Below the pieces are notes generated by a model. That model did not search any database and had not been told where the DNA came from. It saw nothing but the letters and a program-made list of their open reading frames with translations. Positions 1-58,998 of a stretch of 58,998 nt of DNA are shown piece by piece. The position numbers and the translations under genes are program-made. Source of the stretch: a virus. Lineage: Duplodnaviria; Caudoviricetes. How positions within the stretch are numbered: the first letter of the stretch is position 1; each line of letters starts with the position of its first letter. The stretch lies in the IMG/VR virus record IMGVR_UViG_3300034682_000453, positions 1 through 58,998 of that record; one strand, written 5' to 3'.

Positions 1-192
1 CTAACCATCAAACTTGGATAGGATCGCCACAGCAGATGAACAATCAGAGTGGGCACTTTCTAATGCATCACCCTGCAACTCTGATGATACTTCGCCAGAA
101 CTGATCCATAAAAGACCAATCATTATTTTAGCCCTTGAAATGGCACAACGTAACGACTCAAACTCAGAAGCAGAGATCTCGATTTTATTCAT
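1..192 (-). CDS. Hypothetical protein (~63 aa)
   Basis: ORF 1..201, likely ATG at 192; divergent from the XRE gene; no recognisable motif. Confidence 0.5.
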   Translation of the reverse strand: MNKIEISASEFESLRCAISRAKIMIGLLWISSGEVSSELQGDALESAHSDCSSAVAILSKFDG

Positions 193-340
193 AATTAACA
201 ATCCGTTATAAACCAGTTTATATATTGCTCAAGGCTAAGTTAACGAAACTTTTCAACCAGAGATATACAGAAAACATATACTTCATCCATGTTTGGAATT
301 ATCCACAGAAAAACAGCAAAAAAATAAATACAGCACGGCC

Positions 341-748
341 ATGTATCGGAACGAGACCATGACCAAACGGAAAATAAAGAAATACCTTACGCCTGTCTCA
401 TTGGACTATGTGATCGCGTGTAAGTTGAAATTAGCTGGAATTCTTGAGGATAGAGGCTGGAACAAAGAAACGTTGAGTTACGCCACCGGAATACCTCAAT
501 CAACACTATCGCGCTGGCTTGACCCAGATAGACATGACTTTATGGGGCTGGCTGATTCTGCAGTAATAGCTGACTGCATTGGAATTACAGTAAGGGAGAT
601 GCTGGCAGACCCTATGTGGCGGGATCTTAATCCAAATGATGAGCGATACATGTTTATTAGGCCGCTAATGGAAGCACCAATTGCTCATGTTAGAGTTTTG
701 ACTGAGTTCTATTGGAGATTCAAAGATCTATTTGATAAGGCCAGTTAG
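341..748 (+). CDS. XRE/Cro-C1-type helix-turn-helix regulator
   Basis: HTH-like segment LEDRGWNKETLSYATGIPQSTLSRWL; start uncertain (TTG 293, ATG 341 or ATG 359). Confidence 0.7.
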   Translation: MYRNETMTKRKIKKYLTPVSLDYVIACKLKLAGILEDRGWNKETLSYATGIPQSTLSRWLDPDRHDFMGLADSAVIADCIGITVREMLADPMWRDLNPNDERYMFIRPLMEAPIAHVRVLTEFYWRFKDLFDKAS

Positions 749-855
749 TAAATAGCACTGCGAGATACCAGAATAGTATCGGAAAAGGCTTCATTCCATA
801 GTTTGGGGATTTTTTATTTTTCACGCAGCGTGAACAAAATAACTCAAAGTGAATG

Positions 856-881
856 CTTTCCTAATCATTTGATTAGGAAAG
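856..881. promoter_or_regulatory. Perfect 12-bp-arm palindrome, candidate operator
   Basis: CTTTCCTAATCA-TT-TGATTAGGAAAG in AT-rich intergenic DNA downstream of the XRE gene. Confidence 0.5.
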
Positions 882-1152
882 TAGTGATTTAAAGTTAATG
901 ACATAATTAACTACTTACTTATCAATCCATTATGACTTTCATTTGTGCAAAATGTATCATCATAAAACAATGAAAGTTACTGCTTACATGGTGGTATATA
1001 AGCAATCTTTGTCGCAATTAACTATCCCAGCGGGATAATTAAAGAGTTAGTGCGACAAGGGTGCGATACGAAAGGATTTTAACAAACCATTTGATCAAGT
1101 TTTTGCGTTGTGACAAGATTTGTTTCGAGCTGTGATTTTATGCCGCTTGGGC

Positions 1153-1193
1153 GGTGCTGACAGGCCTAGGAAACCGTATGTCAGCACCTTTTT
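1153..1193 (+). terminator. Terminator/attenuator-like hairpin in the leader of the 1216 ORF
   Basis: GGTGCTGACA...TGTCAGCACC followed by TTTTT. Confidence 0.5.
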
Positions 1194-1215
1194 GAAATCT
1201 ATAGATGGAGTCTCT

Positions 1216-1377
1216 ATGAGAGACGTAGCAATTGAGTTTGAACGCGAAGAGTTGGTTATATTCGCGCTAGCAATTAATGCAACATTATGCCCAAAAACTG
1301 ACAGCGATCAAGAAAATGTGGAGCACGTTACTGCAATGCATTCACTGCTCGATCGACTGATAAAACCGCTTAGTTAA
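1216..1377 (+). CDS. Small hypothetical protein (53 aa)
   Basis: GGAG upstream of ATG 1216; MRDVAIEFEREELVIFALAINATL...; followed by a terminator. Confidence 0.55.
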   Translation: MRDVAIEFEREELVIFALAINATLCPKTDSDQENVEHVTAMHSLLDRLIKPLS

Positions 1378-1387
1378 ATTGATAACC

Positions 1388-1411
1388 AGCCCTCACATTG
1401 AGGGCTTTTTA
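1388..1411. terminator. Intrinsic terminator between convergent genes
   Basis: AGCCCTCA-CAT-TGAGGGCT then TTTT. Confidence 0.7.
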
Positions 1412-1624
1412 ATTGAATATTCCAATTAGAATTGTCCCCACAATGCAGATAATCATTATTGGGCCCATGATTTCCATAAAACTATCGGCGCTAACTTTTC
1501 CGTTACTCAGCAATAAAACCGCAATAATGAAAAACGGGATACCTAGCGCAAAATGTTTTGTTGCAGCAGCCGATCCAATGATCAGCATTAATATTCCAAT
1601 AACATCACGCATAAATAACCCCAC
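1409..1624 (-). CDS. Small multi-pass membrane protein (67-71 aa)
   Basis: Almost entirely hydrophobic with about three TM segments; directly downstream of the giant gene. Confidence 0.6.
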   Translation of the reverse strand: MGLFMRDVIGILMLIIGSAAATKHFALGIPFFIIAVLLLSNGKVSADSFMEIMGPIMIICIVGTILIGIFN

Positions 1625-1664
1625 GCTATTTGTATGTGGCTAATTATACATCACTTGCTGTGCG

Positions 1665-4600
1665 TCATTCGAATCGCTGAATAAGTTGTGCCGCAAAATC
1701 GTTACGACGTTTCAATAACCTATCAAGTCTGTCTCGTTTCTGTTCAGAGTTAAGCAACTTGTCACGCTGGATGAGTGACATTTCATTGCGCAAGGCACGG
1801 AACTGGAGTTGCGCTTTGTTTAGTGTCTTCCGCCCTGCCAGCTTGGTCTTGTTTTCCTCAAGCAAGGCACTGGCTTCATCAATTCGTCCTTCTTTGCGGT
1901 ATTGAAGAATGGTGTCATAAACCTGATTAGCCTCATCAACCATCCGGTAAAAGTCCTGCATAGCCTGGGTTGATTTAGCAGGCGCGGATCCTTGGTAGAC
2001 TGATTTTAAGATAGGTATTTGATCTGCACGCAATGCCGGACTGGCACCATAATCACCCATCATTCTCACCAAGCTATCACCCATAGCCATGACATATCCA
2101 CCCATAGTTCCGGTGTATCCAGACACAATGTGCTCAAGTTTTTTAGGGCTCATGCCAGTTAACTCGCCTAACTCACGCATCATTAAACTGGTTCGTTCAT
2201 CATAACGAGCTTCTGGGTTTACATTCATGTCGCTCATGCTTTCGATCGGACCACCACGGAACGGATCATAATTGAAATATGCCTCTGTCAGTGGTTTTAC
2301 AACTTGTGGGATTGGGTTTATAGCGAAGGTTTCCAGCATATTCCTTGCGACCACTTTGCCAAACTTTCCAGCAGTGTCCTTGCCTCCCATTGTCCGAGCC
2401 ATACGCTCTGGCAGAGTCCCAAACATCAATCCAATTTCAAACGGTTTTGGAATGCGTAAGTGTTGATCACCTAGCCAGAAGTGCCAATTCAGATCTTTAT
2501 CCCAATCAGGTAAATCTTCATACCGTTCATCGTCCCAATTCAATGCCAGCAGTGCAAGTGATGCCCCGGCTATCATGCCGCCACGTTTAGCTATCTGTTT
2601 TGGATTGGCTTTGATGGCACGACCTAGCTTGCCTAAACCCTGCATGCGAGCGTTAAAGAATGGCAAAACATCGACGAACACCTGCATAAGTTTTGATGCG
2701 CCCATCATAGAGAAATCCATCAAGTCTTTTGCTTCAAATGCGGCTTGAGCATGGGTCTTACCAGCCTTAATTGCAGCCTCATAAACCGCCTCACGGGATC
2801 CGTTTTCTACGGCCTCTCCGACCCGCTCGTATTTCTCCCAGTATTTACCAATAGCATCCATGGCTTGTTTGCCATTACGAACGATGGTTTTTTCGTATCG
2901 GTCAACCTGTTCTGGCGACATACCTTTACGGCGTAATGCCTTGCGGACGGCAGAGGCCATGGCTTCCGGGTCATTCCCGCGTAGGTTACCACCCATGAAG
3001 GAAGCGCCAGAGAACATCATGTCGATTGAGCTATCGTCCATTTTCCATGCTTTTTTCATTCCGCGAATTGAGTCAATCATCGGTTTGAATCCATCTTCAT
3101 TGATCGCCCAGGTGCTCGCAGCATCACGCAGAAAGTTTCTCAACATGAAATCAGGACTCGCTGTAACGCCGGCGGTAAGAATGTGTTTTGCTTTCATAGC
3201 CAGCCGGCGAACGGCACCACGCTCCACTTTTTGGTCAATCATGGTCATGGCATTGAATAGATCTTTGTCGTTAACGCGGATCAGATAGTCTTCACCCTCT
3301 AGCTTCACAATCATCATGTCATTTTGGTTTTTAACTGCTGCCTTTATATCCATCAGATTTGGCTTTGTGAGCACCTCGATTAAGTCCGTTTCAGCCAAGT
3401 TATGAACAACTTTCTGTGCAGCCATATTCTTCATAGCTGCATCAATTGTCTTACTGGTGGTGGTGAAAATGTTCTGCAGTATGTCGTTTACATTAGCGGT
3501 ACCACCTTTTAGCTTTTTAATACCAGCAGTCTGATTGGCTATACCCTTGTGCTTATATGGCCCAGTAACATCGCCATCTTCGGTTTCACGGAAAAATGGG
3601 ACGTACCATTCGCTATCCCATGCGGACCGTTCTTCTGCAGTAAACAGACCGGCCTCTTCGGCTAGATCTAATACTGCTTTATTGAGCGCATTCCATTTTT
3701 TGCGAGCAGATTCAAACTTAATTTCCTTTCCATTTCCCTTGGCTTTTAACGCAGCAATATCTTCTTGTGTAAGTAGATTTTCACGCCCCTCAGCTAATAA
3801 AATTTCTCCACGATGCCCAGCCATCCATCCAAGCCAGTTATGCAGATCTGAACCAAGGCTTTCAAATATTCCCAGCAATGAATCTGCCTCGCCGGTTCCA
3901 TTTTTTCGCTGAATAACGCCATCCTTCCATACTGGCAAGCCATGTAACATCGTGGCATTCATCACCGTGGCAGATCCAGATGCCAATCGTGCGGCAACAT
4001 ACCCAGAATCAGACGCATCAACTTTACCACTGGCATCTTCTGCGTATTTAATTGGTGCCAGCGCATCAAGGATCTGTGTATTGGCTTTTTTGATGGTTTC
4101 ATCAATCCAAGATTTAACTTTTGTGCGGTCAGCTTGTTTTAGCTTATTTATGCGTTCTTTAGTCTTATCGATCACATCTTGTTTTGGGCCAAGACCTAGC
4201 TTATTCATTAACGCATCATCTGCTGGCGATGATCGGCTTAACATTGCATCATTGCGCTTGCGAATATCAGCATCAGTAAGTACACTAAAATTATGACCAC
4301 CCATACTTGAACCTAAGGGCAATTGCAGCCCAGTGCGTAAAGAGTTAAGGTGGTTTTCTTTTATGTATCTGGTCAACCCATCTGATAACCACTGATTGAT
4401 CTGTGCTTCTGGTCGCCCGTGAATACTGGCAATCCGATTAATGTCCAAATATTTACCAGCAACCACTTTCAACTGAATAGCGGATACCACGCTGCGCCCT
4501 GATTTGTCAGCCGCATCAAGCAATACAACTAAACTATCTCCCGGGTGTGTTTTTGAATCGAATACAGAAATTGGGTCATGAAGTAGCTCTGGCAATTTTT

Positions 4601-7600
4601 CAATAACATTCATTGGCACATCATGCTTCACCCCATTGACGGCTTTTCTGATGGTATCCCGACTTATTCTTAGAATAAGATCTGGAGCGCCAACAGCTTT
4701 CAACACTTCTGGCGTACTGCCAATATCGATCATGATCTCGCCACTGCGTTGTGAACGCATTCCTTTTTCTAACTGAGTTCGATAGTTGTCCACATCTTCT
4801 TTATTTGGCTTGAATGGATCAGTTTCGCTGCCATGGCTAAACATTGCATTTTCAGTTTTCGGCGCCAGCACACCATTCTCAATGCCATTCCGCATGTTCT
4901 TGGCGATAGCATGTAATACTTCATCCAAATGTTGCTCAGATTCGTTTTGGCTAATGAAATTCACCTTTTGCAGCGCTGATTTAACCATTCCAACAATACG
5001 CTGCCACATCCTTCCAGCGGGGCCGCTATCAGCTGGTCGATTTTCAGCGTAGTGAGCAAAAGCCTCTTCCATCTGAGTGAACATATCTTTATCAGCGTAG
5101 TTCTTGGTTACAGTGTCAACGGCAGAGCGAATTGCCGGTGATGTTTCATACCCCTTGGCGATAGCATTCATGATCTTCACGTAAGCATCTTCACCAACTA
5201 CATATCGCAACCCATGATGGACTAAGATTTCGTGGCGCATTATTTGTCTTAGTCTCGAAGAGTTTTGAATAGCAGAGGCATTGATCAGGATTGTTTTCGA
5301 GTCAGGAAGGTATGCGGCATTATCCATTTCACCGCTTTGAATTGAATTGGCAAAACCGCGATCAGCTAGCGCTGATTCAAACTCAGTCTGATCTCTTACC
5401 ACTTCGACGTTGATATCCGTTTTGAACTGGCGTAGCCACTGCTTTGCAACCATCGCCGCTTCTGGCTTCGTCATCCCATTGCCAGATTCTTCATCTTTAT
5501 TTTTCTCAAAAGACGATTTTGAGAATAAAGCTACATTTCCATTTCCTTCCGTTTTGTAGTCGATTACTGAAAAAAATCTGTCAAATGCGCCTCTGATAGC
5601 CGGTATCTCACCCGCTGTTGGATACGGATAACTGCTATCTAATTCAAATCCAAGGCTTTCGGCGGCAGACCATGTTTCATTGGAAACAATATTTGCTAGA
5701 TAGTCATTAGATGCATTCTGATCTTGCAGCTTTGAAATAAGATATGACTCAAACGCCCTTGCTGACATCTCCTCTTTTGTTGTCCAATAGTCCTTGCTTC
5801 GCTTCGCATCCAACTTACTTGATCTAGCTTTTATAGCTGTATTTTCAATTGCGCCAACAACAGCGCCGAACGAATCAACCATCTCTTTGCGCACAGCTCC
5901 AGAGTAGAAATAATCACTTCCTCTTGCTGATAGCGAGACATCCCGCGCAGTCGTTAACATCCCATCTTGGTTGCGCATTCTTGAAAAATAATTATCTAGC
6001 GCATGCCACCACTCATGTCCAAGCGAACCAGCTCCGCTTTTTTTTGTAAGATTGATAACCACATTTCCTGGTTCATAATGAGCGGCTGCAGCTCCTATAC
6101 CGCCAGCTCCCCTAGCTCCAAATGCAATACCAAGCTGGCCATTAAGCGATAATGCTTTTGGTGGAACACCAATAATCGCAGCCAAATCCATTAACGCATC
6201 ATAGGCTCTATTCAGATCGCTCTGCCGGCGGTCCTGTTCAACCCAATTACCAAACTCAACACCTCTGAACCCAAAAGTACCCGCGAACATGTCAGTCGTA
6301 ACATCCTCACCACCGCGCATATCCTCACCAACTCGTGGATTATTGGAGTCTTTGCGCTCGTTAGGTATTTTCTTGAATTGTTCAAGCTTGTCGGTTAACT
6401 CATTTTGATTCTCATCTTTGTAGGCCCTAGCTTCTTTTATTGTTTTAAATGGCCCAGACAGAAGTGCTGGATTGCGTCCTATTTTTTTACCAACATAGAA
6501 CCCAGCCCCATCACTCTTACTAAAAATCTCAAACGTGGTTTCTTTAGGTTGGACCTTGCCAATATCCGGCTTCACCTCATACATCTTTTTAAATTGATCA
6601 ATTGCCTGCTCTTTGGTTTCAGCCGAGGCTATCATCATAGGCCAACTACCAAATGATTTTGATTTTGCTGTCCGCTGAACAGACCAAATTGTTTTTGGAG
6701 GGTTAAATTTCTCCCCATAAAATATGCTGTACTGACCCTGTTCAACAGTGAGATCACCAAGCGAGTTTTTATGACCAACCGCATGATACAAGTCTGCCTT
6801 TCCTAGCAACCCGTCCATATACCGACCACGAATTCCGACAGATGAAATCTTATCTTTTAGCGATAATGGTGAAATATTGCCTTCTGCAATTTGAACGGAT
6901 AAATCGCGTAATACTGTTACTTGTTTTGCCCAAGATGACAGCTTGCTAGGTGTTTTTGGTTTTGCTGGAATGGATTCTCTAGCTGATCGGATAAATGAAA
7001 CTGCCCAACCATCCATTCCATTATCAAGCAGATTTCTGTAATTAGGTTCTGGCCACGCCTTTGAAAGTGGAAGCGCCTCCACCTCTTCGGATGTATTACC
7101 GTTCATGCCATCCTTTATGGATTGCCAAACATCCTTTCTGGCCCCGCCAATCTTCTCACCAAAGTCGGATATTTTTCCCTTTTCAGTAGATGTTGCCTTT
7201 CTGGTGGTTGCTAGCTGATTGGTTAATGCATTGTCGCTTCCGATTCGTCCAGGCTCCACAACTGAAGCTTCCGCATTATTGGTGTCTGTGATGGCGGAAT
7301 TAGCATTTCCACTTTGCTCTCCTGTGACGAGTTCACCAACTGTTGCGCCTCCTCCTGTGTTATTACTTGCTGTGACATCGCTTGTTCCAGGAACAGTAGA
7401 AAGCTGTCCATTACTGGTGACATTGCCGGTCTCCTGTTGCTTTGATATGAAGTCTTTAACCGCTGGCACCGAACCTTTACCAACCACAACGCCGGTCTTT
7501 GATTTGATGGCCGTAATGTCGTTATCTTTGGCCCATGCCTTTAATGCAATGGGGTCACCCTCAAGAATCATGGTTCCGTCAAGTTTGTCCTTGAATCCTG

Positions 7601-10600
7601 TCCATGGAAGTTCTTGTTTGGTGGCAACAACAAGTGCTTCCTCCTGCAACGCCACCGGAGCGCTGTTTTCTACTCCCCGATCGCCATTCGATACAACCGC
7701 AACACTATCTTGACCGACAAGCTGATCTTGCTCGTTGTTTGGCATTAGCGCGGTGCTGGTATCTACTTTTGAACTTGGGAATTCATGTAACAGAGGGATT
7801 AATTCCTTAGCTGGCGCATTCAGCCTGATAGCACGAACATCACTGCTAGAATCACGCTTAGCAATCCATTGATGATGACCATCGATAACATAGCCATCAC
7901 TGGAAACCAGAACGGCACGATCACTGTCGGCCTGCTTTGCAGATTCAACCTTATTAGATGAAAACTCTGCTTGTGTTGGTTTCAATTCAGTAGATGGAAT
8001 TGTCTCTTCTTGATGCGAAACACCTCGTGCATTGAGAAAATTGACCATAGCACCACGGTCTGCAGTTTTGATCTGTGGCATTTCTGAACGAGGGATTTTT
8101 AATGAACCTGATTTATCAGAGAAAGATACCCATTCATCATCAATATTAGAGCCACGATACACATGCTCATCCCTTGCTATTGCTTGACCGTTGCTTGACT
8201 CGTTGACGTTAATATCTGGCTGATTTTGAGCAACAACTTGTGGTGAGGCATTTTGCGTAGTGGCTTCTGGTGACTGAGAATCAATACTGTTTTTTGCAAT
8301 TATATCCTTAACGATTGGGGTCGATTTCTTGCCAACAATGACACCAGATTTAGATTTTATGGTAAGCACATTATTGGCTTTAGCCCACTCACTTAACTGG
8401 GCTCTATCACCCTCAAGAAGCATCGTACCATCTGGCTTTTCCTTGTAACCAGTCCATGGAAGTTCTGGCTTGGCTTCTGTTGCAGGCTTTTGAGTTGCAT
8501 CAGCTTCATGGCTTAGCTTGGCTTCTGTCTGATCTGCAATTGGTTGGGCAGCGATTACCGGTTTACCTAACTGTGAGATAGCATCATCTGGATTGTATTT
8601 GCCTGCATTATTGATGTTTACGCGATTTCCGCGCTCATACAATTCAATGGTGCTAGCAGTTCTATCACTTCCAGAACGTTCACCGCGCATTCGAGAAACA
8701 GCTTCATTGATATAGTCACCAGCAACAGAGCGGTCTTTATGTGCTTTTGCCACCTCAATTGATCGCTGAATGACGGCATCTGCCTGCTTAGATGTTAATA
8801 ACCCATCATTTACAGCCTTTTGAAGTCCACCATATGCTTGCTCATTGTCATCTCTTGACGCATCAACTATCGCATTATCACTTGCAGCTTCATTTTGCTT
8901 GACCGTTGTTTGACTGACAGGCTGCTCGTTGACGTTAATATCTTGCTGATTTTGAGCGACATCCTGATTTGACGTTAATTCGTTAACATCAACAAGATCA
9001 GCGGCTTGATTGATGTCGGCGACATTTGTGTCGTTAACATCTGCTTGCGGTGTGGCGATCAGTTGTTGATTCTGGCTTGCCTGTACTTGCTCCAGCTCGG
9101 TCTTATCCACTACCCCAAATCCGCCGGTTGGTAACGCAATCGGTGTTTCAGTTTTTCGGCTGGCCAGCTGCGCTTCTTTTTCCGACCCGAATGGTTTTCC
9201 CCGCTTAGTAACACGTATGGTTTTTAACTGATCAAAGATAGATGCAGATTCTGAACCTGCCCGCTCTATTGATTGCGCTACCAGTGAGCGAGGGTCTCGC
9301 GTTGATTCTGCATCGAGTGATTTATCCGCTGTGGCTCTTGCTTTGGTAACCGGTGGAACATAGTTGTCATTAACACCGTTGCCAGGTTGTCCAGGCATGT
9401 TGATTTGGTTTTTGTAATCTAACCCGCGGGACTCTGGAATGATTTCATTCGATTGACCATCAATAGTCGTGCCCGACTGCTCAGTAGTCGCAGGAACACC
9501 TGCGGGCTCACTGGCAAGCAACAGATCACCCGTAACTCCCGATTCTTGCGGCGTTTTTCCTTGGTTACCTTGCTGTATAGACTGCTGAATTAGATCTTCT
9601 GCAGTTGGTGCACCACCTGCTGCCAGTGCTGATTGTGCTTCGGTATATGGATTAGCATCTTGTAATGCGGATGTGTCTCGACCAGTTGGATTGTTTTGTT
9701 GTGTCCTAAGAAATGCCGGATCATCAGGGTTGCCAGTAACTGATTTTTCAATGGGCGCTAATACACCATTTTCTTCTGCAGCCATGTTTTGCTTAAATTG
9801 CTGCTGATTATTTTGCGCCTGCTGTGTCGCAGCTTGCAGCTCTGGGCTTATGTCACCTTGTCGCTGATATGCCGGGATGCTGAGCGAATCGTCGGTTGGT
9901 TGAGAGTTATTTGCTGCATCTTCCGGACTTGATTCTGCTGCACTTTGCAGATCAGGCGAAAAATCACCAGTCTGTTCAGCTCCGTCACTGGTCTGCGTAG
10001 GATTGTTTGAACCATGAACAACTGAACTACCCGCACCAATACCACCACCAGACATAACACCAAGAAACCCAGCTTCTGCTGCTGATTGCTTAACGCCTTG
10101 CATTGGATCAATGTTTGTCCCAGCAATAGCATTATCACTGCGATTCTGAATGTTTTGTTGTGCACCCTCCTCTGCCGCTTCGCCAACGCCCTCACCCAGT
10201 CCACCTTTAGCAAAACCTTTCCCTGCTCTGGAGAGTAGATTGCCCGTCACTGCAGACGCACCAGCCTTACCGGTTATCATCTTGAACAACATCGCATCGC
10301 CGAGCACGGTCCCAGCGGCGGCAGCAGCATATGTTGTTGGGTCAGACTTCGCGTAGTCAGCGGCCATATCTGCAGTTCGCTGACGAGCTAAATCAAGACG
10401 ATCGGAAGATGACAATGATTGATATTGAGGATCTTGATTAACAAGCTGAACGTTTTGCTTGAATGAGTCACTATTCATTAACTCTTCAAAGCTGAGTGAT
10501 TTAACCGACTCTCTGGTTTGATCTGCTGTTTGTCCAACTGACATTGCTGCACCAGTTGAAAATGCCGCCTTCTCGCCAATACGCTGTGCTGTTAACTCAG

Positions 10601-11333
10601 CAACCTGTGCCGCGTACGCTTCTGGCGCCCTGCGCTTGAGCATTGATCGTGTAACGGCTGCTTTCACGCCCCCTTTAACAGCTCCACCGACAACAAGTGT
10701 CCCGCCAACCGTGCCGATCACATCAGACATTTTCATAGCCCATACGGCTGGATCGGTTGTCCAAGCATCGCCTGCATGCAAGCTTCCACCTTTGTCTTCG
10801 GTAAAAAATTGACGATTCATCGCCTCTTTACCCTGGTCTGAAACAGAATCCTTTACCCAATCACCGCCGCCCTTAATCGCTCCACCAACTGCCTGCGCTA
10901 CTGGCTCAATAACCACATCGGCTGCATCTGCTACCGTGTTGATTGATTTATTTGTGTCGCTACTACTTCCATTAACATTCGCACCATCTGCCAACCCAGT
11001 TGCGACAGCAGCTGCCATCTTTGCTTGTGCTGCGTCTTCTGGGGAAAGAAAAGTATCAGCAGCCTTGCCAGCCAGCCAATTAACGCCCTCACTTAGCATT
11101 GAACCTTTTTGCACTGTTTCGCCAGCGCGAGCCACATCACCAAGACTTAGCTCTTTAATTCCGGTACCAACAGAGGATACGGCAGACCCCATTAACTGCT
11201 TTGGCGCATCTAATGGCTTTATCTCAAGGTTGTTCGGCTTGCCAGCTCTCGAAGCTAAATCATTCCGCAGTTTTATATTTCTATCCCATGATTCAGATAC
11301 GTGGTCTAATTCTTGGTTTTGCTGATCAGCCAT
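1665..11333 (-). CDS. Giant (3222 aa) polyvalent virion/DNA-ejection protein with ParB-like, LPD5/LPD1-like zincin, MuF-C-like and LPD38-like regions
   Basis: N-terminal Gly/Ala-rich helices; LKPTQ...VSSDGYVIDGHHQW (ParB/Srx-like); DFGEKIGGARKD; FGFRGVEFGNWV...GHEWWHALD; HEILVHHGL; C-terminal LRIPKPFEIG...LPER; last gene of the ejection cluster as in 933W-like phages. Confidence 0.8.
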   Translation of the reverse strand: MADQQNQELDHVSESWDRNIKLRNDLASRAGKPNNLEIKPLDAPKQLMGSAVSSVGTGIKELSLGDVARAGETVQKGSMLSEGVNWLAGKAADTFLSPEDAAQAKMAAAVATGLADGANVNGSSSDTNKSINTVADAADVVIEPVAQAVGGAIKGGGDWVKDSVSDQGKEAMNRQFFTEDKGGSLHAGDAWTTDPAVWAMKMSDVIGTVGGTLVVGGAVKGGVKAAVTRSMLKRRAPEAYAAQVAELTAQRIGEKAAFSTGAAMSVGQTADQTRESVKSLSFEELMNSDSFKQNVQLVNQDPQYQSLSSSDRLDLARQRTADMAADYAKSDPTTYAAAAAGTVLGDAMLFKMITGKAGASAVTGNLLSRAGKGFAKGGLGEGVGEAAEEGAQQNIQNRSDNAIAGTNIDPMQGVKQSAAEAGFLGVMSGGGIGAGSSVVHGSNNPTQTSDGAEQTGDFSPDLQSAAESSPEDAANNSQPTDDSLSIPAYQRQGDISPELQAATQQAQNNQQQFKQNMAAEENGVLAPIEKSVTGNPDDPAFLRTQQNNPTGRDTSALQDANPYTEAQSALAAGGAPTAEDLIQQSIQQGNQGKTPQESGVTGDLLLASEPAGVPATTEQSGTTIDGQSNEIIPESRGLDYKNQINMPGQPGNGVNDNYVPPVTKARATADKSLDAESTRDPRSLVAQSIERAGSESASIFDQLKTIRVTKRGKPFGSEKEAQLASRKTETPIALPTGGFGVVDKTELEQVQASQNQQLIATPQADVNDTNVADINQAADLVDVNELTSNQDVAQNQQDINVNEQPVSQTTVKQNEAASDNAIVDASRDDNEQAYGGLQKAVNDGLLTSKQADAVIQRSIEVAKAHKDRSVAGDYINEAVSRMRGERSGSDRTASTIELYERGNRVNINNAGKYNPDDAISQLGKPVIAAQPIADQTEAKLSHEADATQKPATEAKPELPWTGYKEKPDGTMLLEGDRAQLSEWAKANNVLTIKSKSGVIVGKKSTPIVKDIIAKNSIDSQSPEATTQNASPQVVAQNQPDINVNESSNGQAIARDEHVYRGSNIDDEWVSFSDKSGSLKIPRSEMPQIKTADRGAMVNFLNARGVSHQEETIPSTELKPTQAEFSSNKVESAKQADSDRAVLVSSDGYVIDGHHQWIAKRDSSSDVRAIRLNAPAKELIPLLHEFPSSKVDTSTALMPNNEQDQLVGQDSVAVVSNGDRGVENSAPVALQEEALVVATKQELPWTGFKDKLDGTMILEGDPIALKAWAKDNDITAIKSKTGVVVGKGSVPAVKDFISKQQETGNVTSNGQLSTVPGTSDVTASNNTGGGATVGELVTGEQSGNANSAITDTNNAEASVVEPGRIGSDNALTNQLATTRKATSTEKGKISDFGEKIGGARKDVWQSIKDGMNGNTSEEVEALPLSKAWPEPNYRNLLDNGMDGWAVSFIRSARESIPAKPKTPSKLSSWAKQVTVLRDLSVQIAEGNISPLSLKDKISSVGIRGRYMDGLLGKADLYHAVGHKNSLGDLTVEQGQYSIFYGEKFNPPKTIWSVQRTAKSKSFGSWPMMIASAETKEQAIDQFKKMYEVKPDIGKVQPKETTFEIFSKSDGAGFYVGKKIGRNPALLSGPFKTIKEARAYKDENQNELTDKLEQFKKIPNERKDSNNPRVGEDMRGGEDVTTDMFAGTFGFRGVEFGNWVEQDRRQSDLNRAYDALMDLAAIIGVPPKALSLNGQLGIAFGARGAGGIGAAAAHYEPGNVVINLTKKSGAGSLGHEWWHALDNYFSRMRNQDGMLTTARDVSLSARGSDYFYSGAVRKEMVDSFGAVVGAIENTAIKARSSKLDAKRSKDYWTTKEEMSARAFESYLISKLQDQNASNDYLANIVSNETWSAAESLGFELDSSYPYPTAGEIPAIRGAFDRFFSVIDYKTEGNGNVALFSKSSFEKNKDEESGNGMTKPEAAMVAKQWLRQFKTDINVEVVRDQTEFESALADRGFANSIQSGEMDNAAYLPDSKTILINASAIQNSSRLRQIMRHEILVHHGLRYVVGEDAYVKIMNAIAKGYETSPAIRSAVDTVTKNYADKDMFTQMEEAFAHYAENRPADSGPAGRMWQRIVGMVKSALQKVNFISQNESEQHLDEVLHAIAKNMRNGIENGVLAPKTENAMFSHGSETDPFKPNKEDVDNYRTQLEKGMRSQRSGEIMIDIGSTPEVLKAVGAPDLILRISRDTIRKAVNGVKHDVPMNVIEKLPELLHDPISVFDSKTHPGDSLVVLLDAADKSGRSVVSAIQLKVVAGKYLDINRIASIHGRPEAQINQWLSDGLTRYIKENHLNSLRTGLQLPLGSSMGGHNFSVLTDADIRKRNDAMLSRSSPADDALMNKLGLGPKQDVIDKTKERINKLKQADRTKVKSWIDETIKKANTQILDALAPIKYAEDASGKVDASDSGYVAARLASGSATVMNATMLHGLPVWKDGVIQRKNGTGEADSLLGIFESLGSDLHNWLGWMAGHRGEILLAEGRENLLTQEDIAALKAKGNGKEIKFESARKKWNALNKAVLDLAEEAGLFTAEERSAWDSEWYVPFFRETEDGDVTGPYKHKGIANQTAGIKKLKGGTANVNDILQNIFTTTSKTIDAAMKNMAAQKVVHNLAETDLIEVLTKPNLMDIKAAVKNQNDMMIVKLEGEDYLIRVNDKDLFNAMTMIDQKVERGAVRRLAMKAKHILTAGVTASPDFMLRNFLRDAASTWAINEDGFKPMIDSIRGMKKAWKMDDSSIDMMFSGASFMGGNLRGNDPEAMASAVRKALRRKGMSPEQVDRYEKTIVRNGKQAMDAIGKYWEKYERVGEAVENGSREAVYEAAIKAGKTHAQAAFEAKDLMDFSMMGASKLMQVFVDVLPFFNARMQGLGKLGRAIKANPKQIAKRGGMIAGASLALLALNWDDERYEDLPDWDKDLNWHFWLGDQHLRIPKPFEIGLMFGTLPERMARTMGGKDTAGKFGKVVARNMLETFAINPIPQVVKPLTEAYFNYDPFRGGPIESMSDMNVNPEARYDERTSLMMRELGELTGMSPKKLEHIVSGYTGTMGGYVMAMGDSLVRMMGDYGASPALRADQIPILKSVYQGSAPAKSTQAMQDFYRMVDEANQVYDTILQYRKEGRIDEASALLEENKTKLAGRKTLNKAQLQFRALRNEMSLIQRDKLLNSEQKRDRLDRLLKRRNDFAAQLIQRFE

Positions 11334-11349
11334 GGCAGTCTCTCGGAAT

Positions 11350-11389
11350 TAAAAAAAGAAAACCCCCGCAGAGTGAACTACGGGGGTTA
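11350..11389 (-). terminator. Intrinsic terminator upstream of the giant gene
   Basis: AACCCCCG(T)AG...CTGCGGGGGTT stem with a long U tract on the minus strand. Confidence 0.7.
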
Positions 11390-11400
11390 TAGGTATTCAG

Positions 11401-11474
11401 AAATGAAAAAGGCCGAACTGTTTAAAATTCGGCCATGATGGGGAAATGCTAACGCTTGCGGTTGGTTAATGCAA
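11401..11474 (-). promoter_or_regulatory. Late promoter-pause-terminator unit 4
   Basis: TTGCAT-17 bp ending AGCGT-TAGCAT, 5 nt, CATCAT, then GGCCGAA...TTCGGCC hairpin and U tract. Confidence 0.7.
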
Positions 11475-11476
11475 CT

Positions 11477-12895
11477 TTACTTAGGCTTGTGATTTAAGGC
11501 TGCCTGTTCAAGGGATTGGTTCTTTAATTCATTCTGGTATTTCTGATACTGTTGATCAATTAAAACTGTATCAACATTGTTTAGCGTAATGCGTCCAGAT
11601 GATACCAGCGCATTGATGTATTGTTGTTTGCTTTTATCACTTCCTGCCCACTCAGTTAATAATTTTACTGGCGTATCACTGAATGGTTGTCCTTTATCTC
11701 CAGATGAAGAAGTTACATCACTTAATCCATAAAGATTTTTATATTCTGCCTTTCTTGCCTCTCCGGCCACCCGTTCATCCGCTACTTGTTGCTTTACCTC
11801 TTCCTTGTTTGCCATTGGATCGCTTGCTGAGTTTCGCAGTATTTGGCTGATATTTTTCTGAGTGTCTGAGTCAATATCAGCAACGGCTCGTGCATAACCT
11901 TTTCGATCTGGTCCTTGAATCACACCAATATCCTGCAGCAAGGTATCTGGGTTTTTAACTGCATTAGCCATATTCGCCCGAGCACTAATAACCCCAACAA
12001 TATCAGCAGGCGAAAATGTTCTAACTAAGTCGTTTTTATCGCTACTGCGATTAACTGTTACCGGCTTAGCATCCCCCATTGAACCATCTTCATAAACTGG
12101 GGTGACTTCTAACGCTAATGAGCCATCTTTCATTGGGACTATCCCGGCAAATTTTTTATCTACCACTTTCTTACCGGAATCATCTACATAGCCAATCCCT
12201 TTTTTCACCTCATCACGGAATACAACGTCCATCTGCTGTTTCATCTGCGGTGAATTAAGTTGACTATAAAACTCCTGACTATGAAACTGATCTGGCTTGA
12301 AGTTGGTCATGATGTTTTGCACGCCAGACTTCAGTCCGGTTACAGCGGTGACATAGTTTTTGTCAGTGTATTTATTGATGTTCATAGCCCCAGCACGTGG
12401 GTCGTTCAATGCTGCTGCTTGTTGTTCGGTTAGTGGTTTCCCAGCTGAAATGTTTTTCCATCCACCTAGCAATAATCCGGAATTTTCCTCGGCCCACAGC
12501 TGTTTTTGTTTTTCTTGAAGGGCAAAATCGGTTAACTGTTTTTGCTGTGCTGCTTGTTGCTTATCAATATCCAACCTTGCTTTTGCTATTCCGGTTTGCG
12601 CGTTTTGATTGGAGATGCTGGCCATGGTTTGCTTTTCATTTAGAGCATCGATATTTTTTTGTCGCGATCTGTTATATCCAAGCTCTTCAGTATATCGACC
12701 ATCCTGTACTTTCTCGCGATCTACCATGTGATCCCATGATTTATCTCGATAGTCTTTACTATCTTTTGCTTCCTGCTCTTGCAGATTCATTGCGCGGTCA
12801 GCTCTTTCATTGGCTTTTTGTTGGCTTTGATAATCAGCCATAGTGCGGAAGCCATTCAGAAACCCATCAGCAAAGCCTTGTGTTGATAAACGCAT
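11477..12895 (-). CDS. Internal virion/ejection protein (472 aa)
   Basis: N-terminal GFADGFLNGF helix and Gln-rich coiled coil; position in the ejection cluster. Confidence 0.65.
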   Translation of the reverse strand: MRLSTQGFADGFLNGFRTMADYQSQQKANERADRAMNLQEQEAKDSKDYRDKSWDHMVDREKVQDGRYTEELGYNRSRQKNIDALNEKQTMASISNQNAQTGIAKARLDIDKQQAAQQKQLTDFALQEKQKQLWAEENSGLLLGGWKNISAGKPLTEQQAAALNDPRAGAMNINKYTDKNYVTAVTGLKSGVQNIMTNFKPDQFHSQEFYSQLNSPQMKQQMDVVFRDEVKKGIGYVDDSGKKVVDKKFAGIVPMKDGSLALEVTPVYEDGSMGDAKPVTVNRSSDKNDLVRTFSPADIVGVISARANMANAVKNPDTLLQDIGVIQGPDRKGYARAVADIDSDTQKNISQILRNSASDPMANKEEVKQQVADERVAGEARKAEYKNLYGLSDVTSSSGDKGQPFSDTPVKLLTEWAGSDKSKQQYINALVSSGRITLNNVDTVLIDQQYQKYQNELKNQSLEQAALNHKPK

Positions 12896-12904
12896 GTTAA
12901 TTCC

Positions 12905-13147
12905 TTAGAAAAGTGACGCAACAAGACCAATACCGGCACCGACGGCAGCACCTGGCATCCCGCCAACCATAAAGCCAACGGATGCCCCTGTACCAACAGC
13001 CCCCATTGTGGTGGCTTTCTTTGCGGCTTTAAGTTGTGCGTTGTCACCTTCTCGCTGTGCTTCTTGATTCGACACGTCAGCCATACCCTGTAAAGCCTGT
13101 TGACGAGTTGATTGTGCGGCATCCAATAAGCTGTATCCCATTGCCAT
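12905..13147 (-). CDS. Small virion protein with glycine-zipper membrane helix (80 aa)
   Basis: GAVGTGASVGFMVGGMPGAAVGAGIGLVASLF; synteny. Confidence 0.7.
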   Translation of the reverse strand: MAMGYSLLDAAQSTRQQALQGMADVSNQEAQREGDNAQLKAAKKATTMGAVGTGASVGFMVGGMPGAAVGAGIGLVASLF

Positions 13148-13151
13148 CCCC

Positions 13152-13535
13152 TTATGATGTGGTGTCTTCGGTTAGACCGGTGGTATAGCTGCGCGCTGTG
13201 CTGCCAGCCAGAATGCTGAGGTTTCGTTCTTCTGCGGCGCTGCGTGTTCCATTCTTCGCGGAAGCCACAGCCAGTGATGTATTTAGGCTGCTGCTGTTGT
13301 CATTACCGTTGATTGATGTTGCAACGCCCATTCGTGACATCTGATTGCTTTGTGCCTGCTCTGCGCTGGAAACGGCATTAGCCGCGTTTGTTGAAGTTCG
13401 ATTGAGCTGTGCATTCATCAATGAATTGTCAGTCGCTAAACTCATTAGTTTCTGTTGCTCTGGGTAATATCGTGTTTTCCAATCGGTGTATTGTTGTCGC
13501 ACGATGTTGGCGTATTTATCTGATGCGTACCCCAT
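13152..13535 (-). CDS. Putative internal virion protein (127 aa)
   Basis: Good RBS; Ala/Ser/Asn-rich; synteny within the ejection cluster. Confidence 0.65.
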   Translation of the reverse strand: MGYASDKYANIVRQQYTDWKTRYYPEQQKLMSLATDNSLMNAQLNRTSTNAANAVSSAEQAQSNQMSRMGVATSINGNDNSSSLNTSLAVASAKNGTRSAAEERNLSILAGSTARSYTTGLTEDTTS

Positions 13536-13544
13536 GGATCCTCC

Positions 13545-14102
13545 TTACTTGTTCATCTTGTATGCTGCGTATCCGCCAGCAGCAGTACCTACGGCGTTAA
13601 CCATGCCTGCATGTTCGTTGTAAGACGCCTCTGCATCAGCACTGGCTTTTGCCGCGCTCGATTTAGCCAAAGAGGAGTATCCAGATAGCGCATCCGCTTT
13701 TTGCCCGGCCCCAAGCGATACGACATCAGAAAGGCCCGCGGCGTATTTGCTGGCTTGGTCGTTCTGCGCTTTATTGGTGGTGTCAATCTGAGAGGAGACT
13801 TGCGACTTGGTGATGTCACTCATCGCGGCCTGATATTTGCCGCTGGTTGGATCAACACCTGATGCGGCCAAATTATCTGCTGTCTTATCTCTTGCCTGAC
13901 CAAATGCGCTTGATGTTTGTGTTGCGGCATCACCGGCTACCTTGGTGTAATTCGATTCATCGTTCAGGCTATCAACTTTGTCCATGAACAAGTCTTCATA
14001 CTGTTTCAAATCACTTTGGTATGTCCTCCATTGTTCATCCGCAATATCTGCCTGCGCTTTCTGCAGGCTTGTTTCTTCCACTGAGCTGTCTCCGCCACCC
14101 AT
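13545..14102 (-). CDS. Putative pilot/ejection protein (185 aa)
   Basis: MGGG start, Ala-rich helices, C-terminal GTAAGG motif; synteny. Confidence 0.65.
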   Translation of the reverse strand: MGGGDSSVEETSLQKAQADIADEQWRTYQSDLKQYEDLFMDKVDSLNDESNYTKVAGDAATQTSSAFGQARDKTADNLAASGVDPTSGKYQAAMSDITKSQVSSQIDTTNKAQNDQASKYAAGLSDVVSLGAGQKADALSGYSSLAKSSAAKASADAEASYNEHAGMVNAVGTAAGGYAAYKMNK

Positions 14103-14108
14103 AAAACC

Positions 14109-14471
14109 TCACAATGTCATTTCAAAAACCATTCGACCCATTGAGTCGTTATCTTTTCTCTGCCAGCCGTACTTACCAGCAATACGCGAAAACCCTTTTC
14201 TAACTGTGTGAAAACGAATAAACCTTGCACCTATTTTTCTGCTTAAAAACTTCACAAATTCGGTGTACTCATTAAGGCCATCTGCCCGCTCAGACCACGC
14301 GGCCCAAACCAAAACACCTGGTATTCCATCGTCTGTAATTGGCTTTAACACCCAACCAGCCCGATCCCGCACAAACAAAAAAGCCTGCTTTTTAAGGCAG
14401 GCTTCGTAGATTTGTTGCGGCAAGTTTGGTTCGCCGCATTGCACGGAGGCTTTGTGTAATATTAATATCAA
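14109..14471 (-). CDS. Putative virion assembly protein, possibly degenerate GNAT fold (120 aa)
   Basis: VLVWAAWS...RKIGARFIRFHTVRKGF pattern; sits between the tail and ejection genes. Confidence 0.55.
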   Translation of the reverse strand: MILILHKASVQCGEPNLPQQIYEACLKKQAFLFVRDRAGWVLKPITDDGIPGVLVWAAWSERADGLNEYTEFVKFLSRKIGARFIRFHTVRKGFSRIAGKYGWQRKDNDSMGRMVFEMTL

Positions 14472-17400
14472 GAAAAAGTGCCTGTTGATGCTGGATTAAC
14501 AGTAATAAGCCCACGAGCCCTATCTTGCTCTGCGAGTAGAGTAATGGTTGCAGATGATCCTGATGGAAGATAGAACACGTAAGAAACAATAGCTGTGGCC
14601 GGAGTGTTGTTGTAGGTAAAATCGCTATCAACCTCGCCGCCGTTGACATACAACCTAATCCACTGCTTTCCGTTTGATGAATATCGTGCATAAGCGATTA
14701 TGCTTACTTGCTTATTCCCAGATAGTGCGTGCACAGTTACTGTTTGACCTTTGGCTATAACTGCCGCCGAAGATACATCTCCGACAAGCTTGTTCGCGTA
14801 AACCTTACCTAGTACATTGCAGTTTTCAGCGATGGTGACGTTATTAAATGTTCCAGAGCTGGCATTAACTTCGCCATTAAACCGCCCGCTGTCTGCATAA
14901 AGCCGGTTCGTATAGAGAGAACCATCCTGATAGATGATCGTATTCCAGCCAAAACCCCAGCCGCCATATGGCCCGCCTTTGCCAAACCCAGCTGCACCAC
15001 TATCCATGTAAATATTGCCGAGCGACAGGGAGCCGCCATTAATGACGGGCGAAGAAATACTGACGCCAGCTTTAACATAATCAGCCGTTAGCTTCATGGC
15101 CGTCACGGTTTCGATTGTTGCAGTTTCAATGGCGGCTTTCTGGATAACAACCCGCCCATCCGACACCGCAAACAATGACTGCGTAGGCGCGGCGCTGTTG
15201 GGGTCAAATACAAAAAACTGACTCGCAGACACCATAACCTGCGATTTTCCGCTGCTATCAACCATAAGGCCGATACCCGCTTGAACATCCGCGATCTGGC
15301 CTTTAACCGTCCACATTGCCTGCGCACCAGCTTGCAGCGATGAGATAGCTTGGCTTTGTGTTTGAACTGATGCAGTTAAGTTGTTAGCGGTTGCCTGAAC
15401 AGTGTCCACTCGCTGGCTTAAAGCGTTATCTGCGGCGGCTCTGTTGGTTACCTCCTCCTGAGCTAAGGCATATGCGCTATCCGCCTTGGCTTGTGATACA
15501 TCAATTCTCTGGCTTAATGAGCTATCCGCATCAATGCGGGCGGTTTGCTCTGACAACAAAAGAGCGCTGACTGGTCGAGTAGCGTTTGCATTTGTCCACT
15601 GAACCCCGGTGATCATCCACCAGTGGCTACCTCCCGCGTAATCCAGCTGTACCCACAAGCTAATACTGGCGGCACCCGCTGGCACCGCAATCGACCCGGA
15701 TATTGTGCGCCATTCTGCCGAGGCATCAGCACGGGAACCCGCAAGTAGCCAAGAAATAACCTCTCCACCGGCATTTTTAACGGAAGCGCCAATGCCGATA
15801 CGAGGAGCCCCGAGGTCTCCAGTGGCACACGCCAAGCTAAAGTGGTAAACATCCCCGGCTGTAACCGGGATGCTTTTCCCAATGGTGTCTCTGGCTGAAA
15901 TTTCAAGGCAGTTTGCCGCTGGGCTGCCAGGTGGCATGTATGGGTATCCGGCGTATCGAACAACGCCTTGTCCGTAGAATCCGTGATTGTCATTGGTGAA
16001 TGCCGGATTAATGAAAAGGTTTCCGGTATCCCCTCCAATTACAGCCTCTATCCGATCTGTTCTGCCAGCGATAGCACTATCTGCTGCGACTCTGGCCGCT
16101 TGCTCAGATTGAATGGCCGCTGAAACTCCATTAACAGCAGCATGTATTGTATCAATTCTGGATGACAATGCGGCATCACCTGCCGCCCGATTCGTAATTT
16201 CAGTTTGAGAAATGGCGTATGCTGAATCAGCAACAGCCTGAGCTGTTGATACTCTGGTGCTTAATGCGGAATCCTCATTTGCTCGAACGACAGCTTCATC
16301 CTGAATGGCGGCAGAGTTGCCGCCATTTAAGGCTGCCACAGTATCAATGCGACTTGATAGTGATGCGTCAGCCTCGGCCCTTACCGTCTGCTCAGATTGC
16401 AGGGAGGCAGCCACGCCATTAACTGACGCCTGCGTTGTGTCAATTTTTATTGATAGCGCACTGTCAGCACTCGCTCTGTTCGTGATTTCAGTCTGCGTCA
16501 ATGAATAAGCAGAATCGGCTTTTGCTTGTGCCGTTGAAACCAGCATTGTTATAGCTGAATCAGCATTAGCCCTTGCGGTTGATTCGTTTTGTATTGCGGC
16601 CGAATTTGCGCCAGTCGCAGCAACCACCTGATCAACGCGTGAACTTAGCGCCAAATCGCCGTTTACTCTGGCTACCTCTTCGCTGGATGCCTTTGCGCTT
16701 AATGCCGCATCTGCTGTTTTATATGATGATTCCAGTGTTGATATGGTCTGTGATAACGCTTCATCCGCTGTGACCCTTGCTGTTTGCTCGTTTACGCCTT
16801 GCGCTGTCAGGCTTGCAGAGGTTGTTTCAAAATTAGCCCGTAACTCCTCAACAGTTTGCGCCAATGCCTTGTGGTTATTGGCAACGACAGTCATGTCTTT
16901 TCTGATTGATGCTTCCGATACGCGACTCACCCGGCCTGACTCATCATCAGAGAGTGCCGCATTTGCGGCGGCCAGTGCCGCTAAATCAGCCTTTGTCTTT
17001 AATTGCTCATAGCTGCTTGCTATCGTTTCAGCATTAGTGCTGGATGATTGCTGTAGTTGTGTGACAGAGCTGTTTAATCCGGATACCGATGTATCAATAT
17101 TGCTCAGTCGCTGGCTTGTTGCTGTATTTGCCGTTGAAACGGTTTGTGATAGCTGGGTGATCGAGGCGGAATTTGCCGCAGCAACAGATGCATTCGCGGC
17201 ATCAGCGGCTTTATATGCGCTATCGATCTGAGTAATTTGAGTGGCTTTTGACTGCAAATCAGTATTGACGGCGATTAGCCCGGATTCTGCCGTAGACACC
17301 CGACTCCCGAGCTGATCAACGGATTGTTGTGTCGCCTTCTGGGTAATGGAACCTTCCGCGGCACTCATGCGGCCGGTTAATTGGGTTACATCCTCTGTGG

Positions 17401-18484
17401 TTTCAGTGAATTCAGCGCGGGTGACTTGGTTTGTCAACTCTGCATTAATTGAATTCATCTGCGTTTCAACGGTGGAAATGCGCTGCGCTTGTAGCGATAC
17501 ATCGACTGATGATGCCTTTTGTGTCAGCGTGCCCTCTACTGATGAAACTCGTTGAGTAACCTGATCTATATTGGCCTGCAGCTCAGATCGGACAACATTA
17601 ATAGCATCAATCGTTATCTCGCCGGTTGCCGGGTCAACGGAAAGTATCGCATTGCGCAAGCTTTGAACGTCAGCGCCATACCGCAATACCTTTTGGCTCA
17701 GCTCATCGTGCAGCAGTGAAACGTCGATAGTTGTTGAGCCAAGCAAGTCTTGTGCTGCTTTTAATATCGCCTCGGCTTGTGATTGGCGTTCGGTCAGCGA
17801 TGAAAGGTCAACTGTGATCTGCTGTATTTCAGCCGCTCTTTCTTGAATGGATACATCAAGAAGCGGGATTTGCCGAATGGATGTATTGAGAGCCGGGATC
17901 AACTCGATATTAGTTAATAACGATTGAGCCAAATGGCTTTCTTCAATCTGACCCTGCAACGCATCCAATATGTTTTGAATGTTTTCCGCTGTTTCAGCAT
18001 AGGTACCAGACTCCGAATTGTACGGCCCAGCGACCGGCGGATTACTTCGATTTACAAACCGAACCCAGTAATACACTTTGGCCGATCCGCCGATGGGATC
18101 TGAGTACATATTGGCAGATGAAGTGCCGATTTTTACAGCCACCGACAGGTTATCCGTCCCCGCCCTGAACACCTCGGCGTAAGCATGCCCGCGATAATTC
18201 GGATCATCCCACTCGATCAGAATGGTATTGAATGCCCCATTAGCAATAACATTGAGCGGTTTTACCGGGAACTGAATATCTGTGGGAGAAGAAATGAGAT
18301 CGGCGTTTATCCCGGCTTTATAGTTTGATCCTATCCGGGAAAGCGTGGCGAGACCGAGGGATTGCAGGTCACGATATGTCACTGCTTTATCAAGTTGATT
18401 TCCGCGCTGCCCGGTTAGTAGCTCTACGTTTTCAGCCACACTTGGTAGATCTCTACCAGAGGCAAACGCTGCTTTATCCGCCAC
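14468..18484 (-). CDS. Tail tip / host-specificity protein (1338 aa), long coiled coil with DUF1983-like C-terminal region
   Basis: N-terminal Fn3-like segment, repeated EQTARxxADSAL heptads, AMWTVKGQ...AGIGL...SASQFFVFDP...IQKAAI motif. Confidence 0.75.
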   Translation of the reverse strand: MADKAAFASGRDLPSVAENVELLTGQRGNQLDKAVTYRDLQSLGLATLSRIGSNYKAGINADLISSPTDIQFPVKPLNVIANGAFNTILIEWDDPNYRGHAYAEVFRAGTDNLSVAVKIGTSSANMYSDPIGGSAKVYYWVRFVNRSNPPVAGPYNSESGTYAETAENIQNILDALQGQIEESHLAQSLLTNIELIPALNTSIRQIPLLDVSIQERAAEIQQITVDLSSLTERQSQAEAILKAAQDLLGSTTIDVSLLHDELSQKVLRYGADVQSLRNAILSVDPATGEITIDAINVVRSELQANIDQVTQRVSSVEGTLTQKASSVDVSLQAQRISTVETQMNSINAELTNQVTRAEFTETTEDVTQLTGRMSAAEGSITQKATQQSVDQLGSRVSTAESGLIAVNTDLQSKATQITQIDSAYKAADAANASVAAANSASITQLSQTVSTANTATSQRLSNIDTSVSGLNSSVTQLQQSSSTNAETIASSYEQLKTKADLAALAAANAALSDDESGRVSRVSEASIRKDMTVVANNHKALAQTVEELRANFETTSASLTAQGVNEQTARVTADEALSQTISTLESSYKTADAALSAKASSEEVARVNGDLALSSRVDQVVAATGANSAAIQNESTARANADSAITMLVSTAQAKADSAYSLTQTEITNRASADSALSIKIDTTQASVNGVAASLQSEQTVRAEADASLSSRIDTVAALNGGNSAAIQDEAVVRANEDSALSTRVSTAQAVADSAYAISQTEITNRAAGDAALSSRIDTIHAAVNGVSAAIQSEQAARVAADSAIAGRTDRIEAVIGGDTGNLFINPAFTNDNHGFYGQGVVRYAGYPYMPPGSPAANCLEISARDTIGKSIPVTAGDVYHFSLACATGDLGAPRIGIGASVKNAGGEVISWLLAGSRADASAEWRTISGSIAVPAGAASISLWVQLDYAGGSHWWMITGVQWTNANATRPVSALLLSEQTARIDADSSLSQRIDVSQAKADSAYALAQEEVTNRAAADNALSQRVDTVQATANNLTASVQTQSQAISSLQAGAQAMWTVKGQIADVQAGIGLMVDSSGKSQVMVSASQFFVFDPNSAAPTQSLFAVSDGRVVIQKAAIETATIETVTAMKLTADYVKAGVSISSPVINGGSLSLGNIYMDSGAAGFGKGGPYGGWGFGWNTIIYQDGSLYTNRLYADSGRFNGEVNASSGTFNNVTIAENCNVLGKVYANKLVGDVSSAAVIAKGQTVTVHALSGNKQVSIIAYARYSSNGKQWIRLYVNGGEVDSDFTYNNTPATAIVSYVFYLPSGSSATITLLAEQDRARGLITVNPASTGTFS

Positions 18485-20087
18485 TGCTCATCTCCTGCAT
18501 TGATGTCGCCAGCGTGATCCGTTCGACCTTTGAATTTCCTCTCACTTCAATTTGCCATTTGTATCCGCGAAATGCTGGCAACCTGAACGCGCCATCCGGC
18601 AGGATGGATGAAGACAAATCCAACTCTTGTACTCCGTCGATCAGTAATGTCATTCCGATTTTGCTGATGTCATCAGCGATAATTCGACAGCAAGAAAATG
18701 AGGTCCCCTGATCCTCGATGAATTCTTTACTGCGCCACCGGAATTCAACATTGCTTTCTGAGCTGCCACGCCATGAGTAGAGTGACGAACCTTTTGCCAG
18801 ATACAGGGCGTCGGCGGTCATGTCGTTATAGGCTGCATCCCATTGATTAGATAGCTCCCTGAAATCACCTGTTTTTGGGTCATAGATAAACCCGGTAACA
18901 TCTGTTAATCCGATGTACTTCCCTTCGTATGACCACGCTTTCAATGTTTCCGGACTCATTGCCTGCCACTGATCGCGGGAAATGATCCGCTCTGTAGCTA
19001 CGGACGCACCACTTTCAGTTACACCAACTAATCCATCCGGAGAGGCGTAAAGAACAACCCCATCAACCGACACCATAGATCGCTTGCTGATGCAGGCTTG
19101 CTGTACGTTAAGTTTTTGACTTGTGATTGATGCAGACGAAACACCGGTCATCACGTAGGGGTAGCCTTTTGTGCCAACCACTAGTGAGGTTCCGGCAGGG
19201 CAAATAGAAACCACATCATCTTCTGTCGTTAGCCTGTTGGCGTTCGGCCACGCATAGGGCAAATATGCGCCAGAAAACAACACGGTATTACCTGAAAATC
19301 CAGCCACAATACCATTCGCCATCAAACACAAGCCCTGCATGTCATCTGGCGGTGGAAGGTAGTCTTCCGTTGCCAGAATCGGCCCAAGTTGATCATCTGT
19401 TAGCGAGTCAATGAATGAGCCCACAGCGACATCCAGCTCCGTAACCAAGTACCAGCCACTGCTAGAATCACTTGTCGCACTGCGATATATGCGGCGACGA
19501 TTAATATTGTTGTTATTTGATTGCGGTGCAGAAAACAGTAGCTCAACTGATGAGTCAGGAATGGCGATAGTCACCTCTATCGATACCGCGCTCGGCGGCC
19601 CCTCTTCCCCGGTTGCCGAAACAAACGTCTGAATGTAGTACCGGGTTTCATCGTCAGTAGATGAATCATCAACACCACCCACTGGCGGCGTGATGGCGCC
19701 AATACCAACTATGGCTGATGGCGCGGGAACGCCAAGGCGGTAATATGCCGTTGGTCTTACTGCTCCCGATGTTGCTATATCTAACATGGTAACTTTGGGG
19801 TATTCACCATCCGTGTAATAAATCCGCCCATAGCCGTCCTGAGCTACCGGTGATCGAATAACATCCACATCACCAGACCACGAAAACCAGAAATCATCCC
19901 TATAATGAAAAATTGTTTTTGGTGTAAATGGGAATGTAACCGCATTAAGTTCATCATCATTGAGCGGAGAAATTATTCCGCTATCAAAGTGGCAATCCTT
20001 AGCCAACACGGCACATTCATCAGGCAATAGAAATGGCTCAACACGAGGCTTCATGCCCAGCATTGTGGTGATATCGATTGTCGGCAT
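18474..20087 (-). CDS. Tail tubular/nozzle (stabilisation) protein
   Basis: Beta-propeller-like motifs (FSGAYLPYAWP, YASPDGLV, WRSKEF); ATG at 20087 more likely than the upstream TTG. Confidence 0.7.
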   Translation of the reverse strand: MPTIDITTMLGMKPRVEPFLLPDECAVLAKDCHFDSGIISPLNDDELNAVTFPFTPKTIFHYRDDFWFSWSGDVDVIRSPVAQDGYGRIYYTDGEYPKVTMLDIATSGAVRPTAYYRLGVPAPSAIVGIGAITPPVGGVDDSSTDDETRYYIQTFVSATGEEGPPSAVSIEVTIAIPDSSVELLFSAPQSNNNNINRRRIYRSATSDSSSGWYLVTELDVAVGSFIDSLTDDQLGPILATEDYLPPPDDMQGLCLMANGIVAGFSGNTVLFSGAYLPYAWPNANRLTTEDDVVSICPAGTSLVVGTKGYPYVMTGVSSASITSQKLNVQQACISKRSMVSVDGVVLYASPDGLVGVTESGASVATERIISRDQWQAMSPETLKAWSYEGKYIGLTDVTGFIYDPKTGDFRELSNQWDAAYNDMTADALYLAKGSSLYSWRGSSESNVEFRWRSKEFIEDQGTSFSCCRIIADDISKIGMTLLIDGVQELDLSSSILPDGAFRLPAFRGYKWQIEVRGNSKVERITLATSMQEMSSGG

Positions 20088-20108
20088 TTGATTTTTTTCA
20101 GGAGGGAG

Positions 20109-20183
20109 AAAAAGAAAAACCCGCAACTCAGAGAGCGCGGGTTATTATTTGGATAATGTAACGCTGAAGATATTTCTGGTCAA
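20109..20183 (-). promoter_or_regulatory. Late promoter-pause-terminator unit 3
   Basis: TTGACC-17 bp ending AGCGT-TACATT, 5 nt, AATAAT, then AACCCGC...GCGGGTT hairpin and U tract. Confidence 0.7.
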
Positions 20184-20444
20184 CTATGCAGCCGATTGCT
20201 CTGGCGCGGCAACCTCAGCCGCGACAGGTTCTGGATCAACAAGCCCTGCTAAATCGGCATATGCTGCGCCGTCCGGTACTGCTTCTAAAAATGCATCTCG
20301 TTCTGTCTTGCAAAAACTTCTCGCTCGCGGCTGCCCCCGAGATATTTCAGTTTCATCATCAAAGATGATGTCAGTCCACATCACGTTGATCGCATTCAAG
20401 TGTTCAAAAACTTGAAAACTGCGTTCTGTTTTTTTATTTAGCAT
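20184..20444 (-). CDS. Putative tail fibre assembly/chaperone protein (86 aa)
   Basis: Directly downstream of the tail fibre; RBS AAGGA. Confidence 0.55.
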   Translation of the reverse strand: MLNKKTERSFQVFEHLNAINVMWTDIIFDDETEISRGQPRARSFCKTERDAFLEAVPDGAAYADLAGLVDPEPVAAEVAAPEQSAA

Positions 20445-20455
20445 TGTATATGTCC

Positions 20456-22003
20456 TTATGCGCAGTAATACGTGAATGAAAACCTGATGTGCGTATTTGT
20501 CTCATTAACAATGTCTGATGCCTTCATGTTTCTAACTGACCCATCCATATCTATACACATAATGTCGATGTAGTTATAGTTAGGGTGTAATGATCCGAAA
20601 ACAGCCCGAACATTCACTGATGCGCTATAAATTGCGAGAGGAACTGTGGCGAATTGCGAATTGTTTGGTACAAATGGCAGAGCATCAATCCGTAGTGGAG
20701 CATTGTAGTCATAGTGATCTGGCACAAATACAAGTCCGTGCCCTGTGACTGTATTTCCATTGCGATGCCAAAACCCATTGTTCCCATCACTGGCCATTGT
20801 TCCCTCACCGATCACAGCTAAAAGCGGTGTAAATACACCGGTAGAGACGTTGTAATTTGACGAGTTCCAGCGTCGAACCCACGATTGCTCTGTAAAGTTA
20901 ATCGCTCTGCGAAAATACTCTTCATCACTGTGAAAATGTGACGCTTCTTGCTTATACCAGCCGCCAGCACTGTGCTGCTGTTCTCGAAAATGAAACCAGT
21001 TTGGGCCAGGAAACGGGGCATTCGCGACGTTGTAACCATCCCACTTTTCGTTATAGTGCCAATTTGCATCTCCATCGTTGTGGTTTTTATTATTCAAGTT
21101 GGCATGGCGAATCAGGTCAACGTAGTCACGACGAGTTACAGATGACCCTTCATTGCTTTGCGGCTCACTAGAAAATAAATTTTTTACTACTAAATTGCTT
21201 GGTATATCTACATGATCAAAATCGCCAGCATAGTTAATCGAAAGAAAATTGCCCTCTGATGCGCCAAACCCAACCATCGCTCGCTTGTCATTGATGATAA
21301 AATCATGGCCATTGGTTCTAATTACTCCCCCTCGCAGATCTGTCGCTGCATTGGCAGCATCAGCAACTCGCGCGGAATCCACGCGCACGCCGTAAGTAGT
21401 CGCACCATTCCAGCCCATCAGGGTGGGATATGTTGCCATCCACGGGATAGTTGCATTTACGTTATTGATGTCGGTATCAGCAGGAGATTTACTCTTTGAT
21501 GCATCAAAAATTGTGTGTCCAGTGCCATAGTGGCGCCAGCGAAGTAATTGCGCCGGAGATCTCAAATCAAACTCAACGGGGCCAGACGCCCCACTATTCA
21601 TTGCCGACAAGTTTGGAACTGTCACTTGATTCCCGGCAGGACTGGTCAGCGTCACATTAGCGGCAGCGCCAGTAGCCCACGATTCTAGGTTTCCGTACTG
21701 CCCATTCGCATACGCGAGAGACTGCGAAATGCGCGATGACAATTCAGGGATCGTGTCAGTGACAGTTACCTGTATCTTGTATTTTTTTCCGGATGCAGTG
21801 GCGCCCTCCCATGCCTCAACTAAATAGAGTTCGGTGTCAGAATTAACGTAATCGACTTCACTGATGACGTTGTCGATCACACACATGCAGCCCTTGCCGA
21901 CTTTTTGCAGCAGATTGCTCAGCCACGACGTTCCGTTCCCGGTTACCTTTTTACTTCCGTTTGTAACCGCAACCGTGCCGGTTCTTACCCAAGTGCCAGC
22001 CAT
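20456..22003 (-). CDS. Tail fibre / receptor-binding protein (515 aa)
   Basis: N-terminal GTVAVTNGSKKVTGNGTSW attachment motif; YPTLMGWNGATTYGVRVDSARVAD fibre segment; mosaic C-terminus. Confidence 0.8.
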   Translation of the reverse strand: MAGTWVRTGTVAVTNGSKKVTGNGTSWLSNLLQKVGKGCMCVIDNVISEVDYVNSDTELYLVEAWEGATASGKKYKIQVTVTDTIPELSSRISQSLAYANGQYGNLESWATGAAANVTLTSPAGNQVTVPNLSAMNSGASGPVEFDLRSPAQLLRWRHYGTGHTIFDASKSKSPADTDINNVNATIPWMATYPTLMGWNGATTYGVRVDSARVADAANAATDLRGGVIRTNGHDFIINDKRAMVGFGASEGNFLSINYAGDFDHVDIPSNLVVKNLFSSEPQSNEGSSVTRRDYVDLIRHANLNNKNHNDGDANWHYNEKWDGYNVANAPFPGPNWFHFREQQHSAGGWYKQEASHFHSDEEYFRRAINFTEQSWVRRWNSSNYNVSTGVFTPLLAVIGEGTMASDGNNGFWHRNGNTVTGHGLVFVPDHYDYNAPLRIDALPFVPNNSQFATVPLAIYSASVNVRAVFGSLHPNYNYIDIMCIDMDGSVRNMKASDIVNETNTHIRFSFTYYCA

Positions 22004-22015
22004 TTTTTACTACCT

Positions 22016-22693
22016 CTACTGCTGAGTGGTTCGCTGGAAAGCCTGACTTTGAATTTGAGCCATAGCATTATCGGCGTTTGTTTTTTCACCAAGTTGCTGC
22101 AGGAAGGCGTTGTAATGACTGACCGCTCGATTACTGTTGGCAACATAGTCGGCGTCTTTGCTGTAGGCGCGTGACAAAATGAAATCGATGATCGGGTTGA
22201 TATAGATATCATCAAGATCGGCAACTGCTGGCGTTGTCACATCATTAACTTGTGCCAACGTTTTTGCCTGCGGCGCCACGGAATAGACCAGATTGATTTT
22301 TGCTGCGGCAATTACACCTGGATAGAGATAGAAAACCTTTGGATCGCGATCGTCATAGGTATACGCCGCAGCGTCAGCGGCATCTGCACTAATGTGCCAA
22401 TCCGGATAGTTATCATCCAAAGCCGACCGATCTATGTAGCGAATAACACGACCGCTGTCATTCCGAACCACATCAATTAGCTTTAACGCGTTAGACGGCA
22501 GCAGCTGTTTTGTCCCTGCCACACAAGTGAAATCAACATCTGCTGCGTTCGCATCAGGTCGCATTAGTACAATAGCTCGAACGGAATCATTGTAATAGTC
22601 GAGCAATTCTTGTTTAGGCCAGCGAGCCCAAATCTTGTCATTCAGCAGTGTATTGCAACGAGACAGGATGGTATCAACGGTTACAGTTGCCAT
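22016..22693 (-). CDS. Head-tail adaptor / tail tubular protein (225 aa)
   Basis: RWPKQELLDYYND...RPDA...LSRAYSKDADY pattern typical of podovirus adaptors. Confidence 0.7.
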   Translation of the reverse strand: MATVTVDTILSRCNTLLNDKIWARWPKQELLDYYNDSVRAIVLMRPDANAADVDFTCVAGTKQLLPSNALKLIDVVRNDSGRVIRYIDRSALDDNYPDWHISADAADAAAYTYDDRDPKVFYLYPGVIAAAKINLVYSVAPQAKTLAQVNDVTTPAVADLDDIYINPIIDFILSRAYSKDADYVANSNRAVSHYNAFLQQLGEKTNADNAMAQIQSQAFQRTTQQ

Positions 22694-22707
22694 TTATTGA
22701 GCTCCAG

Positions 22708-23292
22708 TTAAAAGAAACCCCGTGTTCTGACGGGGTTAGAAAATTCGGATTGAATCAGTTCATTGGATTGAGCAAGCCGGAACCGCGCGGCACGCCGATA
22801 GCCTTCGGTAAATTCCGAGTCATACAGTTGAGATCGCTTTGCGTCTGTCCATGGCATGCCGGGCTGCAGATACAAAAGCCTTGCTGCGCCAAATGCGATG
22901 GTTTCTGCGTGATCGTCGTAGAGTGGTTTTGGTAATGATGAAGCAGACTGAACCGGCTCAACGTTATAACCAATTGTCATACTGGTTATGTCTCGCTTGG
23001 CCGTCAGTTGATTGGCTGATATAGCGATGTAATCAATGCCGCCAGACAAAAGCTTGCCATCACCATCAACGATAGAGTTCAGATCGGATGATTTCAGGTT
23101 GTCGTTATCACAAACCGTGATTGACTGCCCGTCAATGACACCGGTAAGTGTTTTGCTATCAACCAAATATTTACTGTTACGACAGAAAATAATAGCGGCC
23201 TCAACAACAGCCGCTTTCATCATGATTTCAAGTGGTCCGGTAATATGCCGGCGCACAATGGGCAGAAATATTTCCGGATCAACCATGTCCAT
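22708..23292 (-). CDS. Head-tail connector protein (194 aa)
   Basis: FLPIVR...AAIIFC...ETIAFGAARLLYLQPGMPWTD pattern; synteny. Confidence 0.65.
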   Translation of the reverse strand: MDMVDPEIFLPIVRRHITGPLEIMMKAAVVEAAIIFCRNSKYLVDSKTLTGVIDGQSITVCDNDNLKSSDLNSIVDGDGKLLSGGIDYIAISANQLTAKRDITSMTIGYNVEPVQSASSLPKPLYDDHAETIAFGAARLLYLQPGMPWTDAKRSQLYDSEFTEGYRRAARFRLAQSNELIQSEFSNPVRTRGFF

Positions 23293-23729
23293 TATTCAGC
23301 AGCCTTACCCTGTTTTTCTTTCAGTGCGTCGCGGACACGAACCGCATAATCACGCACTAATTCGCCAGGGTTAATTTCAATGCCAAGGCTTTCAGATTCA
23401 ACGATAGTTTTCAGTTTGGTGCTGGTTAACTTGCCCAGATCGCCATAACCATCAACTACAAGACTTGCCGCTTCTAATTCGGCCAATCGATCTGCTTCTG
23501 CCTTTTCAATGGCCCGTTGCGCAGCGAGCAATTTTTCTTCCTGCTCTTTCTGCACTAACTCATAGTCAGCTTCTTTAACCCAGACATCTTTGTGCGACAA
23601 AAATTTATACGCCACATTTACAGGGACCGGGATTGGAATGCCTGCAGGAAACGATAGGTTTGTACCGTAAACGGTGTCTTTCTTTTCCGGCTTACTGCCG
23701 ATATAAACAAGATTGATTGTTTCAGCCAT
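23292..23729 (-). CDS. Hypothetical head-region protein (145 aa)
   Basis: YIGSKPEKKDTVYGT motif; translationally coupled to the next gene. Confidence 0.6.
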   Translation of the reverse strand: MAETINLVYIGSKPEKKDTVYGTNLSFPAGIPIPVPVNVAYKFLSHKDVWVKEADYELVQKEQEEKLLAAQRAIEKAEADRLAELEAASLVVDGYGDLGKLTSTKLKTIVESESLGIEINPGELVRDYAVRVRDALKEKQGKAAE

Positions 23730-23786
23730 GATGTTTTCCCTGAATAAAAAAGGCCCACCGAAGTGAGCCTTGATTAATTGATAGTT

Positions 23787-24182
23787 TTACAGAGTGCCAA
23801 CCACTTCATAGTGAGCGCGGAATGTCACTTTACCGGTAGCGGCAGCACCACCAACGACGAGCGATAATGTAGTGTTATCGACAGACGTCAATGCATCTTC
23901 GATTGGCTTGTAGCCAGAACTGGCCGCCGCACAACTGAGGCCCGCAATTAACGTGGCATCGCCGAGCTTAACGTCAATCGTCACACTCGCGCCCAGTGCC
24001 GCATTAATGTATTCAATACCCGTCAGTTTACATCCAGCCGGGAACTGACGACCCTCGATAACTGTGGCCGCTGCATCTGCTGCAAAAGTAAAACTGAAGC
24101 CAGCCTTTGAGCTATTACCTGCAGAACCTTGATAAACCGCCTTGCCCAGCAGGTTTGATTTTTTGATAGCCATATTTGCCAT
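23787..24182 (-). CDS. Putative capsid decoration protein (131 aa)
   Basis: Small beta-rich Ala/Gly/Thr protein immediately after the major capsid gene. Confidence 0.65.
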   Translation of the reverse strand: MANMAIKKSNLLGKAVYQGSAGNSSKAGFSFTFAADAAATVIEGRQFPAGCKLTGIEYINAALGASVTIDVKLGDATLIAGLSCAAASSGYKPIEDALTSVDNTTLSLVVGGAAATGKVTFRAHYEVVGTL

Positions 24183-24235
24183 ATTCCTTCATCAAAAAGA
24201 AAAGGCCGGACAATGCCGGCCATAACGATTCCCGC

Positions 24236-25444
24236 TTACAGAGTGATTGCGGTATCCAGTGCGATAACGCCGAGGTCATTGATCTTGCCGTACTTATCAG
24301 CAAAGCGGATTTTCTTGCGGCCATTGATCCAGCTGATAGAGATTTCAGTGCTATTGCCGTGATCGGCTGGCTCTTCATGGTAGTTAAACGAACCACCATT
24401 TTGTGCGCCAAAGGCCAATGCCATAGCCTGACCACCTAACAAAATCGCACGGTCGATATTGGTGGCCGCATTTACCTGCGCGATGGTTGCCGCGTTGTCA
24501 TTGTTGGAAATATTGACAACATCACCGGTTTTGAATCGGATCGGCATACCACTACCTTGGCGAACCAAGATGTTGCGCCACATCGCACATTGCCCTTTGA
24601 ACAATGGATGATTGAAACCTTTAGAGCGATTAACTGCGTTGGCCGTCATCGCCTGCCAGTCTTTACCCGCAGTTGATGTGTACCAGTCATTCCATTGGCG
24701 TGGAGTAACATTCAGCACATACCATGGGTCTTCATCCGCCATTTCATCACCAGCGAACTTAACGGGTGATAATGGTGTTGCCAGTTCAGATAAATACAGT
24801 GACAGATTATCCACACTAGCCAGGCTGAACTTATCTGCGGAGTCGATACTTGCAAATGAAGTGGCATCACCACCGAAGAAATGACGTTCATACGTTGGAG
24901 GCAGGACGTCATTCACCATAATTTTTTGATATTCTTCATCATCCGCCAGCGGGACGATAATGCCGGTGCCAGATACTGAGCCGCGCGCGCCAGCCAGATG
25001 AATGGTGGTTAACTGATCATCCAGTTGACCATAGTAAGAGCCGGTTAACAGAGTACGAGCTGTTTTCTTTAAGCCGTGCTTGGTTCGCTGTTGAGACATC
25101 TTGCCGCCGGCATCAACACCATGTCGGCCCTGATTGATTTTCAGTGCGAAGCTGGCCTGAGACAGGTTTTCTAAACGACCCTCCAGTTTCTGATCACCCA
25201 TGGTTGGGCGGCCATTCAACTGATGGAAGATCTGCATATCTACTTCGTCACCAGCCGTTTTGCTCAGATCGGTAACGCGTACAATGGGGGCTTTGTGGCT
25301 TGATTGATTCTTCGCGTTATCCAGCTGTGCTTCTTGTGGCGCTGAATCCGTCATCATGTTTGCAAACGATTTAGTGCGATTTGCTTCGGTAAATAACGCC
25401 GCCTGCATGATCTTGTTAGACATGGCGCTGGCTACTTGTGTCAT
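24236..25444 (-). CDS. Major capsid protein, N4-gp56-like family
   Basis: PIVRVTDLSKTAGDEV, GRPTMGD, HPLFKG, DRAILLGGQA, DLGVIALDTA motifs. Confidence 0.9.
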   Translation of the reverse strand: MTQVASAMSNKIMQAALFTEANRTKSFANMMTDSAPQEAQLDNAKNQSSHKAPIVRVTDLSKTAGDEVDMQIFHQLNGRPTMGDQKLEGRLENLSQASFALKINQGRHGVDAGGKMSQQRTKHGLKKTARTLLTGSYYGQLDDQLTTIHLAGARGSVSGTGIIVPLADDEEYQKIMVNDVLPPTYERHFFGGDATSFASIDSADKFSLASVDNLSLYLSELATPLSPVKFAGDEMADEDPWYVLNVTPRQWNDWYTSTAGKDWQAMTANAVNRSKGFNHPLFKGQCAMWRNILVRQGSGMPIRFKTGDVVNISNNDNAATIAQVNAATNIDRAILLGGQAMALAFGAQNGGSFNYHEEPADHGNSTEISISWINGRKKIRFADKYGKINDLGVIALDTAITL

Positions 25445-25513
25445 AAGTTTTCTCCAGAACTAGAAACGAAAAAACCCGCCGAAGCGGGTTAGTTGAATTT
25501 GATTTAGCGATTA

Positions 25514-26491
25514 CTAATAAGAGGCGTTAAGCAGCTTTTCTATCTCTTCCGTGCTCATCTTGCTCATTTCAGCCTGTATCTGAGATGTTGAAAGACCGGC
25601 GTAATATTCAGGGGTGCCGCGCGTTGCAGTCTCACGAACACTATTACCGATATCTGACGGGCTGTTTGGCAGCGAGTCTTCTTTCGCCTTCTTCTGTGGC
25701 TGTTGAGTTTGAGCCGGGTTAATTTCTGGTTTTACTGGGTCTTTTACATCACCAAATGCAGATGATGTGCGGCGAACCGCCTCCAGAAAACGTTCGCGAA
25801 CAGGCTTTGATTTCCATAATGGATCAGCCATTAACTCAACATCTTTAGCGACTGCATAATCAAGACGGTCTTGATCGACAGCTTTCCATGTAACAAGCTC
25901 TGGAATGCTATCAAAGGCAATTTGCACCTCTGAGCGACCATCATTAACCGGTGCTGCAGCTTTCGACTGTGACTGTTTAAGTGCATCAATCTCGCCAATT
26001 AAGCGTGAGAATGCTTTACCAACGGAAGGGAAGTCTTCCGACAAAGCGGCAAGCTCTTCATCAGACATTCCTTCTGCTTTATCAGCATCCAGATTGATAC
26101 CATGCTTATCCAGTACCGATTGCAACTTGTCTCGCTCAGCCCGAACAACCTTTAACTGCTGATTTTCCTGCTCAAGCGTCGCAGCCTTCGTGCGGGCGTG
26201 TTCAAGAACCTCATACGGGATGGTATGTTTGCCGTCTTTCGACAGGACAACCTTCTCCGGCTCAGCATCATCAGTTTTTTCAGTGCTGGTTGCATCGCTA
26301 ACAACTTCACCTTCTGCCGCTGTCGTCGCGGTGGTTACGACCTTTTCATTCGATTGTGTTGTTTCAACTGGCTTGGTTTCAGTAATGGCTTTATCGCCAA
26401 CTACATCACCTGATTCGTACTGCTCCAGTAATTTATCCAGAGCATCAACATCGCCAGATGCCATTGCTTCGTTAAGTGCCTGTTCGTCCAA
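25514..26491 (-). CDS. Scaffolding protein (325 aa)
   Basis: Acidic low-complexity N-terminus, SKDGKHTIPYEVLE and coiled coil; between portal and capsid genes. Confidence 0.75.
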   Translation of the reverse strand: MDEQALNEAMASGDVDALDKLLEQYESGDVVGDKAITETKPVETTQSNEKVVTTATTAAEGEVVSDATSTEKTDDAEPEKVVLSKDGKHTIPYEVLEHARTKAATLEQENQQLKVVRAERDKLQSVLDKHGINLDADKAEGMSDEELAALSEDFPSVGKAFSRLIGEIDALKQSQSKAAAPVNDGRSEVQIAFDSIPELVTWKAVDQDRLDYAVAKDVELMADPLWKSKPVRERFLEAVRRTSSAFGDVKDPVKPEINPAQTQQPQKKAKEDSLPNSPSDIGNSVRETATRGTPEYYAGLSTSQIQAEMSKMSTEEIEKLLNASY

Positions 26492-26608
26492 TTTTATTAC
26501 CTCGTTGGTTTGGGTTTTTTCGCGCCCTAGCGGGTAAGCACACTTGGTTAAATGCGCTTACCTGCTGAGTCGCAGAAACAAAAAAGCCCCGCGATATGCG
26601 AGGCTCAG

Positions 26609-26681
26609 AAACGAAAACGGCACTCCAGATGGAATGCCGCTATGATGGGAAGATGCTAACGCTGACGGATTAAAAAAGCAA
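26609..26681 (-). promoter_or_regulatory. Late promoter-pause-terminator unit 2
   Basis: TTGCTT-17 bp ending AGCGT-TAGCAT, 5 nt, CATCAT, then CGGCA...TGCCG hairpin and U tract; a second terminator lies at about 26578-26605. Confidence 0.7.
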
Positions 26682-26687
26682 CACTGG

Positions 26688-28835
26688 TTACGCAACTGAA
26701 TCGAGTTGTAATTCAATATTTAGCAGCAATTGGTCCTGCAACTGAGACAACTCGAATTTCATGCGCTCATTTTCAGTAGCAATAGCCTGCATTTCCTGCA
26801 GTAGTTTACCGGTCTGTGCCTGCTTCATGGCATCATCGTATCTCGCACTATCCATCTGTTGCTGAATTTGTGCAGCTTTAGCCTGTTGGCTTTGTGCTTC
26901 CGATTCCAGCTTGGCTAACTTCGCCATCACTTCGCGCATTGCCATTTCTTGTTGCTGTTGGACCTGTTGCTGTTGCTGTTGTGCGGCTTGCTGTTCTTCC
27001 GGTGTCATGTCGGATGGGTCTTTCGGGATCTGCAGTGCGTTGCGAACGCGCTCAATGAACTTATGCTTATTCGGGATATCCATCATTTCAGCAATCAGAT
27101 CGAACACAGCGCCTTGAACTTGCGGCGGCATCTGCCCGGTGACAGCAGTTAATCGCTCTACCAATTGCTGCTTGTAGATGGATGTTGTCTGAATTGGAGC
27201 TAACGCTATGTGTGCCGACAATCTGGTGATGTCGTTAGATAGAGAGCCATCTTCCTGAGTAACATTAATGGCCACTGCCTTGCGGTTGCGAGGGTCTTCC
27301 TTGTTGATGGTGACTTTATAGTTTCGCTTCTGTGCTAAATCATCAATCAGATAACCGAGGATCAACTGACCTAATTGCTCACATGCAAATCGATAATTGT
27401 CATTCACTTCCGCAAGCGTTGTACTCCCCTGCTCAACCAAGCTGGCAATAGCAACACCCGACTGTCCAGTGCTATCTTTCCCAAGGTAAGCCGCATAAAC
27501 CCCCATTGTATCCTGAATGAGTTTCATGCTGTCTTGCATAACAACAAACTGCTGCTGGGCAATATTGAAGTCTTGCTCAACCTTGAATACATCGGAAATA
27601 GATTTGTTGTTTTTACGGTCTGGGTTTAACTCAATTAAGCCGTCTGGGCGTTCCACCTCTTCCAGTAATTTTTCGCGGCTCATATTGGTTGCGTCTTTGT
27701 CCATGATGACGCGCTTGGCTTGCAGCAAGAACGTGAGCTTCAATCGGCGAAAGTTAACTTCATCCTGCGCCGGGATGGCACCGGCAATCAACCCGTATGG
27801 TTCCCCGGTGGAGTCTTTTCGGTAACCCCAGAACGGCACCAGCGGGAACATGCCATAAGGCGCTTTGCATGCGCGATCACCAATTTTGTGCGGACCAATG
27901 AACCAAGCTTCTCGGATTTCTTGAATTAAGCGGTCAGATACAAAGCCCTTGCCCATGCCAAGCAAGGTTGCGTGCAGCACATTGTTTTTATCGTAGGCAA
28001 CACAGCGACCGGATTCCAATTCGAGCACTGGCACCCGTTTATATACCCGGTAATAGATAACCTGCAGCAGAATACGTTTGCGGTCTGTTGATAGCCATTC
28101 CATTTTGCTGCGAGTAAATGCTTTGTAATCAGCAAAGGCACTCACTAAATCTGATTCGACACCATCTGCAACGAACGTATCAGCGAATCCAATCCAATCA
28201 CCAACAGCATAATCAATGATTTCGTCGTAACCAGGCACAACCACCTTAGCTTCATCGACATCCAGCCAGCGCTTGCGCATCAACCACCGGCAATCAGATA
28301 GATCTGCCTCTTTGCTCATCCAATCCCAATAAACCTCATCGCGGTGAACACTGATAATTTTGTAACGTGGCCCGAACGCATCAGCATTACGTGCCACTTC
28401 AATCCAGCCAAGACCGGCAGAGATTTGCTGCTTATAGGCATCCTGCCTTGCTCTATCTAATCGCGCCATGCGGCAGACATCGGAGAATTCGGAGTTTAAT
28501 GCCTCAGCAACCTCGTCGTACTCTTCATCAGGATCATCAGCAATCACCATTAATGCAGTGCGCGTCTTCGCTTCCATACCTAATACAGCGTTGATAGTTG
28601 GCTGTATCAGGTTGTGAATGGTTACCGGCTGACCACGCTCTTTCAGTACCGCTTTAACTTCTGGCGCCAACTGATCACCATCGTAATAAGCCATACAAGT
28701 GCGGGCCAATGATCGCCAGTCTGGCTGTTGATTAATATCATCCATCAGAGATGACAACTCTGTCGGAGTCATCATGCTCTTGCTGGCCTTCGCGTTTTCA
28801 TCTGCGATCAGCTTTGGTTTGAATACTCTTGGCAT
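26688..28835 (-). CDS. Portal protein (715 aa, P22/933W-like with C-terminal helical barrel)
   Basis: YYDGDQL...RGQP...NLIQPTINAVLGME, FPLVPFWGYR, QDEVNFRR, SGVAI; Gln-rich C-terminal coiled coil. Confidence 0.9.
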   Translation of the reverse strand: MPRVFKPKLIADENAKASKSMMTPTELSSLMDDINQQPDWRSLARTCMAYYDGDQLAPEVKAVLKERGQPVTIHNLIQPTINAVLGMEAKTRTALMVIADDPDEEYDEVAEALNSEFSDVCRMARLDRARQDAYKQQISAGLGWIEVARNADAFGPRYKIISVHRDEVYWDWMSKEADLSDCRWLMRKRWLDVDEAKVVVPGYDEIIDYAVGDWIGFADTFVADGVESDLVSAFADYKAFTRSKMEWLSTDRKRILLQVIYYRVYKRVPVLELESGRCVAYDKNNVLHATLLGMGKGFVSDRLIQEIREAWFIGPHKIGDRACKAPYGMFPLVPFWGYRKDSTGEPYGLIAGAIPAQDEVNFRRLKLTFLLQAKRVIMDKDATNMSREKLLEEVERPDGLIELNPDRKNNKSISDVFKVEQDFNIAQQQFVVMQDSMKLIQDTMGVYAAYLGKDSTGQSGVAIASLVEQGSTTLAEVNDNYRFACEQLGQLILGYLIDDLAQKRNYKVTINKEDPRNRKAVAINVTQEDGSLSNDITRLSAHIALAPIQTTSIYKQQLVERLTAVTGQMPPQVQGAVFDLIAEMMDIPNKHKFIERVRNALQIPKDPSDMTPEEQQAAQQQQQQVQQQQEMAMREVMAKLAKLESEAQSQQAKAAQIQQQMDSARYDDAMKQAQTGKLLQEMQAIATENERMKFELSQLQDQLLLNIELQLDSVA

Positions 28836-28836
28836 A

Positions 28837-30495
28837 TTAGTGTGTCATCCAGTGGGAGTTTTTGCGGTTTAGTTCGGTAACTTTTGATGTGGCAGGCATT
28901 CGAGCGCAGATCTCTTGAGCAATCATGTAGCTCATGAGCTGGTCGTCATAACAGCCTTCTTGAGCATTCATACTGCCGGTTGCGCCATACACATAACTTG
29001 TGGCTTCTGATACGGTGCCGATCCAACGGATACCTGACGCTTGGTTGCGCATCAGCGATTTCAAGCCTTCGGTTAGCACAGGTTTCGATTGTCGAGTTGT
29101 TAGCCAGCCGAGGCGTGGCGTTTGGTCGTCACTGTCTCGATCGAGGTATTCTTCGGAGTAAATTCGGCGAACTGGGTAAACTTCTCGCAGTTTTAACAGA
29201 ACAGCGTGGCCGTGGTTGTTTCGTTCTGGGCCGATGAACGCCATGCAATACCACTTGCCGACATGCGCCAGCAGTTGAGCAAACCGATCGGCATCTAAAT
29301 GGCCGTACCAGTGGGCCACTTGTTCTCCGGTTGAGCGCTTGATGATGTCAAAACTTGAGCGGTCACCATGTTCAAGGCCCTCGGCAACGTCACCGCCGAT
29401 CGCGTAGTCTTCTTCTTCATCTGGCAATTCCCAGACAAGCAGCATGTTTTCGAGTGAGCGCTGGCCCTGCTGGTCTAACTGTTCAGGCTTGCGGTACTTC
29501 GCCTTCTCGCCGGTTTCTGGGTTGATGTCATAAACCAGCAAAGGCATAACGCAATCGCCCTCAGCCAGCATTGTCATTATTGGATCAAATACGCGGCGAC
29601 CAGAGGTCAGGAACGCTTCCATTGGTGTAGAAGGAAACTCCTGCTTCATTTCGCCTTTCTGTTCGATTTCTTTGCGGATGTACCACTGACGCTGCTCATC
29701 ATCGAGCGTGGTTTTCATCGCCTTCTCGACTGCTGCAAAATACTCTTCTTGGTCTTTGCTGATCACCAATCCGGTTGCTGGCACTGGTGCGCGATATTTC
29801 GGATCTTGCCACCAAGCAAAGAAATGAGCCTTCCAGTCGAGTTGTGACAGCTCTGCATCTGCATGCTGTAAGCTCAATGCACGCAAAGCCATGTCGTAAA
29901 AGTCACCACCAACGCCTTCCGCTGTACTCTCTATAAATGCGATACAGCCTGGGTGAATAGCGTTGAGCGTACCCGTTCTTACTTCCTTAGCTTTTTCTGG
30001 GTACTTAGCGCAGATCTTTCCGTGTTCTGACACATGCAGGCGCTGAACAGTACCGGAGCGAAACGAAGTGGCTACCTGAATGGAGGAGCCATGCTTGAAA
30101 AGAATGTACCCGCCAGATGCACCACCGCGTCTTGATGCGATAGTAAAGGTAGCTTTCAGCCAAGCAGGCAGGTTATCGAATGGGATCTCAATCTTGGTAC
30201 GGAATATCTCACCAGCGGCAGTTCTGTCTTGAGCAATGATCCCGCACTTGATGTTCTTATTGAAAAGCGCTTCATCCAGAAGGTAGATATCAATCGCTGT
30301 TGAGAATCCAAGCTGCCGCGCTTTTAGAATGATGTTCAGCCACCACATGCAGCGAAACAGCAATTCCTGAGCAGGACGCAATTTAAACTGAACCAAAACG
30401 CCTTGCTCATTCTCTATCTTGTAGAGATTGTTCATGCGCCACCATTTATCGCTCAGATGAGCTTTGATGTAGGCGATGTTTTCCGCTTCGGTCAT
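28837..30495 (-). CDS. terL: Terminase large subunit
   Basis: ILKARQLGFST (Walker A), LHVSE (Walker B), ESTAEG, GGDVAEG...DRSS and GCYDDQLMS nuclease motifs. Confidence 0.95.
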   Translation of the reverse strand: MTEAENIAYIKAHLSDKWWRMNNLYKIENEQGVLVQFKLRPAQELLFRCMWWLNIILKARQLGFSTAIDIYLLDEALFNKNIKCGIIAQDRTAAGEIFRTKIEIPFDNLPAWLKATFTIASRRGGASGGYILFKHGSSIQVATSFRSGTVQRLHVSEHGKICAKYPEKAKEVRTGTLNAIHPGCIAFIESTAEGVGGDFYDMALRALSLQHADAELSQLDWKAHFFAWWQDPKYRAPVPATGLVISKDQEEYFAAVEKAMKTTLDDEQRQWYIRKEIEQKGEMKQEFPSTPMEAFLTSGRRVFDPIMTMLAEGDCVMPLLVYDINPETGEKAKYRKPEQLDQQGQRSLENMLLVWELPDEEEDYAIGGDVAEGLEHGDRSSFDIIKRSTGEQVAHWYGHLDADRFAQLLAHVGKWYCMAFIGPERNNHGHAVLLKLREVYPVRRIYSEEYLDRDSDDQTPRLGWLTTRQSKPVLTEGLKSLMRNQASGIRWIGTVSEATSYVYGATGSMNAQEGCYDDQLMSYMIAQEICARMPATSKVTELNRKNSHWMTH

Positions 30496-30683
30496 TCGAT
30501 GGATTTCATCAATTCCGCATAAAACAGCGTGACCGCCATTAATGAAACCCCTTTGTCTGTTTCGCTTTCATACAACTCTTTGTATTTCGCATTGAGTTGC
30601 TCAATCTTTTCTTGTTCTGACTTCGGCAACCCATAAATGACACCTTTAATCATCAGTATTTGCTGCTCGCATTGCTGTTCCAT
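30492..30683 (-). CDS. Hypothetical protein (63 aa)
   Basis: RBS GGAGA; ATGA overlap with terL. Confidence 0.6.
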   Translation of the reverse strand: MEQQCEQQILMIKGVIYGLPKSEQEKIEQLNAKYKELYESETDKGVSLMAVTLFYAELMKSIE

Positions 30684-30697
30684 GCTTTTCTCCGGGC

Positions 30698-30724
30698 AAT
30701 AAAAAACCCGCCGAAGCGGGTTTG
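30698..30724. terminator. Bidirectional intrinsic terminator
   Basis: AAAAAACCCGC-CGAA-GCGGGTTT; same stem as at about 25470-25490. Confidence 0.75.
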
Positions 30725-30741
30725 TGTAATTTTGTTACTAA

Positions 30742-31182
30742 TTATCCTACTGATAATTCACCAATAGAAAACCCTGATACATCACAAAGTCTTCCGCGCC
30801 ATAATGTTCCCACAGTTGGAACTGCTGTTTGGCCGAAATACTGCTTGGCTTTATCAAGATGAATAAAAATTGTATTAGGCGGAAGTTGGCTGTCAGCATA
30901 GACTTCATCGGATATTTGTTTGTGATAATCAGCTAGGTACTTAGCTAAACTACCATCCTCTGGATTCATCGAGCTGAACTTTTGCTCCATCTTGTCGAAG
31001 AATTCCTTTCCAGATATTAAAACCCCGCTAATAAGTGCGCCACCGATAGTTAACGTAACACCAATACTCACTTTATTAACATTGACCATTCTAACTAACT
31101 CAACGAGAGCCCAATCAGAAACATATGGCGTTTGCTCTTGCGATGATCTTTCATCATTTTCTTCCACTTTTAAATCCGTCAT
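30742..31182 (-). CDS. GvpU-like small protein (146 aa)
   Basis: DWALVELV...IGVTLTIGGALISGVLIS...FIHL...WRGRLCDVSGFSIG pattern; AT-richer than its neighbours. Confidence 0.6.
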   Translation of the reverse strand: MTDLKVEENDERSSQEQTPYVSDWALVELVRMVNVNKVSIGVTLTIGGALISGVLISGKEFFDKMEQKFSSMNPEDGSLAKYLADYHKQISDEVYADSQLPPNTIFIHLDKAKQYFGQTAVPTVGTLWRGRLCDVSGFSIGELSVG

Positions 31183-31228
31183 TGTTTTATCCTGAATTGA
31201 ATGCTTGAGGATTCACACTACACCCTAA

Positions 31229-32122
31229 TCAGAAGCTCATCAATCCACCAGACCCCATCTGTTGCAGGTCTTCTACAATCTCGCCGACCGGTGTCGTGTC
31301 GCCGCCTTGATCACGCTCAAGTCGTGCGGTCTCAGCATCCAGTTTTCGCCGGGCTGATTTAATGCGATCGGTATCCGCAATGATCTTGGGCTCGTTAACA
31401 TCGTCAATTCGAATAGCGCTCAGCGTTCGCGTTAGTGACTCCACACGAGCAACGTTTCTATCAAGCGCCTGTTCTGCTGCGGTTATCTTCCCGTACAGTG
31501 CAATGCGGTCTGGTATTTTAGTGGCGTTGCTTAGGTCTTCATGCATTTTTTGCAGGTTCTTCGTGACGCTGATAACCCTTGCTCTGGTAAAGGTAAGCTC
31601 ATCGTGCAGAGACATTAACTCGGCATCATCGAAGTATTCTATTTGCTGGAAGTATTTAGCGTAACCGCCGTGCTTGGTTGCGTACTGATGCCTCACCGGG
31701 AATGAATGAACTGGATTTGGGTTACCTTCATACTCGCCCTTTACAAATCGCCCACCCTCATCGCGGCCTTTGTATTTCGGACCGGGTTGATTGTCCGATT
31801 CAATTTCTGGTGAATTATTCTCATCATCGGCATCAATATTGTCGTTTGCGCATTGCGCACTTTGCGCAGAGTTATTTTGCGCATTCGATTTGCGCAGTGA
31901 CTTTTGCGCAGTTTGCGCATTTTTCTTGGGCTTCTTGGTGCCGGATTGCGCTGCTGTGCGAGAAGTTTTACTTGTTGTGACTGATTGTGCGCGAGTTTTT
32001 AAATAGCGCCGAGCTGATTGATAGTTGTACCCGTTTTTCTCACACCATTCTTTTGCGCTTACTCCGGTTCTCTCCGCTTCTATTTGGAAGAGTTGGTTGA
32101 TAGCGTTCCAGTCGTTAGCCAT
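31229..32122 (-). CDS. terS: Terminase small subunit
   Basis: N-terminal HTH (KEWCEKNGYNYQSARRY) and ATKHGGYAKY motif; upstream of terL. Confidence 0.8.
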   Translation of the reverse strand: MANDWNAINQLFQIEAERTGVSAKEWCEKNGYNYQSARRYLKTRAQSVTTSKTSRTAAQSGTKKPKKNAQTAQKSLRKSNAQNNSAQSAQCANDNIDADDENNSPEIESDNQPGPKYKGRDEGGRFVKGEYEGNPNPVHSFPVRHQYATKHGGYAKYFQQIEYFDDAELMSLHDELTFTRARVISVTKNLQKMHEDLSNATKIPDRIALYGKITAAEQALDRNVARVESLTRTLSAIRIDDVNEPKIIADTDRIKSARRKLDAETARLERDQGGDTTPVGEIVEDLQQMGSGGLMSF

Positions 32123-32124
32123 TG

Positions 32125-32640
32125 TTACTTGTTATTCGCGCTATTGGTTATTGATGGGGTCGGGTTTTGGCAAGTGCTGATGATGTAGTCTTGCAAGTAG
32201 CTTATTTGGTTGGTTGCTGTTTTGATTCTATCGCGTAGGGTGAAATAATCCCGTTCAGCGGTGCTTCCAAGTCGGGGGCCTTCTGCATTGCCCATGCCGC
32301 TGGTGCCGGGGGTTCCGGACACTCCTGGACAAGTTGCGTTGATGTGCAACCCGATAGTGCCATTAGCAACGCCGAGCTCCATTTTTTCCAATTCTGATTT
32401 TGCATTGTTCATCTCCGTAACGTATTGCGCGTCTATCTTGGCTACTGTTAACTGCTGATAAGCCATGGTGTTAATGGTGGCTTGCTTAACCTCAACTTTC
32501 CCTGATAACTCCGTTTTATCCCGTTCAAGTTGCGCAGCTTTGTTCGATAGTGATTCCGAGTGGCTATATAGACCAAATGCAATAACTGACAGCATGATAA
32601 CGGCCACGATTAGCGCCTGAGTTATCTTACTCATCGTCAC
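32125..32640 (-). CDS. Rz: Inner-membrane spanin (Rz)
   Basis: N-terminal TM, coiled coil, LHINATC...AERDYFTLRDRI...QISYLQDYI...C. Confidence 0.9.
   Translation of the reverse strand: MTMSKITQALIVAVIMLSVIAFGLYSHSESLSNKAAQLERDKTELSGKVEVKQATINTMAYQQLTVAKIDAQYVTEMNNAKSELEKMELGVANGTIGLHINATCPGVSGTPGTSGMGNAEGPRLGSTAERDYFTLRDRIKTATNQISYLQDYIISTCQNPTPSITNSANNK
32202..32405 (-). CDS. Rz1: Outer-membrane spanin lipoprotein (Rz1), embedded in Rz
   Basis: Lipobox ALSGC and Pro-rich CPEPPAPAAWAMQ in an alternate frame inside Rz. Confidence 0.85.
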   Translation of the reverse strand: MQNQNWKKWSSALLMALSGCTSTQLVQECPEPPAPAAWAMQKAPDLEAPLNGIISPYAIESKQQPTK

Positions 32641-32866
32641 TTACCGTATTCAGTGATGCTTTATATGCAGCGATTTTTTTACCGTAAACAACGTTGATCA
32701 CCTGCACAGCTATTGTTAATGCTGTCGCCCCGAACACATAAGCAAACAGCGGCATTTTCTCTGCAAAGAGATACCAGTAAGTTTGAATAGTGGTCAGCAG
32801 AGCCAGTAGCACTGTCCATCTGGCGATCTGATTGTGTAGTGCGGCTTTTAGTTTGGCGAAAGACAT
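32627..32866 (-). CDS. Two-TM membrane protein, putative holin/antiholin (79 aa)
   Basis: Two hydrophobic segments; overlaps the endolysin and Rz genes. Confidence 0.6.
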   Translation of the reverse strand: MSFAKLKAALHNQIARWTVLLALLTTIQTYWYLFAEKMPLFAYVFGATALTIAVQVINVVYGKKIAAYKASLNTVSDDE

Positions 32867-33441
32867 ACAGCTAACTCCTTACCTCGTCGAATGACTAATC
32901 CCGGTTGTTCTTTCCCTGCGGCCTTGTTCCACCGCGGGAGTTGATAACATGCCTTGATGTACTCACCGGCTTTAATGAACTTGGCCAGCGTTGAATTGAT
33001 GATGTTTTTGCAGCCAGTGTTAAAAATCAGCGATCCAATGGCATCAAACACACCTTGTGGTAATTTTTTAAGCGGGGGGCGTTCGAGGTTGTGCTCAATG
33101 CAGTTTTGCGCTTCCATGGTGTCGGAAATAAACCACAGGGCTATTGTTTCAAGTGGGATGTCTTTCAGGTTTGGCTTAACACCCGCCCCTGTATGCCCAA
33201 TTCCTGCAGTCCACACCCTTGCTGGGCATTGATAGGCATCTCGCCTGCATGACTCTGCATCCCCGATAATTTCAAATGCCTTCTGACTGAATCGAAGATG
33301 GTTGCCAGCTTTTGATGTCATCACTTGCTTAACTTCAACCGGCAATGAATCAGGGTTTGCTTTGTACTGGGCTTGCCATCCGGTGATGATGGCTATTACT
33401 GCCATCACTGTGCAAAGTGATTTTGATACGCGCTTACTCAC
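32848..33441 (-). CDS. SAR endolysin (GH24 lysozyme, P1 Lyz-type)
   Basis: N-terminal weak TM with Cys; IGDAESCRRDAYQCPARVWTAGIGHT (E-x8-C-x5-T); GLVIRRGKE. Confidence 0.9.
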   Translation of the reverse strand: MSKRVSKSLCTVMAVIAIITGWQAQYKANPDSLPVEVKQVMTSKAGNHLRFSQKAFEIIGDAESCRRDAYQCPARVWTAGIGHTGAGVKPNLKDIPLETIALWFISDTMEAQNCIEHNLERPPLKKLPQGVFDAIGSLIFNTGCKNIINSTLAKFIKAGEYIKACYQLPRWNKAAGKEQPGLVIRRGKELAVCLSPN

Positions 33442-33685
33442 GGCCCACCACCGACTTAATTAGCAACTGAATGGATATGTACCGGCGAGTAAACCAAGGG
33501 CCGTATTGTCTGAGCCACTTAGGAATAACCAACATCAATTGAATGATGATGTACAGTAGGGTTAGGTAAGTAACCCAATCTGCAGGGGAAATGCCAAACA
33601 GCTTGAACATCCCATACGCAGCCGGTGGCGTGACTTTTAGCGCCTCAGTGGCAATCTGGTTTGCCTGATGAACGGGATTACTCAT
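33434..33685 (-). CDS. Putative holin (83 aa)
   Basis: FGISPADWVTYLTLLYIIIQ TM segment and basic C-terminus; directly upstream of the endolysin. Confidence 0.7.
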   Translation of the reverse strand: MSNPVHQANQIATEALKVTPPAAYGMFKLFGISPADWVTYLTLLYIIIQLMLVIPKWLRQYGPWFTRRYISIQLLIKSVVGRE

Positions 33686-33912
33686 GCTTTGCCCTGCTTA
33701 ATTGTTATTTCCAACCAATTGCCAATGCGCTCCTTGGTGAATGTATTTGGGTATTCCGGATAAAGACCTGGCTTATCGAGAAATAAGATCCCCTGTCGCT
33801 CAAACTCCCGCTTCATCCCATCCAGAATTTGTTGCTCAACGTCCTTTGTCCGTGCATTGCGGGGCAATAAGTTGTAAATATCTCGCTGGTTTACGGTTGC
33901 TATTACTCGCAT
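33682..33912 (-). CDS. Hypothetical protein (76 aa)
   Basis: Overlapping start/stop coupling with both neighbours. Confidence 0.55.
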   Translation of the reverse strand: MRVIATVNQRDIYNLLPRNARTKDVEQQILDGMKREFERQGILFLDKPGLYPEYPNTFTKERIGNWLEITIKQGKA

Positions 33913-34133
33913 AGGCTGTGCTCTCTCAGCTCGATAGTGCAGTTTATGTGGTTGATGTGTGGCAGAAGCTTAGCTTTAGGGTTGAAGAACTCGACCTCTC
34001 TTATCCCGGTCGTTTCTCGGTTGTAATGGATGAAGTTCTCTATCCCACGCGCTGATAATTCATCACAGGCAGATCTCAGGCAGGTGTCATAGTCCTGAGC
34101 CCGTAATAGGTCTGGATGAATATTGATAACCAT
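33903..34133 (-). CDS. Hypothetical protein (76 aa)
   Basis: ATG-started ORF in the late operon orientation. Confidence 0.55.
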   Translation of the reverse strand: MVINIHPDLLRAQDYDTCLRSACDELSARGIENFIHYNRETTGIREVEFFNPKAKLLPHINHINCTIELREHSLCE

Positions 34134-34187
34134 GAGATCTCTGATTGTTTTGTCTTGATGAAGCGGGCTTAAATGTTGCTTTTGTGG

Positions 34188-34667
34188 TTACTCTACGACG
34201 CACCAGTCATCGGCCAGAATATCGGTCTGGCTTGCCAACCAAGGTACAAGCTGGTTGTCTGCCGTTTTCATGGCGAGATATGGGGCTAACGTTCCAACAA
34301 TTCCGTCTTTTTCAATGACCGTGTACTGATCGTTGATATACGGGAAGATGTAAATCAGAAACATTCCTTTCCCGTTCCATCCTGCACGCGCGATCTTCTT
34401 GCCTTTCTTAACTGCTTCAACAGCCAAGCCGAATGGCATACCTGATGTTTTTCGATAGGCGTTATCGAATTGCTCTTTCGGTGACCACGAGACATAACCG
34501 GCGTGAGTGGTGGTGTTTGGCTTTCCGCCATCCAGATATTCAACCAGATAACCTTCATCATCTCCGTTCTCGTCAGCAGGCAACTCCCAGCCACGAAATG
34601 CGTTGTATTGAGCGCGAGTCATTACCTCGGCCTTGATCAGCTTCGTACCGATATATGTTTCTGGCAT
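34188..34667 (-). CDS. DUF2829/Tad2-like anti-defence sponge domain fused to an N-terminal phage domain (159 aa)
   Basis: FGLAVEAVKKGKKIARAGWNGKGMFL...PYLAMKTADNQLVPWLASQTDILADDW; ATG 34667 with GAGG RBS. Confidence 0.8.
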   Translation of the reverse strand: MPETYIGTKLIKAEVMTRAQYNAFRGWELPADENGDDEGYLVEYLDGGKPNTTTHAGYVSWSPKEQFDNAYRKTSGMPFGLAVEAVKKGKKIARAGWNGKGMFLIYIFPYINDQYTVIEKDGIVGTLAPYLAMKTADNQLVPWLASQTDILADDWCVVE

Positions 34668-34717
34668 TTTAAAATCCTCATAAACGAAAAAGCCCCGCGG
34701 ATGCGAGGCTATTAATT

Positions 34718-34806
34718 TGGAGCATGATATCGGAATAGAACCTGTCACCTATTCTGGATTACAGGTTCATCGCCTAAACTTCTCTAGTGAGGCGTACTTA
34801 CCATGC
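34718..34806 (-). ncRNA. tRNA-like element / pseudo-tRNA (89 nt)
   Basis: 7-bp acceptor stem GCATGGT/ATCATGC plus T-CCA; degenerate T arm GG-TTCTATT-CC; non-canonical D and anticodon arms. Confidence 0.5.
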
Positions 34807-35207
34807 TGCTTGTTAGCCAATGCAGCCGAACAAGCAAAAATCATGATGTTTTGAATTAAAAACCAACACGGGAAGGTTCCGTTTGGTGTGTAAATCCAAA
34901 TAAGGTTGCCACATAGATAAGAAAGCTCGACTGGACTTTCGATAACGACTCTAATTTGTTGTGGCGACAAAATGCGGATAAAATAAAAAACACAACATAT
35001 TGTGGCTTAATGAAGTATTAAACCAGCTATGTTGATTATCATTCGTGAATATTACTGCTACATTTTTCAACAACCAGTTTTTGTCAAGCTATCGCTTTTG
35101 CTATTTATGCTGCAAAATATGGTTGAATTTAAAGCGAATTAGTAAACCCGAGGAGACATGTATGAGCAACTTAATTTTAATTCACCAACAACCCTTAAGG
35201 GGGATAT

Positions 35208-35393
35208 ATGAAACACCAGAAAAGCCAAGAAAAAGAAAACGGCCAACCTGTTAAGATTGACCGTTTATCAAGTGCAATTGTTGCTTTTTGCGTCTTACTT
35301 CTAGTCGATTTGGTTGGCGCCAAGACTTTAGAAATAGATGCAATTGGTTACTACCACAATGCAGGAGGGTCAGTACACATTAAGATGGACTAA
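35208..35393 (+). CDS. Small single-TM protein (61 aa), moron antisense to the late operon
   Basis: RBS AAGGGGG; TM SAIVAFCVLLLVDLVGA; own terminator at 35398-35430. Confidence 0.6.
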   Translation: MKHQKSQEKENGQPVKIDRLSSAIVAFCVLLLVDLVGAKTLEIDAIGYYHNAGGSVHIKMD

Positions 35394-35397
35394 CCAG

Positions 35398-35430
35398 AAA
35401 GCCCCAGCTCGCAACTGGGGCTTTTTTTAT
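35398..35430. terminator. Intrinsic terminator
   Basis: AAAGCCCCAG...CTGGGGCTTTTTTT. Confidence 0.8.
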
Positions 35431-35530
35431 TATCAGTATAATGCTTACTCATGTAAATAGTTTACACCTGCCGCGACAGTAAAAAGCTTACTTTTTGGTT
35501 ATGCAAACCGCAGCAGATCACGGCAAATCG

Positions 35531-35603
35531 CAACAAAAAAGGCGCTCTGAATACAGAACGCCTATGATGTAGACATACTAACGCTGGCCTATTATTTACG
35601 CAA
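35531..35603 (-). promoter_or_regulatory. pR'-like late promoter with pause element and tR'-like terminator (unit 1)
   Basis: TTGCGT-17 bp ending AGCGT-TAGTAT, 5 nt, CATCAT, AGGCG...CGCCT hairpin plus U tract; the -35 overlaps the end of Q. Confidence 0.8.
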
Positions 35604-36273
35604 CCTTCTCTGCATTAACTTGCGCCATAAATGCACGGATCCACTCCGATTTATCAATCTGCATCAAATCAACAAAATGGATGAATTGACGATACATCTC
35701 GTTGCCGTGTTTTTGCTGAATACTGGAAACGTCCGGAATTGTTTTGCCAGTGCCATTGCAGGTCGGACATTGATCCCCTTTACGCTCCATCACCCCAGTA
35801 CCACGGCATTTTGGGCAACGGCCAGATTTGAGAATTTCTTCTTTGCACCGTTCAATTGCTGCGTGAATAATCCCATCAGCTAGTAGATCTTTTTCTTTTG
35901 CATCATGGTTTTTACCCAGATTGCGCAGATGCTTGGCTTTGGCTTTGATTTCGGCGCTACGTCTGCGCTCACGGTCATAGCGTGGTGATGCGTAAACCAG
36001 CTTCATCAATTGTTCTGGTAGTGGCCGACCAAGCGCTACAGCAACAACGTCTTGGCTTAAGGTTCCGACGATTGATTTAGCCCATTCATCTAAGGCTTTT
36101 ATTGCATGCTGATCACCAGCTTCCGCCATTACCATACGATGACCCAGTGGATGCCGGCTTGTTGCCATGGCGGCAGATCCAAGAATTTCATCACGGCCAA
36201 TACCATGAGCATTACCGCGGGCCTCGAAATTTACTGACCGGGCTTCATAAAGTTTCAGATACAGTTCTAACAT
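35596..36273 (-). CDS. Q: Late antiterminator Q-like protein with zinc finger (225 aa)
   Basis: CPKCRGTG...CPTCNGTG zinc-finger motifs; after ninG and before the late promoter. Confidence 0.8.
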   Translation of the reverse strand: MLELYLKLYEARSVNFEARGNAHGIGRDEILGSAAMATSRHPLGHRMVMAEAGDQHAIKALDEWAKSIVGTLSQDVVAVALGRPLPEQLMKLVYASPRYDRERRRSAEIKAKAKHLRNLGKNHDAKEKDLLADGIIHAAIERCKEEILKSGRCPKCRGTGVMERKGDQCPTCNGTGKTIPDVSSIQQKHGNEMYRQFIHFVDLMQIDKSEWIRAFMAQVNAEKVA

Positions 36274-36890
36274 GCCATTGTCTCCCGCTCGTTTTGTAGT
36301 TGTTTGCACTTGGCTTTGTATTTGGCCGTGATTTCTTTTAGATCGTCGATGGTGTAATACTTTGCTTCGTGTGGCCCCTCTAACCAATCCAGTTTTTTTA
36401 TTCCAATTTTGATGAGTAATCGCTTCCGGTACTCCACCACGTTCCCGGACAAATCGCGGTTACAGTGGACGCACTGGAGATTCACGTTTAACTCTTCAAA
36501 TCTAAGCTCAGGGCAGGAACCAACGGAGCGGTAATGCCCGGCATCAAACAGCTGGCCTCGGATATAAAACGAGAACTGAAATGGCTTATCGCAGCTAATG
36601 CAGTGATGGCCTTCATCTCTCATCCGGATAAACCTGTTGAACCAGATCTGAGCCTGTTTCACGTAATATCCATGCGGCCGCAGCGCTTCTTTTCTGGCCT
36701 TTAATCTCTGGCGCTTCTCGCGTTCCACCCTGATAAGAGCGTTCTTTCGCGCCAATGCTTCTTTGGTCCGCTTCTTATCAAGAAAATCCATGGCGATAAC
36801 GTATTCGCAGTCGTGGCAGCAACCTTTCTGAAATGGCCTTGTTGGTTTGAACTTAATTCCACACGCTTTGTTCTTGCAGGTAGCCATCAC
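36267..36890 (-). CDS. ninG: NinG/Rap-family structure-specific endonuclease
   Basis: FNRFIRMRD...CISC...DAGHYRSVGSCPELRF...QCVHCN. Confidence 0.9.
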   Translation of the reverse strand: MMATCKNKACGIKFKPTRPFQKGCCHDCEYVIAMDFLDKKRTKEALARKNALIRVEREKRQRLKARKEALRPHGYYVKQAQIWFNRFIRMRDEGHHCISCDKPFQFSFYIRGQLFDAGHYRSVGSCPELRFEELNVNLQCVHCNRDLSGNVVEYRKRLLIKIGIKKLDWLEGPHEAKYYTIDDLKEITAKYKAKCKQLQNERETMAC

Positions 36891-37096
36891 TTAAACTCCG
36901 GCAGTTCGTGATGATTTAATCGCTGGCAGAAGTAGCCCTGCTGATCGGCTGGTAATGCTGCGATCTGCATTTGGATGTCTTTTTGTGTGATAGTTTTTGC
37001 GTGGCGTAACTTGTAGATAGCCAGTGAAGCGGCCTTATCTAACTCAACTTCAATGCGTTCTCTGGCTGTCTTTGTTGCAAGATTGAATGAGGTCAT
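36887..37096 (-). CDS. HolE (DNA polymerase III theta)/DUF3283-like protein
   Basis: FNLA...IEVELDKAAS...QQGYFCQRL resembles the theta/P1 Hot pattern. Confidence 0.6.
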   Translation of the reverse strand: MTSFNLATKTARERIEVELDKAASLAIYKLRHAKTITQKDIQMQIAALPADQQGYFCQRLNHHELPEFK

Positions 37097-37689
37097 GCTG
37101 CGTACCCCATCAGTTGGTTTACTGTATTTTCTGCCTCTTGTTCAGACTTGAATGTTCGACTCAAAATGTGCGTCCACAGCACGCTAAACACCGACTTATA
37201 CAGATCGCCAAACGTAGTCTCATCCATTTTTGAAAACTTGATAGACATTGGCTCTTTCACAATTACACCGCTTGGCATAACCATTTCAGTGAAGTAGCCA
37301 GCCTCCACAGTTGCCCATCGGCGATAAGCATCGAATGACTTAACGATTTGCACTACACGTTCTGATCGCTTTTGTTCCCACCGTGAAAGAAATGACTCTG
37401 CGGCGTTTTCCATCGCATCACGGTCTGCGCCAAACGAGATCAGAAAGTTGGTGTAGTTTTTAATTACGTTCCGCTCTACCTGGCTAAGACTGACAGATAG
37501 AGGCGTCCAATAATCGAATCCAAGATTTAACAGGGAGAAAAATTTCCGGTGAAAACGTGGATTTCGTTTTGACGTGGCAGTGACTTCCAGAAATGCGCCA
37601 ACGGGCAACGCATTCAGGATATCAATATCAGCTTGAGTAGCTGGAGCCAGCAATGAACCTGCCTGCTTGATAAGGCGAAGCTCTGCCAT
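37093..37689 (-). CDS. DUF1367-like nin-region protein
   Basis: RNPRFHRKFFSLLNLGFDYW...KSFDAYRRW...SIKFSKMDE. Confidence 0.8.
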   Translation of the reverse strand: MAELRLIKQAGSLLAPATQADIDILNALPVGAFLEVTATSKRNPRFHRKFFSLLNLGFDYWTPLSVSLSQVERNVIKNYTNFLISFGADRDAMENAAESFLSRWEQKRSERVVQIVKSFDAYRRWATVEAGYFTEMVMPSGVIVKEPMSIKFSKMDETTFGDLYKSVFSVLWTHILSRTFKSEQEAENTVNQLMGYAA

Positions 37690-37877
37690 TACGCACGGCT
37701 CCGGCGGCGATTGCGCAGTTTTCTGGACATACGTTTTGCTCTGGCGACACCAGAAAATCGGGATTGATGAAATTTATTTGGAGTGCCTAGCGACAGGAAT
37801 AGCGGATGCCAAGTCGGTGCGTTATGAAAACCGAGTATTGCGGCAATAGAGCTAAGGATATTTTTGAATTTAAACAC
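37689..37877 (-). CDS. Small basic protein with Arg-rich C-terminus (62 aa)
   Basis: GTG start with GGGAG RBS; C-terminus SGVARAKRMSRKLRNRRRSRA. Confidence 0.55.
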   Translation of the reverse strand: MFKFKNILSSIAAILGFHNAPTWHPLFLSLGTPNKFHQSRFSGVARAKRMSRKLRNRRRSRA

Positions 37878-38208
37878 GCCGTATCTCCCGTTCAATGAAA
37901 TCGAACAGCGGCGCAATGCGGATATGACAAATATCTGAATGCTCAGATACGTCAATTAGTGCAGATTGTTTGGATCATCTGTACTGACGCATCACGCGCG
38001 AGCACAGTGTGTAGCGAGACGGGAACCACCCCGAGAACAACAGTATATCACTGGGTGATCGGATATACAGTGGTTTATTTGCAAAATGCGAAACACAAAC
38101 CAAGTTAAAGCGGATTGTCTAATATGTGTCTAATCTGTCGCCGTAAAATTACATGACCATTGTTTAGGTGGTAACATAATAAAATCATCAGATTACAAGG
38201 GATATAAA

Positions 38209-38754
38209 ATGAACTTCGCCCAGATTAGAGCGCTCGTATCAGGAACCATGCAACTGTATGTGGATTCTGTAGGGATGGAAATTGAAGTTGGCGAGATTTC
38301 TGATGATGACTATAAGCTTCTAACGTCTGGATATGCAGAACTAAACTGGGATTATGGCATTAGCAAACACGGGAATGCTGATAATAGAGTTGAAATGACG
38401 TTTAAATTTCGCAAAGCCAACTCAAAACTTCCTGATGCGGCATTTCTTGGAATTTATGACCTTGGTACAGAAAGCCTTGAGGTTCAATTACTTGAATCAT
38501 TTACCCGTGGAGATAAATCAAATCCAATTACAGGAAGAGCAACGATATTAACGTTAATTGCATCATACTTTTTCCTTGCCGCCGTTGAAGGTTTGTCACT
38601 CTCATTTATAGATGTTGATGGCGAAGAGCTTATCGCGTTCTATGAGCGGTTTGGTTTTTCAAGAGAGGAATCTAGCACAGGAACAAACATGATTATCTCA
38701 ATTATTGATCTGACCAATACGTTTGCTCGTATAGCAGATACATTACAGCAATAA
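38209..38754 (+). CDS. GNAT-like (N-acetyltransferase-fold) moron protein (181 aa)
   Basis: AT-rich, opposite strand to the surrounding operon; C-terminal LIAFYERFGF motif; RBS AAGGG. Confidence 0.7.
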   Translation: MNFAQIRALVSGTMQLYVDSVGMEIEVGEISDDDYKLLTSGYAELNWDYGISKHGNADNRVEMTFKFRKANSKLPDAAFLGIYDLGTESLEVQLLESFTRGDKSNPITGRATILTLIASYFFLAAVEGLSLSFIDVDGEELIAFYERFGFSREESSTGTNMIISIIDLTNTFARIADTLQQ

Positions 38755-38899
38755 AAACTCATCGACTGAAAAAATTAAACCTGTAGAATACGGCGCCCAA
38801 CAAGCACAGTTATCGCAAGTTTAGTTACTCAGTAATTGACATAATGATGTTTATACCTCATAACATAAATAAAAGCGTTAATGCACCCAAGGAGGCGGT

Positions 38900-39076
38900 A
38901 TGACTCATAAACGTTATACCAAAGAAAAAGACTTAAGCGCAGGTTCTGTTTATGCTCGCGTAGGTAAAGCTCTTGATCTTTTACAAAAAGCATCTCCAGC
39001 ATTGATGTCTGATAGTTGTCGAGTTTCTGCAAAAGAAACGGTCGGCCCAAGAAAATCAAGCAAACAAGCTGCTTAA
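38900..39076 (+). CDS. Small basic protein (58 aa), not in the ORF track
   Basis: AAGGAGG RBS; MTHKRYTKEKDLSAGSVYARVGKALDLLQKAS...KQAA; followed by a terminator. Confidence 0.65.
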   Translation: MTHKRYTKEKDLSAGSVYARVGKALDLLQKASPALMSDSCRVSAKETVGPRKSSKQAA

Positions 39077-39091
39077 TATTACAAATTCACA

Positions 39092-39122
39092 GAAGCCCCA
39101 CTAGTTGGGGCTTTGCTTTTTC
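39092..39122. terminator. Intrinsic terminator closing the GNAT-like moron
   Basis: AAGCCCCA-CTAGT-TGGGGCTT then a T-rich tail. Confidence 0.7.
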
Positions 39123-39155
39123 TGGATTACATCAACTCCACTAACTCACTCCTGA

Positions 39156-39509
39156 TTATACATATAACTGACAACCCAATCCCATGGGTATTCCACTCAA
39201 AAGCGCCTGCGTTACAATTGGCAGGCCTTTTACGTCAATTGCTGTTCGTGTTTCTGGTTTTATTTTAGTGATTCGGAAATAGATAAACTTGTCTGGCTTA
39301 ACACCTTCCCTGCGCTCGATGGTGTATCCATCAAATCCGTACTTATAACCGTGATTTAACACAGCCCTGATCCGCTGGTCTGAGTAATCACAATCTTTCA
39401 TGGCGTCGACGCATCGAAACCAATCATAACCAGCCATAGTGCGGCAGATTTTATCGCTGGCCTTGGTGAGCACCTCTTCGCGCTCGAGTAAAGTTCGATG
39501 ACCTGTCAT
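39156..39509 (-). CDS. Hypothetical protein (117 aa)
   Basis: ATGA-coupled to the upstream gene. Confidence 0.6.
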   Translation of the reverse strand: MTGHRTLLEREEVLTKASDKICRTMAGYDWFRCVDAMKDCDYSDQRIRAVLNHGYKYGFDGYTIERREGVKPDKFIYFRITKIKPETRTAIDVKGLPIVTQALLSGIPMGLGCQLYV

Positions 39510-40288
39510 TTCACTACCTTCCCATATTCACCAGCTAAGATGCTGTTTAACGCATCGGCATCGGCTTGAGATATGTACGCATGAACATTACCGTTCTGAT
39601 AACCAACAAGCCTAAGGCACTCGTCCTTGTACTCTCCGCCCTTGCCGCGAAGGCATTGCAGCATGGCATTAGCCGGATAATCGTGAGGCTTGAGGCCATT
39701 AATCACATACAAAATACGATGCAGGTCTGATAATTTCTTGTCATGGTCACCATGCGTTGACCAAGTACTGAACCACTGGCTGAGCGCACAACGCAGAATG
39801 ATTTTCTTGCTAAACGCCATTGGTTTATTCGTTTTGTATCCCGGAGTGATAGACCGGAATACATCGACTACACTCTGCTTGAATATCTCATCAGCGTTCT
39901 GGTGTAGGGATTTAACCAACTCATTCACGGCTTGCACTGATACGGTTTCTGGGTCGTTGTAAATCTCATCCATTTTGGCGTCATATTGGCTTGCTGACAT
40001 CATCCGTTTGATACCCGCTACATCCATAAGCCCTTTCCAGATCGTTGAGTCAATCCGTTTAACGATCATCTCCATCGTTTTGCCGGTGGCGCCTTCCCGG
40101 CAAAAATAATCAAGGCTTTGTCGATGACCGCTGAAAAGTAAACTCCCTAACGGCTGTCGCTGTGCAGCACTGAAATGATCTTGCGCTTCTTTGATCAATC
40201 TGGCCGCATCAAGCAGCTTCTGTACGGCTAAATCACGCTGACCACAAATCTCTTTAACCGAGGCCGGTAACGCTAAAGAAGTAGTCAT
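39506..40288 (-). CDS. DUF4942-like protein (260 aa)
   Basis: IDSTIWKGLM...VVDVFRSITPGYKTN...FSKKII...GYQNGNVH pattern. Confidence 0.65.
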   Translation of the reverse strand: MTTSLALPASVKEICGQRDLAVQKLLDAARLIKEAQDHFSAAQRQPLGSLLFSGHRQSLDYFCREGATGKTMEMIVKRIDSTIWKGLMDVAGIKRMMSASQYDAKMDEIYNDPETVSVQAVNELVKSLHQNADEIFKQSVVDVFRSITPGYKTNKPMAFSKKIILRCALSQWFSTWSTHGDHDKKLSDLHRILYVINGLKPHDYPANAMLQCLRGKGGEYKDECLRLVGYQNGNVHAYISQADADALNSILAGEYGKVVK

Positions 40289-40443
40289 GCTGCCACCATC
40301 ACCTGGCGATCACTTAACACCATCTGGATTTCGGCAATTTCATCTTCCAGCACTTCGCGCTCCGCATCGATAGCTCTCGCATGCTGTGTTCTGGCTGTGA
40401 GTAACTCTTGCAGCTCATCGTTGGATAGTTTTGCGAAGTTCAT
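40285..40443 (-). CDS. Small coiled-coil protein (52 aa), not in the ORF track
   Basis: MNFAKLSNDELQELLTART...; fills the gap between dnaB and the next gene with an ATGA overlap. Confidence 0.6.
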   Translation of the reverse strand: MNFAKLSNDELQELLTARTQHARAIDAEREVLEDEIAEIQMVLSDRQVMVAA

Positions 40444-40445
40444 GA

Positions 40446-41909
40446 CTAAAATTCCTTATCCTTGAAATAACCGCCTTTTTTTTGAGATTTAATGGCGGCC
40501 TTTTCTTCTTTAATTCGGTTTGCTTCTTCTTCAATTCGTCCATGAATAGCAGCAACGCTTGTCTGATCAACATCCAGATATCGGCCATTCACGAACTTGG
40601 TGTAAATCGTTCCGGTGAACCCCTCTCGGTTGAGGCGGACAATAATTTCTGCAATGTCTTGCAACTCGACATTGATCTTGTCGTTGTAAACAACATCTCT
40701 GTATAGACCGATCCACAGATCGCAATCCTGCTCAATTTGGCCCGTATCACGACTATCAGATGGCTGAGGGCGTTTATCCGGACGCTGTTCAAGTTGGCGG
40801 TTTAATTGGGTCAACAGCAGAACTGGACAGGCCATTTCTTTGGCGAGATTCTTTAGCCCTTTGGTGATGTTTCCGTAAGCCAGATCGTTACGCTCTGCCT
40901 TCTCCGCTTTCATCAGCGTGAGATAGTCGATGGCAATCAATCCAACACAACCATGCTTGCGTCGAATTCGTCTGGCCTCACTGACAACGTGAGACATGGA
41001 TATGCCCGGTGTGTCATCGATGTAGAGATTTGATAGCGCCAAATCACCTGCTACGGCGCAAGCCTTTTGCATCTGAGATCGGTCACTGTTTGGTGTCCAA
41101 AACACATTACTGTCCACGCTTGATTCCTGAGATACCATGCGTTCCCACAGTTGGATGTTTGACATTTCCAAGCTGAATGCGATAACCGGCTTTTTGGCGA
41201 TCAGCGTGGTGTTATTAACCCATCTCGCCAGAAATGCTGTCTTACCCATTTTTGGTCTGGCACCAACAGCAACCAGCGCCCCAGCGAGAATACCCTTTGG
41301 ATACAGGGCTGCATCAAGATCAGCGAATCCGGTTGTAAATCCAACTACCTCACCAGCTTTGCGCTTTGACCTCTCATCAAGTTCATCAGTCCACTTAAGC
41401 GCTATTTCTCTCGCCGATACCGCGCCCTTGTGCATGCCGCTTGATCTAGCCACTTCAAGCTCACCCAGCAAGCGGGAAGCCGCTTCAAATCGCTCCTCGT
41501 TTGTGGTTAGCTCAGTTGTCATCATCGCTTCAATGGCTTCGTTGTATTTCGCAATAGCCTGACGGCGCAATGAATTATCTTTCACGATCCGAGCGTAGGC
41601 TTTGATGTTTGCGGCGCTTGGTGTCAGCTTGGCGACTTGGCCCAAATAGGCATGCCCACCAACATCCTCGATCGTCCCGTTGACCTCCATCTCGTTCATC
41701 ACAGTCAAAAAGTCGATGTTGTCCCGTCTTGCTGCCAGCGTTTGCATGGCGGTGAACATCAACCGATGCGGCCGGCTGTAAAAATCATCGGCAACCAGTT
41801 TCAGTTCAAGCAACTTTGAGCCATCCAAGATCAACCCACCAAGAACCGATTGCTCTGCTTCGTGGCTTTGGGGCGGCAGTACGCCAAGGTTTTCAGCAAA
41901 AGCGTTCAT
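40446..41909 (-). CDS. dnaB: Replicative DNA helicase DnaB-like
   Basis: PPQSHEAEQSVLG, GARPKMGKT (Walker A), IDYL, QLNR, SDSRDTGQIEQDCD. Confidence 0.95.
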   Translation of the reverse strand: MNAFAENLGVLPPQSHEAEQSVLGGLILDGSKLLELKLVADDFYSRPHRLMFTAMQTLAARRDNIDFLTVMNEMEVNGTIEDVGGHAYLGQVAKLTPSAANIKAYARIVKDNSLRRQAIAKYNEAIEAMMTTELTTNEERFEAASRLLGELEVARSSGMHKGAVSAREIALKWTDELDERSKRKAGEVVGFTTGFADLDAALYPKGILAGALVAVGARPKMGKTAFLARWVNNTTLIAKKPVIAFSLEMSNIQLWERMVSQESSVDSNVFWTPNSDRSQMQKACAVAGDLALSNLYIDDTPGISMSHVVSEARRIRRKHGCVGLIAIDYLTLMKAEKAERNDLAYGNITKGLKNLAKEMACPVLLLTQLNRQLEQRPDKRPQPSDSRDTGQIEQDCDLWIGLYRDVVYNDKINVELQDIAEIIVRLNREGFTGTIYTKFVNGRYLDVDQTSVAAIHGRIEEEANRIKEEKAAIKSQKKGGYFKDKEF

Positions 41910-42883
41910 TCGTCGTCACCCTCGATTTCCAATCGGCTGTCAGCAATGGAGCCCTCTTTGGTCGCTGTCAGCGTGTCTTGGCGTAACACAAAATCAAACG
42001 ATGCCCGCCAGCCTCGGTCGTTGTCACCGAAGTAAAACGGTCTGGCAGTGTGAGCGAATGCGTTCAGGTAGGCCGAGAAACATTCCAGCGTTGGAGCTTT
42101 GAGCAGTGGCAATAGTTTTTTCAGTGCTCGTTTACGCTTGTCGTTCATGACTGTACAGGTCGGTAATCTGTCGCCAAAGATCTCGTTGTAAGAATCCGCA
42201 AAGGCTTGGAAATTAATCGTCGGTTGTTTTGCTGCTGACGATTTTTTCTTGTCGCCAGCATCTGGCAATTCTGCGCCAGCAGATTGCGAGTCACCGAAGG
42301 GGACTATAGGGGTTTTATTTAAGATCTCTTTATACTGTCGTTGGTCGTTGGTCTGGTCGTTTAACTGGTCGTTGGTCTGGTCGTTGCCACCATCTAAAGC
42401 CTTATGTGGCGCGGGTTCTGGCTGGTCGTTGGTCTGGTCGTTTAACTGGTCGTTGGTCTGGTCGTTATTTTCACCGTTTTTAGGGTCAAAAACGGGCTGA
42501 TAAACGTCATATTTCAGCAGTGTAATGATCGTAAATCCATTCACGCCTTTCTTGGTTTCAACCCTGATCCGGTCCTCACTTTCAAACGCTTTTAGCGCAG
42601 CCTTTACGCACGATTCAGTTAAACCACAATCGAATGCGAGCTGCTTTCTAGAAGTCACTACCTGCCCTCTTTTGCGATTAACCAGAGCGCCGTTAAATGT
42701 GATGACTTTGCTTGTGTAGTTCGCATCCAGGATCAAGTGTACCCACAGCGCTACACGCTCAGGATTTCGTTTAAATGAACAATTTTTCAAGGTGCGCGAC
42801 AGAAGTACAAAGCTTGTATCTTTGCTTTCCATATCGCCGTTGCTCTTGTTTATCGGGAATTTAATTACTCTTGCGGTATTCAT
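41906..42883 (-). CDS. Replication initiator (lambda O-analogue)
   Basis: N-terminal wHTH (RGQVVTSRKQLAFDCGL), central repeats, C-terminal GDNDRGWRASFDFVLR. Confidence 0.85.
   Translation of the reverse strand: MNTARVIKFPINKSNGDMESKDTSFVLLSRTLKNCSFKRNPERVALWVHLILDANYTSKVITFNGALVNRKRGQVVTSRKQLAFDCGLTESCVKAALKAFESEDRIRVETKKGVNGFTIITLLKYDVYQPVFDPKNGENNDQTNDQLNDQTNDQPEPAPHKALDGGNDQTNDQLNDQTNDQRQYKEILNKTPIVPFGDSQSAGAELPDAGDKKKSSAAKQPTINFQAFADSYNEIFGDRLPTCTVMNDKRKRALKKLLPLLKAPTLECFSAYLNAFAHTARPFYFGDNDRGWRASFDFVLRQDTLTATKEGSIADSRLEIEGDDE
42342..42466. repeat. Iteron-like repeats / probable replication origin
   Basis: Two identical 44-bp blocks (42342-42385 and 42423-42466), each four 12-bp-period TGGTCGTT units, encoding NDQTNDQLNDQTNDQ. 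Confidence 0.8.
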
Positions 42884-42885
42884 GA

Positions 42886-43008
42886 TTAAATCCCCAGCTC
42901 ATCAGCCAGCCTGCGGATCGCGTTCTGGTATTCTTGGTTGGTTAAATTTTGCTTTTGCAGATCAGCTTTGCGTTGTTCGTAAATCTGCCAAACGGTTTGA
43001 TCGCTCAT
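42886..43008 (-). CDS. Small protein (40 aa)
   Basis: GGAG RBS and ATG 43008; MSDQTVWQIYEQRKADL...ADELGI. Confidence 0.6.
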   Translation of the reverse strand: MSDQTVWQIYEQRKADLQKQNLTNQEYQNAIRRLADELGI

Positions 43009-43178
43009 GCTGGCACTCCTACCTGAATTAATACGCGATTGTTTATCAGCGGAGTAACCAGCACGCAGCGCGATTCCCCTACCCACTGTTTCCCAATTAA
43101 CTGGAATCCGTTTAACTTCATCCAAATTGGCACAAATTTCTTTTCAATCTTTACTGGCTCATCAGTTGGCGCTATCAT
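43005..43178 (-). CDS. Small protein (57 aa), not in the ORF track
   Basis: AAGGA RBS; MIAPTDEPVKIEKKF...; ATGA overlap with the next gene. Confidence 0.55.
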   Translation of the reverse strand: MIAPTDEPVKIEKKFVPIWMKLNGFQLIGKQWVGESRCVLVTPLINNRVLIQVGVPA

Positions 43179-43443
43179 TTGTATATTCCTTTGACGCTAT
43201 CGAAGTGAATCAATGCCCTGGGCTGCTACAACAGCGCCGGGGCTTTTTTATTAGTGATAAACTACTTCCTGATCAATTTCTGCCCCAACTGAACATGGGG
43301 TTTCTAGGCACGACCTACTGAGCATTAATCCGCTACGCTTTTGTAAACAAACGGTTAGCTCAGACATAAGGTTTCGTGACAATGCTTCCATTACTTTTTC
43401 CTCTAAATCAGTTTTATCGTCGTCCATTTATTGGCTTCTCTCG

Positions 43444-43704
43444 CTACCCGTTAACTATGTCTAAAACATCCTTTTCGCTAACCCCAAGCTCACGTGCAGT
43501 AGTTTTAACCACACGGCTAAATAGCTCTGGCTGCTCATCTCGTATTTTTTGCATCCCCATTTTTATCAGGAGTGATGCGCCAGAACCTGGGCGCGATCTG
43601 ATGGAGAAGCACGTATTGTTTAACAGCGAGATAAATGAGCGGTTACCTCGCACTCGTGGCCCATCAATGGAAATTTTATCGATTGGTAAACTTGGTCTTG
43701 GCAT
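43444..43704 (-). CDS. Hypothetical regulator at the cII position (86 aa)
   Basis: GAGG RBS; directly downstream of cro. Confidence 0.55.
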   Translation of the reverse strand: MPRPSLPIDKISIDGPRVRGNRSFISLLNNTCFSIRSRPGSGASLLIKMGMQKIRDEQPELFSRVVKTTARELGVSEKDVLDIVNG

Positions 43705-43744
43705 GGGTACTACCTCTATTGGATGTGGTGTCCGATTGATTTTG

Positions 43745-43981
43745 TTATGCAGCTTCGCTGCTGGTTTCAGCCTGAACAGGTTTACCCGTCAGGAAGTTGA
43801 AATACTTTTCTGCCTCTTCATCCATGGCCAAAGCTCCATTGCTAAGATGGAAGGCTCGGATCTGCAGCTGTGTGGAAGGTCTTCCATATCTAGCCTTGCT
43901 AATGGATGCCTTGCTGAACCCAAGAGCCTCAACAGCTACCTTGTTTCTGCCGAAATGCTTAATTATGTCGTCATGAGTCAT
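43745..43981 (-). CDS. cro: Cro-like repressor (78 aa)
   Basis: IIKHFGRNKVAVEALGFSKASISKA HTH; GAGGAG RBS; divergent from cI. Confidence 0.85.
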   Translation of the reverse strand: MTHDDIIKHFGRNKVAVEALGFSKASISKARYGRPSTQLQIRAFHLSNGALAMDEEAEKYFNFLTGKPVQAETSSEAA

Positions 43982-44002
43982 ATACTCCTCCAATTGAACA
44001 AA

Positions 44003-44065
44003 GTTTATATCTCGAAACAAAACAAAGCAACATATCGAAACATTATTTTGTTTACCATTAGAAAC
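44003..44065. promoter_or_regulatory. Three OR-like operators
   Basis: 16-mers GTTTATATCTCGAAAC (44003), AGCAACATATCGAAAC (44026) and GTTTACCATTAGAAAC (44050), 23-24 bp apart. Confidence 0.75.
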
Positions 44066-44087
44066 AAAGTAATCAGTGGTAAGTTTT

Positions 44088-44750
44088 ATGAATAACGAAT
44101 GGTTCAGCGATCGCCTTGTCGGTTTGGCTAATAAGAATGGTCTTAAGCAAGTTGATATCGTCAGGATTACTGGCGCATCAAGAGCGTCTGTTAGTAAGTG
44201 GTTTGCAGGGATTTCTGTTCCAGATTCAACTTACCTGGCGAAGCTATCTGAACATTTCGAAGTGTCAGTAAATTGGTTGCTAACAGGTAAAGACGGATCT
44301 GTAGGTCACGAAATATCTGTACTAAATGAATACAGGCCTCGCAAAGTTCCTTTGTTATCTAATGTTCAGGCGGGCATGTGGAGTGATACTGGATGCACAG
44401 ATCCACTAATGTCATGTTCTGAATGGGTAAATACAACGGAAGATGTTTCTGAAAATGCATTTGCGTTAACAGTTCGTGGTGACAGTATGTATAACCCAGC
44501 TGATCGCAGAAGTCTGATTGATGGCGCGGTCGTTATTGTTGATACCGCATTCAACCCTGACCCATCAGACCTAAACCATAAGATTGTTGTGGCTATGCTT
44601 GACGGAACTAATGAGGCAACAATAAAAGAGTTTGTGAGAGATGGAGCGAGCGTCTATCTAAAACCGCTAAACCCTAGATACCCAATCATCCCCGTTGATA
44701 GCAATTGCAGAATTGTTGCCGTTGCAAAAGAAGGTAAAATTAAACTTTAA
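44088..44750 (+). CDS. cI: CI repressor, HTH plus S24 autopeptidase
   Basis: N-terminal HTH; VQAG cleavage site; VRGDSM catalytic Ser; ATIKE catalytic Lys. Confidence 0.95.
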   Translation: MNNEWFSDRLVGLANKNGLKQVDIVRITGASRASVSKWFAGISVPDSTYLAKLSEHFEVSVNWLLTGKDGSVGHEISVLNEYRPRKVPLLSNVQAGMWSDTGCTDPLMSCSEWVNTTEDVSENAFALTVRGDSMYNPADRRSLIDGAVVIVDTAFNPDPSDLNHKIVVAMLDGTNEATIKEFVRDGASVYLKPLNPRYPIIPVDSNCRIVAVAKEGKIKL

Positions 44751-44796
44751 AAAACCTGAAAATGTCGATGTTTAGCATAAGGATGTGAACTTGATA

Positions 44797-45279
44797 ATGT
44801 CATTAAACTATTCATCCGTATTTTTGCGAATAGCTCGCGTTATAGCTTTCTTGCTCGCCATATTAACTATAAATAATAGTTATGCTGAATTCGTCATTTC
44901 TGGTGAGGATAGTTGCTTAGGAAATAATGCCTATGCTTATTATTTTTCAGAAAATGCGCCATTCCCTGATTTTTCAGTGAAAGTGAATGAATTTTCTCCA
45001 TTCCAAGACTTAACATTTAAGCTTGTCGATGATCCTATGCAAGCAGATCTTGTATTTGTTGATGGAGCTGAAAACTCCGATATGAAGGTTTGTAAAAACA
45101 GGACTAGCATTGGCGTAAAAACAATTAAAGTATCTGAATTCATTGCATTTCCAAATATAACGGTAAGGCTTTCTGAGTACCCAGCAACCTATGATTACAA
45201 AATTTTTATTTCCTCAAGTGAATTCACAAAAGAAGAAGTCGCTGCGCTTTTTGCAGTTATATGGAAATCCAAAAAATAA
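44797..45279 (+). CDS. Exported protein of unknown function (~160 aa)
   Basis: Signal peptide ending SYA; internal duplication of a VKVxEFxxFxDLT-like segment; start uncertain (GTG 44785 or ATG 44797). Confidence 0.6.
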   Translation: MSLNYSSVFLRIARVIAFLLAILTINNSYAEFVISGEDSCLGNNAYAYYFSENAPFPDFSVKVNEFSPFQDLTFKLVDDPMQADLVFVDGAENSDMKVCKNRTSIGVKTIKVSEFIAFPNITVRLSEYPATYDYKIFISSSEFTKEEVAALFAVIWKSKK

Positions 45280-45346
45280 TGAATGAAAATAGTCACGCTT
45301 AACTTTTGTTGTTTAAGATAAATGTCACAACCAAAGGATGGTTAAA

Positions 45347-45499
45347 ATGAAAAAACTAGCTTTAGTGTTCATGGCTTTACTATCTATATCTGTCAGTTCT
45401 TCCGTTTTTGCTGGAAACTGCCAGCATGATTCAGATACCGCGGCTGATGGGTCTCGTTGTGGTGGTCGATCTGCTGATTCTCGCCCAGGTGGCGATTAA
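45347..45499 (+). CDS. Small secreted two-Cys peptide (50 aa), not in the ORF track
   Basis: AAGGA RBS; MKKLALVFMALLSISVSSSVFA-GNCQHDSDTAADGSRCGGRSADSRPGGD. Confidence 0.75.
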   Translation: MKKLALVFMALLSISVSSSVFAGNCQHDSDTAADGSRCGGRSADSRPGGD

Positions 45500-45500
45500 A

Positions 45501-45797
45501 ATGAATTTTCGTTTTATTTTGGACACCTGTTTGTTCCTTCTGACAAGCTGTGCAACATCACCGAAATACACCGTTCTTGACGCTGATGAAAACATGGTTA
45601 AATCATGTACCTTTGTGGAGTCAGTAAGTGGAACGTCAGGTATTGGCGGATTATTTGCTTCACAAGGCGTATCAAATGCAAAGAGTGAGGCGAGATCTCA
45701 GGCTGCAAGCTCAGGTGCAACGCATATTGTTTGGAGTTCAGTTAGTGGTGGCATGACGGCATCAGTAAGCGGAAGCGCCTATAAATGCCCTAAGTAA
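45501..45797 (+). CDS. Lipoprotein (98 aa)
   Basis: Lipobox LTSC; Cys pair and ARSQAASSGATHIVW...GSAYKC pattern. Confidence 0.75.
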   Translation: MNFRFILDTCLFLLTSCATSPKYTVLDADENMVKSCTFVESVSGTSGIGGLFASQGVSNAKSEARSQAASSGATHIVWSSVSGGMTASVSGSAYKCPK

Positions 45798-45814
45798 ACC
45801 ATAACACCTATTCA

Positions 45815-45842
45815 AGGCTGCCATTCGGCGGCCTTTTTTATT
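45815..45842 (+). terminator. Terminator ending the cI operon
   Basis: AGGCTGCC-ATTC-GGCGGCCT followed by TTTTT. Confidence 0.75.
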
Positions 45843-45869
45843 CCCCGAAGAAACACGAGTCCGATCACA

Positions 45870-45944
45870 AAAGTAACCTCGAAACAGAAATGTTAACTTT
45901 GCGAAACATTTATTCTTGACTAAAAAGTTTCGATGAATTAACTT
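45870..45944 (+). promoter_or_regulatory. pL-like promoter with three OL-like operators
   Basis: TTGACT (45916)-17 bp-TAACTT (45939); 16-mers at 45870, 45892 and 45927 (inverted) match the OR consensus GTTWA-N5-CGAAAC. Confidence 0.75.
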
Positions 45945-46748
45945 TATCACATCGGCACGTTGTGCCAGCAGCAGCACAGAGTGCGGCGAGAGAACAAACC
46001 GGAGTGAGTCACCCGACGACTCAAGCGATACGCGATGTAATGCAAAGCTGAATCAGAGAGCTTTCCCTTACCCCGCGACAGATTGAAACCTTCCGTCAAA
46101 TCTTCGGATTTCTTGACGCGGGAAAACTCAACCTGAAATCGCCGTTCTTTCCGTATCAATCCGTCGATACGGGACAATCTGGGGAAACGAGACTGATATC
46201 TCAGTGAGCAGCAGTCATGGAATCAGCGAAACCCGATGCGGAGAGTATCGGCCGGAGTTGATATGAACTGTGTAACGTTTGTTTGGTCTCTAAAACTCGC
46301 TTGTAAAAGGCATCAGCGTGGCGAGGTTAATTAATAACGCTGAGCAAAGCCCATTCAATGAGTGGGCAACTCAATCTGTTATCGCTAAGCGCTGCGGATA
46401 AAAATGCGGGGAAAGTCGGCCAGCAGCAACACCGGTTATGGCGCTCGAATACCTCCTTGGATAGCAGATTTAGTTGTGATTGTTTTGGCGGGAGCGGTTT
46501 CCACTCTTGCCAAGCGGAAAGTCAACGAAATGGATTATAGCAATGGGGCCAAGCTCACCCCATCCATGAAACAAGTTGCCAGGAATGCGTCTGGTGTGGC
46601 GCCAGACCTTCCGCCAAAACAATCAGGCATGAAAATAAAACGGACCGGAGATTCCGGTAGATAAATCAACGGAGGGTTTACGCAGATGTGAAAACAAATA
46701 CTCCATCTAAATCGATGGCAGAGGTTAATTAATCCTGGTGCGTAAAAA

Positions 46749-46971
46749 CCTACACGAGCAGTAAAGGCTGCGCCGGAGACGTAACCGGTAGTTGTGATGG
46801 TTGGCGAATTGAATTACCGGCAGCGCAGATTATGCGTCTAGTGGTTGCCAACGTGCGCCATGAATGCTCATGCGGTTTAACTCCGCAGCTTGGGACGATA
46901 TGGATTCACTACTAACCATCACAACCAACCCTACACGAACGGTGAAAGGCCGGGCTGGAGACGTAACCAGC
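46749..46971 (+). repeat. Two copies of a two-hairpin motif (46749-46789 and 46930-46971)
   Basis: CCTACACGA-stem-AAAGG-stem-G-stem-AGACGTAA-stem with compensatory changes between the copies. Confidence 0.75.
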
Positions 46972-46976
46972 ATAAC

Positions 46977-47053
46977 ACCCTGTTAGCTCAGCCGGATAGA
47001 GCAACGACCTTCTAAGTCGTGGGTCGCAGGTTCGAGTCCTGTGCAGGGCGCCA
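46977..47053 (+). tRNA. tRNA-Arg (anticodon TCT)
   Basis: Cloverleaf with D arm GCTCAGCCGGATAGAGC, anticodon arm ACGAC-CTTCTAA-GTCGT, T arm GCAGG-TTCGAGT-CCTGT and encoded CCA; A1-C72 mismatch. Confidence 0.92.
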
Positions 47054-47423
47054 TTTCGAGTACATCGGGGATTGCATTGCGCGTGGCTTGCTGTGCGGTG
47101 AGCTTAAAAAGTTGATGCGTGGTGCGCACACGTCATGCGTTGGGTGAGCGTAATTCGACTTGTCGTTGTTCCGCAGTGCAATCCACCGCTGTATTCGTAG
47201 TACAGCAAACCAACATTAATCAACCAATGTTGCTGTGAATGGAAATGGAAAAATACTGCAACGCGCCAGAATGGACGGACGCGCCAAGGCTCACAGATTA
47301 TGAAAAGGCTTGTAACAGGCCTTATCTGAAAGCGCACTCGTTCACCCAAATTGTTGAGCAGCAATCGAATTAGTGCGTCTTCAGATAGTTATCTATCGTA
47401 AACCAGTTTTATCCCATGTGTTT

Positions 47424-47450
47424 TGCCCGGTTCGTCCGGGCTTCTTTTTG
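47424..47450 (+). terminator. tL1-like intrinsic terminator
   Basis: GCCCGG-TTCGT-CCGGGC then TTCTTTTT. Confidence 0.7.
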
Positions 47451-47461
47451 GAGGAAGCGGA

Positions 47462-47659
47462 ATGCAGCAAATGACCAGGACGGATGTTCTCAAAAACAGA
47501 AGCGTGTGGCACACCATCGCAACTCTGCCACCACGCGAAACCAGCAAAGTAAGAATCCAATCGGCAGCAAACAAGGCCGATGTCAGAGCCAAAAATGCCC
47601 GGGATGCAATCTACGACCATCTGGAGCGTAAACGTCTTGATGCCGAGTTTGCACTATGA
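47462..47659 (+). CDS. Early hypothetical protein (65 aa)
   Basis: GGAGG RBS before ATG 47462. Confidence 0.65.
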   Translation: MQQMTRTDVLKNRSVWHTIATLPPRETSKVRIQSAANKADVRAKNARDAIYDHLERKRLDAEFAL

Positions 47660-47730
47660 AGATCGCAGCTCTATTTATCACCGCCGTATTCATCGCAACA
47701 ACAGCCCTACCCCTGATTTACGCCCAATAA
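47656..47730 (+). CDS. 24-aa hydrophobic peptide
   Basis: ATGA overlap; MKIAALFITAVFIATTALPLIYAQ. Confidence 0.4.
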   Translation: MKIAALFITAVFIATTALPLIYAQ

Positions 47731-47809
47731 AAAAGGCCAGCGCTCTCTCACCTTCGCTGACCTCTTCAAGGCTCGAACACCACATTCAAAACCTTTAACT
47801 GGAGGTTAT

Positions 47810-48031
47810 ATGAAACAAACACTCAACGCAATATGCGGGATTGTTCCTGCTATGTCGTCCGACATGCGGTCGTGGTTTTCACGCCGCCGTAAATCACGCC
47901 GCTTCCGCAAAATGCAGGAAACCGCAGCAAAACAGGCCAAGCCGCAAACTTTTGGCTTCAAAGTCGGTGAAGTAATCGAAACTGGTAACCATCCAGTAGT
48001 TCGTCTTCCGGCGGTTAAGGTTGGTGCGTGA
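47810..48031 (+). CDS. Early protein with Arg-rich motif (73 aa)
   Basis: GGAGG RBS; SRRRKSRRFRK. Confidence 0.65.
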   Translation: MKQTLNAICGIVPAMSSDMRSWFSRRRKSRRFRKMQETAAKQAKPQTFGFKVGEVIETGNHPVVRLPAVKVGA

Positions 48032-48300
48032 TGCCTTGCAAATGCCGATCTGAATATGAAAAAAACCTTCTTGAGAAATTTAAAGAGATTTCTCCGGATG
48101 CAACAGAGCACCGAGTATCACTGCTCGGCTATGCGTTCATTTTTGGTGATAAATCTCTGAATGAAAACGGCTGCATGCAGATTGAAATGACAGCTAATCA
48201 TCCACTGAAAAAAGGCGGCTTCAAAAGTAAAAAACAGACATCCAATCTGCTTTTTAAATTCTGCCCATTCTGCGGTAAACCTTACAAGGAAGGTGCGTGA
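48028..48300 (+). CDS. Small Zn-binding protein (90 aa)
   Basis: CxC near the N-terminus and FKFCPFCGKPY at the C-terminus. Confidence 0.7.
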   Translation: MMPCKCRSEYEKNLLEKFKEISPDATEHRVSLLGYAFIFGDKSLNENGCMQIEMTANHPLKKGGFKSKKQTSNLLFKFCPFCGKPYKEGA

Positions 48301-48647
48301 TGAATCACCCAATGCTACAGCAGGTTGCTCGGTCTTTTGATGACCACTTCCGCACCGATTCGATTATTTCTGAATTGGCAGACCAAGCAATGAAAGGCGA
48401 TTACAGCCGCATCAGCCTAGATTCAATTCTTGAGCGTGAAGTGGATAGTGAAGCATTCACCAATCTTACGGTGAAGCTCCGCGAAGCTCACTCGCAAGGT
48501 GCTCACCCTCAAGTGTTGATGGATATGTTCAACGCGCTGATGAAGGTTGACCGACAGCTCATTGAAGGTATCGCAGCTGATTTGGTACCAGCAATCAACG
48601 ATCAGTATATGGAACAGGCCGCAATTCAATTATTGGAGGCATCATGA
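48297..48647 (+). CDS. Hypothetical protein (116 aa)
   Basis: Coupled start/stop with both neighbours. Confidence 0.65.
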   Translation: MMNHPMLQQVARSFDDHFRTDSIISELADQAMKGDYSRISLDSILEREVDSEAFTNLTVKLREAHSQGAHPQVLMDMFNALMKVDRQLIEGIAADLVPAINDQYMEQAAIQLLEAS

Positions 48648-49660
48648 ATGCACAAGTGGAAACCAAAACTCTACTCGATACCCACTCTGAATACACAGCA
48701 AAAATCCTATCTGGTACCAACATTGAAACACTAACCGAAGATGAGCAATGGCACTTCCGCCGCCGGTTAGGTCTTGGTGGTAGTGAAGCTGGAACCATTC
48801 TCGGGTTAAACAAATACGAATCATCATGGGATTTGTGGTCTGTAAAAACAGGTCGATCAGAACCTAAAGATCTGTCTGACAATATGGCTGTAAAAATGGG
48901 CCATATCCTTGAGCCAATCGTCGCTGATCTTTATGCCGAAAAAACACGGAAAACGGTTCGCCGCTCAAACCTCCACCACATCCACAAAGAAAAGCCTTGG
49001 TTGGTCGGTAATCTGGATCGCGTACTGGTTGGTGAAAAGCGTGGTCTTGAGTGCAAAACAGCATCCAGTTTTGCAGCAAAAGGTAATTTCGGAAAAGGCA
49101 ATGTGTACGACCAAGACGGCAATCTCATTGAGATTTGCGACATTGTTCCAGATACCTACCTGATCCAGGTTCAGCATTATATGGCTGTAACTGGTCTGCC
49201 ACTGTTTGATTTGGCTGTGCTGATAGATGGACGTGACTTCCGGATATTCACCATCGCCCGCAATGATGAGCTGATTACCGAAATAGAAGGTCAATTGACT
49301 GACTTCTGGTTTAACAACGTGATCGCTGATATTGCTCCAGTCGGTGAACCAGTTCCAGAGCTGGAAGTCATCAAAGGATCCGCGGTTGAAGCAACCGACG
49401 ACATCACCACGCTGATTGAATCACACAAAGAGTTAGATGAGGCAATCAAAGAACTGAAAGCCGAGCAGGATATTGTTGATACACAAATCAAGCAGTTCAT
49501 CGGTGAAAGCGAAATTTTAGTACATGCCGGTAAGCAACTGGCGTCATATAAACCGGTGATCACCAACCGCTTTGATTCAACCGCATTCAAAAAAGCGGAT
49601 CCAGCTACTTACGCGCAATACACCAAGCCATCAACATCACGCACATTCCGTGTGAGTTAA
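48644..49660 (+). CDS. YqaJ-family (lambda-exonuclease-like) recombination nuclease
   Basis: WHFRRRLGLGGSE, GHILE, GNLDR, LECKT, YLIQVQHYM. Confidence 0.92.
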   Translation: MNAQVETKTLLDTHSEYTAKILSGTNIETLTEDEQWHFRRRLGLGGSEAGTILGLNKYESSWDLWSVKTGRSEPKDLSDNMAVKMGHILEPIVADLYAEKTRKTVRRSNLHHIHKEKPWLVGNLDRVLVGEKRGLECKTASSFAAKGNFGKGNVYDQDGNLIEICDIVPDTYLIQVQHYMAVTGLPLFDLAVLIDGRDFRIFTIARNDELITEIEGQLTDFWFNNVIADIAPVGEPVPELEVIKGSAVEATDDITTLIESHKELDEAIKELKAEQDIVDTQIKQFIGESEILVHAGKQLASYKPVITNRFDSTAFKKADPATYAQYTKPSTSRTFRVS

Positions 49661-49669
49661 GGAATTATC

Positions 49670-50692
49670 ATGGATAACAATGTTGTCGCTGTTTGCGATA
49701 TATACAACGATCTTGCGCCAGAAATGGAGCGACAAGGCATCCAGTCACTACTCCCATCTCACATTACACCAGAAGCGTTTTTGCGTACCGCTGCTGTGGC
49801 CATAGCAAAAGATCCCAATCTTGCCATTGCTGATAAACAGTCGGTGATCATGTCACTAACTCGCTGCGCCACTGATGGACTGATACCAGATGGGAAAGAG
49901 GCCGCCCTGGTGGTTTACAACACTAAGGTAAAGGGCCCTGACAATCGTGACACCTGGATAAAGAAAGCGCAGTACATGCCCATGGTTGATGGCGTTCTTA
50001 AACGTGCCAGACAATCAAATCAGATAGACGTTATCGCTGGTAAAGCTGTTTTTGATGGTGATCAGTTTGATTACTGGATGGACGAGAACGGAGAGCACAT
50101 CAATTACAAGCCAAAATTTATTGGTCGTGGTGAGTTCATTCTGGCGTTTGCTTTTGCAAAACTGAAAACAGGTGAACTGGTTGTTGAGGTGATGCCAAAA
50201 GAAGAAATTGAGCGCGTTCGTGCTGCAAGCAAAGGTGGCGACTCTGGGCCTTGGAAAGACTGGTATGACAGAATGGCAGTTAAGAGTGTTTTGCACCGAT
50301 TGGCGCGTCGATTACCAAACGCTTCTGAATTGATTGCAATGCTTGAGCAAGGCATGGTCATGAATTGGCAGGAACAGCCACAACAACTCAAAGCCCCTGA
50401 TAGCCAACCAAAATCGCAATCAGTTCTTGAAAAAATCCGTGCACAGAAGAAGCCCGTTGCACCGATGATAATCGATGCAGAACCAGCCGCGCAGCAAGAA
50501 GACTACTCCCACGAGTTTTCCATGCAATGCGATGCTCTGGATAACGCAGAAGATTTGGCTCAGTGGACTGAGGCTTACAACATTGCATGGCAATGGGCAT
50601 CTACCAAGCCAAAGAACATTCAAGATGACATTAAGGCTCATGCCGGAGCTGCAAAAAAACGCCTCGTTGAGAAAGAGCAAATCCCCGTTTAG
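49670..50692 (+). CDS. recT: RecT-family single-strand annealing protein
   Basis: DGLIPDGKEAALV, QYMPMVDG, GPWKDWYDRMAVKSVLHRLARRLP. Confidence 0.92.
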   Translation: MDNNVVAVCDIYNDLAPEMERQGIQSLLPSHITPEAFLRTAAVAIAKDPNLAIADKQSVIMSLTRCATDGLIPDGKEAALVVYNTKVKGPDNRDTWIKKAQYMPMVDGVLKRARQSNQIDVIAGKAVFDGDQFDYWMDENGEHINYKPKFIGRGEFILAFAFAKLKTGELVVEVMPKEEIERVRAASKGGDSGPWKDWYDRMAVKSVLHRLARRLPNASELIAMLEQGMVMNWQEQPQQLKAPDSQPKSQSVLEKIRAQKKPVAPMIIDAEPAAQQEDYSHEFSMQCDALDNAEDLAQWTEAYNIAWQWASTKPKNIQDDIKAHAGAAKKRLVEKEQIPV

Positions 50693-50729
50693 CCCCTAGC
50701 CCTTCTGGGCTTTAATTGGACACCACGCC

Positions 50730-51818
50730 ATGACAGAACAAGCAAAGACTGAATCAACCTCGCTGGTTGTCATTCAGCCAACCGATGTACGCGCATTTTT
50801 CGTTGAAAGTAAAAACCTCGATTCAATTCTCACCGAAATTGAAACACTGGCCACTAAGTTTGATCCTGACGCTTCAACTGCCAAGGGCCGCAAATTAATT
50901 GGCTCACAAGCCTATGCAGTGGCCAGAACAAAAACATTCATTGATAGTCTTGGTAAAGAGCTGGTTGATGCAGAAAAGGAAATTCCAAAGCGCATCGATG
51001 CAACGCGAAAGAAGGTCCGTGACTTCTGCGATGAGTTGCAAGCCAGAGTGCGTAAGCCGCTAACTGACTACGAAAACGCTGAAAAATCACGAGTTGCAGC
51101 ACTTGATCAACGTATTGCGGCCATTCAATCATTCAGTAGCAAGGTAACTAACGAATCACCATCCGCTGAAATTCAGTTGTGGATTGATGAGTTGGAAGCC
51201 ATAGCAATCGATGCTACTTGGGACGAATACCAAGATCGCGCAGCTGTAGCCAAAGAAGCCGCGAAAGTGAAACTGGAAGCCTTTCTGCAAACTCGCCTGA
51301 CTTGGGAAGCGCAACAGGCTGAAATAGCTCGCCTGAAAGCGGAGCAGGAAGAGAAAGACCGCATTCAGCGTGAGAAAGAAATCGCAGATCAGGCTCGTCA
51401 TGAAGCAGAACAAAAGGCGTTACGGGAAAAGCTGGAATCCGAACAACGCGAACGGTCCGCTAAAGATGCGCTGTTAAAGGCCGAGCAAGACGCCAAAGAC
51501 GCACAGCAGCGACTTGAACAAGAGCGCAAAAATGCGGAAGAACGCCAGCGGTTAGCCGTCCAGCAAGCCGAACAACAGGAACGCCAGCGCCAAATCGATG
51601 AGCAAAACCGCATTGCTCAGGAAGAAGCGCAACGTAAAGCCGAGGCCGCAGCAAAGGCCGCTAACATCGAACACCAAAAGCTGATCAACAACGAAATTTT
51701 GGATGATATGCAGGCAGTCGCTGCTTCAAAGGGATTTCAACTATCCCGAGAAATGGGCGTGGCAATACTAAGCGGCATGGTCTTCGGCAAGGTTCGTCAC
51801 ACCAAGATCCAGTATTAA
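50730..51818 (+). CDS. Long coiled-coil early protein (362 aa)
   Basis: PDASTAKGRKLIGSQAYAVARTKT...EIPKRIDATRK motif common in lambdoid early regions; E/Q/R/A-rich tail. Confidence 0.75.
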   Translation: MTEQAKTESTSLVVIQPTDVRAFFVESKNLDSILTEIETLATKFDPDASTAKGRKLIGSQAYAVARTKTFIDSLGKELVDAEKEIPKRIDATRKKVRDFCDELQARVRKPLTDYENAEKSRVAALDQRIAAIQSFSSKVTNESPSAEIQLWIDELEAIAIDATWDEYQDRAAVAKEAAKVKLEAFLQTRLTWEAQQAEIARLKAEQEEKDRIQREKEIADQARHEAEQKALREKLESEQRERSAKDALLKAEQDAKDAQQRLEQERKNAEERQRLAVQQAEQQERQRQIDEQNRIAQEEAQRKAEAAAKAANIEHQKLINNEILDDMQAVAASKGFQLSREMGVAILSGMVFGKVRHTKIQY

Positions 51819-51926
51819 TCAGGACGCCACTATGGAACCACAACTGACACCGCGCGGCGATAACCCGCGCTTTTGCATCGTCACGCCAGTAATTTACCAA
51901 CATCGCACTGAAGAACGGGAGGCGGA

Positions 51927-53513
51927 ATGAACGCATACGCACAGCAGCTAATTGAGATGAAACAAAAACCATCTCACATCCTGAAAGATATCGGTGATCA
52001 ATGGCAAACACCAAAACCACTGGCGTTTGGGTTGTTTGCTCACTTCTCTCAAAAAATTGGCGCTATCGTGCTCGACTTGTTTGCCAATGAAGGCAATCAG
52101 CTGGCTCCTAATTTCTATACTGCCGAAATCAATGCCATGACTCAAGACTGGGCAATGGATTTGAAATCATATGGTGGCGCAGCGTTCGCTAACCCCCCCT
52201 ACTCTCGCCCTTACTTTGATGAAGATGGTACTCCTATCACTGGTATTGAACATGTTATTCAGTATTGCCGTGAGCAGCGAGAGAAAGGCGCGAAGATCAT
52301 GTTGCTACTGAAAGCAGCCACCAGTGATGGTTGGTGGCCAGAAGACGCTGACTTCATCCAATTTGTTTCAGGTCGTATCGGTTTTCAGGCTCCCGCATGG
52401 TATGTGCCAACTGACTTAAAAAAAGACAAACCATCATCAAGCGGATTCGCATCTGCGGTGATTATTTTCGATAAAGACTGGGCGTGGGAACGCAGGCCAG
52501 TAGAACGCCTCAGTCGTCATGTTTTGGAAATGCATGGGCAGATGATCATTGACATGATTGAGTCGAGAGCTAATGCCATTGTTGCAGAAAGAGAGCAATT
52601 AGCTTTGGATGTAATGAGTCGAATCCCTTCGGAGATGACTGAAACAGAAAAAGACGAACCATCAGTTGAACCCGAAATTAACGAATTTGAACCTGCTACA
52701 GAACAGCTCGAAGAAATCGTTCAAACAGAATCTGACGCAATAGATAATGACAACTACCAGCTACCGTTCGTCGCTGAGCCAGAGGAAGATTACTCAGATA
52801 AGACGATTGAGCAAATCTACGAAGAACATCCCGATACATGGCAACTCACCATGATTATGCTGTCCGTCCTATTCGGTAGAAAGGGAGCGTACGCTCATCG
52901 TGAAATCCAATTTGCAGGATCCTCCCTGCTCACAGACGGTGAAATGACCAGAACGATTGCAGAGTATGAAAATGCCAAGGCTATCAACGAGGCACTAACC
53001 AAGTTCTCGTGCTGGGTAGAGCTATCACCAACGGTTGCTCATTTCCTAGTTTGCGGGATGCTTGATGACTACAAATATCCGGCCAACAAAACGCTTACTG
53101 ATAACCTGAAATTACTCGAACGGTTGCATGCTGGCGAAGAACCAGTGCTTGAGGCTTTAAGTATTGAGGCGGCCGACACTGATGTAAGCACCAAGCCAGA
53201 GCCAGAACTGGCGCCAGAACCAACTGAGCATCCAGTGATGAGCCGCGAATGGTTGCGTGAAAAGTACATGCAGCTTGACGATTACAGTGATTGCCTAGAC
53301 AGTCTGAAAGAAGAAATCATCGACAAAACAATCCAAGCTATTGGCGACATCAATGATGAATATTCTTCAGACCCTGGTGCGCCGAAAGCAGAAGAGTTTA
53401 TCGACGACTTCTTTGCATCATCACCGTGCATCCGCACTTACATGAATATCCGTTCACTTCGCGCAGCGTTCAGAAATTTAGTCAGCTCAGCGATTAAAGA
53501 CCAAGCTGCTTAA
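51927..53513 (+). CDS. dam: Phage N6-adenine DNA methyltransferase with a long acidic C-terminal extension
   Basis: DQWQTP, LDLFA, FANPPYS and GRIGF motifs in the first ~190 aa; target sequence cannot be determined here. Confidence 0.85.
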   Translation: MNAYAQQLIEMKQKPSHILKDIGDQWQTPKPLAFGLFAHFSQKIGAIVLDLFANEGNQLAPNFYTAEINAMTQDWAMDLKSYGGAAFANPPYSRPYFDEDGTPITGIEHVIQYCREQREKGAKIMLLLKAATSDGWWPEDADFIQFVSGRIGFQAPAWYVPTDLKKDKPSSSGFASAVIIFDKDWAWERRPVERLSRHVLEMHGQMIIDMIESRANAIVAEREQLALDVMSRIPSEMTETEKDEPSVEPEINEFEPATEQLEEIVQTESDAIDNDNYQLPFVAEPEEDYSDKTIEQIYEEHPDTWQLTMIMLSVLFGRKGAYAHREIQFAGSSLLTDGEMTRTIAEYENAKAINEALTKFSCWVELSPTVAHFLVCGMLDDYKYPANKTLTDNLKLLERLHAGEEPVLEALSIEAADTDVSTKPEPELAPEPTEHPVMSREWLREKYMQLDDYSDCLDSLKEEIIDKTIQAIGDINDEYSSDPGAPKAEEFIDDFFASSPCIRTYMNIRSLRAAFRNLVSSAIKDQAA

Positions 53514-53598
53514 CTCTCGTTTAAATAACTCTTAAACCTATTCCTGACCAGCTATGACGACATAGCTGGATGGGTTTCTATTTTCTGGAGAAGCAACT

Positions 53599-53937
53599 AT
53601 GACTGCTTTTGCTGTATATGGAGTTTTGTTTTCTGAATGTATTAGCGCCGCAAAAAAAAGCACACCTGCCACAAAAAAGATAGACGGAAAAACAATCGAG
53701 CTAACGCAGTCTGAATGGCTTGAAGAGGTAACAAAAAAAGCAGAGGCCGCATTCAAGCGGAATAAGCCAAAGAAGGTATCTCTTCTGTATGACGCCCCAC
53801 AGTTCTGCAAGGAGTTCATTTCGCTTGCTGAAAAAGGCCGAGCCAGAGACCTGCATATTAAAATGGCGAAACAGGAAAATGTTATTCGCAATGGTAAACC
53901 AGCAATTAAAACTTCATGGGTTCCGATGTCTCAATAA
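53599..53937 (+). CDS. Hypothetical protein (112 aa)
   Basis: GGAG RBS. Confidence 0.65.
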   Translation: MTAFAVYGVLFSECISAAKKSTPATKKIDGKTIELTQSEWLEEVTKKAEAAFKRNKPKKVSLLYDAPQFCKEFISLAEKGRARDLHIKMAKQENVIRNGKPAIKTSWVPMSQ

Positions 53938-53953
53938 ATTTTCTGGAGAAAGT

Positions 53954-54871
53954 ATGACCACCGCAATTGACTTGTTCTCCGGGCTCGGCGGATGGAGCAC
54001 CGGCGCAACGATGGCAGGCTGCAAAGTATTATGGGCCGCCAACCACTGGCAAGATGCTGTTGATTGGCATGCTGAAAATCACCCGGGAACAATCCATGTG
54101 TGCCAGGACTTACACCAAGCAGATTGGTCGCAAGTTCCGGCCCATGATTTACTACTGGCCTCCCCATGCTGCCAAGGCCACAGCAAGGCGCGAGGAAGGG
54201 CTAACGGAAACCCACAGCATGATACAAGCCGGTCAACAGCATGGGCGGTTGTGTCGGCTCTGGAGTATCACCGGCCGTATCGGGCTTTAATCGAAAATGT
54301 TCCAGAATTTCTTAAGTGGGCACTATATCCAGCGTGGGAAGCGGCAATGAATGCCCTTGGCTATCAACTGGCTCCGCATGTTGTTGATTGCGCCGATCTT
54401 GGGGTGCCACAAAACAGAGTCCGGTTATTCATCGTCTGCACCAAAAGCAAAGCACCGTTATTTCTCGATCTGCCAAAAATCAAACATAACCCGGCATCGT
54501 CATTTATCAACTTGGATGATGGTCGATGGTCGTTGGTTGATAAGCCAGGGCGATCACCGGCAACACTCCGGCGTATAGAGAATGGTCGTGACCAGTTCGG
54601 CGATACGTTCGTGATGAGTTACTACGGCAACACCCATGTAGGCAGAGACATTAACCGGCCAATCGGAACCATCACAACGAAAGACCGCTGGGCAATCGTC
54701 AAAGGCGATCAGATGCGAATGCTGTCAGCTAACGAAAACATGCTGGCCATGTCCTTCCCTAAATCAACTAAACGCCCCGACAACCACAAATTAACCGTTC
54801 ACATGGCAGGCAATGCAGTTCCACCGATAGCGGCCATGAGAATTATTGAAGCTTTAAACAAAGCTGCATAG
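53954..54871 (+). CDS. C5-cytosine DNA methyltransferase
   Basis: DLFSGLGG, ASPCCQGHS, ENV, QNRVR and GNAV motifs; ATG 53954. Confidence 0.92.
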   Translation: MTTAIDLFSGLGGWSTGATMAGCKVLWAANHWQDAVDWHAENHPGTIHVCQDLHQADWSQVPAHDLLLASPCCQGHSKARGRANGNPQHDTSRSTAWAVVSALEYHRPYRALIENVPEFLKWALYPAWEAAMNALGYQLAPHVVDCADLGVPQNRVRLFIVCTKSKAPLFLDLPKIKHNPASSFINLDDGRWSLVDKPGRSPATLRRIENGRDQFGDTFVMSYYGNTHVGRDINRPIGTITTKDRWAIVKGDQMRMLSANENMLAMSFPKSTKRPDNHKLTVHMAGNAVPPIAAMRIIEALNKAA

Positions 54872-54881
54872 GAATTGCCAC

Positions 54882-55118
54882 ATGAGCGATTCATCCAAAC
54901 AAAACGCCCTTCGCGCAATTATCCGGCAGATTAACGCTGATATTAACACTCAGCTTGCCGGAGTTGCGCCTGAGGACAGAATTAAACAAGAACACAAGAG
55001 TGTGATATTTAAAATATTCGACAAGAACAGAGAAACAATAAAGCTTCTTGGATTTAGTCACACTCAGTTTTTATATCAAATGAGTTTAATTAACGGTGTT
55101 ACAAAAGAGCGAGATTAA
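54882..55118 (+). CDS. Hypothetical protein (78 aa)
   Basis: AGGA RBS; in operon. Confidence 0.6.
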   Translation: MSDSSKQNALRAIIRQINADINTQLAGVAPEDRIKQEHKSVIFKIFDKNRETIKLLGFSHTQFLYQMSLINGVTKERD

Positions 55119-55120
55119 TT

Positions 55121-55450
55121 ATGACAATTCAACCAGAAGAAATCGTAAAGGATGAATATGGTTTTTATGAGCACTCTCAATATCCAGACTTCGGAGATTT
55201 AACTGAAGATGATATTGATGAGATTAATAATCAATGGAAGCAGTGGTTAGCTAATAATAATTTAGATTGGCAGTGCGTTCGTTTTGAAAGTGATGCTTCA
55301 GATGAGTTGATCAAAAATTGGTTTGAAAATGAATCAATGGATTGCTCTGCATGGAATCCAACACCACCAACTGAAAATTCATTTCTTCTTTCAATTCACG
55401 ATACAGAAGATGGCCCAATAGCAATATTCGCAATTCCGGTGGAGAAATAA
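55121..55450 (+). CDS. Acidic hypothetical phage protein (109 aa)
   Basis: DEYGFYEH...WNPTPP...FLLSIHDTEDGP pattern. Confidence 0.7.
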   Translation: MTIQPEEIVKDEYGFYEHSQYPDFGDLTEDDIDEINNQWKQWLANNNLDWQCVRFESDASDELIKNWFENESMDCSAWNPTPPTENSFLLSIHDTEDGPIAIFAIPVEK

Positions 55451-55452
55451 CA

Positions 55453-55806
55453 ATGGCAACTGAATCAGAGGTAACACTACCTGACGCATTGGCTTGGCTT
55501 AAATCACTATCTGGTGATTATGCGGCAAAGATTGATGAGTTTATTTGTGAAAAACAAACTTCCGAATTTAAAAAAGGTTTTTGGTGGGGGTTTGAGCGCG
55601 CAAGAGTAAATCCAGAAACAAATGATATTCAATCTGAATACTGTGATGTTTTGGCCTTAAAGAAAGCAAATGAAGATCATAAAAAAAGACTACTAGAAAT
55701 TTGCCGAGAAGTTAGCCGTGAACATTTAGCAAAAAATGAACATCAAACAGACTTGACGTTAAAAGTTGATAACCAAAAGTATGGTGCGCCTAAAGTTGGT
55801 GAGTGA
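55453..55806 (+). CDS. Hypothetical protein (117 aa)
   Basis: GGAG RBS; in operon. Confidence 0.6.
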   Translation: MATESEVTLPDALAWLKSLSGDYAAKIDEFICEKQTSEFKKGFWWGFERARVNPETNDIQSEYCDVLALKKANEDHKKRLLEICREVSREHLAKNEHQTDLTLKVDNQKYGAPKVGE

Positions 55807-55967
55807 TGACTTACCAAGAAGAAATGGATGCAGAACTAGAGTTCATCAAATCCCTAAATATAAGCAAAGACGAAAAAAAGCGCCTTATTAAAATTTTGGA
55901 AACTGCTGAATTTCTACGCAGAAAATTAAAAAGAATTAAGCTTAGACATGCTGAGCTTTTCGAATAA
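55806..55967 (+). CDS. Small protein (53 aa), not in the ORF track
   Basis: TGATG overlap; MTYQEEMDAELEFIKSLNISKDEKKRLIKIL... Confidence 0.55.
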   Translation: MTYQEEMDAELEFIKSLNISKDEKKRLIKILETAEFLRRKLKRIKLRHAELFE

Positions 55968-55976
55968 GGAACACCC

Positions 55977-56483
55977 ATGACACAGCGCGAAGAGTTAGAT
56001 GTTATAACAGTTGATGGTCAGCTATTGGACACAGGCGTGTTCGTAAAAAGCCTCCCTGAATATCTGGTTGTTTTGGGTCTATATCAAATGGCTGGCTGTA
56101 AAATATGGCCTTGGCACGAAGGATATAAAGAACCAAACGATGGAGATGAGAGATCGTTGTACGTCTATAAAGACGTTGGATTTTTCAAGGAAATTTACCC
56201 TGTTGCTGTAGGCGTTAAAGTTTTGACGATTCCTGAATTATTCGAGATCGTTACTGGCAAGCAAACCGCCAAATGGCAGGATGTGCCAGAATCAGTGACG
56301 CCTAAAGAAAGTATGGTTCCAATAAAAGATGACGATTTCATTCTGGTTCCTCGCGGAATCTTAGGCGCAGCATGTTCAGCTATCTACAAAAGAAGGGACG
56401 CACCAGTATTGCTTTCCAAGCTACGCGAACTTTCGATGTCTGAGGGCGCAATGCGGTCAGCTCCGGTTAAGGATGGTGCGTGA
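55977..56483 (+). CDS. Hypothetical protein (168 aa)
   Basis: AAGGA RBS; in operon. Confidence 0.6.
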   Translation: MTQREELDVITVDGQLLDTGVFVKSLPEYLVVLGLYQMAGCKIWPWHEGYKEPNDGDERSLYVYKDVGFFKEIYPVAVGVKVLTIPELFEIVTGKQTAKWQDVPESVTPKESMVPIKDDDFILVPRGILGAACSAIYKRRDAPVLLSKLRELSMSEGAMRSAPVKDGA

Positions 56484-56818
56484 TGAGCGAATTAAAACCA
56501 TGCCCATTTTGTGGAAGTGAGGCAAAACTTAGATATGAAACTTTGCTTGGCGGCTGGCTCGCTGGATGCTCTAGCGGTAACTGCGCAGCAAGCGGAAGGT
56601 TAAGTGGCGCTAAAGAAAAAACAATCGCATTTTGGAATTGCCGCCAACAAGACAAAGTAAAATCAGCTCAAGATGGATATACATTAATTTCAACTGAATT
56701 AATCGATAAGTTTCCTGAAATAAATATGAGCAATTACGGACAAGATGAGGTTGATGCTCTTAACTCATGGGGAATTGAAGTGGTAACTGCAGCCGCGCCA
56801 GTTAAGGATGGTGCGTGA
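56480..56818 (+). CDS. Lar-like restriction-alleviation Zn-ribbon protein
   Basis: ELKPCPFCG...C-x4-C...IAFWNCR. Confidence 0.75.
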   Translation: MMSELKPCPFCGSEAKLRYETLLGGWLAGCSSGNCAASGRLSGAKEKTIAFWNCRQQDKVKSAQDGYTLISTELIDKFPEINMSNYGQDEVDALNSWGIEVVTAAAPVKDGA

Positions 56819-57003
56819 TTACAGATAAAGCATCAACCGATAATAACCACTGTAAATGGTTCAAGTGCCCACGCTGCAATAATATTCAATTTTTTTATCC
56901 ATTCGCTGGTCAGCGAGTAACCTTTTGTGAAAGATGTGAGTCACATCATTACATTAATGGTGTTGCCATCTGTAATTCAGTTAATGAAGTAAGGAATTTA
57001 TAA
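56815..57003 (+). CDS. Small Zn-ribbon protein (62 aa)
   Basis: CPRC...CERC; GTGA overlap. Confidence 0.5.
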   Translation: MITDKASTDNNHCKWFKCPRCNNIQFFYPFAGQRVTFCERCESHHYINGVAICNSVNEVRNL

Positions 57004-57016
57004 TAGAGGATGTAGA

Positions 57017-57277
57017 ATGATTAAAACGCCAGTGTCTTGTGAGCTTATTGTAAATCAGGGTAAATTAACTATAGTTGACACCGATATTCTTGATGCAGAT
57101 GGAAAGTTAATAGCTATCGGCGGTCCATTATCAAATGAAATTGTAAAGAGAATTAACTTGCACGATGAGTTAGTTGATAAACTAAAGGACGTAGTGCTAT
57201 TTGTAATCACGTCATCAAAACAGCAGCTTGAAATAATGAAACTACTGGATAAATGCAAAGACACCCCACGCAGTTGA
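57017..57277 (+). CDS. Hypothetical protein (86 aa)
   Basis: GAGG RBS; EIVKRINLHDELVDKL motif. Confidence 0.65.
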   Translation: MIKTPVSCELIVNQGKLTIVDTDILDADGKLIAIGGPLSNEIVKRINLHDELVDKLKDVVLFVITSSKQQLEIMKLLDKCKDTPRS

Positions 57278-57520
57278 TCTATATCTCGCATGGCGCGCTG
57301 GATTTTTTTAATAATGCGCATCGGAGTTATTTTTTATGGCAGAAGATTTAATTTCTGTTGATTGGTAATTTAATTACTTAGTTTTAAATCTATTAATAAC
57401 ACCTCAGCATAAACTTAAACACACAAATAGGACAATTAATGGACGAAGAAGTATTCACTCTTCGTGAGACCGACCTGCACGCGACTTTAACAGTCAAATA
57501 AATCATAAGGAAATAAAATA

Positions 57521-57727
57521 ATGACGCCAACTAAGCGCCCTGCCAGCGAATACATTTTAGACACTGCCGAGGCTGCCGCCCGTATCCCCTGCGCTCCTGC
57601 AACCCTCAAGCGCTGGCGCCATACCGGTGCAAGAGTAATTCCGTATATCAAACCAGCCGGACGCTGTTTATATCATCCGGACGATATTGACGAGTTCAAA
57701 CTGCAAACCCTTGCCACTCATGCTTGA
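57521..57727 (+). CDS. xis: Excisionase / recombination directionality factor (winged HTH)
   Basis: LDTAEAAARI...TLKRWR...PYIK...YHPDDIDEF; adjacent to int. Confidence 0.75.
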   Translation: MTPTKRPASEYILDTAEAAARIPCAPATLKRWRHTGARVIPYIKPAGRCLYHPDDIDEFKLQTLATHA

Positions 57728-58998
57728 TTACCGGACAGTAGTTTCAGTAATCGCCCCCGTTCCTCTTCACTCAACCCCGCCACCATTCCCGCCAATTTAT
57801 CCGGTTGTTCCGCTCCGCCGTTGCTGGCTGACAGCATGGCGGTAGCGGCGGATTCCATTCCTATACGAACGCCACCTACCTGCAAGTGCGCGTAGGTGCT
57901 GGCGGTCACATTAATATTCTTATGCCCTAACATTTTTGAAATCATCAGCAGCGACTCCCCACCCATCGCCTGCCACGAACCCAGTGTCCGGCGCAAGTCA
58001 TGAATACATAACGTCTTGCTTTTCTCTTCGCTATACAACCCAGCCCGCTCAATAATCCGACTCCAAAACCCTGTTCCATCAGCAACAATGTGCCCGGTCT
58101 TGCTTATTTTTGACGGGAATACAAACCGCTCACCCGGCTCTCTGATGGTTAGTCTGCGTTGAAGGATCTCCATCAGAATGTCGATCAATGGCACAGAGTG
58201 TGCCGTTTTCCCTTTCATTTTTTTTGTAGGAATGCGCCACATCCTGTTAGTAATATCAATCTCATCCCACTCCATCGACAGGACGCAGGTTTTACGCTGA
58301 CCGGTAAACAGCAAGATCATGATCACGTCACGATAGATTGGCCGCTCCATAGAAATAGACTCGAAAAAGCGGGTCATTTCGTCAGGCTTCAAGATACGTT
58401 CGCGGGGTTTGATGCTTATTTGATGATGACGATCGAACGGGTTTTCCTTGGTGTACTCATTGGCGATGGCGTAGTTAATTAATGATTTACAAATTGCCAT
58501 GCCACGATTGTAAATTGCTGGACTTTTCTTTTTTAGTTCACCAGAAACCAGGATAGCGATTTTTGAATTAAGATCGACCAGTCTCTGCGTACCAATTAAC
58601 GGGCGTAGGTGTATGCGATAGACGCTCTGAATGCTGGCAATGCTGGTTGGTCTTCTCTCTCCCGCTTCAATGCGGAAGTTAAAGTTTCCCTGATAATCAG
58701 CAAACAATTCATTTACAGTCATGGTGCTGGTTTTTTCGTTGATGTCTTCCCCAGCCATGATCTTGTTCAGCAACTCTCTAGCTTTTACGCGAGCCTGATC
58801 AACCGTGAGTTCCGGAAACGGTCCGATACTGACGCGGGTTGTGCGCCCCTTGATTTTGCGTTGCAAGTGGAAGGATTTATGACCGGACGGCATAACGCGG
58901 AATATCAATCCCGGTTGTTCCGTGTCACCGAAGCGCTGCTCCGTGTCACCCGGCATGATTTCGCGCAAATTTGTCTTAGAAAATCGGAACTTATCCAT
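57718..58998 (-). CDS. int: Tyrosine integrase with arm-binding domain
   Basis: PGLIFRVMPSGHKSF arm-binding region; TGQR, HDLRRT, LGH and TYAH catalytic motifs. Confidence 0.95.
   Translation of the reverse strand: MDKFRFSKTNLREIMPGDTEQRFGDTEQPGLIFRVMPSGHKSFHLQRKIKGRTTRVSIGPFPELTVDQARVKARELLNKIMAGEDINEKTSTMTVNELFADYQGNFNFRIEAGERRPTSIASIQSVYRIHLRPLIGTQRLVDLNSKIAILVSGELKKKSPAIYNRGMAICKSLINYAIANEYTKENPFDRHHQISIKPRERILKPDEMTRFFESISMERPIYRDVIMILLFTGQRKTCVLSMEWDEIDITNRMWRIPTKKMKGKTAHSVPLIDILMEILQRRLTIREPGERFVFPSKISKTGHIVADGTGFWSRIIERAGLYSEEKSKTLCIHDLRRTLGSWQAMGGESLLMISKMLGHKNINVTASTYAHLQVGGVRIGMESAATAMLSASNGGAEQPDKLAGMVAGLSEEERGRLLKLLSGNQA

Follow-up and report, generated by a model that had tools for sequence, protein, structure and literature searches.

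What does a temperate phage place between its early promoter and its first early gene when that interval spans 1.5 kb and holds no evident gene? To our knowledge, how RNA polymerase passes through the early operons of temperate phages beyond lambda, P22, and HK022 is largely unknown, and the role of the long "empty" stretches behind their early promoters is likewise largely unknown. We examined this question at positions 45951-47460 of a viral record (IMGVR_UViG_3300034682_000453, Caudoviricetes), whose 58,998 nucleotides are referred to here as the window. A first-pass annotation had pictured this stretch as one array of equivalent structured RNA modules, whereas comparison with related sequences shows two layers, a conserved scaffold and variable cargo inserted into it. 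We lean towards reading the stretch as the untranslated leader of a repressor-controlled early-left (pL-type) operon of a lambdoid prophage, in which a cis-acting structured scaffold carries exchangeable RNA cargo.

The host of the prophage is probably a Tolumonas-like member of the Aeromonadaceae. Genes are arranged in the order S24 repressor, two low-GC ORFs, terminator, operators and promoter, leader, small ORFs, YqaJ exonuclease, and RecT, with a cro-like gene, an O-like gene, and DnaB on the opposite strand. The OL/pL region (45860-45950, + strand) holds a -35 hexamer TTGACT (45916-45921) and a -10 hexamer TAACTT (45939-45944) separated by a 17-nt spacer. A consensus promoter scan did not itself call this promoter at 45916-45944; the relatives have canonical hexamers (TTGACA-17-TAATAT or TATAAT) equally far from the conserved 5' motif. 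The operator motif GTTTCGA occurs in the OL/pL region at 45879-45885 (- strand) and 45927-45933 (+ strand), and four of its nine sites in the window fall within the two operator regions flanking the repressor gene block, namely the OL/pL region and the gap between the cro-like and cI-like genes (GTTTCGA at 44012 and 44035). At its other end, the leader stops at an intrinsic terminator 12 nt upstream of the first early-left gene (47462-47659, +; 65 aa), whose Shine-Dalgarno sequence GGAGG lies immediately 3' of the terminator T run. Homologues of this 65-aa protein are found in G001 and G100 (69-71% identity) and in G104 (45%). Further downstream, a 73-aa protein with the arginine-rich motif RRRKSRRFRKMQ (47810-48031, +) has homologues in the counterpart operon of G100 (46%), G096 (41%), and G002 (41%, partial), and motifs resembling its arginine-rich motif were spotted by eye in G001 and G104. 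The protein matched no Pfam or PHROG family; it is a candidate RNA-binding or N-like factor of the operon.

That the leader contains no convincing long coding sequence, as noted in the first-pass annotation, holds on closer analysis. With ATG, GTG, and TTG starts allowed, its longest ORF has 86 aa and the others 44 and 42 aa, and its conserved part lacks codon periodicity: this 345-nt part is broken by stops in every one of the six frames in 6/6 versions examined, and its 30 variable sites are distributed 13/6/11 by position modulo 3 (p=0.27). It is therefore very improbable that the stretch hides small protein genes, the 86-aa ORF at 46404-46664 with its hydrophobic stretch being one example. 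ORFs of 86, 44, and 42 aa are indeed present, and the longest has a relative among predicted proteins (P0002), but that match is confined to the part equal to one RNA module, M3, with both ends unrelated, and all five differences within it alter the residue (T>I, R>W, E>G, D>G, S>P). In addition, there is no Pfam family match, the conserved block has stops in all frames without codon periodicity, and no ORF is retained across the related leaders. A third protein match, P0003, which came from the representative search, was rejected as an unrelated repeat protein.

Eight related leaders were found: four in genomes (a Tolumonas MAG plus three members of its family), one in a viral contig, and three in contigs from metagenomes. 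Counts out of nine given here comprise the window leader and these eight. Each of the nine versions has some or all of the scaffold parts common to the family (a 5' motif, a UUCG element of ~110 nt, a chain of covarying hairpins, a stem-closed domain, a 14-pair stem, and a terminator), and cargo is inserted between them. The related leaders sit behind at least four different operator sets and in front of varying first genes (L034, G100, G002, and G096), with L034 and G100 bearing a different gene immediately 3' of the terminator. The leader is also more conserved than its flanks: one metagenome contig differs from the window at 7 of 471 positions across 46983-47453, versus 38 differences and 11 gaps over 356 positions, and 32 and 2 over 228, in the adjoining coding parts. 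Some metagenome runs contain 20-70% of the stretch. The question whether modules are shuffled independently among pL leaders, raised with the first-pass annotation, can be answered in the affirmative, as modules are gained, lost, and swapped among the relatives. The cargo of the relatives is a two-ORF cassette, present at a fixed leader site in five of the nine, or none. Other searches gave little: when the leader was compared by BLAST with 50,697 phage records and with 5,426 genomes of E. coli, tRNA matches alone came back, and none at all once the tRNA was left out; locus searches seeded with the YqaJ exonuclease retrieved only relatives of 28-37% identity in unrelated phyla, and those seeded with the repressor retrieved none; and exact-pattern scans with several patterns gave no matches.

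Overall, the fold excess of the leader over background is modest. Unbiased 150-nt windows have a mean z of -0.99 in the leader versus -0.30 in 72 background windows (p=0.019), and the + strand of the leader windows is more stable than the - strand (p=0.024). Stems of at least 10 bp, with G-U allowed, are not enriched (7.3/kb in the leader versus 5.8/kb elsewhere; p=0.26); for stems of at least 13 bp, three are found in the leader versus 0.38/kb elsewhere (p=0.02), so that long closing stems are ~5-fold enriched. When the eight modules listed earlier are each compared with 200 dinucleotide shuffles, five fold better than the shuffles (z -2.35 to -4.65), whereas 46373-46470 does not (z -0.2). 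The view that the locus is structured at the RNA level on the + strand and heads an early operon is thus supported, and the leader adjoins the repressor-controlled early-left promoter.

The scaffold begins with segment A at the transcript 5' end (45951-46013, +), which comprises a small hairpin (45954-45966) and a conserved motif (CAGCAGCACAGAGTGCGGCGAGA...) found immediately 3' of the promoter in 9/9 leaders, despite differing upstream operators. Next comes element B1 (46040-46150, +), a nearly invariant core with 90% mean column identity over the nine leaders in alignment A2, a UUCG-capped hairpin (46094-46118), and a boxA-like GTTCTTT end (46144-46150); B1 was not seen in the other 400 of 401 sampled genomes of the host order. 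A module previously drawn at 46071-46184 proved weak as drawn: the UUCG hairpin inside it is nearly invariant in all nine leaders, but the module reaches a z of only -1.8, and its CAGATTG/CAATCTG closure, which has no 3' partner in four of nine relatives, is not conserved. The fold of B1 is a predicted one, because the element is invariant and alignment A2 of the nine leaders contains no covarying pair.

The gamma-proteobacterial boxA consensus is given as GYTCTTTAANA (PMC5725501). A perfect match to it directly follows B1, at a fixed place, in four of the nine leaders, and the rrn operons of the host family bear the consensus too. The window departs from it (GTTCTTTCCGT), its site being interrupted by the optional hairpin h1 (CCGTATC...GATACGG, 46151-46172, +; GTTCTTTCC), which is inserted within the boxA-like site and is present in 5/9 leaders (absent in G001, L032, G096, and G104). 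A second boxA-like sequence, GGCTCTTTAGTG, follows hairpin H3 in seven of eight leaders and is deleted in the window, and the window leader is the only one of the nine that lacks both boxA-type sites. Segment B2 (46185-46370, +) is a conserved non-coding block with stops in all frames and no 3-base periodicity; it is optional in the family, being 89-97% identical in six of the nine leaders and absent in G001, G096, and G104. The modules had been described as nearly gap-free, yet 46185-46372 and the spacers, omitted from that module list, hold conserved elements. It is worth noting that G exceeds C throughout 46050-47250, the opposite of a Rho-loading site, such sites being described as pyrimidine-rich and G-poor (PMC5725501).

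The 3' scaffold opens with the stem-closed V domain (47057-47197, +; module 7 of the first-pass annotation), which has a z of -4.5 on the + strand and -1.75 on the - strand. It is found in 6/9 leaders at a fixed scaffold position, with a length of 75-164 nt and a long closing stem every time; the interiors are mutually unrelated, and G100 and G096 use different closing sequences. In this domain and its five counterparts, G-U accounts for 34 of 236 pairs on the + strand and 9 of 207 on the - strand, and the + strand is more stable in 6/6 leaders. The claimed + strand bias of G-U pairs is accordingly clear for 47057-47197 and the five counterparts, but mixed in the 3' part, where the + strand is more stable in five of eight cases. 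Hairpins H1-H4, joined by conserved single-stranded linkers, come next (47188-47322, +): H1 has two fully compensated pairs that split the leaders 4 versus 4, H4 is conserved with an invariant U-G, and H2 and H3 occupy fixed places with four different sequences each. The long RNase III-like stem H5 (47323-47387, +; z -4.65) forms its 14 stem pairs in 8/8 leaders, with the innermost pair gapped in two rows; its one-sided changes all give G-U on the + strand, and its variable apex has at least three unrelated sequences among the leaders. Last come a small hairpin H6 (GATAG/CTATC), a conserved linker, and the intrinsic terminator with its T run (47384-47449, +; the terminator itself at 47425-47441 by terminator scan). 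Three leaders have GCCCGG/CCGGGC as the terminator stem and two have GCCCTC/GAGGG, G104 has a terminator of the same kind, and the G096 leader has none. H2, H3, the V domain, and the terminator thus hold their position while their sequences are replaced.

Every one of the 229 cells of the 3' scaffold pairs, two-sided changes are seen at five pairs, and every one-sided change leads to G-U on the + strand. This covariation score was reached by 0/500 shuffles, and slid controls pair in 25-45% of cells. 

The cargo of the window amounts to ~700 nt and consists of hairpin modules M2-M5, two copies of an e-element, and a tRNA-Arg. The tRNA (46977-47053, +; anticodon UCU, encoded CCA), already recognized in the first-pass annotation, is confirmed by ARAGORN and by the Rfam tRNA model (54.5 bits; gathering score 29), and the G096 leader carries a tRNA-Arg(UCU) at the equivalent place with 84% identity. 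Rfam searches identified nothing besides the tRNA, whether the whole window was scanned at gathering score or 45700-47800 at E up to 10, and the other modules did not match the tRNA model at E up to 10.

The e-elements, which the window leader alone among the nine possesses, are direct repeats of each other. Copy 1 (46751-46790, +) has an ACACGA motif and a 5-bp hairpin (46772-46789) with loop AGACGTAA; copy 2 (46927-46972, +), with its hairpin at 46954-46971, ends 5 nt 5' of the tRNA. The modules had been taken simply to differ in sequence, yet four internal direct repeats exceed 40/40 shuffles, and the e-element repeat scores above all of its 40 shuffles. Outside the leader family, the e-element is found in early-left prophage leaders of three other host-family genomes, and in G024 it directly precedes a tRNA-Pro; within 13 kb, none of these three prophages has a second copy, and their arginine-rich early-left protein (81-83 aa) has no relative in the window. 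Its hairpin pairs in 25/25 cells with one compensatory and two wobble changes, a result equalled by 106 of 500 shuffles with the few sequences at hand. The window leader alone has lost both boxA-type sites and alone carries e-elements; a speculative reading is that its two hairpin plus e-element units might serve as a novel antitermination device that needs no protein.

Among the hairpin modules, M2 (46373-46470, +) is structurally weak: the 11-bp closing stem reported for it is present, but at z -0.2 it folds no better than chance. Its relatives are limited to one near-identical metagenome contig, and it contains a diverged copy of the leader 5' motif. M3 (46477-46625, +) has the longest closing stem of the window, at 18 bp (z -3.2 on the + strand and -3.1 on the - strand); M4 (46675-46750, +; z -2.35) is a closed hairpin immediately 5' of e-element 1; and M5 (46791-46925, +; z -3.0 on the + strand and -2.6 on the - strand) has a 14-bp closing stem. 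The structure of M2, M4, and M5 rests on one sequence, since they have no independent relatives. M2-M5 occur in 0/103 host-family genomes, where 46371-46976 has no further copies except for the e-element, and a protein-search approach for module copies returned nothing for the frame through e-element 1 and M5. By contrast, M3 has a second copy in other surroundings, namely in P0002, which is known as a predicted protein only and in which residues 26-74 of the read-through ORF correspond to 46479-46625 only. This copy is bounded exactly by the closing stem and differs from M3 in a compensatory pair, a single G-U change, and two substitutions in unpaired stretches; the changes deduced at 46534 (A>G) and 46563 (T>C) lie at paired positions.

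These features also bear on a rather improbable alternative, in which M2-M5 are DNA-level passengers without RNA function, either MITE-like palindromes or scars of recombination and duplication between co-resident prophage leaders, tolerated because the leader is untranslated. Terminal inverted repeats of 14-18 bp close units of 135-149 bp without coding capacity, with 18-bp arms around 113 nt in M3 and 14-bp arms (12 bp fully complementary, 14 with G-U) around 107 nt in M5, as in MITEs. M3 and M5 fold about equally on both strands, short direct repeats lie at module borders, the diverged 5'-motif copy in M2 suggests duplication, and modules are present or absent among near-identical relatives in a leader that also takes up the two-ORF cassette at a fixed site in 5/9 cases. 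However, MITEs would differ in being dispersed, whereas the 103 family genomes hold no scattered copies of M2-M5 (nor any further copies of 46371-46976, the e-element apart), and no target-site duplication is seen at the module ends, including those of M3 and M5. Moreover, what separates the two M3 copies is not random substitution but a compensatory pair and a G-U change, and the e-element hairpin stays paired through a C-G to U-A replacement and two wobble changes.

We therefore return to the cis-acting scaffold with exchangeable cargo. Judged from sequence, the job of the leader is probably transcription control and RNA processing. The comparisons establish the layout, the lack of coding, the conserved and covarying scaffold hairpins, the swapping of modules, and the second, independent M3 copy, whereas antitermination, processing, and any function of M2-M5 are inferred. 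Acting in cis, the scaffold would enable RNA polymerase, or the transcript itself, to get past the terminator and ~0.7-1.5 kb of RNA that is not translated; Nus factors at boxA, the small arginine-rich protein conserved in the operon, or both would mediate this. The scaffold may also be cut at its long stems, and the cargo would be co-transcribed immediately on induction, with the tRNA-Arg presumably released by normal tRNA processing. B1, H1-H5, and the terminator are the best conserved parts and stand at fixed positions, which points to a function in cis rather than to free RNAs. Some observations run against a role in cis, namely that the two boxA-like sites of the window are both degenerate, that the rightward operon has no second copy of B1, boxA, or the e-element, that G096 has no terminator, that B1 lacks covariation, and that the fold statistics are modest.

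We are doubtful of the alternative closest to the first-pass annotation, a polycistronic cassette from which RNase III, E, or P releases stable RNAs of 75-150 nt that would serve in trans, for instance against host defence, as decoys, mimics, or protein sponges. The modules are discrete and exchangeable, the M3 copy is stem-bounded and carries a compensatory change, every V domain is closed by a stem around a free interior, and long closing stems are enriched ~5-fold, all of which agree with such a cassette. A real tRNA lies within the same transcript, which must therefore be processed, and DicF, for which excision by RNase III and RNase E is described (PMC10448788), offers a precedent. Leader parts are also present in metatranscriptome contigs from two studies, as discussed below. 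On the other hand, no Rfam family matches the modules, none of them can be tied to a target, a partner protein, or a defence gene, M2 is not structured, and the best-conserved parts belong to the fixed-position scaffold. In addition, the modules are missing from most relatives and are therefore dispensable for the phage. An extension of this idea, which we offer as a tentative speculation, is that early-left leaders form a marketplace for "RNA morons," stem-closed units (M3, M5, the V domain, and hairpin plus e-element) that might move between phages, be expressed first on induction, be released by RNase III or RNase P, and act in trans on functions of the host or of rival phages. The sequences themselves give evidence that a stem-closed RNA domain can pass as a unit from one phage context to another, and if such domains prove functional, the concept of the phage accessory gene would widen to RNA. 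The leader family is a tractable case: nature provides nine variants, some of them in Tolumonas-family genomes, and the parts (invariant RNA element, boxA site, terminator gate, and exchangeable cargo) are separable.

Among known systems, the leader is most like the dicBF/DicF and lambda nutL leaders. The lambda pL-nutL-N leader has boxA, boxB, and an RNase III site before N. The likeness extends to the position behind OL/pL, a boxA-type site in the family, an RNase III-like hairpin shortly before the first gene, and an arginine-rich small protein encoded in the operon. However, in the window the boxA is interrupted, the UUCG hairpin (46094-46118) lies ~25 nt upstream of the boxA-like site with no boxB downstream, and the arginine-rich protein is encoded 3' of the terminator and has no N family match. 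A nutR-type counterpart was not found either, as the leader has no match of more than 13 nt elsewhere in the window, the rightward-operon strand of the early-right region has no boxA pattern, and the rightward operon has no second copy of B1, boxA, or the e-element where nutR or putR would be expected. The put sites of HK022 are described as protein-free cis-acting RNAs just 3' of PL that let polymerase pass terminators (PMC9378689). The window resembles HK022 in having no N gene before the terminator and one nearly invariant RNA element, but put is ~70 nt long with two stem-loops and a second copy after PR, and the window has no second copy.

In the dicBF operon of the Qin prophage, DicF is described as processed by RNase III and RNase E out of a prophage operon repressed by a CI-like protein (PMC10448788). 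Like the window, dicBF is thus a CI-like-repressed lambdoid early operon that starts with non-coding RNA, and for DicF excision has been shown. The window differs in that Rfam DicF (RF00039) is not matched over 45700-47800 even at E up to 10, the leader resembles no DNA in the 5,426 E. coli genomes, and the leader is 1.5 kb long, with a tRNA inside and a terminator of its own at the end. The leader also recalls rrn leaders and spacers, which share with it long structured untranslated RNA, the boxA consensus, long closing stems, and an embedded tRNA. Beyond boxA, however, the sequence likeness is not clearly significant against shuffles: the leader and the host-family rrn leader share a string of 7-9 nt (CAATCTG), and for the various relatives between 7 and 490 of 500 shuffles equalled the local alignment score. 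The window stems have a putative RNase III role. Unlike retron or other RT-associated non-coding RNAs, the leader has no adjacent reverse transcriptase among the 20 neighbouring proteins scanned (Pfam, PHROGs), and no match to the GOLLD and ROOL models of Rfam turned up, either in the window at gathering score or, within the region, at E up to 10.

Stx-type lambdoid phages have tRNA genes in leaders, and the T4 tRNA cluster includes stable RNAs. In both, as presumably in the window, a regulated promoter drives phage tRNAs together with non-coding RNA, but there the tRNAs lie in late or separate units, whereas the window tRNA lies in an early-left leader with hairpin modules. The large terminase of the prophage is 67% identical to the large terminases of Stx phages.

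Leader parts are present in contigs from two metatranscriptome studies, although such contigs cannot exclude carried-over DNA and show no RNA ends; leader parts without contig cover in the RNA runs carry no weight. Several contigs join distant leader positions with a shorter side of fewer than 30 letters and possibly derive from other organisms (46796>47057, 47075>47178, 47076>47174, 47336>47408, and 47338>47401). The only better-founded joints are 46137>46974 (sides of 30 and 39) and 46371>46741 (side of 45), and one metatranscriptome contig contains 46741-46920, including most of M5.

The region at 45951-47460 is a real, conserved, non-coding and structured leader with exchangeable RNA cargo, lying in a 58,998-bp provirus record of lambdoid gene layout. 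The large terminase of this provirus shares 76% identity with its counterpart in Aeromonas phage phiARM81mr, compared with 67% for Stx-converting phages. Read along the + strand, an S24/HTH repressor gene (44076-44750) comes first, followed by two low-GC ORFs (44785-45797) between the repressor gene and pL, in the position of lambda rexAB, then by an intrinsic terminator (45814-45841, + strand) and the leader, and downstream, also on the + strand, by small ORFs and the genes for a YqaJ exonuclease and a RecT protein. A cro-like regulator, an O-like initiator, a DnaB-type helicase and NinB are encoded on the - strand, divergently from the repressor; the gene order is the mirror image of the lambda cI-rex-pL-early-left arrangement. 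The heptamer GTTTCGA occurs at nine sites in the window: two of them (44012 and 44035) are between the cro-like and repressor genes, and another two flank a TTGACT-17-TAACTT promoter at 45916-45944. Because this promoter is flanked by operators, the start at 45951 proposed in the first-pass annotation agrees with where early-left transcription would begin; a consensus promoter scan did not call the promoter.

Elsewhere in this layout, the ORFs at the rexAB-like position match no Pfam or PHROG family; GC is 33-35% in the first and climbs to ~45% in the second, one of them has a lipoprotein-like N-terminus, and relatives carry diverged or other genes there. Between small ORFs of the early-right operon there is a GC-rich hairpin (43210-43260) with a T run behind it on the + strand, which is an A run on the - strand; it may act as a terminator in one direction or the other. 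A single ORF of 3,222 aa (1665-11333, - strand) lies at the end of the late region.

Among GenBank phages and E. coli genomes, only the tRNA part of the leader finds matches, and an Rfam scan of the leader likewise returned the tRNA only. A sequencing-run look-up placed copies, some near-identical and some diverged, in metagenomes from groundwater and wastewater. Eight further leaders came from exact-pattern scans and genome searches: one on an IMG/VR contig (G001), three on metagenome contigs (L032-L034), one in a MAG titled Tolumonas sp. (G002), Tolumonas being a member of the Aeromonadaceae, and three more among the 103 genomes of that MAG's family (G096, G100, G104). In a sample of 401 genomes of the order, a search for the core element drew a blank in all but one. 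Since at least four different operator sets lie upstream of the nine leaders, and the first gene downstream differs as well (e.g., in L034, G100, G002, and G096), the leader is a portable unit that extends from transcription start to terminator. In one metagenome variant, 7 of 471 positions differ across 46983-47453, compared with ~14% in the coding DNA on both sides, a pattern that points to either strong constraint or recent exchange of the leader.

The scaffold begins with segment A (45951-46013), a 5' motif, and the ~110-nt block B1 (46040-46150; mean column identity 90%), which contains a UUCG-capped hairpin; both are present in all nine leaders. Its 3' part comprises a stem-closed V domain (47057-47197; six of nine leaders), hairpins H1-H4 (47188-47322) and the small hairpin H6, which belong to the common scaffold, and the long stem H5 (47323-47387), found in 8/8 leaders whose sequence extends to that point. 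H6 shares 47384-47449 with an intrinsic terminator adjoining the ribosome-binding site, which is present in six of the seven leaders that reach the first gene and missing in G096. Optional parts are hairpin h1 (46151-46172; 5/9), block B2 (46185-46370; 6/9) and a convergent two-ORF cassette of ~500 nt inserted at 46013/46019 (5/9). The ~700-nt cargo block (46371-47056) consists of modules M2 (46373-46470), M3 (46477-46625) and M4 (46675-46750), a first e-element (46751-46790), M5 (46791-46925), a second e-element (46927-46972) and tRNA-Arg (46977-47053). Among the nine leaders, this block is confined to the window; one near-identical metagenome contig that covers 46108-47022 (5 differences) has it as well. 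G096 has a tRNA-Arg(UCU) at the equivalent scaffold position, followed by an identical 16-nt linker. Two joints in metagenome contigs (46137>46974 and 46371>46741) omit whole module sets and are better founded than the remaining joints, whose sides are short and which could be artefactual. Independent shuffling of modules among related leaders, a check proposed in the first-pass annotation, is borne out; the scaffold-and-cargo anatomy and module exchange are both shown.

The two-ORF cassette was located at 3330-3735 of L030 (G001) and also in L032, L033, L042, and L044. Its convergent ORFs encode ~57-72 aa; for the reverse-oriented one, the ribosome-binding region is conserved and the protein sequence is variable. 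One possibility is that the two form a small regulatory or toxin-antitoxin-like pair.

For the 3' scaffold, the alignment supports an RNA structure. All 229 cells of 29 predicted pairs are standard pairs, five pairs have two-sided changes, the covariation score was reached by none of 500 shuffles, and pairing falls to 25-45% when partners are slid by 1-3 columns. The one-sided changes all yield G-U or U-G on the + strand, which would be A-C mismatches on the other strand. In parts that MAFFT could not align, single-sequence folds located hairpins that hold fixed places between conserved linkers, their sequences having been replaced: H2 and H3 each occur in four different sequences, and the terminator has one of two stems, GCCCGG/CCGGGC or GCCCTC/GAGGG. 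The V domain ranges from 75 to 164 nt; its interiors are unrelated, and the closing stems differ as well in G100 and G096. Its + strand is the more stable in 6/6 leaders, with 34 G-U among 236 pairs compared with 9 among 207 on the - strand, in line with the G-U bias reported initially. B1 is invariant and its fold has no covariation support; one divergent relative disrupts two outer-helix pairs. The closure CAGATTG/CAATCTG proposed for 46071-46184 is not conserved, its 3' partner being missing in four relatives.

The inverted repeats listed in the first-pass annotation are present in the sequence. Against 200 dinucleotide shuffles, fold z-scores on the + strand were -4.65 for H5, -4.5 for the V domain (-1.75 on the - strand), -3.2 for M3, -3.0 for M5, -2.35 for M4, -1.8 for 46071-46184, -1.05 for tRNA-Arg and -0.2 for M2. 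As these modules had been chosen by eye, unbiased window controls were run: mean z was -0.99 in 28 tiled 150-nt leader windows and -0.30 in 72 windows elsewhere (p=0.019), and leader windows folded better on the + strand than on the - strand (p=0.024). Ungapped stems that are >=10 bp long and span 40-170 nt occur frequently throughout (7.3/kb in the leader vs 5.8/kb elsewhere), whereas stems of >=13 bp are enriched about five-fold (3 in the leader vs 0.38/kb elsewhere; p=0.02), and the 18-bp stem of M3 is the longest in the window. The structure is real, with a moderate excess over background that comes from M3, M5, the V domain and H5; module 46373-46470 finds no support.

The region is also non-coding, as first described: its largest ORFs reach 86 aa, the largest without a Pfam match, the conserved block has stops in all six frames in 6/6 versions, and its 30 variable sites split 13/6/11 by position modulo 3. 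For the ORF that spans M2 and M3, searches of 5.8 billion clustered proteins and of 1.84 billion representatives gave a single real relative. The match covers residues 26-74 only, i.e., 46479-46625, which takes in M3 from one end of its closing stem to the other, and both ends are unrelated. All five differences within it change the residue, being read as single-base changes from a protein in which synonymous ones are invisible. Two of them, 46534 A>G and 46563 T>C, fall on mutually paired bases of the M3 fold; the others are one C-G to U-G change and two at unpaired bases. Even so, this pattern is as expected of an exchanged RNA domain and not of a protein gene.

The e-element (45 nt) combines an ACACGA motif with a 5-bp hairpin whose loop is AGACGTAA. 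Both copies in the window directly follow a closed hairpin (M4, M5). Three further genomes of the family have prophages whose early-left leaders also carry the element behind a closed hairpin; in G024 it lies immediately 5' of a tRNA-Pro. Its stem pairing is kept through one compensatory and two wobble changes, in five sequences, too few for significance. Since four internal direct repeats of the leader exceed all 40 shuffles, part of the cargo may derive from duplication or recombination between leaders. The three other prophages (G045, G024, G035; loci L071, L072, L075) have long structured early-left leaders with a 5' hairpin, the e-element, GCAATCAGGACC repeats and an internal terminator (and, in G024, the tRNA-Pro), followed by an 81-83-aa protein with a P22-N-like arginine-rich motif (GNAARRR).

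At 0.7-1.5 kb, the untranslated RNA would need shielding from Rho, and the transcript would have to cross the terminator just ahead of the ribosome-binding site of the first gene. Several features of the family fit these needs. The leader is G-rich, not C-rich. The gamma-proteobacterial boxA consensus GYTCTTTAANA (PMC5725501) has a perfect match at one fixed position behind B1 in G001, L032, G096, and G104, and it also occurs in rrn leaders and spacers of G096, G100, and G104; beyond boxA, likeness to the rrn leader is not significant. A second near-consensus site follows H3 in seven of eight leaders. The operons of the window, G100, G096, and G002 encode a small protein whose arginine-rich motif reads (R/K)RR-x-x-R-x-(F/Y)R-x-MQ, and similar proteins occur in G001 and G104; the 73-aa protein of the window (47810-48031), conserved in relatives' early-left operons, matches no known family and is a candidate N-like or RNA-binding protein. 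Most likely, the leader works by antitermination through B1 and boxA, which would form a folding device dependent on Nus factors and/or the small protein, with processing at the long stems and the tRNA to follow. Caveats to this reading, besides the weak likeness to the rrn leader, are that G096 has no terminator, that both boxA-type sites are lost in the window, and that the rightward operon of the window holds no second copy of any leader element. The window also has the only one of the nine leaders carrying e-units (closed hairpin plus e-element), which in this single case may be a functional replacement.

Among published systems, the dicBF operon of the Qin prophage comes closest: a CI-like protein represses it, and RNase III together with RNase E releases the DicF sRNA from it (PMC10448788); the leader has no Rfam match to DicF. 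Lambda nutL-N, HK022 put (PMC9378689) and rrn leaders each have some features in common with the leader and differ in others. Among the papers searched on antiterminator RNAs and lambdoid leader RNAs we found no description of this leader family, though one may be in print. Within the early-left operon, the 65-aa first gene shares an ATGA overlap at its stop codon with a 24-aa hydrophobic ORF (MKIAALFITAVFIATTALPLIYAQ; 47656-47730). This ORF is conserved as a protein in G001 and could be a small membrane peptide.

Follow-up and report, generated by a model that had tools for sequence, protein, structure and literature searches.

A provirus record of 58,998 bases, here called the window (the whole stretch of DNA that was analysed), includes about 1.6 kb without a credible gene between two terminator-like sites (45814-45835 and 47425-47441), and within this interval a short repeat with the appearance of two adjacent hairpins occurs twice, at 46749-46789 and at 46930-46971 on the + strand. 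One copy lies immediately before a stem-closed module and the other immediately before a tRNA. The question raised by this locus is what kind of element is placed so closely ahead of such different units, and what it might do there. In terms of its nature, the window repeat consists of two copies of a structured RNA element that is widespread in temperate phages of beta- and gamma-proteobacteria, and, judging from its sequence surroundings, the element appears to be transcribed within long early operons and at times within late ones. It is a real and widespread phage RNA motif, present in the classic model phage P1 and apparently uncatalogued. Both its structure and its genomic grammar are clear. 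As for its function, we discuss one tentatively preferred reading along with several others that appear less probable.

The two copies in the window

The original prediction had described a two-hairpin repeat with stems that change in a compensatory manner around a conserved leader and conserved loops, and the present results bear this out for the stems, the leader and the H2 loop, both in the two window copies and in the wider family described below. Both copies were located, and the combined motif pattern has exactly two matches on the + strand of the 58,998-base record, with none in a reversed control. A repeat search returned the two halves of the window copies as direct repeats with a spacing of 181-182. 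Between copy 1 and copy 2, one pair of the first hairpin (H1) changes from A:T to G:C and one pair of the second hairpin (H2) changes from C:G to T:A, each of which is compensatory, while an additional H2 pair is G.T in one copy and G:C in the other. The predicted distances to the neighbouring units were also correct, with one base (46790) separating copy 1 from the inverted repeat of the module beginning at 46791 (module B in Table 1) and five bases (46972-46976) separating copy 2 from the tRNA-Arg(TCT).

As short sequences, both copies fold into two hairpins with ordinary energies (z -1.4 and -1.5, with 17/200 and 18/200 shuffles as good). Since the folding energy of the window copies is not unusual, the argument for structure rests on the comparison across phages. 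When folded within a 431-nt context, both hairpins of copy 1 are present, while copy 2 forms H1 and the bases of its H2 are paired elsewhere at minimum energy. The covariance model described below (R1) scores copy 1 at 59.7 bits and copy 2 at 67.3 bits. A truncated form of the motif had been suggested at about 46645 as well. There is indeed a hairpin stretch at this site, but R1 gave it no score, and it is plausible as a degenerate copy and nothing beyond that.

Table 1. Motif copies, cargo modules and neighbouring features of the window (positions counted from its first base)
Feature	Position	Strand	Details
CI/LexA-type repressor gene	44076-44750	+	
Terminator-like hairpin	45814..45835	+	9-bp stem, 6 G:C pairs, T-run; closes the repressor-side genes, array begins after it
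Probable early (PL-type) promoter with operator-like palindromes	45890..45945	+	TTGACT 45916-21, 17-nt spacer, TAACTT 45939-44; putative, assigned by eye
Module A, structured RNA	46477..46625	+	18-nt terminal stem, 94% complementary; z -2.96, 0/200 shuffles as good
Plausible degenerate motif copy	46640-46660	+	ACGG + ACCGG-AGATT-CCGGT + AG; without H1, loop shortened
Motif copy 1	46749-46789	+	leader CCTACACGA 46749-57, ACG 46754-56
Copy 1 H1	46758-71	+	GCAG/CTGC 46758-61/46768-71, loop TAAAGG
Copy 1 H2	46772-89	+	GCCGG/CCGGT 46772-76/46785-89, loop AGACGTAA
Module B, structured RNA	46791..46925	+	12-14-bp terminal stem; z -3.29, 1/200 shuffles as good
Motif copy 2	46930-46971	+	leader ACG 46935-37
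Copy 2 H1	46940-52	+	CGG/CCG 46940-42/46950-52, loop TGAAAGG, then linker G
Copy 2 H2	46954-71	+	GCTGG/CCAGC 46954-58/46967-71, loop identical to copy 1
tRNA-Arg (anticodon TCT), cargo of copy 2	46977..47053	+	ARAGORN; Rfam tRNA 54.5 bits
Module C, structured RNA	47069..47184	+	13-nt terminal stem; z -4.32, 0/200 shuffles as good
Terminator-like hairpin	47425..47441	+	array end, before the early genes
RecE gene	48644-49660	+	
RecT gene	49670-50692	+	

Anatomy, covariation and a possible pseudoknot

When 82 distinct instances of the motif were parsed, a common layout of about 41 nt was evident, which consists of a 5' ACG, a variable hairpin (H1), zero to one nucleotide, a near-invariant hairpin (H2; GCCGG-AGACGUAA/C-CCGGC) and then an A. 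The four bases before H1 are CACG in 29, TACG in 15 and GACG in 9 of the 82, with a further 14 instances, the subfamily containing the window, having ACGA, CGAA or ACGG at this position. ACG is found within the four bases before H1 in 67/82, and its A is replaced by G, which would still pair with U, in 5 more. H1 is composed of 3-7 bp and occurs in 25 distinct stem sequences, and its loops range from 3-9 nt and are frequently GNRA tetraloops closed by U.G. The base after H2 is A in 70/82 and the sequence ACC is found there in 23/82.

Both helices are supported by compensatory changes across independent sequences. In the model alignment, 99.6% of cells pair compared to 92.1% in shuffles (none of the 500 attains the covariation score observed) and no more than 49% in slid-partner controls, although these figures are favoured by an alignment that was fitted to the structure. 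Of the three H1 pairs in the model, two undergo double changes, one in 11 sequences and the other in 18. For H2, conservation within the 82-instance set had been imposed by the search pattern, so we performed a scan that forbade C:G at the third H2 pair. The full motif was present at 18 of the resulting 20 loci, the other two being chance matches without a leader, and the third pair is Watson-Crick in all 18 (U:A in 14, G:C in 3 and A:U in 1).

When a change was forced at the C or the U of the loop, the scans yielded 11 and 69 stretches. By eye, the ACG, H1, H2 and A layout is present in none of them, with L352 and L337 being borderline. The 8-nt loop of H2 is effectively invariant and its CGU is constant in true instances. 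This CGU probably pairs with the leader ACG to form a 3-bp H-type pseudoknot with H1 in loop 1. By geometric reasoning, such a pairing is plausible and sterically reasonable, with AGA at the junction and AA serving as loop 3. Covariation lends the pseudoknot no support, as the H2 loop never varies and the ACG:CGU pairing is consequently beyond its reach. A wobble-pair test of the strand was neutral, in that allowing G.U added 10 pairs in 9/72 and allowing A.C added 16 pairs in 12/72. Therefore, the RNA strand was assigned solely from the co-orientation of the motif with tRNAs and genes.

Distribution among phages and bacterial genomes

The first pattern scan, which employed the leader and the loop, returned 18 viral stretches, of which 4 were true copies from four other proviruses (one of them located 5 nt before a tRNA-Pro), as well as 62 stretches from bacterial genomes, all 62 of which were chance-like. 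When BLAST was performed with one related copy, matches were obtained in P1, P7, D6, RCS47, SJ46 and the Bordetella phages PHB04 and IFTN2, together with 543 of 5,426 complete E. coli genomes, and 550 of the 559 places in the latter are on plasmids. According to the annotation, the P1 copy belongs to the leader of the C1-controlled ban operon, where 4 nt lie between H2 and tRNA-Asn, and the same distance separates H2 from a tRNA-Arg in two P1-like plasmids. In Bordetella phage IFTN2, H2 ends 5 nt before a tRNA-Arg located upstream of the exonuclease VIII gene. With P1 and its plasmid relatives, matches to the motif are present in about one in ten complete E. coli genomes. The motif is also found in numerous proviruses from Pseudomonas, Bordetella and allied hosts, and it is listed in no RNA library.

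A covariance model and a survey of genomic contexts had been proposed along with the original prediction, and the survey revealed tRNAs and genes downstream of the motif. Model R1 was built from 11 seed copies, which it clearly separates from other sequence, scoring them at 59.7-75.6 bits versus 20 bits for the next best match in 214 kb. A pattern limited to the H2 core matched at least 119 stretches of IMG/VR, and nearly all of these carry the full motif among the matches listed. The same pattern matched at least 120 stretches of bacterial genomes, for which the matches listed are mostly GC-rich actinomycete coding sequence and about 8 carry the full motif. A leader-and-H1-loop filter had flagged four of these genome matches (L226, L243, L274 and L325), from which L226 was dropped by eye as coding-like, whereas L212, L216, L242, L283 and L290 were added by eye to give the 8 used for later counts.

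Other searches were less productive. BLAST of the GC-rich variants L201 and L094 yielded no match in named phages, and the L104 variant yielded none in E. coli genomes. A covariance-model search of 151 genomes from one family recovered the seed genome only, which is a weak result, given that the filter scored 39 of the thousands of candidates per genome. In the literature, the full text of 33 papers contains the loop string, and in the 15 of them listed it occurs only as primers on unrelated subjects. Nothing relevant was found on the P1 ban operon and its tRNA. No description of the motif was encountered in the searched literature, although one could exist elsewhere.

Units that follow the motif

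The motif had been predicted to stand directly 5' of cargo RNAs, which is correct in part. Among the 135 instances examined, a same-strand tRNA is located 4-6 nt after H2 in 52. The 135 instances represent 90 distinct contexts, and those adjacent to a tRNA represent 13, window copy 2 included. The tRNAs following the motif are Asn-GUU, Arg-UCU and Pro-UGG, and at one further locus a tRNA with the anticodon UUA is found 5 nt after it. However, the motif also precedes the ribosome-binding sites of protein genes, so its cargo is not RNA alone. Most of the contexts lacking a tRNA contain an ORF with a Shine-Dalgarno-like sequence, the start of which is located approximately 10-57 nt past H2 in the convincing cases. 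Eight of ten downstream proteins tested match a PHROG, including RecT, phrog_1376, minor tail protein, HNH endonuclease and methyltransferase-like groups; a phrog_1376 protein is also encoded within the window itself (50730-51818). Non-coding modules are preceded by the motif as well.

On the upstream side, the distance from the end of a same-strand frame to the leader has a median of 84 nt, with many such frames in GC-rich DNA probably being spurious. Terminator-like sites were found within 200 nt upstream in 4/85 contexts and within 300 nt downstream in 9/85, and this rarity of nearby terminator-like sites places the motif inside operons.

A joint between exchangeable modules

The motif marks the point where interchangeable gene modules join. 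This is apparent when the 40 nt on each side of H2 are clustered for 99 contexts: 9 of 51 upstream clusters are joined to at least two unrelated downstream sequences directly after H2, one of them having five to seven downstream partners, and 4 of 68 downstream clusters are joined to at least two upstream ones. Furthermore, the loci L007 and L021 are collinear through the motif and are set apart by an insertion of RNA modules, about 450 nt in total, 9 nt after it. Metagenome contigs aligned to the window at 90% likeness exhibit joints at corresponding places, although joints from contigs alone are weak evidence. One contig has 134 other letters in place of 46372-46740, with a border of unlike sequence at 46741, and another is unlike the window from 46788 on. 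A third contig skips 47054-47177, creating a joint from 47053 to 47178 in which the gap may hold other letters.

Comparison with known RNAs and sites

A match to a known Rfam family of unrelated function had been named beforehand as evidence against the original prediction, and no family matches the motif. Across the whole window, tRNA alone reaches the gathering score of its model in Rfam 15. Between 46000 and 47700, a search at E up to 10 returned the tRNA together with chance-level matches, none of which are on the motif or belong to a ribozyme family, and at four related loci the tRNA was accompanied by sub-threshold matches elsewhere, leaving the motif unmatched.

The likeness to the HK022 put RNAs that had been suggested earlier holds for the two adjacent hairpins, but it is a resemblance only. 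Both putL/putR and the motif have neighbouring hairpins in early transcripts of temperate phages, and both would act in cis without a dedicated phage protein. The put RNAs are V-shaped structures of approximately 70-74 nt that contain a triplex and a pair of long stem-loops (PMC9378689), whereas the motif is 41-42 nt with stems of 3-7 bp and 5 bp. In addition, put follows PL/PR, while the motif is located at unit boundaries and 4-6 nt before tRNAs. Model R1 with its filters off found nothing in HK022 24000-32000 (best E 6), and membership of the motif in put was rejected on the basis of its size, its unlike stems and this missing match. A lambda-type nut site was rejected too, as R1 found nothing in lambda (best E 0.36, inside gene J) and left nutL and nutR unmatched, the H1 loops are 3-9 nt, and the boxA consensus was not seen in the leader.

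Several other systems share part of the motif's features. Intercistronic RNase III hairpins, such as those of the T7 early region and the dicF precursor of prophage Qin, similarly lie between the units of a phage polycistronic transcript, where they define ends and release small RNAs and mRNAs. RNase III sites are irregular duplexes of about 20 bp with no invariant loops, whereas the stacked helices of the motif total about 9 bp and its loop is invariant; the terminal stems of modules A-C are more alike to RNase III substrates than is the motif. Small phage ribozymes include pistol, hatchet, twister and the HDV-like "theta" ribozymes found beside phage tRNAs. With these, the motif shares a similar size, a pseudoknot (as proposed) plus a variable peripheral stem, an intergenic location and an adjacency to tRNAs, but theta ribozymes lie 3' of tRNAs and the motif lies 5' of them. 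H-type pseudoknots are found at RNA ends in the T4 gene 32 leader and in the tRNA-like acceptor arm of plant viruses. As in the fold proposed here, these have a 5' strand that enters a hairpin loop, an A-rich third loop and an unstructured tract downstream, and many motif copies have an A or ACC(A) after the last helix. Unlike such end pseudoknots, the motif would carry a hairpin in loop 1 and lies internal to transcripts, and it shows no connection with gp32-type autoregulation or aminoacylation. Integron attC sites conserve structure more than sequence, and they have in common with the motif a repeat-cargo-repeat grammar, conservation that is partly of structure, and an exchange of cargo at the element. 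The motif differs in having no integrase, in an invariant part that is a fixed-loop hairpin co-oriented with transcription, and in a cargo that includes tRNAs and non-coding RNAs.

A number of further candidates were set aside. Comparison of the loop with 16S rRNA 1494-1501 gave 8/9 matching bases, which we estimate to be at chance level. Guanidine-II/III riboswitches, a CsrA site, the RfaH ops element, a TadA or anticodon-arm mimic and a frameshift or readthrough stimulator were all dropped as poor fits. The UG27 RNA-array system (bioRxiv 10.64898/2026.09.22.753630) was rejected because the nine smaller ORFs tested around the array have no Pfam match and hence no reverse-transcriptase domain.

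Proposed function and competing explanations

The reading that we favour, with somewhat less than even confidence, is that the motif is a post-transcriptional boundary element involved in processing, end protection or folding insulation, the invariant core of which also serves as a recombination joint. As such, it would be a cis-acting punctuation mark that is active after transcription and folds autonomously, its fold probably being locked by the ACG:CGU pseudoknot. Placed at the 5' edge of each unit, be it a tRNA, a small RNA closed by a stem or a gene's ribosome-binding site, the motif could define or protect RNA ends as host nucleases cut the polycistronic transcript. Presumably, these host factors would include RNase P at the tRNA, with RNase E-type cuts occurring in single-stranded linkers. 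The folding or translation of the downstream unit would likewise be shielded from upstream sequence. The 18-nt core is identical in many phages, which is why it could double as a homology patch for cargo exchange. A boundary element is favoured by the tight coupling of the motif to the start of the next unit and its position inside operons as well as by the single-stranded linkers on both sides and the precedent of processed phage leaders. Conversely, a signal for host nucleases should not need an invariant 8-nt loop, few full copies (about 8) are found among the bacterial-genome matches listed, and a processing signal looks redundant at tRNAs, where RNase P alone would suffice. The invariant loop, which implies a conserved partner, and the paucity of full copies in the bacterial-genome scan are what keep the competing explanations alive.

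Among these, an undescribed class of small self-cleaving ribozyme would assign the ACG, H2 and its loop to a pseudoknotted core with a dispensable H1, and cleavage at the edge of the motif would free the cargo. A length of about 41 nt with a variable peripheral hairpin and strictly invariant unpaired bases is typical of small-ribozyme conservation, which in this case ends sharply at both motif edges, and the phage-intergenic locations beside tRNAs and assorted genes are fitting as well. No Rfam ribozyme family matches, so the class would be a new one. However, the prior for a new ribozyme class is low, neither edge has an evident conserved dinucleotide, and a core made of a 5-bp helix and a 3-bp pseudoknot would be very small; we consider this explanation unlikely. 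A similarly small probability is attached to the proposal of a new and very small RNA class, either a self-cleaving ribozyme of about 41 nt or a tRNA-acceptor mimic that recruits RNase P/RNase Z, which would serve as a portable cassette punctuation that frees the downstream cargo and has its core as the swap joint. Alternatively, the motif may act during transcription as a put-like RNA that binds the transcribing polymerase, or as a block to Rho, such that polymerase crosses a long untranslated leader containing terminators. This could account for the occurrence of the motif mainly in phage sequence and for early-operon leaders with a terminator before the genes (47425-47441 in the window and a hairpin about 50 nt past the motif in L007), and its two adjacent hairpins are reminiscent of put (PMC9378689). 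Its improbability stems from the greater length and long stems of put and the lack of R1 matches in HK022 24-32 kb or lambda. In addition, the motif keeps close to where the following unit begins (4-6 nt ahead of tRNAs), a placement that such a function does not call for; just 9/85 contexts have a terminator-like site in the next 300 nt; and mid-operon copies precede minor tail protein genes.

It is also conceivable, albeit quite unlikely, that the motif regulates the downstream unit as an aptamer, binding either a conserved protein or a small ligand, or else that it is a released RNA of about 45 nt that titrates a host factor in trans. The invariant loop and purine-rich junction would suit a binding pocket located just upstream of ribosome-binding sites, and an RNase P cut at tRNAs would release a leader fragment that has the motif at its 3' end. 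Yet, any expression platform would be inconsistent, since start-codon distances vary widely and tRNA cargo has none; moreover, no Rfam riboswitch matches and no single phage protein can be common to P1, lambda-like and Bordetella phages. The mosaic joints located exactly at H2 raise the further prospect of a recombination or insertion site for cargo cassettes that operates at the DNA or ssDNA level with attC-like logic, making transcription incidental. The 18 bp of H2 form a near-palindrome around an asymmetric 8-bp core, H1 keeps structure rather than sequence, as attC does, and the wobble-pair test exhibits no preference for a + strand RNA. A dedicated site of this kind nevertheless seems rather improbable. 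The motif always points the same way as the tRNA or gene downstream of it, arms of 5 bp are short for known recombinases, and the carriers (P1, lambda-like and Bordetella phages) appear to have no recombinase gene in common. Furthermore, homologous exchange at any conserved patch of 18-40 nt explains the joints without a dedicated enzyme.

The non-coding leader arrays of temperate phages are poorly understood, and the motif provides a concrete unit of them and shows at which points phages exchange their tRNAs, small RNAs and accessory genes. Should it direct processing or self-cleave, it would offer synthetic operons a compact natural insulator; should it modify RNA polymerase, it would constitute a second system of the put kind, and one that is much more widely distributed.

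The array and its cargo modules

The two window copies are situated approximately 800-1000 nt past the putative early promoter and 450-650 nt ahead of the terminator at 47425. This promoter candidate was not reported by a promoter consensus scan, and BLAST of the presumed promoter segment (45840-46470) yielded no match in named phages. For the window region, the tRNA was the sole BLAST match to named phages. Module B is closed by a perfect 12-bp inverted repeat (46791-46802/46914-46925; 100% complementary). Farther downstream, the ORF at 53789-54871 has a Pfam match to C-5 cytosine DNA methylase. Pieces of the cargo modules recur in unrelated phages, and one such piece of 103 nt has 88% identity in Dickeya Limestone-like phages, where it lies in an unannotated gap near a tRNA.

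Cargo modules and related sequences

Among the units that directly follow the two-hairpin motif are stem-closed RNA modules, and the three modules of the window, termed A, B and C, share a common architecture. Each measures approximately 115-150 nt, has ends that pair in a terminal stem of 12-18 bp and folds better than its shuffled counterparts. No Rfam family matched any of the three, and the modules look like excisable small RNAs of the RNase III type. An enterobacterial provirus (L021) and virulent Limestone-like phages of Dickeya share a 103-nt piece of cargo-module sequence, with 19 Dickeya phage records matching. In Limestone1 (L084), this piece is located within a 1.25-kb unannotated gap, near a tRNA-Met. 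In P1 (L087), a second, degenerate motif copy stands ahead of a long-stem module. This copy lacks the ACG leader, carries the H2 loop AACCGTAA and lies downstream of a tRNA-Thr, on the strand opposite to the annotated plp gene.

Coordinates of modules, motif copies and neighbouring elements (bits, score with covariance model R1 of the motif)
Feature	Locus	Position	Details
Module A	window	46477-46625	stem within 12-18 bp; z -3.0 vs shuffles
Module B	window	46791-46925	stem within 12-18 bp; z -3.3 vs shuffles
Module C	window	47069-47184	stem within 12-18 bp; z -4.3 vs shuffles
103-nt piece	L021; L084	2465-2567 (reverse strand); 1501-1603	88% identity
Degenerate second motif copy	L087; also L089, L090	2884-2915 (L087)	20 bits
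tmRNA-like gene	L088	456-827	tag ANDDYIRAAA
Tad2 family gene	L089	3305-3880	
Candidate early promoter	window	45890-45945	TTGACT, 17-nt spacer, TAACTT
GGTGAATGC + hairpin	L012, L020, L021, L091; L087	2990-3300 (L087)	e.g. GCGCA-GGCTGA-TGCGC
GAGGTTAATTAAT direct repeat	window	46323-46335; 46721-46733	spacing 398 nt
AATCGAGTT(C/T)TGACCAA	L007	~10248, 10440, 10818	three copies

Genes and repeats surrounding the motif

In an IMG/VR contig (L431), ARAGORN predicted a tRNA 5 nt after the motif. Its anticodon, TTA, would decode UAA stop codons, which suggests a suppressor tRNA in this phage. The same program predicted a tmRNA-like gene in Bordetella phage PHB04 (L088); this gene shares an unannotated region with the motif, which it precedes by approximately 650 nt. 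In E. coli plasmid pHX138.33gt_1 (L089), the annotation directly downstream of the motif-tRNA array lists a gene for a Thoeris anti-defence protein of the Tad2 family, suggesting that the array lies within an anti-defence region.

Within the window, the candidate promoter is surrounded by operator-like palindromes (ATGTT..AACAT and AAAGTT..AACTTT) and is probably a repressor-controlled early promoter driving the non-coding array; a consensus promoter scan did not call this site. The downstream copy of the GAGGTTAATTAAT repeat precedes motif copy 1 by 15 nt. Besides the two-hairpin motif, a second element, consisting of GGTGAATGC followed by a hairpin, recurs among unrelated phages in their leader arrays and mostly adjoins a long stem. 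In the motif-bearing locus L007, each copy of AATCGAGTT(C/T)TGACCAA follows a gene end or terminator and precedes the next gene, and the sequence may be a promoter or regulatory box.
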